DNA from: Negaprion brevirostris
Taxonomy: Eukaryota
DNA length: 64,000 nt
Reading direction: 5' to 3'
Assembly (NCBI GenBank): GCA_030324005.1
Contig: JARDVH010000042.1
Span: forward strand, 61,275,461-61,339,460
The position numbers and the translations under genes were made by a program. Positions within the stretch are counted from its first letter, which is position 1. Every line of letters begins with the position of its first letter. Below, in pieces: positions 1 to 64,000 of the stretch. The notes under the pieces are model-generated. The model did not search any database, was not told the origin of the DNA, and saw nothing but the letters and a program-made list of their open reading frames with translations.

Positions 1-43
1 TCCCTCTCTCTCTCTCCCTCTCTCTCCCTCTCTCTCTCTCCCT
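1..43. repeat. (CT)n microsatellite
   Basis: Imperfect tctc repeat, seen directly. Confidence 0.95.
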
Positions 44-2829
44 TGAGCTCTTCACATTTTTTCTCTTTCAGCTAACAATCCAGTACCCTTTTCAGAGACC
101 CAATTGGATAGCTGTCAATGGGGCTTGAGCATTTCCCCACAAGAGAGCAGGGAAAGATGCGATTGACCAACTGTTTTATTAAAATATAACGTTCGTTTGG
201 TATGACTAATGAGAAAGACTTGTTTTGTCTGAACATCCCCATGGAAACAGCAGTGAATCAGAATCCTAGTGTCCCTCATTTGTGCAGCCTGTAAATGGAG
301 GTCTTGCGACCTCTTGGTAGATTCCTTGCTCATCACTTGCTATGAGTTGTCTCAAGGCTGAAGAACCTAACAAAGGATCAGCACAGGGCTTCCACAGACC
401 TGGCTGTTCGTTGTGTCATTGTGGAATATATGGCCAAGATATGACCGATACTAACTTATAATAATGTCAAAGATTAGTTAAACACAGTCAATACTTCCCA
501 ATTGTCAAACAAAGGGAAAACAGAGGGACGATAAGTAAAGCAAAACAGGAAATAAAATCAGTAATTCGAATCCTTAGCAATTCTTCATAATAAATTCTGN
601 NNCTAATAATGCCAGCTACGATGACAAGAACTTCAGGCAATTTTTCTATCAAATGTTGCACAACCTGCTGTGTGTCCCTAACATTTGTTGTCTGAAGGGG
701 CCACTTCAGCATTGGGTATGTTGGATATTTTGAGTTTGGTATGGATGGTCCTCAAATCATGCAGAAACAAATTTGAGTGTTGGCTTCGAGGTGGGGCAGT
801 CAGCTGCAGTGTTTCTCCAAGAGAGGGATCTGCTGTGCAAAAGTTAAGCTGTTTCAGATGCGCTTGTACCTTTTTAGAGCCATGTATAGAACAGCGAAGG
901 CCTTAGGGAGACAAATGCACTAGTGACAACAAAGCATTGTGATGAATGGTTAGTTTTTATGTTGGATTGTTGCTTGATGCTTTATTGCCCACGATGCTTA
1001 AAGCTGAATCATAAGCCGAATGGGTTGCTTTCCAAATAAGGGTGGAGATTAAATTGAGGATCAAAAATAATAAAAGAACAAATTATATCAACACTGCTGC
1101 TAACTTGGATGCTTAATCAACAATAAGAGTGAAGTGAATTAAGCTTATTTATTAGACGCAAGTTGGCTTACAATAATGTAATTATTATATTAAATCACTT
1201 ACATTAATGTGAATCTTTTCAAGTTAGCACTGAAATTGCTCTGCAAGGGAGGTAGGGAAAGTTGACACTTACTACTTTTAGTTTTAGTGCAATGCTATGG
1301 TGTTTACTAAAAAAGACAACAAATGTTAGGAACACATAGCAGGTTGAGCAGGATTTGAAAGAAAAATTTGCTTAAAGTTCTGGTCATCATAGCTGCAGAA
1401 TTTATTATAAAGAATTGCTCAGGATTTGAATTGCTGATTTTTATTTCCTGTTTTGCTTTTCTTATCCTCCGTCTGTGTTTTCCCTTTGTTTGACAAATGG
1501 GAAATGTTGACTGTTTGACTAACCTTTGACATTATTGTAAGTTAGTACTGGTTATGTCTCAGTCGTATACTCCGTCATAATCTTACAGGCCTTGCAGTAC
1601 AATGGTAACACATCCTTTCAGGGAGAGTAAGACCAATGAGCTGAAGCTCAGGTATACTGAAATGGAACATAATGGAGTAAACTTTCATGTCATTAAAAGA
1701 TCATAAAGTACAATAATGTGTGCAGAGTAATTAGTTTTACAGATCTCAAAACCAACTTGTAAATGTACCTTAGATTTAGGATTGTTGGCATAGTTAATAA
1801 TTTGGTACTTTTTGTTTGGATACATCCTCTTTGAAACTTGAATACATACTGACTATGTTTTAATCAGTGATCACAATTGAGCAAAAATACAGTTGAAAGG
1901 ATAGGTTTTCAATGGGAGTTTTCCTGGTCATTCATGTCACTACCTCAATATGGTGAGGTGGCACTGCCTTCTCAACTGCCCTGCTGCCTGAGTCTATCAG
2001 TCCAGAATTCTATATGCCAGCATCTGAATTGGTTGCAGCATGATTCAACTCTAAGTCACTGTGTACGGATCATTACTTGACTTCGAGGAAGGCCTGAATG
2101 CAGAAAATTCAAGTGAGGTTCCATCTTTTCAACACTTGGCATGTATTTTATGCTCAGAATCCTTTTTACCAAACACATGGCAAAATCGATTGAACTGCAG
2201 ATGCGTTTTGGAAATGTGGAGCTTATGTGATAAAATAGCAGCATTCAACTTCCATAAAATGTGAGCTATTTAAGGACTCTTGTGCTTTGTGACATTAATT
2301 TATGATGAGAGGCTGACAGGCAGTTTGCTTTCGAAGAACTGTCTTCAGATTTCATCTGGTTTGGCAGTGAGCCAGAGGTAGAAAGGGAAGCACTAAGATC
2401 CACATTGTTTCTCTCTCTCAAGTGATCCTGTCGTTTTTCGTTTGCCCTCAAGCTTATTTCATGTCAGTAGTAAAATTATTACATGTTCATCTACCTTGTC
2501 AATGAAGCCTGGCACAGCATCTCATTATTCTAACCTGCCAAAACGTAAAACTTCTCGCCCTAATTTGATCTGGTTTTCAAGGTGCTGCATGCCTTTTTAA
2601 TCATGTGGTAAAGTTTTCATTGAAAGCTTGATTTATGAAACGGGAAAGTTTGTGATTGTGAATAAAGGAACTGAATCATATTTAAGAATCTTGTGACTAT
2701 GCGCAAAGAGCACATGAGCAGCTCAATTCAGTGAGCGCACAAGTTATGTAATGTAATGATGCACAGACATGTCTGGAATAGCAGTGGACCAAGAACAAGT
2801 AGCTTTCATTTAAAGTTTAATTAAAGGTT

Positions 2830-3100
2830 GTTTATTAGTCACAGTAGGTTTGCATTAACATGTGCAATGAAGTTGGTGTGAAAATCCCTTAGTCACCACA
2901 CTCTGACGCCTGTTTGGGTACACTGAGAAGGAATTTAGCATGGCCAATGAACGTAACCAGTACATCTTTCAGATTCTGGGAGGAAACTGGAGGACCCGGA
3001 AGAAACCCACGTAGACACGGGGAACTGCAGTGTTCGCACAGACAGTGACCCAAACCAGGAATTGAACCTGGCTCCCTGGTGCTGAGGCAGCAGTGCTGAC
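2830..3100 (-). mobile_element. V-SINE (HE1-like), tail type B
   Basis: Reverse complement of the 32371 copy: tRNA-like head, V-domain (GGGTTTCTTCCGGGTCCTCCAGTTTCCTCCCA) and tail ending TGTGACTAATAAA. Confidence 0.85.
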
Positions 3101-3399
3101 CTATGGTTTGGTAATGATGTACCCGCAATCAAATAGGAGGACTCAGTTGTTTACGTTACTGGTGACTGTTCAAACCAAGTACTGTAAGATGGTCACCAGC
3201 TGTGGAACTGCACCCGAGCAACAAATCGATATCTTTAGGGAAAGTGAGAAAATTATGAAGGAAATCCTGGGTTATTCCACTGGTTTGACTCTAACCTTGA
3301 CCTCAAATCTAATGAGGACAGACATGAATATATCTGGTGAACAACTGGTTTAGCCACACTTAATTCATCTGCCCTTGCAAACTACCACCTCATCATCAA

Positions 3400-4330
3400 C
3401 CTAACTCTTCTGTCCAAAGTCTTTTGAATCTGTCATAACCCAAATCCATGACTATCTTTTCTGTTTTCATATTTGGATGTCTCCAGTCAGGTTTTCAGTA
3501 ATTGCCACAGCACTAATACCAGCCTAATATTAGTCATATATAATACCCTTTGACTGAGACCACATTATATTATCCCTTCTCAGCCTCTCTACAACTTTTG
3601 ATCTACTTTCCAGTCACTGGTACTGTGCACATTTAAATCGGTGCTTGCTTGTCTTGCCTTGAGAAGATTGAAGCATTGTCCTTGGCCCCTTGCCTCCACT
3701 CATGTCTCTGGTTGAGCCAAGTTGTTTCTAATCTGAGCTTTCCGTTTGACCTCCCAAGCTGTATTGCTGGCTCTATATTCCTTTCAGCAAAGACTGTGTC
3801 TACAGGTACTTCCAAACATTTGTTTTTCAACCCACCTGTTGCTGAAAACTGATTAGTGCCTTTGTCATCTTCACATTGCACTATTGTAGTGCTCTCCTGG
3901 CCTATCTCTCATTCTCTATAATTTGGAAATTTCACCTCATCCTGAACTCTGCAGTCAGCGTTCCTCCCCACCCCAGTTCACATTTCTTCATCAACTCTGT
4001 GGTCTCAACCCTACTTCAGCTTGTGTTGCCCTATAAGTCTCAAATTTAAGATTTCACTTCATGCCTCTCCTTCCCAACCCTACTTTGGATTTGTCTATCT
4101 CTGGCTTGTGCATCCCATACATTTTGCTCCAGCGTTGACAGCTATGAAGTGAGCCACTCAGGCACAGTGCTCAAGAATTTCCATCCTACAACCCTCCATT
4201 TCTTTCCAGTTTAAAACAATCTTCCAAGCTTAATAGCTCTTCTATTGCTCATTGCTGTTGATTCTTATTTATACCTCTGAAAAGCTTGTCTGCCTTTAAA
4301 GTGCTATGTGAGTCTGAGTCATTGTGGTTG
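3400..4330 (+). mobile_element. Old L2-like LINE fragments
   Basis: Degenerate RT-like stretch (cagtcaggttttcagtaattgccacagcact, similar to QSGFR..HST) and a C/T-rich L2-type 3' region. Confidence 0.5.
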
Positions 4331-4589
4331 ATTTTGGAAGAAAATCTGACTTGCTGAGAATTATGTTAAAGGTCCAATTAAAATTTATTTAAATTTACTG
4401 TTTGAAATGAACATTGAATTTTTCACTATAGTATAAGATAAATTTAGATAAAAGTCCAGCTTAAACAAGTTAGGTATCTCTTCATGCTAGAACAAAATAT
4501 AATGGACCTCTAAAGCACTTTCTTTTCCCATATTCAGATAGTAAATTAATACTTTGTTCTTCAGGCTGAAAATGAGATAAATGTTATTT

Positions 4590-5845
4590 TAATTAAGTAA
4601 CTTAATTTGATGTATTCATATTTCTCATTGACATGCTTCCTCTTGGGGACATCATCCAAAAATATGTGAAGTTGTACATGTATGCTGATGACATCCAGCC
4701 CCACCTCCATTGCCTGTTGTCTTCTGTCTAATTTGCTACAATGTTTCCCCTTTATCTGGTCCTGGATGAGCAAGAATTTCATGCAAACTAAATGTTGAGA
4801 ATACCAAAGTCATGATTTTTGGTTCCATCACTCCTGAAGGTTGCTGCCTGGCATAAACCAGACTATTCCTAACCCTTGGTGTTTGATTTGACTCTTAAGA
4901 TAAGCTTTCAACCTCATCGCTGCTCCATTGCTAAGACTGCTCAATTACACGTCCAAAACATCACACATCTGTGTCCCTATTATACCTTGTGCTGTAACCC
5001 TTAACTTGTTGCTTAGATACTTGGATATTCCAGTGCTCTGCTGACTGCCCCCAACCATCTATTTCCCCCCATTACCCCCACATCTTCCACCCTCTCGACT
5101 TAAGCTCATCCAAAACTCTGCTGACACTATCATAACTTGTCCTNNNNNNNNNNNNNNNNNNNNNNNNNNNNNNNNNNNNNNNNNNNNNNNNNNNNNNNNN
5201 NNNNNNNNNNNNNNNNNNNNNNNNNNNNNNNNNNNNNNNNNNNNNNNNNNNNNNNNNNNNNNNNNNNNNNNNNNNNNNNNNNNNNNNNNNNNNNNNNNNN
5301 NNNNNNNNNNNNNNNNNNNNNNNNNNNNNNNNNNNNNNNNNNNNNNNNNNNNNNNNNNNNNNNNNNNNNNNNNNNNNNNNNNNNNNNNNNNNNNNNNNNN
5401 NNNNNNNNNNNNNNNNNNNNNNNNNNNNNNNNNNNNNNNNNNNNNNNNNNNNNNNNNNNNNNNNNNNNNNNNNNNNNNNNNNNNNNNNNNNNNNNNNNNN
5501 NNNNNNNNNNNNNNNNNNNNNNNNNNNNNNNNNNNNNNNNNNNNNNNNNNNNNNNNNNNNNNNNNNNNNNNNNNNNNNNNNNNNNNNNNNNNACCAACCC
5601 TCCAAGATCCCTGCATTCCAATTCTGGTCTCTTGGTCACTCCAATGATAACTCTATCTTTAGCATCTTGGGGCCCTAGATCTGCAATTCCAGCCCTAAGT
5701 CTCCCTATCTTCCTCATGTCGTTTGATGACATTCTCCAAAACCTACTTAGTTGCCCTAATTTTTCTTCATGTGGCTTGCTGTCAAATTTTGTTTGAAGTT
5801 ACTATGAAGGACTTTGGGACATTTTACTGTGTTAAATAAATGCAG
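4590..5845 (+). mobile_element. L2-clade LINE 3' fragment (interrupted by N gap)
   Basis: YADD codons TATGCTGATGAC at 4681, LKLIQNSA-like motif at 5100, and L2-type tail (ctttgggacattttactgtgttaaa...tgcaggttgtggttg). Confidence 0.7.
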
Positions 5846-7965
5846 GTTGTGGTTGGTGTTGTTACCAACTAACTTGATTTTTATTTGTTCAAAAGAATGG
5901 CTGCATGAACAATAGTAAACTCTATGAACTCGTTGCAAATGCAGAGAAACAATAGTCTCCTGAAAGCCATGGCTACCTTTGTGAAATGTGAGTGGTTTGC
6001 AGATGTTTATCTTCAATTATTTATCATAGGTTACAGAGCAGAGGGGCTGTTCAGCTCATCTGCACCAGCCAGAGAAGAGGGAAAAAAAGGTAGCTGCTCA
6101 TTTCTCAGTGCACACTCTGTAGCCTTGCAGGTTGCATATTCCAGATAAGGTGCAGATCTCAGTGCCTTTTTAATTGAGTGCTTTTGTGTTCACGGTAACT
6201 TCTTTGAATTTCAAATTGCAGATGTGGTTGGGGCTGTATTATGTTTCGCTTTGAATTCGTGTGTCACTGCAATGGTATGAAGTTGTTGAAAGTATTGTTG
6301 CAGATCCTATAATATCAGTGCACGAAGCCCATTTAGTTTCCACCAGCACTCATGTTGTATGAAACTTTGACATGATAGCTGAGTGCAGTGATCTGTGCTG
6401 ACATTCTCCCTTAATATGGGGGCTGAAACAGAGGCCAGTGGGCACAGAAAATTGCACTGCTGTCTGTCATGCTGGCTTGTTATCACGGTTGACAGTTTAC
6501 AATTTTGCAGAGGAGGGATGGAAGGTAGGACACAGCATCCTGCCTGATTTGAATCAAAATAAAGTTGAGCTTGCAAACAAGTAGGCTGATTGAGGGCCAA
6601 TTTCATGTTTTTGTGAAGACACATGGGTTTCACAATGGATCTGGAACAGTCTTTGNNNNNNNNNACTTGCACATTCTCTAGGTTTTTTCACCTCTCTGTC
6701 ACTGAGTTTGTCACCAGCGCTACCTGGCAATGTTCTATTGCTGCCTCTTAGAAAATAGTGCGGTTGGGGTGATGGTGCACTCGTCCTCCGATGTGAATGC
6801 ACTCTGCTTTGCATTGTGTACCCTCTTCTCCTGCAAGGACGTAAGGGAGAAATGAGGCAAAATTGGCCCCTCACCATTGTCAGAGATTGCATTGAAGATG
6901 CCAGGTCCTCAGAACTCTAAACCTTGCATGTGGGTCAGTAATTACCCTTGGTATGAAACTTTCCCTGTTCAGAAGCACCATGCATCCTTTGCCAGACAAC
7001 ACATGTCAAACAGTGCTCGAGGCATTAATGATACAGGTGGGTAGGAAGAGAGGCCCTCAAGGACAATCCTCTGAAGGGATTGGGTGAAAGTGCTGGCAAT
7101 TCAACAGAGTCTGGTGCTGCCAACCTACCAGCAGCACCACAACACAGTCTAATGACCTCACAAGGTTGGGTAAAATCTGTGAATGCTCTTTCATATTACT
7201 GTAAATTATACAATTCTAAAGGAGCAGAGAGCCTGGGGTTGTATGTGCACAAAGCATTCAAAATGGAAGAGAAGGTTTAGAAAGCAATTAATAAAACTTG
7301 TAAGTGATTCTGGTCTTTATAAATAGTAACAGTTCAGAATAAAGAAAAGCGAGTGTCAGAATCCACAGTTAGTATCTAATGGAGGTGGTATACAAATTGG
7401 TAAACAGCCTAAAGCCTATTCCCTTCCAGATGAGCTAGATTAAAATTATCTTTGTTAGAAGCCATGAAGATTACAAACTCACGCACTCCTAATATTGGTC
7501 TAGAGTGTGATTTTGGACATTGACAGAAGAATATCTTCGCTTTAATGAATGGGTAGATTTCTCTGCAAAGAAGAAAGTTGATAAGATCCTATTTTGAGTT
7601 ATGAATAGCATCAATTATTAATCCAGGATTTACACCAATCTCAGCCCAAAGACTAACTTGAAACAAAAATCTTGTACTATCTGACTGTCCTTGCAAATGA
7701 AAATTACTTTGTACATGCTTTTATTTGTTCATGTGTGGCGTGATTGTTGCTAACTGAACTTCAAATTATTGAAAATTGCCTGTTATTTTTCAGATCTCTC
7801 AATTTGCAACAAAGTAATTGGCTTTTTTCCACATGCCTTGCATGAGAAAGAAAAAGGAAATGATAGCAGAAAACTCACTTTACGTTAGGATGTCACGACT
7901 GCTTTTTAAGGTGCTGAATATTGCAAGGGAAAAGATTTTTAATATTTTTAAAAATTCCTTTACAG

Positions 7966-8051
7966 AACAAAGCAGAAGAGATGACTTAGAAGCATTAGGT
8001 CACATGTTCATGTATTTCCTCCGTGGCAGTCTTCCTTGGCAGGGCCTTAAG
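7966..8051 (+). CDS. CSNK1G3: Casein kinase 1 gamma 3, internal exon (kinase subdomain IX: (E)[28 protein letters not shown])
   Basis: Acceptor ttccttta­cag| ends at 7965. The translation is the CK1 hallmark SRRDDLE...LPWQGLK. Donor is AAG|GCAGGT (GC type), with an equivalent GT donor 4 nt downstream. Confidence 0.96.
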
Positions 8052-8153
8052 GCAGGTTTTTTTTCTCACTCTCCAATTTTCCAAACCAAACTACTCAATT
8101 CCAGGTGAGCATTGCTGTGGTAACGACATTGCTGCGTTCACTTCCTTTTCCAG

Positions 8154-8238
8154 GCAGACACATTAAAAGAAAGATATCAGAAGATTGGGGACACCAAACG
8201 AGCAACACCAGTCGAAGTGTTGTGTGAAAACTTTCCAG
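8154..8238 (+). CDS. CSNK1G3: CK1 gamma 3 exon [28 protein letters not shown]
   Basis: Acceptor cttccttttccag| and donor CCAG|gtaact. In frame with the previous exon and matches the CK1-gamma sequence as recalled. Confidence 0.96.
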
Positions 8239-8921
8239 GTAACTTTAAATCACTCAACAGTCCCAGTGATTCTCGGGTTTCCAGAAGTCTAGATACTATT
8301 TGCCACTTAACTTCAATGCAGTGCACAAGGTTTATACAATTCTCTATTGATAGCTAATGGTGCTGATGTATCCTCATTGTCCTTTCATGGAGAAAGAAAA
8401 GTGAAGGCAGTAAAATCAAACGATTTGAATTTTAGTTTGTATATGTACATTAAGATCTGAGTTTTTTTCAGTTGAGGTCAGGTTTAAAGGGTGAATGTTT
8501 TTTGCCGATCTGGTGGTGTTACTCAGATGTGTGGACTTCATGCAGCTGACGGGATCCAAAGCTAAATTTTTTTTGAAAGCTCCTAAGGATTGTCCAAAAT
8601 GCTGCCATTGCATTTGTGGTATAGTAAGACACACAGCTCAAACAAGGTTACAAGGAGATTGACTGACTGTGGAGTTGATGAGAAAATGAATGAAAACAGC
8701 ACCTTGGTTATAACGTAGAAACAGTGAGTCTGAAGTTTCCCAAGTTTTAAAAGATTGGGACAAAAGAAGGAGAATTCTGTTGACATGTTGCGTTTTGCAT
8801 CCTACATCTGGTTCTCTCAAGAGCACTGCAGAAATTGCTGGATTTGTAAACTCCAATGATGATTTTTTCCTTGTCTACACACTGAAAAAACATTTTGAAT
8901 ACGTGTATATTTTGAACTTTC

Positions 8922-9634
8922 TCATTTGTTCGTGGGATGAGAATACAGCTGGCAAGGCCAGCATTTATTGCCATTGCAGGTGCTGATGAGCCACTGCCCA
9001 GAATTACTGCAATTCATGTCATGTAAATATATCCACACTGCCAGTAGAAAAGGAATTCCAGGATTTGACCCAGTGACACTGAATATTTTTATAGTTGTAG
9101 ATATCGTTCCTAACCTGAATGGTGTGTGACTTTGAGGAGAACTTGTGTAGGTATTATGCATGGGTACTGTGCATCTTTGCCTTTGTCTAGGTGGTCAAGT
9201 TTGTCGGGGGTCTGCAAGGTGCTGTCACAGGAGCTTTCAGTTGGTGCAGTGCACCGAGTAAACAGTACAAATCACTGCTATAGTCCCTGTTGGTAAACGG
9301 AGTGAATCTATAAGGTGGTGGATGAGGTGCAAATCAAATAGGCNNNNNNNNNNCCTGAGTGGCTCGAGTGTTGCTGGAGCTGTACTCACCCAGGCAAGTG
9401 GAGAGTATTCCATCATACTCCTGACTTGTGCTTGTAGATGGTGGACAGGCTTTGGGGAGTCAACAGGTCAATTGATGGCTGCAAATTCCTAGCCTCTGAC
9501 CTGTGCTTGTAGCCACAGTATTTATAAGGCTAGTCCAGTTCAGTTTCTGGGTAATGGTGACCTCTGTGGATGTTGATGGTAGAAGATTCAGTGACAATTC
9601 TGTTGAATGCCAAGGGTAGGCAATTAGAACATAA
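8922..9634 (-). mobile_element. CR1/L2-group LINE 3' portion
   Basis: Starts with the reverse complement of the recurring tail GGCAATAAATGCTGGCC...CATCCCA, followed by degenerate post-RT coding sequence. Similar to 42880-43660. Confidence 0.75.
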
Positions 9635-10439
9635 NNNNNNNNNNNNNNNNNNNNNNNNNNNNNNNNNNNNNNNNNNNNNNNNNNNNNNNNNNNNNNNNNN
9701 NNNNNNNNNNNNNNNNNNNNNNNNNNNNNNNNNNNNNNNNNNNNNNNNNNNNNNNNNNNNNNNNNNNNNNNNNNNNNNNNNNNNNNNNNNNNNNNNNNNN
9801 NNNNNNNNNNNNNNNNNNNNNNNNNNNNNNNNNNNNNNNNNNNNNNNNNNNNNNNNNNNNNNNNNNNNNNNNNNNNNNNNNNNNNNNNNNNNNNNNNNNN
9901 NNNNNNNNNNNNNNNNNNNNNNNNNNNNNNNNNNNNNNNNNNNNNNNNNNNNNNNNNNNNNNNNNNNNNNNNNNNNNNNNNNNNNNNNNNNNNNNNNNNN
10001 NNNNNNNNNNNNNNNNNNNNNNNNNNNNNNNNNNNNNNNNNNNNNNNNNNNNNNNNNNNNNNNNNNNNNNNNNNNNNNNNNNNNNNNNNNNNNNNNNNNN
10101 NNNNNNNNNNNNNNNNNNNNNNNNNNNNNNNNNNNNNNNNNNNNNNNNNNNNNNNNNNNNNNNNNNNNNNNNNNNNNNNNNNNNNNNNNNNNNNNNNNNN
10201 NNNNNNNNNNNNNNNNNNNNNNNNNNNNNNNNNNNNNNNNNNNNNNNNNNNNNNNNNNNNNNNNNNNNNNNNNNNNNNNNNNNNNNNNNNNNNNCAAAAA
10301 TGCTTTTAAATGATTTAAACAGTTCTACAAGGTAAGTTCTTACTACGAAAGTGCTTTAAACTTATTTAAACGGGTTTTTAACAGGTAATTTCTTATCTGT
10401 CTCTCTGCTCCTTCACTCGTCTGCTCCAGCACACAATGG

Positions 10440-10620
10440 ATTCTCCTTTATTGGAGATGGTAATTGCCTCACTATGGGTGCACATTACTGTGGCTGTACC
10501 TGCATCACATGGATTGCAGCATTTCAAGAAGGCAGCTCACTCCCCTTCTTCGAGGACAGTTAAAGATGGGCAATAAGTGCTCACAGAGGCACGAATGCCC
10601 ACATCTCTTGAATGAACAAA
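10440..10620 (+). mobile_element. 3' tail fragment of the same LINE family
   Basis: ttcaagaaggcagctcac...gatgggcaataagtgct...gcccacatc. Confidence 0.65.
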
Positions 10621-10629
10621 ATAGCACTT

Positions 10630-11965
10630 ATGTGGCACAAATGTTGTTTGCCATTGATCAGGCCATCCTGAATATTGTCCAAGTCTTCCTGCATTTGGGC
10701 ATGTACCGTTTCAGTAACTGAAAAATCATGAATGGGACTGATTACTGTATTTGTCAGAGAACACCCCCACTTCTGACCTAATGATGGGGCGAAGGCAATG
10801 AAGCAGTTGAAAATGGTAGGCCTAGGACACTATATGCTGAGGAATTCTTGTAGTGATGTCTTGAAACTGAGATGATTGGCCTCCAACAATTAGAACCATC
10901 TTCCTTTGTGCTAGGTATGACTCCAGCTGGAGTTTCTCCTGATTCCGTTGACTTCATTTTTACTCGGCTCCTTGATGCCATTTTTGGCTAAAATGCTCTC
11001 TTGACATTAAGGGCTTCCTCCCCATCTCTAGAAGACAGCTCACTACCCAGTGTGAGCTGCTCCATCCATGTTTCTGGCAAGGATATGAAGAAGTCTGGAG
11101 CCAAGTGCCTCGGACAGGGCCCAAGCTGAGCATCCGTGAGCATGTTATTGCAGAGTAAATGCCACTTGGTAGCACTGTCAACAAACTCTTCTATCACACT
11201 GCTGCTGATTGAGAGGTAGCTTCTGGGGCCGTAATTAGCTGAATTGGATTTGTCCTACTTTTTGTAGGTAGAATGTACTTGGCTATTTTCTGCATGGAGG
11301 ATGTCAGTGTTGTAGCTGTCCACACTAGTTCTGGAACGCAAGTTTTCACCATTAAATGCATTTGCAGCATCCAGTGCATTCAGATTGTTTTTTAGTGTCG
11401 TGAATCAGAAGATACTGGCTGAAGGCTAATTGTAATGCTGGGGCCTCGGGCTGAGACTCGGATGGATCCACTCACCACTTTCGCTGAATGCTGATTGGAG
11501 ATATTTAAGTCTCATCCTTTGCCCTGACCTGCTGGGCAGCCACACATTGTGCAAATTTCTGGAACCTCATCCTCTGCTAAGTTGTTTAATTATCTACTGC
11601 CATTCATGATTGCATTTGACCGGACTGCAGAGCTTTGATCAGATCCGTTGGTTGTGGGATTACTTCGCTCTGAATTATGGCACACTGCTTTAGCTATTCC
11701 GCGTACTATTGCCTGTGTTGTTGCTTCACCGGAATTGGCACCTCATTTTTTAGTTCTGCACATGCCATGCTCTCTGCCACTTCTCCTTGCACCAGAGTTG
11801 GTTCCCTTGGTATGGTAATGCGCAGAGTGTAAGATATGCAAGATCATGGCATTGCAGAATGCAGTTCCATTGCTGCTAATGGTCCACAGAGCCACAGCCA
11901 AATTTTGAGCTGCTCAATCTGTTCTGAATCTATCCCTTTTAGCACAGTTGCACTGTTGCACATGA
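10630..11965 (-). mobile_element. Decayed CR1/L2-group LINE ORF2 fragment
   Basis: The minus strand shows RT-region relics (PTKSRTNPIQLITAP, SAYSVLGLPFS) homologous to 20560-21600. Confidence 0.65.
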
Positions 11966-11977
11966 TGGAATTTTTTT

Positions 11978-12237
11978 TCATTAGTGCCAGAAGTAGCCAT
12001 ATGTCAACACTGCAATGAAGTACTGTAAAAATCCCCTAGTCACCACATTCCGGCATCTGTTTGGGTATACTGGGGGAGAATTTAGCATGGCACCGAACCA
12101 GCACGTCTTTCAGACTATGGGAGGACCCGGAGGAACTCAACGCAAACATGGGAGAACCTGCAAAGTCCACACAGACACTGACCCAAGCTAGGAATTGAAT
12201 ATCAGTCCCTTGTGCTGTGGGGAAGCAGTGCTAACCA
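11978..12237 (-). mobile_element. V-SINE (HE1-like), tail type B
   Basis: Homologous to 2830-3100 and 32371-32654. Confidence 0.85.
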
Positions 12238-12292
12238 GAGGAATCTGTCCTCAATATGCTGGACCCTGGCCGTACATGGCCACTGATCAACA

Positions 12293-12545
12293 AGGTGGTT
12301 AGCACCAGATTCAATTCCTGTCACTGTCTTTGTGGAGCATGCACATTCTCCCTGTGTCTGCTCCAGTTTCCTCCCACAGTCCAAAGATGTGCGGGTTGGT
12401 TTGATTGGCCATGCTAAATTGACCGTTAGCGTCAGGTGGATGAGCAGGTAAAATGTGTGGGGTTGCGGGAATAGGCCAGGGTGGTGTCGTGGTTGATGCA
12501 GACTTGGTGGGCCAAATGGCCTCCTTTTGTACAGTTGGAATTCTA
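12293..12545 (+). mobile_element. V-SINE (HE1-like), tail type A (CR1-like tail), internally deleted head
   Basis: gtggttagcac...cacattctccctgtgtctg...ctcccacagtccaaagatgtgcggg...gggccaaatggcctcc. Confidence 0.85.
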
Positions 12546-13409
12546 AGGTGAGGTACAAGCTCATTGAAATTGTCCTTGAAAATATATTCATGACAAAAAT
12601 GAGAGGTTCCGTTTTATTTTGGTTGCTTAATGTTTATATATAGTTGAATATCTGATCTCTGTCTAGTCCGTGGTAAATTTGTCACCTTTTTATTCCTGTC
12701 TACTGGTGCAAAGTGAGTCTGCACATTTAATGTTATAACTTTTTCATTTATATCACGAATGCAAAAGAAATCAGAAATCTGTTGGACACCATATGACTGC
12801 AGTATCTCATACTTGCCTGACTTTAACCTGTGAACGATTTGGGATATAAAATCTCTATCAAAGATGTTTTTTTTACAATTCTTCCGTGTTTCTTTTGTAT
12901 TACATTTGGGAACAGATAAACAATTAAATGTTTTTTTTTGGGATTACTTGAAAATTTGTAAGAATACAAAAGGGAAATTCATGTTTTTAACTAACATGCT
13001 GCATTCTCCATCTTCTAAAAGCAATGTAAAATATGAGATGCTGACAGCAAAATGTCTGGAGAGAATTCCTTTTCATATTTAGTTAATTTTGTCCTATTTN
13101 NNNNNNNNNNNNNNNNNNNNNNGACAGTCTTTTTAAACTGGAGGAAGTGTTTGCTACAAACAGTTTATAACGTAAGAATTACAAACATGGAACATAATAT
13201 CTTCTAACTAAATTATTTATAATTTGTGATGTGATTAAAAACAGTGCAATGCTGTGAAGGATTTGTACAGATGAGGTTTTATTAAACCCCTTTGTTTTAA
13301 TAATGTTTAAAATGCATTTTTAATTCAGTTTTAAAATAGAGGATATTTGCCGATGTCTTTTTAACATTTGCTAACTTTGAGCTGTAGTGGGTTTTGTTTG
13401 GACTACCTG

Positions 13410-13570
13410 AATTTTTATTTCTTTCATTTGAGGGACATGGACAATGCTAGCTGGTCAGCATTTATTGCCCTTCCCTAGTTGCCCTCGAGAAGGCGATGGT
13501 GAGCTGTTGCCTTAACACTGCAGTCAATGTGCTGTGGGTTGACCCACAATGCCTTTAGGGAGGGAATTTC
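13410..13570 (-). mobile_element. LINE 3' tail fragment
   Basis: ggtcagcatttattgcccttccctagttgccctcgagaagg is the reverse complement of the shared tail. Confidence 0.75.
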
Positions 13571-13969
13571 TGTTCTTATAAGTACTACTCCCTTGCTTAT
13601 CCTGAATAGGAACCTTTCAAAAGATTTATAACCTTGACTAAACTGCTGTTTTATTCATTAATGAGGATTAATGAATCATTTTCTTAAGTACTATCTTCTT
13701 TTAAAAGTAGTTTTGACACTACTCAGTATACTGAATTTAATTTTAAAGTTGTTTTGCAGGTAATATTTGGCAAAAAGAAATCAGCATGGGTAAAAACATT
13801 TGACAAGAGAATAGAGAAAATCAAAACTAATCTTCTAGCAGTTATTTGTGGAAATAAGCAGGAATTATATTCAACCTACTTTTTCCCACTATGCTGTGGA
13901 GAAACTTGAAAGGGGTGATATTTAATGACTGCAAGATTAGACATTTAAACTGTAATTTTGTGTTTACAG

Positions 13970-14118
13970 AAGAGATGGCGACATACTTGCGTTATGTAAG
14001 AAGATTGGACTTCTTTGAGAAACCAGACTATGATTACCTAAGGAAGCTCTTCACAGACTTATTTGACAAGAAGGGTTACATGTTCGATTATGAATATGAC
14101 TGGATTGGCAAACAGCTT
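13970..14118 (+). CDS. CSNK1G3: CK1 gamma 3 exon (E)[49 protein letters not shown] (end of kinase domain)
   Basis: Acceptor tgtttacag|aag is a tandem NAGNAG with an alternative start at 13973. Donor CTT|gtaaga. [15 protein letters not shown] fits the gamma-3 paralog. Confidence 0.96.
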
Positions 14119-15212
14119 GTAAGACTAAAAATTTACTTATTTGCAAATATTACTTTGGTCAGGTGAATATAGTTATTGCAAAACGCAACAGGCACCTCAG
14201 ATATTTCTGGATGGGATTAGAAATCCAGATAAAATTGTTGGCCTCTGTCTGCAACTTTAAAATATTTCGTCCTTTATCACAAATAATGTTTGGACCGTGA
14301 AGCTTGAGCAAAGCTGAAGCTGATATGAGATGTGCTCATGTGATGTTGAAATTCAGAACCCTCTGTACCATATTCTGAAAGTCAGACTGACTATGCTCTG
14401 TATGCACAGTGGCTTACTAAACATAACTGAGGCACGATTCTGAAGTGTACTGGGCTTAATTCTCAACCTGTTTCATGATAGCTAATTTCAGACAGCAGCA
14501 GTGGAAGAGCTGGGGCTGGAAGTTTCAGAACCCTGAGTTGGAAAGTATTAAATTTGACTTTGTTGNNNNNNNNNNNNNNNNNNNNNNNNNNNNNNNNNNN
14601 NNNNNNNNNNNNNNNNNNNNNNNNNNNNNNNNNNNNNNNNNNNNNNNNNNNNNNNNNNNNNNNNNNNNNNNNNNNNNNNNNNNNNNNNNNNNNNNNNNNN
14701 NNNNNNNNNNNNNNNNNNNNNNNNNNNNNNNNNNNNNNNNNNNNNNNNNNNNNNNNNNNNNNNNNNNNNNNNNNNNNNNNNNNNNNNNNNNNNNNNNNNN
14801 NNNNNNNNNNNNNNNNNNNNNNNNNNNNNNNNNNNNNNNNNNNNNNNNNNNNNNNNNNNNNNNNNNNNNNNNNNNNNNNNNNNNNNNNNNNNNNNNNNNN
14901 NNNNNNNNNNNNNNNNNNNNNNNNNNNNNNNNNNNNNNNNNNNNNNNNNNNNNNNNNNNNNNNNNNNNNNNNNNNNNNNNNNNNNNNNNNNNNNNNNNNN
15001 NNNNNNNNNNNNNNNNNNNNNNNNNNNNNNNNNNNNNNNNNNNNNNNNNNNNNNNNNNNNNNNNNNNNNNNNNNNNNNNNNNNNNNNNNNNNNNNNNNNN
15101 NNNNNNNNNNNNNNNNNNNNNNNNNNNNNNNNNNNNNNNNNNNNNNNNNNNNNNNNNNNNNNNNNNNNNNNNNNNNNNNNNNNNNNNNNNNNNNNNNNNN
15201 NNNNNNNNNNNN

Positions 15213-15266
15213 CTGAGTTTCTGGATTAATAATCTCGCGATAATACCACTAGACCATCGCCTCCCC
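15213..15266 (-). mobile_element. Head of tRNA-derived SINE (same family as 55067); rest lies in the gap
   Basis: Reverse complement of GGGAGGCGATGGTCTAGTGGTATTATCGCGAGATTATTAATCCAGAAACTCAG. Confidence 0.8.
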
Positions 15267-16694
15267 AATCTTGTGAACCTTGGCTAAATAGCCTAAAACC
15301 AAGCAATGTTTTCCATTACAAGCATCGGTAAAGGCTCATTGTTTATCTGACAAGGAACACTTTACATAACATGGAATTGGTGTGCAGGGTTATTTGGAGC
15401 TGAATAGACCCATTTATCCATTATACTTTCACTACCACTGTACTCAGTGAGCAAGGCTATCTGGTTTACCAGCACTACTTTGAGTGCTGCAGAATTGCAT
15501 CGAATGATTCAGACATAGTGCATGGAAGTCAGTTTCAATCTTGCATCACTGGGTGTGCCCTTTTTAGAAGCAGTTCAGCATGAAAGGGACTGTACTTCCC
15601 ATTGCATTGTATGAAGTTCATGTAATGCTTCTGCATCATTGAGCATTTTAATTGCACATTGTAACTAATGTTTTATATGCTATTAAAGGAGGTTGGTTTC
15701 CTGGTTCATATTTGCAAGCCCATCTAATAATGAATGATGGTGCAATTCATTACTCTACCTTTTGTTAATGTTTATTTGAGTTTGCAATGAATGGAAATTG
15801 ATGCCAAATACATTTCTTGTATTAAGAGTTGTCAGTGCTGCAGAATGAAACATTATTCCAAGCCTTTTGTGTGTGACACACTTCTGGCTAAATAGACAGT
15901 TTAGGAGCATTGACATTTATGACAGCAGCAAATTATTTTTCAATAACTCAATTATTCAAGAAAGCAGTTCTCTTTAAGAGAAAGGCAGAGATGCCTGGAT
16001 CAGTACAAATACATTTCTTTGTAGCTGCTCATTGTGCATTTTCCCAAATACCCATCCAAATGATTACATCTGTGTATCTCCAACAGTGTTTTTCCTTGAT
16101 TCCCTTTCATCCATTTCCCAATTAAGGAATTTCTGTTATGTGGTTCTACTCCTGCCTGAATGAACACAGTCAGCTCATCTCCATCAATAACTTATCTCCT
16201 ATCCAAGGACCCATCATTTTCATCAAAATGTTTCCTCTAGTCAAAGCATCAACAGACATGACACAGTTGCCATAGTTACGCCAATGAAATCGTGATGCAC
16301 CTTTCCACCACATGGCTCAGTAACCAGTATTGCAACAAACAAATTAACAGTTACCTAGAAATATATATAGCTGCAAGAATAACTTGTTCAGGCAAAAAGA
16401 TCAATCTTTTCTGGTGAGAAGAAACTTTTTTTTGGACAAGGTCACAAGATTTCTCAAAACAATGTGAGAAATGGGTGTCGGGTTGCACTGGAGAGAAATG
16501 GACACTTGAACTTTTAGCTGTGGACCCTTGATGAGAACTATTTAAAAAAAAACATACAGCTGAGTTGAACAAAAGGAAGGGGCAGGAAAAATACATGTAT
16601 ATTAACAGTCACTGTCACTTCTTTTGCGATTGCCCTTGCATCACAGTTTGTCTTCAATATCAGAAATGTTTCCCAATTCGGCTAACTGTGGAGA

Positions 16695-16755
16695 TAATGT
16701 GCTCAAGTCTCTGGAGTGGAGCATGAACCTACAACCTTTTGACTCCAAGAGAAAT
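16695..16755 (-). mobile_element. SacSINE1/DeuSINE-like tRNA head remnant
   Basis: Reverse complement reads GAGTCAAAAGGTTGTAGGTTCATGCTCCACTCCAGAGACTTGAGCACA. A similar head lies at 63958-64000. Confidence 0.5.
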
Positions 16756-17018
16756 AGAGCTCGTGTAAGGAGAAATATAGGGATACCTGCTTAATTTGGC
16801 ATTCTGGAAATGTTAATTGAATGCTGACTGGGGACTTGTTGCATGTTGCAATCTCAACGCTCACTTTATTGTTAGCTGAGTGATGTAGATTAATGTTTGC
16901 AGGCAAAAGGCAGTATTGTGTACTTCCAATGAGTAACAAAGAGCAGCTGTTTCAAGTTCACGTTGACCCTTCAATTATCTTTATTTAAGATTGTAAAGAC
17001 TGTTTTCTTTAATTGTAG

Positions 17019-17114
17019 CCTACTCCGGTTGGTTCAATTCATGCAGATAGTGCTCTAACAGCGAACAGAGATGGTCATCAGTACAGGGACAGAACACAGC
17101 AAACGAAAGCTCAG
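17019..17114 (+). CDS. CSNK1G3: CK1 gamma 3 exon PTPVGSIHADSALTANRDGHQYRDRTQQTKAQ
   Basis: 96 nt, phase 0/0, bounded by ttttctttaattgtag| and CAG|gtaggt. PTPVG follows KQL as in CK1-gamma proteins. Not in the ORF track. Confidence 0.92.
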
Positions 17115-20100
17115 GTAGGTGTGGAAATATCATTGTGATTTGGATTGTTATTTGCAATAAGTTATTTGAGTACCTTCTAGGAAATGAAGGTGCTTTTTCA
17201 CTGCTTTTGAGCTTTATTGGTGCACCAGGATTGTTGGCTTCCAGACTGGAGTAACTGGTAACAACTTTGAAGTAAACTTGCTGGATATGTTATGGTCAAA
17301 AAAGTTTGCTTGCTGCTGGCCTAAAAGAATCTGGCCAGGTTGCATTTGTGTTGCTGTTGATTGCACAAGATTTGCCTGGCAAAAGCTGATGCCACAAGAA
17401 CTGGAACAACTAGGAAACTGAAAGAGAAACAAAGTCAGTGAGTGGAGTTCCAGCTGCAGATCAGCTGCGTGATGTGAACCTTGCATTGAATGATTATATT
17501 GTAGTAAACTGAGCATGTTTCAGTCATATTAGAAATTGCATAAATTCTCATTTGCTACGTGTGGGGTTCAGATCTGCAGATAAGCGTGAGCCAAAGTCTG
17601 ACATGTGTCCGTTGCTCTGACAATGAGCCGTGGGATGTAAACAAGTATTAGTGTTTCCCTTTGGAAAGAAAACCCAGTTTGGTTTTGTTGGCTGAAGCTG
17701 GACTAGAAGTTTTGATAACTTTTCTCCCCTTGAGAGTATTTTATATTTTGAATCTATACACTTTTTAAATACTTGTATAACTTGATATATCATATAAAAT
17801 GTTTGTTAAATATTATACTTCCATAGAAACAACTGATCTTTCACGCCATACATGTTATACAACATTGAGTATGTATATATGTATGGATATGTGTATATAT
17901 TTTCTAATTATAGTTGTAATATTCTGGACTTGAGGATGGAATGGGGCCGGGGGGNNNNNNNNNNNNNNNNNNNNNNNNNNNNNNNNNNNNNNNNNNNNNN
18001 NNNNNNNNNNNNNNNNNNNNNNNNNNNNNNNNNNNNNNNNNNNNNNNNNNNNNNACTTGAGGATGGAATGGGGCCGGGGGGGGGGGGGGGGGGCGGGGTG
18101 AGGAATGGCTGGTGAAATGTAGAAATGGCTTGTTTATTAACTGTGGTAGCGGTTGTTAGAAGTTTTTGGACGCAATTTCTACACACTATTCAATGAGGGA
18201 GAAAAAAACTCAATGTCTAGCTGATTTTTATTTTTCATTGGCAAGCTCCCAAGTACATTTGATATCATGTCTTAAGGTGGCCTTAAGCTTAAACTTGGGA
18301 GAAATTGTCTATCCAAGTTTCATAATGGTTGCCACTGGAAGCAAAGTTAATTATCATAAGTGATATGCAAAAATGATTGAGTGCATTACTTGTGCCTGGC
18401 ATTTGGTTGAGTCTCCAAGTTGGGGAATCTAGTCTTGGCTTGCAAGCCAGAACAAGCCTGTGTCAGAGAAACATTTTGCAGGCGTTTATTGAATACAGTA
18501 GTTTTTTTAAAAGCTTTTTGAGACTTGCAATTTTTTAATTGCTTTTTTATATATGTTGTTATTTATGTATCTAATTATTCAGCTGATTCCAAAATAAATT
18601 TCATCCAAATTTAAGTAAATAAAGCAACCTGGATGAAACTTTGGGCTTCAACATGGTTGAGTGTCTGGGACATGTTTGTTGATTTACATTTCAGTGGATT
18701 TGCTTGAGGTTTTTTTTAAAAATGAAAAAAACTTGACACTTGATTTTATTTTTGCCATGAACAGATTTGGTGAGTCATTCACAAATCTTATTCAAGATAC
18801 ACTGCGCATGAGCTTTAATTATTTAGAAACAAATGCTTATGAAGTAACTGCAAAAGGGAGGAAAAAGTCTCTGGCCAATGTGAGCCTATCAGCATGACCA
18901 TAAAGCTCAAATGAAGAAAATTCTCAATGGAATGTTTAGAACAATGCAGCAACGATGTCTGTGAACCAACTATTATCAAAAGTTCTTAACTTAATTGAAT
19001 TTTGTACAAAACTCAAGTTAATTACTCAATTTCGCTACACCAAAAATTTATTGAATTATAGTCCCAATGTTTTGAATTTTTCACTTTAGTTGCTATTTTT
19101 GTCCAGACAAGAAACACAGCTCCACCTGTTAAATTGGACAATTTTATATTTAAAAGAGACAGAAATGAATACAATACTGCAGTGATTAGGAGAATACAAC
19201 ATCATTGGAATTCTGGTTTGTTTATGTGAGAGTGCAGTCTTCAATCTCCCAACGTTGTTAAAGGCTGGGCTAGTAAGTAATTGTCATCTTGCATGAATGA
19301 GATGCTACCACTGCAACAGGCGTGAAACTCGCGTTCAGTCTTTGTAAGCACAGCCATGAGCTGCAACTTCCCAGCAAAAAAAAATTGATTTATCCATTTG
19401 TCGCTGGGGTTCAGGAAGCCTGCTTAGGGAATAGGCAAGAGCTGATTGGTGACTATGAATATTAATGAAATCTACAGTAATACGAAAGTACCTTGGTGAC
19501 TTATTGATTACCTGATAAAATTCTTCTGCCCTTAGGGTAGGGGGGTGAGTCACTCACTCATTTCGATGTGGCAGTGAAGCAGGGGATGTTTGGTTTCTGA
19601 GGGGAAAAGCTCACTCATTCTTTATTCTGATAAGTTACAAAAACATTACCTTTGATCCTTGGCATCCATATTTTTGTAATGATGGTTATCAAACATTTTC
19701 AATCCTGCCAGATTTAAAAGATTTGAGAAGTCTTGTTCCAAGACATTAAATTGTGGGGCTATGAAATTCACTTTCACTGTTCATTTGCATTTCTATGAAT
19801 GAGATTAGTCTGCACCATAGCACACAACGAATGGCCTACTGTTGCTAAACTGCAGAGGATTCCCTCATTGTTTCCGGAACGGACCATGCAGGGAAGGCTT
19901 GATAGATTTTTTTTGCAAGGAAGTTTGGGTAGAAGCCATGTGAGCAAAGTTGTCAGTGGTTTGAATCGCTGACAAGCAAGGGCAAATGACTGTCAGCAAC
20001 AAAGAAGTAGTGTAAAAATAATTTCCTACCTGCAGAAGTATAAATCAAAAGTTATTCAGCCTGGACTTGAAGCAAGCCTGAGAATTTTGGGTAGAAATGT

Positions 20101-20339
20101 CTGGGTTCCCCAGTGAAGGGAGTGAATGGGATGGGGGCTTGGGTTAGAGCAATTGGGAAGCAGAATAAGGCCTATAGGTGGCAGTTAATTATCCGGATAA
20201 GGGCCTCAGTCGGCCTGAGGTCAGACAGGCTGCTGAATGTCTTATCCAGCCCTGTCATGTGGGAAAGAGGTTGCCAGTTAGCAGCAAAGTAATGGCAGGC
20301 TTGTCAGTTGTTTTATTTTGTGTATCCCCAACTGCCTGT

Positions 20340-20343
<4 letters not shown>

Positions 20344-20404
<61 letters not shown>
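20344..20404. repeat. (CA)n microsatellite, about 29 units
   Basis: Seen directly. Confidence 0.97.
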
Positions 20405-20405
<1 letters not shown>

Positions 20406-20559
20406 TAAAATGCACCAGGTGACTGCAAAATTCACCCCAATTAATTACTACTTGGTAAACAATGACTATGTTTGTGTGTAGGCAAACGCAGCAACCATTC
20501 CAAGCTATTACTGCCCAGCAAATTGTGTTGTATGAAATTGGCAGTATGTTTGCACTGAT

Positions 20560-21600
20560 TTTGCTCTGCATTGGAGGAGTAATATCTCAATAAGTGTATC
20601 CGTTAGCATGCTATTGGAAGTCTTGTCAGCAGTCCTGGAACACTCCCCAACCTGTGTGGCTTTGGATAGATTCACAACCGATCTAGCAGTTCGAAGGCAC
20701 GAATCCATGAGGCACTGTGGGTTATCAGTAGCTGCATCATTGCATCCCAGTAAAATCTGGCCTGGCATATTCCAACTTTACCAACACCAGCAGATTTACT
20801 TGCTGCATTCAATCGTGAATGGTGGCGGAGAATTCAACAAAAAGAGGAGGAGAGCATATGAACATCTCATACCTGAACCCAGCATGAGTTTAGAAAACAA
20901 GGCTGAGGTTTTTGCAACCACTTTCATTCACAAGTGCCAAGTGAATGATCTGTCTTGGCCTCCTGCTCAGGTCTTTATGCTTACAGAAGCCTGTTTTTAG
21001 CTAATCTGATCACTTGCGATCACAGTCAAAGATGGCTAAGCAATCTGGATAGAGCAAAGACAATGGGCCCTACCAAGGTCCCAGCTGCTGTACTGAACAC
21101 TTGTGCTCCAGATCTTGTCATGCCTCCAGCCAAACTATTCCAGTGCAGCTGCAACACTGGCCTCTGCTGAATAAAGTGGACAATTACGTAGTTATGTCCT
21201 ATTCACAGAAAGAAAGACAAAACTAATCTGGCAAATTATCATGCATCAGTCTGCTCTCAGGCATGAGCTAAGAGATGGAAGGTGATGTCATCAACAGTGC
21301 TGTTAAACTGCACTTGGACAACAATAATGTACACAAGATAAAAGCAAGATATTGTAGATGCTGGAATCTGAAACAAAAACAGAAAATGCTGGATAGTCTC
21401 AGCAGGCCTGACAGCATCTGTGTGGAGAGAATAGAATCCATGTTTAGGGTCTGGAGGACCCTTTGTCTCACCATTGCTTTGTTTGGGTTCTCCCAGGACC
21501 ACTGGTTGCAGATCTCATTACAGCCTTCGTCCAGGTAAGTACAGGAAAGCTGAATTCCTAAAGTGAGGAGAGAGTGAGTATTCTTGACACCAATGCAGTT
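20560..21600 (+). mobile_element. Decayed CR1/L2-group LINE ORF2 fragment with a nested Penelope-type terminal repeat (21333-21470)
   Basis: KTMGPTKVPAAVLNTCAPDLVMPPAKLFQCS and a later FGFSQDH (QFGFRQGH-like) are RT N-terminal motifs. Confidence 0.75.
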
Positions 21601-21928
21601 TCTCCAATGTTCGTTTCTCTGGATTGGCCATTGGTATGGCAGTGATCACTGGATGCCTTGTCTATAAATTATTCGATTGACCTACTGGATAACATTCATT
21701 TTAAGCAGCACTGGTATGTGGCTGCACAGTAATCATGAAGGGCAAAACTGGCTGCAAATGAGCAGAAATTCCAGTTTGAGATGTGTGTATGCATGAGCAC
21801 AAGAAATGGACTGCTCGTAGCAAAGCGAAATTTGATGGAATATTGCTGACTAGCAGAATTAATTTGAGATCGAGGTTAATGTCACATTTTCTTGAAAGCC
21901 ATAAAAATTTTGAATAGTACGTAATAAT

Positions 21929-22237
21929 CATAGAATCTTACAGTGCAGAAGGAGGCCATTCAACTCATTGAGTCTGCGCCAACCACGTTCCCACCCAGGC
22001 CCTATCCCCATGACCCCACGCATTTACCCTAGCTAGTCACCCTGACACTAAGGGGCAATTTGACATGGCCAATCCATCTAACTTGCACATCTTTGAACTG
22101 TGGGAGGCTACTGGAGCACCTGGAGTAAACCCACGCAAACACTGGGAGAATGTGCAAACTCTACACAGACACAGACCTGGGAATTAAACCTCGGACACTG
22201 GCGCTGTGAAGCAGCAGTACTAGCCACTGTGCTGTCC
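21929..22237 (-). mobile_element. V-SINE (HE1-like), tail type A, near full length
   Basis: The reverse complement has head GGACAGCACAGTGGCTAGTACTGCTGCTTCACAGCGCCAG, a V-domain and a CR1-like tail ...GATTCTATG. Confidence 0.88.
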
Positions 22238-23446
22238 ATTTAATGATGATGGAATACAATCTCTTCATTCAAGCCAAACCGTATCAATTGAATTTAATGG
22301 AATTCCTTTGGAAAACAGTGGGATACTTCAATAAAACGTACATGGATTTTAAAAAGACCCAAGTTGTTGTACAAGGGTTATTTACGAAATTGAGATAAAG
22401 GTTAAAAGGGAATATGATAATATGGATAGGAAATTAGATAAACAACTGGAAGCAAGGGTGAATGGATTTGTTTTTGGATTCAGGGATGAGAATACTGGTA
22501 ATAACCAGGCGTCAGTATTCAGACTATTACTCTCGATTTTATGCGCTGCGGAATCTGTTATGGGGCTGCAATATCTAAAATATGCATGTGACACAAAATT
22601 CAAGTTTTCGGTGAATGGTTTCAAGAGGACACATGAGATAGTAGACTATAAGTGTTAGCTGGCATTTGAGGCTGAAATATTTTGAATGAGGAGTGGATTA
22701 AATGTTACATGTCAAAATTTTTAACCAAGATTCTTGAGCCAGTGCAGAGTAGCTGAAATGTTTTCCCATAGCCTTTCTCATGGTTTTGATTCTCGATAGT
22801 TGAGCGAACTGGATTATACCCAAGGCTGAGGTGCCCTACCTTGCCTTTTCACTGGTTGTGAATGCTCTACCAGAAACGCTGGTGGACACCAGGTCCATAT
22901 ATCTTTTCAATGCTTGGAAAAGAAGAGATGCAAGTGGGATGCTGCTAAGTAGAAAAGCTTTTTCAGAGAGCCAGTGTGGGAGTGATGGAACAGATTAGAT
23001 CCCCAGACATTGGAGTAGAAATGGGCCTTTTGGCCCATTGAGTCTGCTCCACCATTCAATGAGATTCTTTCTGTGCTGTGACATTGTATAAAAATGTGTC
23101 CTGCTAGCGTTTTTTTTCAAAATTTAATTGAATATGAGGTAGTGTTTTATAATGATATGGTTGAGAAAAAAATTTTTAAATTGAGCATCAGATTTTCTGA
23201 GGATTTGTTCGGTTTTTGATCCTCAACTTACAAAAAGCTTGCAATAGCGTGGTAAGCCCTGTGGGTGACTTATAGCAACATGCCATAAATGAACACGTAA
23301 AAAGACCATTAGTAAAGCAATAATGTAAATGTTCTTATTTTGCTGCTCCGAATTTCACAGGCAGTAAAATGTCCAAGTATATCTGGGAAATGAGTTAGAA
23401 ATGTTACTACGATTCATTTAAAGATGCACTGAAGAATTGCTCATAT

Positions 23447-23788
23447 AAGAACATAAGAAATAGGAGCAGGAGTAGGCCATCTAGCCCTTCGAGCCTGCCC
23501 CGCCATTGAGTAAGACCATGGCTGATCTGAAGTGGATCAGTTCCACTTTCTCCCCATAACCCTTAATTCCCTTGCCTGTCAAAAACCTATCTACCCGTGA
23601 CTTAAATATATTTAGCGAGGTANNNNNNNNNNNNNNNNNNNNNNNNNNNNNNNNNNNNNNNNNNNNNNNNNNNNNNNNNNNNNNNNNNNNNNNNNNNNNN
23701 NNNNNNNNNNNNNNNNNNNNNNTTCGCCTTTTAAAGAGTAACCCCTCCTACTATTATTTCTGCCGAAGTGGATAACCTCACACTTGTT
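23447..23788 (-). mobile_element. CR1 LINE 3' end (spans gap)
   Basis: taagaacataagaaataggagcaggagtaggccat is the reverse of a CR1 tail. KCEVIHFGR-like sequence at 23760-23785. Confidence 0.8.
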
Positions 23789-24029
23789 TAAGGAGCAATG
23801 TATCCATACATGGTATTATTTTCTCTTCGCTGTTGTATCCAATTGTCTCCTTTGGGTTTTAGCCACCCAGCTCCTGTAGTTGTAAATGTGCTGGAGCAGT
23901 GTTGATTGTTATCTAGCATTCTATATGGCTTACCTCCTGACTTTTTTCATTTGTGCCTTTTCATTCCATTTTGTTTGGAGATCAACATATCACTTATTCT
24001 CCATGTGGCCAAGATGAGTCCACCTTGTG

Positions 24030-24975
24030 TCCTGATTGTTAAAGTCAGTGAGAAGGATGTAAAGAGGTGACAGTGATTTAAATAGGTTCAATGAGTGGGT
24101 AGAAAGTTGACAGGTGCAGTATAATGTAGAAAAATGGGATCTTGTCCAGCAGATAGGATAGAAAAGCAGTAAATGGAGAGAGATTGCAGAATTGAGGCAC
24201 AGAGCAATGTGAATATCTTGGTGCATGAATCACAGGATAATATGTAGGTGCGGCAGGTGATTAGAAAGGCAAATTGTCTGTTCTTCCATGCAAGGATTAT
24301 GGAATATAAAAGTAGAGAGGTTTCGCTCGAATTGTACAGTGTTGCTGAGACTACATGTGGAGTATTGTCCACTGTTTTGGTCTCCTTGCTTAAGTAAGGA
24401 CATAATTGCATTAGAAGCAGTTTAGAGAAAGTTCACGATTCATGAGATGAAGGGGTGACTTTATAAGAAAAGGTTGGACCTGTGTCCATTAGAGTTTGAA
24501 AGAATGAGAGGTGATGTCCCACTTCAGATCTTTAGGNNNNNNNNNNNNNNNNNNNNNNNNNNNNNNNNNNNNNNNNNNNNNNNNNNNNNNNNNNNNNNNN
24601 NNNNNNNNNNNNNNNNNNNNNNNNNNNNNNNNNNNNACTTGACAAGCTGGATGCAGAGAGGATGTTTCCCATTTGAGCAAGACCAGAACTTGAGGACACA
24701 GTTTAAAAATAAAGATCTCTATTTAAAATGGAGCTGAAGAGAATTTTTTTGAGTTGGTGGTCTATGGAATTCTTTCTTCTGTCCCAAGAACATTGAAGGC
24801 AGTCCATTGAATATTTCAAGGACTGAGTTAGGTAGATTCTTGATTAACTATAGTATCTAAAGGTATGGGGAAAATGGAATTGAGGCCACAATCAGATCAG
24901 CAATAATCTTATCATGGCAGAACAGGCTTGAGGGGCCAAATAGCCAACTGCTCCTAATTCATACTTTATGTTTTT
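24030..24975 (+). mobile_element. CR1 LINE 3' portion, decayed
   Basis: MEYKSREV, EYCPLFWSP and LEFERMRGD motifs, plus tail ggcttgaggggccaaatagcc. Confidence 0.8.
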
Positions 24976-25174
24976 TGACTTAGGACTTTGAAATTTTGAT
25001 GTGTAACCCAACTTTGAGTTGTGCATGACAGATTGTTTGCCTTATATTCTTGATGCTATAGGAATGGTTATTTATGACATAAGTAACACTTTACAACAAG
25101 TATAGACGACAGGATGCAGCCTAGTCTGACGTTAATTCTGCTGTAATCAGTCAGAAGGCAGCACTCTACTACTT

Positions 25175-26300
25175 GGGCTGTCACTTTGATTCAATTATGA
25201 CTTGCTTCCACTCTGGTTCATTGGGTTCAGAGATGACTGAGTCGAATACATTCTGTCACATTTTGGGCTTGAAAGTTTGGGCAAATGGGTTGTTTGGCAG
25301 TTTTTGCACTCCCTCCGACATCTCNNNNNNNNNNCGACCTTAGGGTCTGTGTATTGCAGTTAAAATCTGTGTTCAGTGCCTTCCCGGATGAGCCTTCACA
25401 AGCAAGGGTCCCCTGTGAGTTGACAAGCACATTTGATCCCTTCAAAGGTGCTTTGAGGATATCCCTGAAACGTTTCCGTTATTCTCCTGTAACTTTTCTG
25501 CCATGACCGAGTTCGAATAGAGCAAATGCTTTGAACTGCTGGTGTCAGGCATCAAAGCAACGTGTCCTGCCAATGCAGCTAGTTTTGATTGATTATGCTT
25601 TGATGCTGGGCACATTGGCTGTTGGACTGCCTGCCTTCCCATGGGTATTGGAGGATCTTGTGAAGGCACTACTGGTGATACTTTGCCAGTGTTTTGAGGT
25701 GCCTTTTATCAGGCTTTCCAAGTCTCCAAAGTTTTCCAAAGATCACTGTGTTGCTCGGTCGGCAATCTTAATCTCTGGTTTGAGACCCAGACCCTCAAAT
25801 ACTCTTCCTCCTTCGTCAGCTAAAGGCTGAACTGGCACACTGGAGATGATCCCTTTGTTGAGAGGAGAGTTTCAAGATAGTGTACTTCGAGAGCTGATAT
25901 TATCCTATGTATCTTGACAGAGAATCTTGATGATAATGACTTTGAGGCTGCCATGGTGAAGTTCAGTCAGTGCTATTGAATGGTGAAGTGAAGTTCAGTG
26001 CCACCGGAAACTGCTGATCCTTGCTCAATCCATGCAGCAGAAAGATCTGATCAGCGCAAGACCTGTTCTTCCTTATCTCAGAGTCAACCATCAGTTGCCA
26101 GTTTAAGCCTATTAAGGGTAATGGTTCCAAACAACTTACCAGGGACAGAAAATAACATGACACCACACCAGTTCTGGCTGTTGTTTCTGTCGCTGTTTTT
26201 GCAAAGCATGATATTAATGTCTTTTTGCCCAAACTCCTAGTGCTCGTTGCCCCTCACACTAAATTAAATAAAAATTGGGCGGTAATCAAATGTCTGGCTC
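25175..26300 (-). mobile_element. RTE-clade LINE RT/3' fragment
   Basis: Minus-strand IRKNRSCADQIF resembles RTE GFRKGRSCxDQIF. The 3' region resembles LRWLGHV. Confidence 0.6.
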
Positions 26301-27004
26301 CACTTCTTCATTCTGCACTAATCTGATCTGATTGAGATCATTAGTTTTTTAAATTAGTCCTGGTACATCTAATTCCATCACAATTAGCATCCCATTCAAT
26401 GGAGTTAGTTTTTTTGGATTTGGAAGTGATCTGTTGAGGTTTTTGTATGAATAATTCCCTTTGTGTTTTTTTTCTTTTTAGTGATGAGGCAACTATGTAG
26501 TATTTTCACAGTAACTTCATTGCAGTGTTAATGTAAGTCTACTTGTGACAATGATAAGCTTTTAACTTTAGTATTTGATAGGACCTTCACTGTGGTATTT
26601 AACATATATTGCAAATTTCTTACCATTCTGAAAAGTCTCTCCATTGTTCCTCTTACTATTTTTTCAGTTTGTTTCGCAATGGAATTTATTTTGTCGTTAC
26701 ACGTTGAGCTGGCTTGTTTTTTCTTTCCTCCACTTGATACCACTGGGATCAGATATGTTATGTACATTTGGCTTGACCTTTCCCTTTCAGTATTTGCATG
26801 TCATGTGTTAGCATGAAGCCACTCCTTGTTCTTGCCTTTGATATATCACAAAACCAAGTCTGTCATCACGATGTAATGTTTTTTAATGGAAGTGAAACTG
26901 CTTTCTGCATGATCAAACATATTGACCATCCCTGCAGCAATTTAAATTCTACATTGCAAGTTGGTTCTTTGAACTGAACATTCTGCCTTTTATCAGCGTG
27001 TATA

Positions 27005-39069: not shown

Positions 39070-39430
39070 GTATTATTGTATTCATTTCCTTAACCTTCCA
39101 CACCTTTGTAACCTCACCAACACCTCAGCATCTTCTACTGAGAACTTGCCGTTCCTCTGACTGTGTTTTGTACAACCCCCTCTCTTTGCATTATCATTGG
39201 CAACCTTTCGCCATCGACATATGCTTCAGGACATTGCAAGTCCCTTCATAAATCTATCTTGATTTCAACCTTTTCTCCTTCAAGGCTGTTCTCAAACCTA
39301 CTTGTTTGAGAAAGCTTTTGATCACAAATCCTAATATCTCTTTTTAGTTCTGTCCATTGTTATTTGACTTCACCTCCTTGACACACCTGGATTGTTTGTG
39401 TACTAAGGATCTTATGTCAGTGCATGTACG
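39070..39430 (+). mobile_element. L2-like 3' tail fragment
   Basis: ctccttcaaggctgttctcaaacctacttgtttgagaaagcttttg. Confidence 0.5.
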
Positions 39431-40934
39431 GTGTGTGACTGCTTTTTTTAAAATCAAGTACAGTAAATAAGATTCCATTGTTATTCTAGAAGAAATTTAG
39501 CTGCAGTTAATTGCTGTAGTTTGTTTCTTTTTTTGAATATGGATGCATGATATACAGAAGGGGAAAGAAGAATTCAGTAATAAGTTTCAGGCATATTAAT
39601 TGCTCATCAAAGTCAGTGGGGTCATCAGTTTAGCTAGCTAATTTTGTATTTACTGTTGGCCTGTCCACCCCTTCAATAATTTTCTTTGAACAAAGAAGCA
39701 AACATTTCAGAATCTTCCTTTGTGTGAATAACTCATTTTAATGCTTTATGGAAGGAACAGACAAAACAGACCTTTTTCTCAGTTGGTCTTGTGCGAGTGA
39801 AAATGAAATAATGATGTCTGGAAGTTTATTTTTAGGAATCCAATTCTGATTAATATAACAAGCAGTTTCTATAGAATTCTAGAAACATTGAGAGCTGTAA
39901 ATGAATTAACACGAGTCCAAGCAGTCAGATGATGTTTGCCAGTACAGTTTGATAGGTTTGTTTTTAATGCTCTGCTGTCAAAAAAGATTGTAAGCAATGA
40001 CCTCTTAGAAGATACTTGAACTTTACACTAATACATATTGAGCTACTTTCTTCCACACACAAAATACACGTGTATCTAAGAGGTGGTTGGCTTTAGATGT
40101 GCATCTATGATCGAGTTTTCTATATTTTAGTGTAAACTTGCGCAAAAATTGCAGTTGAAAGGAAAAATTTGAAGCAATTCATTATACTTTTTGAACGAAG
40201 TACAGATTCTTGAATTAATAAGTTGTATTGCAAATTTTTGTGTTTCTCAATGTGGTGTGATCCAAGTCGATTATTGCTGCCAAGTGGGCACCATGAAATT
40301 TTCACGGGGATGTTAATACTGGAGAACAGAACTACTTACAATTTTCTTACATCAAGTGGCAACATAAATTATTGCCCAATGAAAGATGGTGCCAGTTAGA
40401 TGCCTTATTCCAATCTTGACAGAAACCCCCTCAAAAAGTTTGATTTCCCACTACAGCTTTGGTCTCCATAAATGAGATTTCTTATTTTAAGATCATTGTG
40501 CCAAATTAGGATTAGGTTTGTGCAGTAGCAAGTTCGACTAGGAGTTCAGTTCTATTGGTAAAGCAGTTTTGAAACATCCACCTGCTGAAGCAACTGACAG
40601 GTTTTTTTTGGTCAACGTGAATTACATTGGCTGACTTGGAGTTATGAGAATAACATACCTGGATTTACTGTTCTCTCCTTTCTCACCTTATCTCAAATTT
40701 GTGCAAGCAATCAGTGGAATAAAAAAATGACTACCCACCTCCCCATATCACTTCACCAACGTATTGTTGTGCAAAGCAGTATTTAAAATAGGATGTAATC
40801 AACGCAGTTCTCAAAATATTAATGTGATTTATTATTATTTTCACTTTTTTAATTCCCAGTATTTTGGTAAATTCTTCAATGTTACACTTGCCTAATGTTG
40901 GTATGTCAAAAACTTTCCCTATGTTTATAATGCA

Positions 40935-41325
40935 TTTCCCATAGAAAAGTTACAGCACAGAATGAGGCCAATCAGTCCATCTTGTCCATGCCAGCCTAAG
41001 GACAGCCAGGTGCCCTTTCTAATCTCAACTTCAGGTGGACTGGTGGTGTTGAGATGGCGGCGTGGGCTCATTGGGCCCAAGGGCCTGTTTCCCGGGCTGA
41101 TTTTGTTCTTTGTTCTTTGTTCATGCACCTGGTCCATAGTCCTGTAGCTTATCGCACTTAAGGCGCAAATCCAGGTACTTGTTAAGAGGGTCTCTGCCTC
41201 CACTGCCAACTCGGGCAGCAAATTCCAGACGTGCACTAGTCTCTGTAAATAAAAAAAAACGTTCTTCCTCATGTCCCCCCTACATCGTCTGCCACTGAAT
41301 CTAAGTTCCCTGGATCTAGAATGAA
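40935..41325 (-). mobile_element. CR1-like 3' fragments (composite)
   Basis: catagaaaagttacagcacagaatgaggcc tail. Minus-strand CRGDMRKNVFF..QRLVHVWNLLPE. Confidence 0.75.
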
Positions 41326-41983
41326 CTACCATCTGAAAGTGGCCATAATCTGCTGAAGTGGAGTTGCTGGAAATGCTCTTCCTGTACAAATGTTGATAAA
41401 AATGAACAAATTCAATGAAGTGTTCTGTCATGTTATGACCCCAAAAATCCATGCTAGATTTGTGTTGTAAATCTGCTTGAATGATAGTAAGCTTGACTAG
41501 AACCTGATTGTTACGTTTGGATCGTTTGATTGCAATTTAATGTACCTCCTTTAGCCTCACTGTGGGAATCATTATGGGCTTTCTGCTAGGACAGGAGAAG
41601 GATGCCCTTTTCTTACTTGAAAGATTTAAAACTGCTCCCTTTGCACATTACTGTTGGGGGCATGGTGTATTTATTTCCGATAGGGCAGGGAAAATGTGAG
41701 TTGTCATACCCCAGATATTGGCATATTCCTTATGTGTGTGACTGATTTTCAACTTGTACCTCAGGGTCTAAAATTGAGTTTGCAAATTGGTCAGTCATTG
41801 TGGAAATAACTTTTATTTCTTGTGCCTCAAAAGTGAATTAATTGGGAAGATATTTCAAAATGTGGAGCTTCCATCAATATTGATATGCCTGTAATAGACG
41901 TGAAGATGCCGGCATTTGACTGGAATAGGCACAGTAAGAAGTCTCTCAACACCAGGTTAAAATCCAACAGGTTTATTTTGTAG

Positions 41984-42018
41984 CACGAGCTTTCGGAGTG
42001 CTGCCCCTTCATCAGGTC
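41984..42018 (-). ncRNA. Minimal type I hammerhead ribozyme-like motif (core intact)
   Basis: Minus strand reads GAC-CUGAUGA-A-GGGGC-AGC-ACUCC-GAAA-GC-UC-GUG. Confidence 0.6.
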
Positions 42019-42026
42019 AGTTGACT

Positions 42027-42061
42027 CATCTGATGAAGGGGCAGCGCTCTGAACGCTTGTG
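42027..42061 (+). ncRNA. Hammerhead-like motif, core mutated (GAAA to GAAC)
   Basis: Plus strand reads CAU-CUGAUGA-A-GGGGC-AGC-GCUCU-GAAC-GC-UU-GUG. Confidence 0.5.
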
Positions 42062-42879
42062 CTACCAAATAAACCTGTTGGCCTTTAACCTGGTGTTGTG
42101 AGACTTTTTACTGTAATAGATGTGTAAAGTAGTTTGGTTATTAACTTTTTGTGGTGATAAGCCTGAAACGGGGGGGAAAAAACTATTGGCCTGTGGAGGC
42201 ATGCATGTCATGAGCTGCCTCAAATGTCATCTGAGAACTGAGGGTTACTTGATGATTCAGACAAACTCCTGCTGTTGGAACTAGTCTGCTGCTGTCGTTT
42301 TAGAAGTAAATGCAACCCAATGAGCCAGTGACTGGAAAGATTCTAATTTCTTTCCTCCCCCACTGGCATTGATGCAGAAAGCTTTATAAATTTAGATGAT
42401 GAAATAAAATTTCAGGAGCTTAGAGTAGGGATGGGGACTCTTTTTTGACCAAATGGACTGAAATTTTCGGCATGTAAAATGTCAACACCAAAAAATCAAG
42501 TCCATCAGCTGAATATCAGTGAAATTTTCATGGCCATACCAGATCAGACAAAAGTAGAATCAGTCAAGCTTTGCAATAGAAAATGGAGAGAGTGAATTGA
42601 ACAGTTAATTTTTGCAGTGTTTCAGTTGCTTACCACTCCTCTTGAGGTAGCAGAGTTCTCTGTATCACAGTTTTCACCTCATATTACTCCTCCTCCACAA
42701 AGTGAAATGTGACCTCTGGCTTTTGGGAAACCATTTCTCTTCACGAGGTGTATCACAGAAAGCAAAAAAATTCAACCTCTAAGTCTTCCAGCATTCATCA
42801 ATCACTTTATATTAATCAATCCACCAGATGACTATAATCTTTTCTTGCTGCCTCACCCAAATTCTTCCTCCAGGAATTT

Positions 42880-43660
42880 TGTATTCATTCAAAGCATGTG
42901 GATTTTGTTGGCTAAGCCAGCATTTATTGCCCATCTCTAATTACCCTCGAAGGTGCTGGTGAGCTGTCTTCTTGAATCATTGCAGTCTATTTTGTATAGG
43001 TAAACCCACTGAGTTGTTATGGAGAGAATTCCAGGATTTTGACCTAGTGAAAATGAATGGTGATATATTTCCAAGTCAGAATAGTGAGTTGCTTGGACGG
43101 GAGCTTCCAGGTGTTGGTGTTCCTATGTATTTGTTACTCCTTGTTCTGCGTGGTCATNNNNNNNNNNNNNNNNNNNNNNNNNNNNNNNNNNNNNNNNNNN
43201 NNNNNNNNNNNNNNNNNNNNNNNNNNNNNNNNNNNNNNNNNNNNNNNNNNNNNNNNNNNNNNNNNNNNNNNNNNNNNNNNNNNNNNNNNNNNNNNNNNNN
43301 NNNNNNNNNNNNNNNNNNNNNNNNNNNNNNNNNNNNNNNNNNNNNNNNNNNNNNNNNNNNNNNNNNNNNNNNNNNNNNNNNNNNNNNNNNNNNNNNNNNN
43401 NNNNNNNNNNNNNNNNNNNNNNNNNNNNNNNNNNNNNNNNNNNNNNNNNNNNNNNNNNNNNNNNNNNNNNNNCCTCAGCATCCATATGGCTAGTCCAGTT
43501 CAATTTCTGATCAATGGTAACCTTCCAGAATGTTTATTGTGAGAGAGAATTCAGCAGTGGCAATGCCATTGAATGTCAAGGGGCTATGGTTAGACTCTCT
43601 CTTGTTGGAGATGGTCATCGTCTGGCACTTGAGTGATGCAAATATTACATGCTTCTTGCC
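42880..43660 (-). mobile_element. CR1/L2-group LINE 3' portion (spans gap)
   Basis: gccagcatttattgcccatctctaattaccctcgaagg tail. Homologous to 8922-9634. Confidence 0.8.
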
Positions 43661-44437
43661 TGGGTACTGTTTTCACCTCAGTAACTTGAAAACATCTGTA
43701 GACTTTTAACAAGGTTTTGTTTTCTATTCTTCACTTAGAATCTGCCTACTTTTATATCTGAATATGTAGGCTGTATTCTGTAATCCCATATCTTGTAATT
43801 CTGTGTATTACATGATGCACCTATCCTGATTCTACCCAAAAAGCTAGACACATTATAATTTATTGGTAGTTCAACAAAAGTGTGAAGAACGAGCAATTTG
43901 CACATACTGTACAAAATAGCAAATCCCATAGAAGCAGGAACAGGAGTCTCTCTTGTTTGGGTTTGTTGTAGGTTAATGAGTGATCATGTTTCACTTCAGT
44001 CTTTACATCAATCCTTAATTTGTGAAATAAATAAAGTTCAGCTTTTCACATGTATCGAAGCTGAAGATAAATGACAACCCTCACAGCTTGAGCTGTAATA
44101 AAAGCATTTGCAGAATGAAGTGTCCGCAATTTTGAGGGAAAGATGGATTAAACTGAGTCATAAACCTCTTTCTCAGTCCAATCTTTTNNNNNNNNNNATA
44201 TTAGGTTGAATCTGGGGCAGTGAGAAGGGAAAGTAAGGTCAGTGGTGCTGCATTAGTTGTTTTGTTTGAAGGAATTAATTGACCAGAACCAACCATACTG
44301 CATACAGGGCTGTTACTGTGATGTAGGATCAAGGCAGTTCTGTTGATACATGGCAAAGAGACTGTGTGCTGAGATGAACTGAGGAGGTTCTGAAGAAGAG
44401 CCCATTTTTGTGAAGACCATGCCTATGGAACTTGGTT

Positions 44438-44560
44438 AAAATCAAAATACTGTGGGTGTCAGAATCTGATACGAAAACGGAATGCTGGAAAATCTCAGCA
44501 GGTCTGACAGCATCTGTGGAGAGAGAATAGGGTCAATGTTTCTAGTCTGGATGACCCAGA
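44438..44560 (-). mobile_element. Penelope-type terminal repeat, solo
   Basis: aatgctggaaaatctcagcaggtctgacagcatctgtggagagagaa, as at 33775. Confidence 0.75.
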
Positions 44561-44864
44561 CTTAGGTTAGGTAGAAGCTACTATCAGGTTAGAATCAGTG
44601 GCTAGCCCTTTAAGAAAAAGAATGGGATTTCCATTGTTGTTCTAGATTTCTTCCAACATCTGCTGCCGAGACAGCACATGAATGATCAGTCGAGCTTATC
44701 AGTGCTCCATAGGCTGTTTGACATCGTACAAATGTTATCTTCATTTCTGTAGCGAGATGTCACAGGTTGCGCTTGATGTTGATTCTTGTGAAGATCAATA
44801 AACCAAAAGATTAAAATTTACTTGAACCACCCCAATGGACAAGATGTTACTTTGTGTGATGATT

Positions 44865-45560
44865 ATTTTAATGACCAAATCTCAATCAACATAAATTAAG
44901 CATGAATTCACAGGCAAATTGTAGTCAATGTAAACTATAAATGTTACATGAAAAAGATACAACAAGGATATGTCAGATTGACTAGCCAGTCCACTCAGCC
45001 ATACAGTCCATCAAAACTCTAAATTTCCTCAACTCCACTGAATAAAATAACTAATGCAACACCAATAACTTGATGTTTTCTTCAGGCTATTCTCTGATCC
45101 AGCCTTCATGTCCACCTTTCTTCAACTACACCCTAACCCCTCCTTCCTACTAACAAAGCTTTGGTCGTATGGGCTCCATTTCTGCCACAACCTTGAATCA
45201 CATGAGCCTGTTTCCTGTCCTTTCAGAGGCTGGGCGAGCATCCCAGCTATATCCACTCTTAACTGCACCAATTTTTCAAAGCAGCAGGAACTGGAATCCT
45301 CAGCTCTCTGCCCAGGGATGTCCCATCCCATGCAGACAGCCCTGCCAGAGTTTAGGACAAACGCAATATCTTCACTGCCAGGTCCACACAGCCCAGTACC
45401 GAGGTTGGCCCCCCGAGACACCAGTCCTGTGCACAGCCTTCCCCCACTCACCATCACAGGCTCCATCAGAGTTATCTTGTGGTGGAATGTAGCACAAATC
45501 CAGAACTTTACAGAATGGAGGATAAACCTAGTCACCCCTGGATATGTTGGAAACTGAACA
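44865..45560 (-). mobile_element. Possible L1/Tx1-type LINE 3' remnant
   Basis: Minus-strand ...FEKLVQLR...RLWQKWSPY resembles L1/Tx1 ORF2 C-termini and is followed by a T-rich tail. Weak. Confidence 0.35.
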
Positions 45561-45684
45561 TAAATACTGCAGGGCCCAATTTTGAGTGGGCCAGTAGGGA
45601 TGGCACTGAGATGCCTTCAGTGTCACTGCCAGAAGTGATGCAATCTAACAAGTGGTCTAATTAAAATGAAAGACACTTCACACA

Positions 45685-46517
45685 AAGCATGGCAGATGGA
45701 ATTTAATCCTGACAAATGCGAGGTGATGCATTTCGGAAGGAATAATGCAGAGAGGAACTGCGTGATAAAAGGTAGACATCAGGAGTACAGAAATTCAGGG
45801 GGACCTGGGAGTGCAGGTTCACAAGTCTCTGAAGGTGGCGACACAAGTGGAGAAGGTTGTGAGGAAGGCTTATGGAATGCTAGCCTTTATAGGAAGGGGT
45901 ATAGAGTATAGGAGTTGCCGTCTAATNNNNNNNNNNNNNNNNNNNNNNNNNNNNNNNNNNNNNNNNNNNNNNNNNNNNNNNNNNNNNNNNNNNNNNNNNN
46001 NNNNNNNNNNNNNNNNNNNNNNNNNNCTCATTACAAGAAAGATGTGGAAGCTATTGAAAGGATGCAGAGGAGATTTACAAGGACGTTGCCTGGATTGGTT
46101 GGCATGCCTTATGAGGATAGGTTGAGGGAACTAGCTCTTTTCTCCCTGGAGAGATGAAGGATGAGAGGTGACCTGATGGAGGTTTTTAAGACCTTGAGAG
46201 GTATAGATTGGGTGGATTCTCGGAGGCTATTTCCCAGGGCTGAAATGGTCGCTACGAGAGGACACAGGTTTAGGGTGCTGGGGAGTAGGTACAGAGGAGA
46301 TGTCGGGTAAGTTTTTCACTGAGGGTGGTGGGTGAGTGGAATCGGCTGCCGTCGGTGGTGGTGGAGGGGAACTCGTTGGCGTCTTTTAAGAGACTTCTGG
46401 CTGAGTACGTGGGATTTAATGGGATTGAGGGTTCTAGGTAGGCCCAGTAGGTAGGGATATGATCAGTGCAACTTGTGGGCCGAAGGGCCTGTGGTTTTCT
46501 ATGTTCTGTATGTTCTA
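45685..46517 (+). mobile_element. 5'-truncated CR1 LINE
   Basis: WQMEFNPDKCEVMHFGR, KAYGMLAFIGRGIEY, YKKDVEAIERMQRRFTR. Tail tctatgttctgtatgttcta. Confidence 0.93.
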
Positions 46518-46524
46518 ATACACC

Positions 46525-46616
46525 TTGTGAGCTGCCAAATAAACCTGTTGGACTTTAACTTAGTGTTGTGAGTCTTACTGTGCTTACCCCAGTCCAATGC
46601 CAGCATCTCCACATCA
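46525..46616 (+). mobile_element. Single-arm copy of the 41899-42114 element
   Basis: ccaaataaacctgttggactttaacttagtgttgtgagtcttactgtgcttaccccagtccaatgccagcatctccacatc, flanked by ctaatacacc and ctaatacatc. Confidence 0.8.
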
Positions 46617-49489
46617 CTAATACATCATAGCCAGGGTATCAGTTAAGAGCTTGACTTGCTCTTTGTACTAAACAAATGAGGTGGAGGGAGATGAATTGTT
46701 TTGGGGTAGGAAGGTGGTGTCTTGCATCCACTTGTGTGAGGAGGCTCATGTAGAACATAAGCACAAGCAGAGTGGAATTAATATTCTGATTGAATAAATT
46801 TGCCAATTTAACCTGCCAGAAAACATGACTGAGTATTCATTTAAACTGTAGTGAGATATGGGGACTCCCAAGTAATCTGCCCTAAGAGGCAGGTCTTTAA
46901 TTATAAATTCTAAGTGTGATGCCTTTCCTTTTTTTGGTAGTGATTTAAATTACTAGCAGGCAGCATTTCCCAGTGCTGAGGAAATGCAAGGAAAACTTTG
47001 TGTCACAGTTGCTTCCTTCATCTCCCTCCCATGCCCCCACCTCCCACCTCTATCTGGTCCCCCTGCCACCTCTCCCTCCTGATTGCTGCTTTTGTGTTCC
47101 CACCCCATCTACTCACTAGCTTTCATGCTTTCATTCCCTCTCAACTGACGGTCTATCCTCAATGTCCCAAGCTGCAGTCTTCTGTTGGCATTCCACACTG
47201 GCAACCAGCCAACTTTGCGGTGCTTGCACAACATGGAGTAAGCTTTGACAGGGCCCATCTTCCCATGATTTCTGGCTCATCTTGCCGCCGCACGTGTGTT
47301 AGTATTAATTACTGAGTTTTTTACTTGAATGCACACAAGCGAACACTAAACCAGAACCTAATTAGGCGTGACTGATGCACTCATGGTTGTGGTGCCATTT
47401 TCCACTCTGACTTAAACATCTTGTTTGTAAACATCTGTGGAACCTCACCAGCATTTGTCCATGCCTTCAGAAATGAACAATACCTGGTGAAATAGCTCCC
47501 TTTGAATCTCTGATTAGGTAAAGCCAAGATCAGCTCTGTCTATGATGCAGGGTAGTTGCATTGTATGTGAGGACTCACTGTTTGGAATAGCCCATAAGAA
47601 ATGGGCAATATTGAGATAAGCAAAACATCTTCAAAATAATGAAGAAAATTGAGAAAGCAATGCAAGTAACTTTTTTGTTATGCTGAAAGGTTCAAGTATC
47701 CGGAGTGAGAAGATGGCATTAGGAAGGATAGTCATATGAAACTTTTCTACAGGACCAGTGTTGTCTGTGAAATGCAGACAGACACTTTGCCCAGTTTGTA
47801 TATCTCAAACACTTCACAGGCACCCTTACTTACAAGATGAACAAAAGGACCAAACTCGGTTCGCAGTTCGACTAATTTTGTTAACAAGTTCAATAACATG
47901 AACACAGTATTCCCGAATTATCTAAACTCTTTTTACCTAAGACCCTGATACTACCCATGCCGATGAACTTGACCGAGCCACAGGTTCAATTCTGAGTATT
48001 TTCCATTTCAAGGTCCTCATCTGTGAAGCTGATTCTCGTACATCCTTTTCTGTTGTCTCTGGGTTGTCAACAAGTCTTGCCTATAGTCGTCTTCGCTGTG
48101 GGTCAAGCTGAGTCTNNNNNNNNNNNNNNNNNNNNNNNNNNNNNNNNNNNNNNNNNNNNNNNNNNNNNNNNNNNNNNNNNNNNNNNNNNNNNNNNNNNNN
48201 NNNNNNNNNNNNNNNNNNNNNNNNNNNNNNNNNNNNNNNNNNNNNNNNNNNNNNNNNNNNNNNNNNNNNNNNNNNNNNNNNNNNNNNNNNNNNNNNNNNN
48301 NNNNNNNNNNNNNNNNNNNNNNNNNNNNNNNNNNNNNNNNNNNNNNNNNNNNNNNNNNNNNNNNNNNAACATAGAAACTATATGCCAAATATGGTCACGG
48401 TCAAGTTCTTCCGATCTCCGTTCCTGGAGCATGCCGTGATCTATATGTTTTTCTCTTTGGCCTGTCCGAGTTCCCAATGATCCTTGTTGTAGGAGCTGTT
48501 TGCTCCAGCAGTTTGAATTCAGAGTATCTATTGGTCCATTAGGCCTATGAATCAGGCTTCCAAATAAGGGATGTACAATCTCATTGGGTGCTGTGACCTC
48601 CATCTGGCCACATAAGTAGCAAATATATTTGCAGGAAAGGTTAGGTCACTTGAAATAGGCTGTTATTCCCACTGCAGTCACTACCCAATGATAACTGCTT
48701 GAGTGCACCTTTCAACATTTTGAGAGAAGAATTCTGGCCCCGGCTATGATGTTTTATGTGAAAGCAGTTGAGACTGTCACATTCATTTGCAGTCTTTTGG
48801 ATGAGTTACTTAGGGGAATCGTGAGCAGCTATCTGAGCAAGGGTTGGAAAGTTGAAAAGTCAGAAGGGGAGAAAAATGTGAAGCGCAACAAAATAATTTT
48901 TATATCACAAGATGCTCAAGGCTTGGATCAAATATGCCCAAAGTGTCTGTATCTTCACCCCAACATCTGTAGGGGGCCTGAGTGTAGTAATTGTCAAAAC
49001 TTGATGGAGATGGATTTTGCTTACTGTGCTCCTAGTATTTATAAGAAGTCCAGTTAAGTTTTGAGTCAAATGGTAAACCCAGGAAGATTTTAGCAGGGTT
49101 TCAGTAATGTCAAAGAGAGATGGTTAAATTCTGAGTGACCAACTCCTGTTCCTGTGTTGGCATAGTTTGATGCAAATTAATTTTCTTAATAGCAAAGGAA
49201 AGTGCTCATTTACTTCCCTTTTTTAAATTATGTATTTTGAACCAAAAGCGGCATTCTTTTCTGTATAATTTATTTTTTCACATGATTGCATATTGTCGAT
49301 AATAATAGTGCTTGGAGAACTACCTGGTGTGTTGTGCTACATCTAATCCCATAGGAAGTATTATAACAACATCCTGGGAGCCCAAATATGATAACGTTTT
49401 GCCTTTGAATAATTTCCCAAATCCAGATAAATGGATGCTTACTTTGAGTCATTTCTTTTTGTTTGGTTATTCTTTTGTTTTGTTTTTCT

Positions 49490-49700
49490 CTCATTCCCTC
49501 CAATACCCATAATTTTTCCCTTTCTTCCCTTGTTACCTCTCCCTCTTCTTCATCATCCTCCAATTTCCCCCCCTTCCTTCCCTTTGCTTCCCATCTAAGT
49601 TTCCACCTTTCTTTGCCATCCTCTCCCTTTGTTGCCTTTCGCTTTTCCACTACGCGTCCACTACTTTCCCCCACTTTCTTTCTTCCTTCCTCCGCTTATA
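49490..49700. repeat. Polypyrimidine low-complexity tract (similar tract at 50590-50810)
   Basis: C/T-rich sequence seen directly. Confidence 0.8.
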
Positions 49701-50048
49701 ACATTTCAGGTGTTATNNNNNNNNNNNNNNNNNNNNNNNNNNNNNNNNNNNNNNNNNNNNNNNNNNNNNNNNNNNNNNNNNNNNNNNNNNNNNNNNNNNN
49801 NNNNNNNNNNNNNNNNNNNNNNNNNNNNNNNNNNNNNNNNNNNNNNNNNNNNNNNNNNNNNNNNNNNNNNNNNNNNNNNNNNNNNNNNNNNNNNNNNNNN
49901 NNNNNNNNNNNNNNNNNNNNNNNNNNNNNNNNNNNNNNNNNNNNNNNNNNNNNNNNNNNNNNNNNNNNNNNNNNNNNNNNNNNNNNNNNNNNNNNNNNNN
50001 NNNNNNNNNNNNNNNNNNNNNNNNNNNNNNNNNNNNNNNNNNNNNNNN

Positions 50049-50125
50049 TCTCCCCTCATTCTTCTAAACTCTAACGAGTACAAGCCTAGTTTATTCAGCC
50101 TCTCCTCATAGCTCAACCCCCTCAA
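50049..50125 (-). mobile_element. CR1 fragment
   Basis: LRGLSYEERLNKLGLYSLEFRRMRG. Confidence 0.85.
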
Positions 50126-50562
50126 TGTGAGGTAAGGCCATTCAGAAGTCTGACAGCAGCAGAAAGAAGTTTGTTTTTGAGTTGGTTGGCACATTATTTC
50201 AGACTTTTGTATCTCTTTCTGGACAGATGGACAAGAGTGTGTCTGGGGTGCATGGGGTCCTTGATTATGTTGGCTGCTTTTGAGGCAGCAGGAAGTCTAG
50301 ACAGTGTCAATGGATGGGAGGCTGGTTTGCATAATGAGATTTGACTACATTGACGACCTCTTATAGTTTTTTGTGGTCTTGGGCAGAGCAGGAGCCATAC
50401 CAAGCTGTGATACAACCAAAAAGAATGCTTTCTATGGTGCATCTGTAAAAGATGGTGAGAGTCGTAGCAGACATGCCAAATTTCCTTAGTCTTCTGAGTA
50501 AGTAGAGGCATTGGGGGCTTTCGTAACTATAGCATCCGCATGGAGGGACCAGGACAGGTTTC
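50126..50562 (-). mobile_element. Rex1/Babar-type LINE fragment (second copy)
   Basis: LYLLRRLRKFGMSATTLTIFYRCTIESILFGCITAWYGSCSAQD. Aligns with 37075-37520. Confidence 0.88.
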
Positions 50563-51036
50563 TCGTTCAACCACCTTGCTGTTGTAGCTGTGTCTCCTTT
50601 TCCAACCCTTTATCCTCACACACTGTCTTTCTGTCTCTCCGTCTCTCTCTCTCTCTTCTCCTTCCATTCTTTTACTATCATTCTCTTGTTGCTACCATCC
50701 ATTTCTCTCTCGTTATGTTCTACATTTTTCACAGACTTTGATCCCTTTCTCCCTATCCCTCTGTCAGTGGATTGTCAGATTCCATTCTCTTTCTCTAGCT
50801 CAGGTTTCTTTGTTTGAGGAGCTGTTTCTAATTCTGTTTGTCTCCTGGTTGCTTTCTGTTCTCTGATTCTGTGTAGTCTGCGTATGTATGATCAGTTGGG
50901 TTTTATGAATCTGATTCAAAGCACATGCACGAATTTTGAGAGTTTTGACCAAATGATAATTATGGTTAAATCAGTTAGATATTTTTTCAATTTAGTTTCC
51001 TTCATATGATTTTGTTGTTCTTTCAAACCACCATAG

Positions 51037-51091
51037 GTGCTGCTGTTTCTTCAAGCGGAGAAAAAGGAAAACTATTCAACGTCACAAATGA
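51037..51091 (+). CDS. CSNK1G3: CK1 gamma 3 last coding exon CCCFFKRRKRKTIQRHK-stop
   Basis: ccatag|G TGC TGC TGT TTC TTC AAG CGG ... CAC AAA TGA. Cys cluster plus basic tail typical of CSNK1G3. Confidence 0.97.
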
Positions 51092-53800
51092 CTCTGGAAA
51101 CCGTCTGATCATGGAGAGTTACTTACTTGTTCATCTGCTGTCTCATCATAAACAAGAAACCAATCATCTCTGCAGTGACAACAGACTTTTATCAAAGGAC
51201 TTTTTCCTTATGTTTTTTGCCCAGTGATTTGGGTGGTTGTCTTATGTGGGTATTTTTGTTTTTATTTCGTCAGTCTTCATCTTGAACCTATGCTTCATCA
51301 GAAATTTGTGTGTTCATATTTTGAAGTTGGAAGAGGGACCCCTTGTCAGGGTAATGTATGAAACAAAAACTGTTCACTTGACTTCAACCAAATCAAGCAG
51401 CAATTTTAACGAGAGGGTTGATTTTGTTCCAGCATGTGGAAGGCAGGAATATTGTATGGCGCTTGGTGATAACCTCAGAACAGTTACAAATCAAGAATGA
51501 ATTTGTCTACACAGGAGCTGCTTTGAATAGATCTGTAGTAACTGCATAGCCAGGTATTTGGTCTGCCAACTGGAGGACCCAAGACATGATTGTCACTGTC
51601 CTAACAAATGAAGAAACTTGAGGAAAAAAAAACATACAGCAAATTCTGAATTGTACATTCACCCTTCATTTGTCTCAGTTGAAGACATCTGCACAGAATT
51701 TTCAGTATTAAATTTTATGCTATCCTTATCTGTCTTTTGGAAGTCACTGTCCAGAGGTACTGTGGAAGGAATGGATTGATTCAGCAGCTGGTAATTCATG
51801 GCTGTTGCACTGTTGCAATACACACAACATGAGACAGCTGTAGACATTCATGTGTGCAAACAATACTTGCTTTTTTACCTCCTAATGGAGAAGCAGTGTA
51901 GTAGAAAGGGCAGCATGTGCTTATTATATGATATTATGACATGTTTGTAAAATGTAAACTGTGCTTCCTGATGTATTGTTTGGACAGATTAATGCTGAAT
52001 GTTCTGAGAATGAAGGAGGTAAGAGGGGTGTCATAATCATGCCTTTAAATGTACTACATGGTAAGACACCGTGTGAAGCTGTGATGGTGGATAAAGAGAA
52101 AAGTGCATCTTGAAGAAACTAATTGGGCCTAAAAGGATTTTAGGCAAGTCCTGGCTAGCTTCAATGCATCCTGTACTGCCAGGATACTTGGATGCACTAA
52201 GTCCAATCCATAAAGTAGCCCTTGATGAAAAGCTAACATAAGAATGTGAAATAAGTAGGTCGGATAATATTGCCTTTTGCATTTAATGGCTGTGGTACCC
52301 AAACTGTGCAGTTGTATGTGAAACATTCCTTTCTTATCGTAATCACAGCTGTTCAAAGACTTCATGCTGGAGATGGGTCAGGTACTTTCCCAATACACCC
52401 TTGAAGTGCCTGCATTTTGAACCAACCAGCTATTCTATAGAACATCTCATTCTGATTTCCATCCTCTGCTCAACAGTTTGTTTCCACAGACGTTTAAATA
52501 CAATGTTGTGCAGTGTTTTATCAGCTGTTTTATACACTGTTTTTAGTTTCAATCTTGCGCTGGATATTCTTGACTTTTTTTGATCAGCAATGTTAAGTTC
52601 TGGATTATGTCTGATGCAATGTATTAAGTTCAAATAATATGTTGCATGCAAACTTCTTAGCTTTTGGGTTAGAAAGACTGGAAGNNNNNNNNNNNNNNNN
52701 NNNNNNNNNNNNNNNNNNNNNNNNNNNNNNNNNNNNNNNNNNNNNNNNNNNNNNNNNNNNNNNNNNNNNNNNNNNNNNNNNNNNATATGTTGCATGCAAA
52801 CTTCTTAGCTTGTGGGTTAGAAAGACTGGAAGACGAGGCAGAATATTTTAACATGAAACTGCAAATCATAATGGCAGGGAACCACTACTATGTCTGCAGT
52901 ATTTGACCAAATCCTTTTTTTTCTTTAATTACATAATGTGTGTAAATAAGTACAGTATTATTTCTGTACCTTAAATTTGAACATCACTTTCAATTTATTT
53001 TAATTGGTAGCATTGTTTTGCCTGTACAGTGTGCACAACGTGAAGTTGTCACAAATAGCAAAGAAAGTGTGTTGTATATTAATGTAATTATGGACTGTAA
53101 TCTTTACAAATGAATCCATCACCTTTCGTTCACTGCAACGAAGACCAGTGCATCCACTGCTTATCGGCAACGTTTCTAGTGCTGCATTTTACACCTGAGA
53201 AGAAGTTTCTTTCTGGCAATACAAGCTGGTCGTGGTTGGAAAATGCAGCTGGGTTCAGTTTAGGCCAACAATTTTACGCAGTCACCGCTTTTCTGTCAAT
53301 ACTAATAAAGTGAAATCTGCCTGACTGTACAAGTGATGTAATACATCCCTGTTTCCCAATATGTAACTGAAAAAAATAAAAGTAGTTTTTTTTAAATTAG
53401 ACTGGCAATGTTGTTTGTCCCAACATTTAACTGTTGTTGTATCTGACCATGCATGTCAGAAGCTCAAACTGTTCATTGTTTTTTGATTCTGTATGCAGGT
53501 AGGTGTTGAGCGTTGACTTGAATTTAATTGATTTGAATTTGTTCATGCCTTCCTTCCTGCTTTGCTGATTGACCAAAGTATTAATGAAATGAATAACTGT
53601 GTTTTTTTAAAATTGTGCTCTGAAAGTGAACTGTCATATATATAAATGTAGTAATACATGCACTGTACATTGTATGGTTTGAAAGCCAAACTATGGAAAT
53701 CACTGAGCAGATGCTTTTTTGCACTGGCAAAATATTTGATATATTGTTTACTGTAATATATTGTAATGAAAGTGCTAAATTAAAAAAGATTTTTTAAATG
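51092..53800 (+). other. CSNK1G3: CSNK1G3 3'UTR (about 2.7 kb, end approximate)
   Basis: AU-rich tract after the stop with no recognisable TE. It contains AATAAA at 53304 and 53375, ATTAAA at 53779, and a Pumilio-type TGTAAATA at 52941. Confidence 0.65.
53779..53784 (+). terminator. Candidate distal polyadenylation signal ATTAAA (proximal AATAAA at 53304-53309 and 53375-53380)
   Basis: Hexamer preceded by several TGTA motifs (53640-53765), as typical of vertebrate poly(A) sites. Confidence 0.5.
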
Positions 53801-55066
53801 CCCCTTTAAATTATGTGAAAAGGATAAAGAAAACCACCAGAAAAAGAGCAAATCTGACACTTAAGTGGCAACAAAATGTGGCCATGTGAAATGTGGTTAT
53901 TTCAGAAGGTGCAATGAAAAATCACATGAACATGAGCAGGGTGCTAAAATGAAAATGAGTTAAGGATTTCATAGAAAAATCATTTGCAAATAGCAAGCTG
54001 AGGAATTCAAACAACATATTTGTACAAGAAAGTTAGATATTTATTAGAGCCACTAAAATGTTTCTCGTAATTCGGTGTTCGGAAGAGCACTCAGAGTCAC
54101 TGGAAAACAAGCCAGTAAGCTTCCAAGGCCAGAGGTCAGCAGAATCAAACTGAATGTTCGTGATTTATTGCTTGTTTAATGAATTAATGTGTTGTGCCCT
54201 TGGTAAGCTATTTTGTATGGCGTCACTTCCACCGTTGGCTTATTACCTTCCACAGAATAATTTGTAATCTCTTACAAAAGTTGATACGACAAGACTTTTT
54301 GTTTGTTTTACATATGTTATCAAAATCATTCTTTAGCTAATATACAAGGTAATTAAACATGTAAAGATGCACAAAAAGAGTTGACAGTATTCAGTTCATT
54401 GTAACTACAGTAAATTAAACTCTTCCTCAGCACCACTGATTGGAAAGTGTAGGGCTGTAACTTCCAGGTTCCCCAGCGTTGGATTTGGTGGTACACTGAA
54501 CTGCGCTGGGAATCGCTCTCAAAAGTTCCCAGGCAAGCATTTTTATGGCAATAAAGGCTGGCCTAGTCCAGTGACGCCCACATCCCATAAATTCATGTTT
54601 AATATTGTCCAGAAGCACTAACTTCCCCTGGGTAATTGTGCTGTGCTAGGAACCATCTGAAAGTGGAATTTAAATTATTAACTTTGGATGGTTCCACCAG
54701 GGTTACAGTAACAGCTACTCTGGAAAAGTTAGACTTAAAACCACCTTTCTGGGGAAATGCCCAGGTCGATCCCTGCATGGCCCCTCCGCCCCCTTCCCCT
54801 CCGCCCCCCCCAACTNNNNNNNNNNNNNTGAGGAATGATTCCACCCCCATTATATTCTCCACCCTGCAAACCTCCACGGGACCCTGTTTTTCACCCCTTC
54901 CCTGCCTGATCAGACCCACCCACCAGTATCCGAACTCCTTAAACCTGATCTCCGAAAACCAGCCCCAACCTGTTCCTGTGTGTCCATCCAAACAACTCAC
55001 TATTTCTCTGGCCTGTCAGTTTCAATGGGATGTTTGAACTTTACAGCAACCAGAGCAGTAAAAATA

Positions 55067-55420
55067 GGGAGGCGATGGCCTAATAGTGTTATCGCTAGAC
55101 TATTAATCCAGAAACTCAGCTGATGTTCTAGGCACCCGGGTTCAAATCCTGCCACAGCAGATGGTGGAATTTGAATAAAATAATAAGTATCTGGAGTTAA
55201 AAATCTCCAACTATCGTCAGTTGTTGTTAAAACCCACCTGATGCAATATTGTCCATTAGGGAAAGAAGTCTGCCATCCTTGTCTGGTCTGCGACACTAGA
55301 GCCACAGCAATGTTGTTGATTCTCAACTGCCACCTGAAATGGCCTAGCAAGCTACTCTGTTAAGGGCAGCTAGGAATGGGCGATAAATGCTGGCCCATGT
55401 CCCACAAATCAATTTTTAAA
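55067..55420 (+). mobile_element. tRNA-derived SINE with LINE-derived tail (GGGCGATAAATGCTGGCC)
   Basis: A box tggcctaatagtg and B box gggttcaaatcc. Tail shared with the LINEs at 8922 and 42880. Confidence 0.85.
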
Positions 55421-55699
55421 AATTCCTTCTCTCTGACTCTCTTACACTTCGACACTGATGACAGCTGCGCCACCTGGATCTCACCCAGTCTGAGTCGCAA
55501 GGTCAACAAGGAAGGTATGGAAGAAATTAGGCACAGCTATCTGGGCATGGAGTTGCAATTCAATGGCGATGATTGCTATTATGAGGAAGTTACAGCATGT
55601 AGTTATCCAGATAAGTAGATTTTTTTTGTTCCAACATTTTGACTGTTATTTTACATTCAGTAGTTTACTGCCGTGTTGCTATCAGTCTGAGCAACAGTT

Positions 55700-55892
55700 G
55701 ATGAAAGCAAATTACTGCGGCTGCTGCAATGTGAAACTAAAAGAAAATGCTGGAGAATCTCAGCAGGTCTGGCAGCATCTGTAAGGAGAGAAAAGAGCTG
55801 ATGTTTTGAGTCCAGATGATCCTTTGTCAAAGCCACCTTACAGATGTTGCCTGACAGACTGAGATTTTCCAGCATTTTCTCTTTTCGTTTGA
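55700..55892. mobile_element. Inverted pair of Penelope-type terminal repeats (hairpin)
   Basis: gaaaatgctggagaatctcag...gcatctgtaagg paired with ccttacagatgttgcc...ctgagattttccagcattttc. Confidence 0.8.
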
Positions 55893-58154
55893 GCATCAAT
55901 TGACATTGCAACATAGTTAGAGTTCTTGGTGCATGTTGTGTGTTTTTAAATAAATCTTTAGTTGTTGATGTATTTAAGTTTCTACAGACAAAAAGTTATT
56001 TAATTATTTTCTTGCCAAAATTGGCTTTCTGATCAAATATTTTCCCATTTCCATTATCAATTTGTATCTGTGATATTTATTACAAGATCAATTTTTTTAT
56101 CCATATTCCGTTAAGCTGTACAACTTGTATTGTGCTTTCCTGGATTTATATCACGTTACCAAAACAGCTCAAAGAAACAGCAAAATGAGAGAGCAGAGTA
56201 GGTTATAAATAAGTGTTCATGGATTCATTAAAAAAAAATAAGCACCACCAAAGGATGAGGTCTATGAATTTCTGTGCTGGTGTGTGATATGAGAATAGCT
56301 AGATTGTAAAACAATATTTTCATTGATTAGTCTGAGATACTGCCCTACATTAATAGACAAACAAGGATATTCTGCATTCACATTGTGATATTCTGTTTTG
56401 AAGGGTTTCTTTTTATTTCCATTGAATGATGCTCAGAGAAATTTGGAGACATGCATAATCATGTGAATTAATATGGAATGCACGCCCTCAATGTAAGTAC
56501 ATAATAGCAAATAATAGGTGTTCTGATGTGTGAACTGTCTTCTGTTTCCTCCAGTGCAGATAAATTGCCTGAAAGAGCAATGTTTTTGAAAATTACACAT
56601 GGTAAATCAGATGATACTCCATTTAAAATGATAGGAGTGTATTGTCATGCAGTGTGCAATATGTTATTCTAGTACCGAGGTGAAATTCTACCCTCAAAAG
56701 GGCACAAATTCAATACCGCCTCGTATCAATTAGAGTGTAATTGCTGTTTTGGTGAGTCAGCCAGTGAAAATGGTAACTCCAGAGATTAGAATTTTTTTTA
56801 GTGTTGCTTTGCATCATGTGCATTTAGTGTGCAGCATTGTTCTTTAATGTACTGTTGAATTTTCTCTGATATGGAGATTTATCAGATATATTTATCCCAA
56901 GTCACGTGCAACATGTTGATTTATGGTAATAAATAAATTGATAGTTTTGTTATACATCATTGGATATTAGTGGTATTTAATTCAAAGATTATGTCAAATT
57001 TTGCAAATTGGTTGCATGCTTTTTTTCATTGATTTTCATTTATTTGTCTAAGCGGCTAGATTTATTTCCAGCTTTTAAAAGCAGTGAACGTAATGAAAGC
57101 TTGTAGGGAAGATGTTCATAACTGAAAGTAGATACTACAGTGAGCTTCACTAGCTTACTAGCATTGAGAAGTTGGTCCTGGCCTTTTGGAGCACTGCATA
57201 ATGGGTGGCAGGACTAAGAGTAGATGGTCTGGATTAGAAATGGGGAGTCATCTCATGACTCTTGTTTCTTGTGAGCATTGCGGAATGGTAGTAAAATCGA
57301 GAGCNNNNNNNNNNCTTGATTGAAACCTGTGACGGGAAGAGGGAAAAAAAGTCCTCAGTACAACACAGGTGCAGGTCCTGGAACACCAGTTTTAAGGGAA
57401 GATTGCTTATTCTGGAGTAACCAGGGAGGGCTGGTTGTTGGTTCTGAGAAAACCGGAGAGGAAGACTGCCAGAGTGTGAGGTTATTGGAGTGATTTTGAA
57501 ATGTCTCACCTCTGACAAGCACTCTCCAAAGAATGGGAGGCAAGTTGCGACCGGCATCTTCAAATTTGGAAGTGGCTGACAGGCAAATTCCTTATCCTCT
57601 GGATTCCTTGAGCATTTCCAGCACATGCCATGTCTTTGTCTTCTTCTGCCTTTGAAGTGATGCTGAACTGTGTCCAGAAGAATGATATACCAGAAACCAT
57701 GATGACACTGTGCCAGCCAAGAGTCTGATCCCTTACCTTTTATCCCCACTTTTCATTATTCTTGAATCCCTTTTTTGGAAATAGTTCAAATTCACCTCTT
57801 CCAGTGGCTTAGGGTGCAAGTTACCTCTTGTCACCCCACCTCTGTGACTTGAGTCAGGAGAATAAAGAAGAATGTCCATCCCTTGTTTTCTGGGCCCTCA
57901 GTTTTCATTCCATTGTAAATGCTACATCCTTTAGATAAAGAGCAGTCGCAAATAATGTGACCCAGGTCTCTGAGAACCAACGCCATTAAGAACAAACATT
58001 AATAACACTTCCTATCATTATATCAGAAGAGAAAGATATGCCCAATAGACAGAGTTGTCACTAGGGAATGGCACATCAAGGCCACTGCCTTTGGCCCCAT
58101 GTTTTGGGGAACCCTGTGTTTTGACATCATGGTCTCAGATGTAACACTAATTGT

Positions 58155-58780
58155 GGGGAGGCAGTGGTGTAGTGCTATTGTTGCTGGACTTGTAATCTAG
58201 AGGTCTAGGAACCCAGGTTCAACTCCCGCCTTGGCAGATGGTGGAATTTGAATTAAATGAAGATCTGCAGTTAAAAGTCCAATGATAATCATGAAACCGT
58301 GGTTGGTTGTCCGAAAAACCATATGATTCACTAATGTCCTTTAGGGAAGGAAATTTGTCCTTTGGGGCAGCATGGTGGCACAACGATTGACACTGCTACC
58401 TTATAGTGCCATTGGACATGGGTTCCATTCCATCTTGGGTCAGTGTCTGTGCAGAGTCTACATGTTCTCCCCAGGTCTGCATGGATTGCCACCAGCTGCT
58501 CTAGTTTTCCTCCACAGTCCTCAGATGTGCAGGTTAGGGGGATTAGACAAGGTAAGTGTGCAGAGTGAAGGGATGGGCATAGATAAAATGCTGTTACGGA
58601 GAGTCAGTGCAAACTCGATGGGCCGACTGGCCTCTTTTTTGGCATTGTAGGGATTCTCTGTGCCTCCAGATGTACAGAAATGTGGTTGACTCTTAAGTGT
58701 CTTCCGAGTTGGCCCAACAGTTCATGGGCAATAAATGCTGTCCTAGCTAGTGATGCCCACATCCAATGAATAAAAAAAAA
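58155..58780 (+). mobile_element. tRNA-derived SINE (55067 family) split by a nested V-SINE
   Basis: 58155-58362 and 58662-58780 together align colinearly with 55067-55420. Confidence 0.8.
58364..58661 (+). mobile_element. V-SINE (HE1-like), tail type A, nested
   Basis: ggggcagcatggtggcac...catgttctccccaggtctgc...gatgggccgactggcctc...gggattctctg. Confidence 0.82.
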
Positions 58781-59049
58781 CTTTGCACTCATCAGCATGT
58801 GCATTCCAAATGTGTGTTTCTTTTAGAAAAAGATCACTGTGCATCATGAGACCATAGACACCTAGGATGTGAAGTCTTTAGTCTTGAGCAGAATTGTACT
58901 CAACACGGGGACAGGATCAGAAGCCAGTGTTGGGTTGAAATTTGAGTGGGTGTGGCCATTCATTACCAGTTTAGTTTGAAAGCATTGGTTTAATTATACA
59001 AAAGAGTGACCCTCTTGTTATTTAAAATACAAGGGCTGGTACTGGCAGA

Positions 59050-60370
59050 GCCAAAGACAAATGGGGAAGTAGCAGCTCAGGGGTTGGAGAAAAAGCAGAG
59101 GTAAAAAAGAGAGAAGAAATGGGTAAGATCCTGAAAGTTTCAGTGGAAAAGTTCATGTTTTTTAAATGCTGCAGCTCATGAGAAAAATGCTGAATTGATG
59201 GACTCCAGCGAATGTACCGCAGCTGAGGACGAGGACATTAATGGAAAATGTACACAGATTGCTGGAATAGCCAAAATTTCTGATGCTGTTTCCACTGAGG
59301 AAGGAATATATGATCCAGCAAATTGGTTTTATTTATTTGACAACAAGGTGACGTTCATTTTTGTGGCCTGTGGGAATAACCAGTAGCGGCTGTCTTTCAA
59401 TTGGCCCTTTTCGGAAGACTCATACACATGGAGAATGCCGAATGCAGTGTGAGCTGAAAGAAACCAGAAGAGAAAATGCTGTAAAACCTCAGCAGGTCTG
59501 GCAGCATCTATAAGGAGAGAAAAGAGCTGACACCGAGACTCCGAACATCAGCTCTTTTCTGTCCTTCAAGATGTTACCGGACCTGAGATTTTCCAGCATT
59601 TTTTCTTTTTGGTTTCAGGTTCCAGCACCCGTAGTAATTTGCTTTTATAGAGTTGAAAGAAATTGGCTGGTGTACTTGAAAAGAGCTGATGCGTCTTTTT
59701 GCTTCTGCTACAAATTGCACAGCTTAAAAACAGCACACAAATGAGTAAAGGGAAGCTATGGTGATGCGAAGCATCTCCATGACCGATTTATGATCTCAAC
59801 AATTATCTGATGAGCGTATTCAAATTGCAAAAAAAAGGATTCAAATGAAGTGAAGATTCTGTTCAATAAAGGTAATAGATGAGTACTGACAAAGAGAAAT
59901 GAACGCAAAAACCCACTGCAAACCATGTCGACATGTATTATACCAAGCTGAACATAACACAACATTTCTTGGAATAAATGGAAGGCTTTGTGAACTTTAC
60001 ATAGGCAACTTTCTGGGATTAATAGGATTGATTTAGAAGTCATCGCAATGATGCAAGAACATGTCTGACTCATCAAAAGCGCAGAACTCCATGACTGTTA
60101 TCTCACACCTTGGATTCAAAATGAGCTCATCTCTAATGGCATAGAAGGTGAAGAAAAAGATTAGTGAAAAGGTGGTTCTTTAGTGTACTCCTGGTCTGAG
60201 TCACCAAGTGCTGTATGTTGATGTGACTTCTGAAACAAGTGAAGGTACAGGAGAATTTTATTGCCAGACTTCCAATTTGAAGCCGCTGAGGATTGTTGGA
60301 TTCTCTTAAAACCATACTGGATGTGCTTAGCCTCCATATTACTGTTTGTAGGGGACAAGGATGTGACAAT
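59050..60370 (+). mobile_element. Decayed hAT-superfamily DNA transposase (ZMYM1/Tip100-like)
   Basis: In order: FCFCYKL (TTF zinc finger-like, 59698), GNFLGLIGLI (60004), YLTPWIQNELI (60099), WFFSVL (60173). Many stops. Ends not defined. Confidence 0.65.
59457..59648. mobile_element. Inverted pair of Penelope-type terminal repeats (hairpin), nested in the hAT relic
   Basis: gaaaccagaagagaaaatgctg...gaaaagagctga paired with tcagctcttttc...cagcattttttctttttggtttc. Confidence 0.8.
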
Positions 60371-61084
60371 AGGGCAAATATCGAGAATCAGTAATGAGGC
60401 ACACAGGCAAACACCCTTGATGTCATGTACAAAATGCAGCAGTCAGTTTCCCCAGGTCTGGCTCCCACAAACAGCAACATCCTGCCCCCAAGAACTGCTG
60501 GCCACTTAGAATCAGGCAGCACTTGATACTGGCAGTACCTTGGGGAATGTTGGCCGTTGCCAGTCCTGGAATGGGACTCACTCGAAGGATTGTCGGAGGA
60601 GACCCCAGACCAAGATGAGTATGGCAGGATTGCTAAGACCATTTGAAAGACCCTCCACAAGGAGGGTGAAGGGAGCCAGATATTAAGGGTGGGAGATGGC
60701 ATCCCGAGGCCCCATTTATTTCCATTAGTGGGACCCCTTTGCTGGACTTGGGGTACTGGCGAAAGAAGGATGCAGCAGTGAGAGACAGTCCCATGTTGGA
60801 GTAAGTGTTTATCTAGGGTGGCACTGGTTATCGGTTTACTAATTTACGTTGTACACTACTGTGCTTGCTCTGTCATGTGCGAATTATATTTTCATTTTTA
60901 GATTTGATATGTTTGTGGCACTACATTGCCTCAGACGATGACCGCACCGTAAACAATACCTGCTTGCTCTACACTTTAAACTAACTTAGATGGAAGCAGC
61001 TTAGCAGCACAATTAATAAAGCCATTAGGACAAAATAAGTCTCTCCGACCATGTACTCCCTGAAAGTGAGGAGCCGACTGCTGG

Positions 61085-61245
61085 GTCGAAATCCTGAAGC
61101 ACATCCACCAGCCTTCCCAAAAGCACTCTGGACCCACATAGATCACTAACTCCAGTGGTTCAAGAAGTAGCGCACCATCACCTGGACAGCAATTGAGGAT
61201 GGACAATAAATGCTGGCCGAGTCAGATATGCCCACATCCCATGAC
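61085..61245 (+). mobile_element. LINE 3' tail fragment
   Basis: ggttcaagaagtagcgcaccatcacc...ggacaataaatgctggccgagtcagatatgcccacatcccatga. A shorter tail lies at 54545-54600. Confidence 0.75.
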
Positions 61246-61469
61246 TATATCTATCTTTAAATCTTGTTCACAGTAGCTACAGATATTCAAACTCACAGGG
61301 CCTTGCAGGCAGGAGCATATCCCAGCGTTTTGCTGCCTTCATTGTCATTCCCGGTTAATTCCATGGCAGTGCCATTGGGATTCCCAAACTGAGTTCCACA
61401 GGACTCAATCCAGGCTTTCTGAAGGAGGTCTGACCAAATTAACTTTTAAGAAAGGGTTCTCGAACACAT

Positions 61470-61627
61470 TCTTTCGATTGGCTACCGATCGGCATACTTG
61501 TCAACCTATCCCTAGCCAATGCAGTGAGAAGCCAGCCTTTGGATGAGCCAGAAATACTGGAGAAGTCAGCTTAAGTTCACAGGCAAGACCGAGAATGAAG
61601 ACAACCGGATGGCAGAGCAAGGTGAGT
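61470..61627 (+). promoter_or_regulatory. Candidate promoter/first exon of an unidentified downstream transcript
   Basis: Two oppositely oriented TAGCCAAT boxes (61477, 61516), local CpG enrichment, and a consensus donor AAG|GTGAGT at 61622. Confidence 0.3.
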
Positions 61628-62040
61628 CACAACTACTGGGGAGGTGAGGGCTGAAGGGTACTGATGAGNNNNNNNNNNGGCCGCGGCGGGGGGGGGGGGA
61701 GGAGGGGTGGTAAGGAGAGTGTGCTGTGTGGGTTGCTTTTGGCCCTGAGTCTGTGTGCGCATGTGTTTTGTATGTTTCTACTTGATGCATAATCATTTTG
61801 TGTGGTTTAACCCTTCAATGTAATAACGTTTCTTACAGTTTCTGGTAAGGCTTGGGAAACTTTGCCTTGGATAATCTTGGTTGATTTCCTTGAATTTAAG
61901 CTAAAGCATGGCAATAAACTGTTTCCTGGTGCATTCTGCATAGCAATGGCTCGACCAGTTGGTGTCCATCTGTCAACCAATCAGCACACTCTTCTCATGC
62001 AGTATAAATTGTTCCCTTTGCAATTGGTATCTTGCAAATC

Positions 62041-62074
62041 TGTCCTGATGAGTGCAAGACAAAAAGCTTTGATA
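62041..62074 (+). ncRNA. Decayed minimal hammerhead-like motif downstream of CCAAT and TATA boxes
   Basis: UGUC-CUGAUGA-GU-GCAAG-AC-(A)AAA-AGCU-UU-GAUA, with CCAAT at 61977, TATAAA at 62003 and AATAAA at 62145. Confidence 0.5.
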
Positions 62075-64000
62075 GCTTGTCTTTCTTTTTCAGCAATGCA
62101 ACTTTTGTTATTTGCAACATTTACGACAATTGTTTTGAAGACAGAATAAAGGTTCAATTAAAAACTCTGAAATATAAATTGTAAGCTTTAATAAACACTA
62201 GATTATAAATTGCCCCTTTGCCCTCGATAAAAAAGCGAGGTGTGTGTACACGTTATGTTGATGCAAAATGCCATGAAATTAAAACTGAAGTTTAAGGAAG
62301 GCAATTTTTTTATTAGGCAGCATTGTAATGAGTGTCTTTGACTTTTTATGACAGTGTTTTGTGAATTGCTGTGAAACATTCTGCAGTTACCTCTTTTCTT
62401 GAAGCACTCCTGTAGCTTACAGCTGGTCTTTGAACTCTTAGACCATTTGCCATCAGATTTTAATTTGCTTCTGTGGAGTTCAGCAAACAAGCACCATGGC
62501 CCCTGCTGGGCTGTTGAAAATCTTTAGGTACTCAATCAAAGCAGTAGATAAATTGTCATTTTGTGCATAAAATGTTATAATGGTGTAGACAATGTTGAAT
62601 TGATGGTGTACATGTTGGAAATACGTTGAGTTCATAATGAGTTCAGTATAAATTTTACGGTCATTACAAATACACAATAGGTACTTCTGACTAGACATTC
62701 TACTGTACGATGATTAGAGGCTACAGCTTCTTAATAATAGCTTGACTTTAGAGCCTCTCCTGGGAGCTTGTAAAAGGTCAATTTGAATGTCAATTTAAAA
62801 CAGCCATGTTGTTGAAAATCTCAATTAATAATAGATGAGCTAATCGCGACAGTAGAATTAAGCTTCCAGCAATATTTTTCATGTGTTTTTGTTGATAGGG
62901 TTAACATACTTCTCTAAAATTCTTATCAATTTGAGATTGTCTTGATAACCATTTTTAAAAATTTCTAGACTGTTTAGTATCAGAAATGAGGAATCATTAA
63001 TTATTTCTAGCTTTGATTTGCACCCGATGATTTATTTAGTGGGAATGAAGGTTTCCTATACAAAGCCTTTTAAAAGCCAAGCATTACAATGGAACCTGTT
63101 GATGCTAATACCACTTTGCAGGAATTTAAAAGTAAGAGACAACCTTTAAGGGAAATCAGCCCACAGGCTTTCTGCATGAAATCTGGCTGATATGTGGAAT
63201 CTTTATACCTATTTTCAATTGCTTAATGTTTCATTTGAAAACAGCAGAAATTGAGGTACAGGAAAATAGTGCTAACTGTGTTACCGTAACATATTGTGAA
63301 CTAAGCTATGCATCATATTTGACATGAAGAAAAACAGCATTGTGGATGATTATATTAACTGAGACTCAATAAGTTGGGCTTTAAATACATAGCTGGAACT
63401 GAGCAATGGATGCAGCTCAAAGTGATCTTGGGTTTAACTCCGTGTCTGTGGGGAGTGGTTGGAGTAGTGTGGGAGTCGGGGGAGGTTGATGGACGACTCA
63501 GTGCTTCGTAGAACATGTACAAGTAAATATCTGATGCAAATCAAATTGGGCTGCTGTCTCTTTGTAACAACCTGCTAGCCTCTCTTGTCGAGGTTCTGGC
63601 GTAAGGAATGATCGTTTGAGTCACTACTGTGCAAAACACATGCTTCATTTCATTTTCCATCCCATGTTTTTCCTGGAACAGGTTGCCTGAAGACAGAGGG
63701 TTTGAGGGAGTGCCACTCCATTTCAAACATTGCTGACCAAGAATATCACCGCCACTGCCTGCCTTTAGGTGTATTGTAAGGATTTGTAGATTAATAATTA
63801 ACCTGAAAGTGGTTGTTGGGGGCCAATCATATCAGTCCGAGAAAATTGTTACAGGAATCCTTTGTGGTAGTCTTCTCGGACAACCACTTTCAGTTATTTC
63901 TGTCCATCGTAAGGTCAGAAGTTTTATTGTGTTGTGAAAACACCTTCCATGGCCATCAAGTCCTGAGATGGAGCTTGAACCCAAAGTTTCTGGCTCAGAG

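Follow-up and report, generated by a model that had tools for sequence, protein, structure and literature searches.

Hairpin at 41889–42124 and its genomic site

The window, by which we mean the whole stretch of 64,000 nucleotides that was analysed, contains at 41889–42124 an inverted repeat bounded by a short direct repeat. On either side of the hairpin, at ~33377 and ~51041, lie + strand exons of casein kinase 1 gamma type, which were recognized by short motifs. Pfam assigned no name to the two exon pieces of this gene, which we take to be CSNK1G3. The parts of the hairpin, described in terms of the Penelope-like element (PLE) identified below and of its target-site duplication (TSD), are as follows.

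41889–41902: left TSD copy, 14 nt, the last 6 nt of which are also the tail end of the element
41897–41930, − strand: 34-nt PLE tail (model positions 282–316), which stops immediately before the ATG of the parent ORF
41931–42021, − strand: left arm, the pLTR end of a Neptune-type PLE, running from ACTGAC to CTTACTGT
41984–42018, − strand: minimal type I hammerhead motif of the left arm (from sequence, alignment and pair counts)
42022–42023: head-to-head junction of 2 nt (TG), which matches the native upstream sequence of neither arm
42024–42114, + strand: right arm, a second copy of the pLTR end, without tail
42027–42061, + strand: decayed hammerhead motif of the right arm, with GAAA changed to GAAC
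42111–42124: right TSD copy, 14 nt, the first 4 nt of which are also the arm end

The arms are 91 nt each, with a spacing of 2 nt and 88% complementarity. A preliminary description of this DNA had proposed a near-perfect hairpin of ~184 bp with a 2-nt loop; the hairpin and the spacing stand, but 12% of arm positions differ between the two arms and 'near-perfect' is too strong. The fold has a computed energy of −147 kcal/mol (z = −18), and none of 200 shuffled sequences was equally stable. The 14-nt direct repeat with one mismatch was found as described and reads CTGTAATAGA[C/T]GTG in its two copies. The extra ~30 nt noted on the left arm are present as well, but they number 34 and are themselves element sequence. 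The element spans 41897–42114 and is not simply bounded by the repeat: with its start at 41897, the TSD overlaps its ends by 6 nt on the left and 4 nt on the right.

In three other organisms, contigs lead into the element from the left flank as well as from the right, and in a fourth a contig does so from the right flank (four of the 24 listed runs were examined). No empty site was seen among these flank-into-element contigs from four of 24 runs, which do not bridge the element centre. The insertion is old and common to several organisms, and the hairpin in the window is a PLE stub, apparently dead, in an intron.

Identity of the arms

The genome search that the preliminary description had proposed, made with the window hairpin as query, returned 5,560 candidates; the 40 that were scored have 81–90% identity, and most of these begin at query position 9–16 and stop near 226. 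In the genome, exact matches number 6,075 for a 32-mer lying over the ribozyme and 17,323 for a 28-mer near the arm end, with none for the reversed control of either.

In one copy (L016) the right arm continues through the 34 nt that are present only on the left side in the window, and then into an ORF. Other ORF-bearing copies also run from arm through tail to ATG. The ORF start from L016 gave 1,507 candidates in the genome, with copies that continue into RT motifs. In L016 and L061–L066 the pLTR end is continuous with an ORF of the type that encodes a PLE RT with GIY-YIG at its C terminus. A protein search with the RT piece yielded 24 proteins, of which 15 carry an organism name, in each case that of a shark. 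Among them, the RT–GIY-YIG protein P0001 matches RVT_1 (E = 5e-9) and aligns along L062 and L066. A DKG motif, a GIY-YIG-type end and a C-x4-C-x2-C linker ahead of EN were read by eye in both P0001 and L062. Pfam called no GIY-YIG on P0001 or on the ORF pieces, and on eight decayed ORF pieces it gave weak RVT_1 matches in two and nothing else. The parent is presumably a Neptune element and not a Nematis, an assignment that we make from host range. L066 is an insertion of 3.3 kb that has, from left to right, a tailed arm in inverted orientation, an ORF and an arm without tail, with a TSD matching at 10 of 11 positions; its two ends are those of the window copy. A zinc-finger-like linker between RT and EN is a criterion for Neptune/Nematis (PMC8557442, in part), and the C-x4-C-x2-C of P0001 and L062 agrees with it.

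Given the copies that run from arm through tail to ORF and the ends of L066, each arm is a pLTR end from a Neptune-type PLE, and the additional 34 nt are the known PLE tail, which has been described before (PMC8557442, PMC3846280 and PMC2377424, each in part). The Penelope origin proposed earlier is thus borne out, ORF-bearing copies included, and so is the reading of the arms as inverted pLTRs within a single TSD-bounded insertion.

The parent PLE is also represented by L066 (G000:C163), L063, L062 and L061, which are long but decayed and have inverted ends; the tail is at the right end in L063 and at the left end in L066. A second arm of the same PLE, single and tailed, lies on the + strand at 46525–46620 of the window; its start is ~2 nt ahead of the predicted cleavage site, and a direct repeat matching at 9 of 10 positions (CTAATACA[C/T]C) bounds it. 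Four loci (L074, L083, L084 and L129) represent a related subfamily that differs in its arm end and in the sequence upstream of the ribozyme. Another self-inverted repeat, of a different family, is present at 59460–59616 (~160 nt, 76% identity), with relatives at 55701–55890, 21337–21467, 33728–33848 and 44437–44557.

Hammerhead motifs

Both arms of the window hairpin show the layout stem I-CUGAUGA-A-stem II-GAAA-GCU-H-GUG, in agreement with the preliminary description, including the extra A after A9 and a palindromic AGCU stem III. The plus copy has GAAC at 42051–42054, also as described; the change sits at 42054, where the family has A in 84 of 86 arms. The core of the minus copy (CUGAUGA at 42015–42009, GAAA at 41994–41991, with a predicted cut between 41987 and 41986) is retained, but one of its three stem I pairs is lost (GAC versus CAC in the family), as is the inner pair of stem II.

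Arms that were not selected on the motif read, by majority, CAC-CUGAYGA-A-GGAGC-AGC-GCUCC-GAAA-GCU-H-GUG, so that the family consensus keeps CUGAYGA and GAAA. The features of a minimal type I hammerhead are present in the family: CUGANGA, GAAA, a UH site, the extra base after A9 and the palindromic stem III. Covariation, suggested earlier as a check, was examined in 44 motifs selected by a loose core pattern from related sequences. It is found for stem II, in which 20 cells are changed on both sides compared with 8.5 in shuffled sets (0 of 500 reaching the observed value), in four of five pairs; the three pairs of stem I are 86% paired and none is changed on both sides.

The Rfam check turned out negative, with no hammerhead family matching the window hairpin at E ≤ 10. 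Its best matches were miRNA hairpin models below the gathering score, which were rejected as those of a generic hairpin. Single-arm folds gave no stable hammerhead (z ~0), as is expected for a dimer-type motif. In the computed fold of the whole hairpin transcript the probability of stem II is ~1e-19, and the ribozyme is predicted not to fold within such a transcript. The hammerhead of the window arms is inherited from the pLTR of the parent PLE, and the window copy itself appears to be inert, its ribozymes decayed and sequestered in a 91-bp duplex.

At least four stem II variants mark subfamilies (GGAGC/GCUCC, GGAAC/GUUCC, GGGG/CCCC and a GGCC type), as seen at L189, L200, L209 and L245, at L159, L163, L167 and L197, and at L194, L203 and L238. 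In long-variant arms (e.g. L112 and L214) a GUGGC-UUUU-GCUAC element, noted by eye, could form a local hairpin and so conceal stem I's 3′ strand. The idea of a conserved 3′ splice site preceding stem I was also entertained but dropped, as the AG is not kept across subfamilies.

The hairpin population

Arms were sampled by short motif only, regardless of hairpin shape, by taking the first listed matches to the 32-mer and to the 28-mer (90 loci for each). After removal of one duplicate locus, 179 arms remained, all from one contig (C1). At least 88 of these have an adjacent inverted partner, a lower bound, a few short partners having been missed. The hairpins in the sample are ~9% from the family profile, their arm lengths vary widely, and 86 different junction signatures are found among 88 hairpins.

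Tail and TSD were analysed in those 82 hairpins that have no N at their ends; 70 of them could be classified for the tail. It lies on exactly one end in 63, on both ends in four and on neither in three (Fisher p = 1.3e-11), so that seven of 70 depart from a one-tail rule; among hairpins with a TSD of at least ten matches, the tail is on one end in 34 of 34. Across the hairpins it is found on either arm. A TSD of at least eight matches is present in 43 of the 82 hairpins, compared with 2.9% of 820 mismatched pairs. Three of 45 arms without a partner have one. The 34 TSDs with at least ten matches are 10–18 bp long (12–14 bp in 26 of them), and in every case one element end lies at model 265–288 and the other at 305–327. 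Their overlap with the element averages 1.3 nt, compared with 0.44 nt after shuffling. The 14-nt TSD in the window fits this family, with a larger overlap than usual.

The two arms of a hairpin resemble each other in subfamily. They share subfamily letters (60 of 66 versus 32 when shuffled; 58 of 66 versus 37), and a 7-nt indel is concordant in 77 of 82 (59 when shuffled). The five of 82 hairpins with a discordant indel were considered as evidence for two templates and set aside; three are explicable by tandem-repeat slippage and two lack a TSD.

Of 87 junctions, 19 show an overlap of at least 2 nt, 20 are near blunt, 16 have 2–4 extra bases and 32 have five or more, although some of this filler may be diverged native sequence. 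In the 63 hairpins in which 5′ reach was compared, the tail-less arm extends further in 21, the tailed arm in 14 and neither in 28. Neither arm, then, is merely a copy of the other.

Inner ends of the arms

Clean 5′ ends were available for 81 arms of the 28-mer sample, 65 of which end within model positions 160–252. The 11-nt bin 182–192, just before CUGAUGA, holds 27 of these 65 ends (p = 1.4e-9), whereas the bin around the cleavage site (215–225) holds two. The inner ends concentrate ~6 nt ahead of CUGAUGA, and partnerless arms end at the same hot spot. A smaller cluster at 226–241 may reflect subfamily differences that halt the alignment.

Exact double junctions counted over the whole genome number 31 at the 5′ edge of the ribozyme and six at the cut site, and a control position gave 14. 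The junction 15-mers match exactly at different rates (9/72, 29/125 and 49/136, respectively), and after correction for these rates the numbers become ~1,980, ~110 and ~110. A single base separates the arms in nine of the 31 exact 5′-edge junctions. With inner ends at the 5′ edge and rarely at the cut site, the templates would usually have retained the whole uncut ribozyme. Ribozyme cleavage as the source of the template end was accordingly rejected as the main route, few ends or double junctions being found there, although single copies starting near the cleavage site do exist (L228 and the arm at window 46525).

Long copies have a TA-rich box ~31 nt upstream of the A of CCACT; a looser form is seen in 16 of 22 parsed arms (a count without a control), and strict TATAWAWR at −31/−32 in five of the 22 (nine further arms unparsed, likewise without a control). 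Transcription would thus start just ahead of the hammerhead. A similar TATA/Inr pair is known from a rotifer pLTR (PMC3846280, in part). No RNA records carrying the element sequence were listed. At L073, L105 and L161 part of the ORF start adjoins the 5′ end of an arm in direct orientation, which suggests that the template was switched at the hot spot of inner ends.

Origin of the hairpins

The identity of the arm as a pLTR end, the TSD, the one-sided tail, the variable junctions and the clustering of inner ends just 5′ of the hammerhead are direct observations. In our view, the window hairpin is probably the shortest form of an ordinary Neptune-type PLE insertion, built on site by two target-primed reverse transcriptions and not copied as a unit. 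The endonuclease of the element would nick both target strands, 12–14 bp apart. One nicked 3′ end would prime reverse transcription of an uncleaved RNA at the tail end, and the other would prime ~36 nt further 5′, on this RNA or on a sister. The two cDNAs would run off at the RNA 5′ end, predicted to lie ~6 nt before CUGAUGA at CCACUCAC, near ACUCAC, and the free cDNA ends would then be end-joined head to head with variable filler. The reach of the arms and the classes of junction fit two separately primed cDNAs, made on one or sister RNAs and joined end to end.

There is a biochemical precedent in PAc, a Poseidon element of Anolis (Frangieh et al., 2024; PMC11167929), the protein of which nicks and extends both strands in vitro on an uncleaved RNA template, with two start sites bounding the tail, as in the model proposed here. 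Those start sites are not strand-specific, so the coordination of the two primings is something that we infer. The shark element differs from PAc in its Neptune-type linker, in a ribozyme that lies ~125 nt before the ATG and not over it, and in genomic ends with slight microhomology (the mean of 1.3 nt versus 0.44 nt shuffled given above). The mechanism as a whole is inferred from old copies with ends mapped to within a few bases, none of them an intermediate or an active element.

The alternative that fares best is self-priming, in which antisense RNA (PMC3846280, in part) or the first cDNA would fold back near the ribozyme and be copied into a hairpin, which the endonuclease would insert and trim. 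This is the published model for head-to-head PLE palindromes (PMC3846280, in part). The shared subfamily letters, with both arms nearly always of one subfamily, fit it equally well, and the 19 of 87 junctions that overlap by at least 2 nt (e.g. L048) are in its favour. However, fold-back of cDNA requires that the tail-less arm lie, at both its ends, within the span of the tailed one, which is violated in 21 of 63 hairpins; at least two extra bases are present at 48 of 87 junctions, another 20 being near blunt, and partnerless arms stop at the same hot spot. These objections apply to the cDNA version; priming by antisense RNA with later trimming is compatible with the same tests. Overall, we regard self-priming as unlikely.

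It is still less probable that long inverted-repeat PLE insertions later collapsed by deletion of the middle, leaving a short hairpin within the original TSD. Long copies with the same two ends do exist (L066 and L063) and the junction filler fits repair, but a deletion gives no reason why paired and partnerless arms alike should end a few bases at most from ACTCAC, and the outer ends of the window insertion are common to other organisms (the centres being unread).

The least probable origin is that of a non-autonomous hairpin element transcribed and mobilized as a unit and freed from host transcripts by its ribozyme, close to the MITE-like unit of the preliminary description: high copy number, the TSDs, the similar size of the best BLAST matches and the 1-nt loop in nine of 31 exact central junctions speak for it, but that uniform size arises because the hairpin itself was the query, arms selected by motif are of every length, 86 of 88 junctions differ, the tail occurs on either arm, a 3.3-kb ORF copy has the same ends, the ends are not at the cleavage site and stem II, at ~1e-19, would hardly form in the whole transcript. 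The single-base junctions could nevertheless come from a small unit-copied subfamily.

We therefore return to two target-primed reverse transcriptions as the preferred origin. A more specific version of it, which we put forward tentatively and hold somewhat short of probable, is that the stubs are fossil 'strong-stop' PLE products: a single uncleaved transcript, starting ~6 nt before the hammerhead core with a TATA-like box near −31, would have been copied twice by a dimeric enzyme, once per nicked strand, at the pair of sites flanking the tail. If true, this would explain together the tail, the inverted pLTR and why the template end is not determined by ribozyme cleavage.

Comparison with known systems

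The layout of inverted pLTR and tail has been published for PLEs (Arkhipova, 2013; Craig, 2021; Cervera, 2014; all in part), and the element in the window is itself ordinary. As far as the consulted parts of the following sources extend, insertions of EN+ PLEs (Pen2a_Av of Adineta vaga, PMC3846280; scheme in PMC8557442) have the same head-to-head inverted pLTR, and share with the hairpins described here a one-end tail of 30–40 nt abutting the ORF start, a TSD around the whole insert and a TATA/Inr-like pLTR motif. The corresponding repeat is 34–37 bp in Penelope of D. virilis (PMC2377424, in part) and the tail here is 34 nt. Unlike the EN+ PLE insertions in these published portions, the window hairpin has no ORF between its ends, the TSDs are 12–14 bp instead of 8–10 bp, and there are thousands of stubs.

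The motif shares with the metazoan PLE minimal hammerheads of PMC4209133 (in part) the CUGANGA core, the extra base before stem II, G10.1–C11.1, the palindromic 15.2–16.2 and the lack of a loop 3. Stems II and I are 5 and 3 bp here, compared with 7–8 and 4–5 bp in Schistosoma (same source, in part). Pairs of minimal hammerheads on opposite strands, 100–700 bp apart, were noted there as well, whereas the two in the window are ~15 nt apart.

Like non-LTR retrozymes (bioRxiv 10.64898/2026.07.22.740005, in part), the hairpins are short, non-coding, PLE-derived and hammerhead-bearing; unlike those described in that part of the source, they consist of two inverted arms only, not tandem head-to-tail units, and have no fixed unit. 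With MITEs they share the hairpin shape and a TSD. They differ in having no common internal structure or length, in ends that are distinguished by the tail, in a TSD of 10–18 bp, and in that PLE RT start sites, unequal in length, form the ends in place of terminal inverted repeats. A search of the literature that covered few subscription papers found no shark-specific description and no twin-priming model of PLE inversions.

Implications

With its layout already in print, the window copy matters chiefly as one of a population. The insertion mechanism of PLEs is still termed undefined in a review (PMC8557442, in part), and thousands of stubs, taken as a population, are a record of how PLEs insert; their value lies in insertion statistics. 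Annotators should be cautious, as such hairpins are prone to be miscalled as MITEs or miRNA precursors. The one-tail rule, the TSDs of 12–14 bp and the hot spot of ends before the ribozyme argue against self-priming as the main route, and from the same three features follow sharp predictions that can be put to the in vitro PLE system already available.
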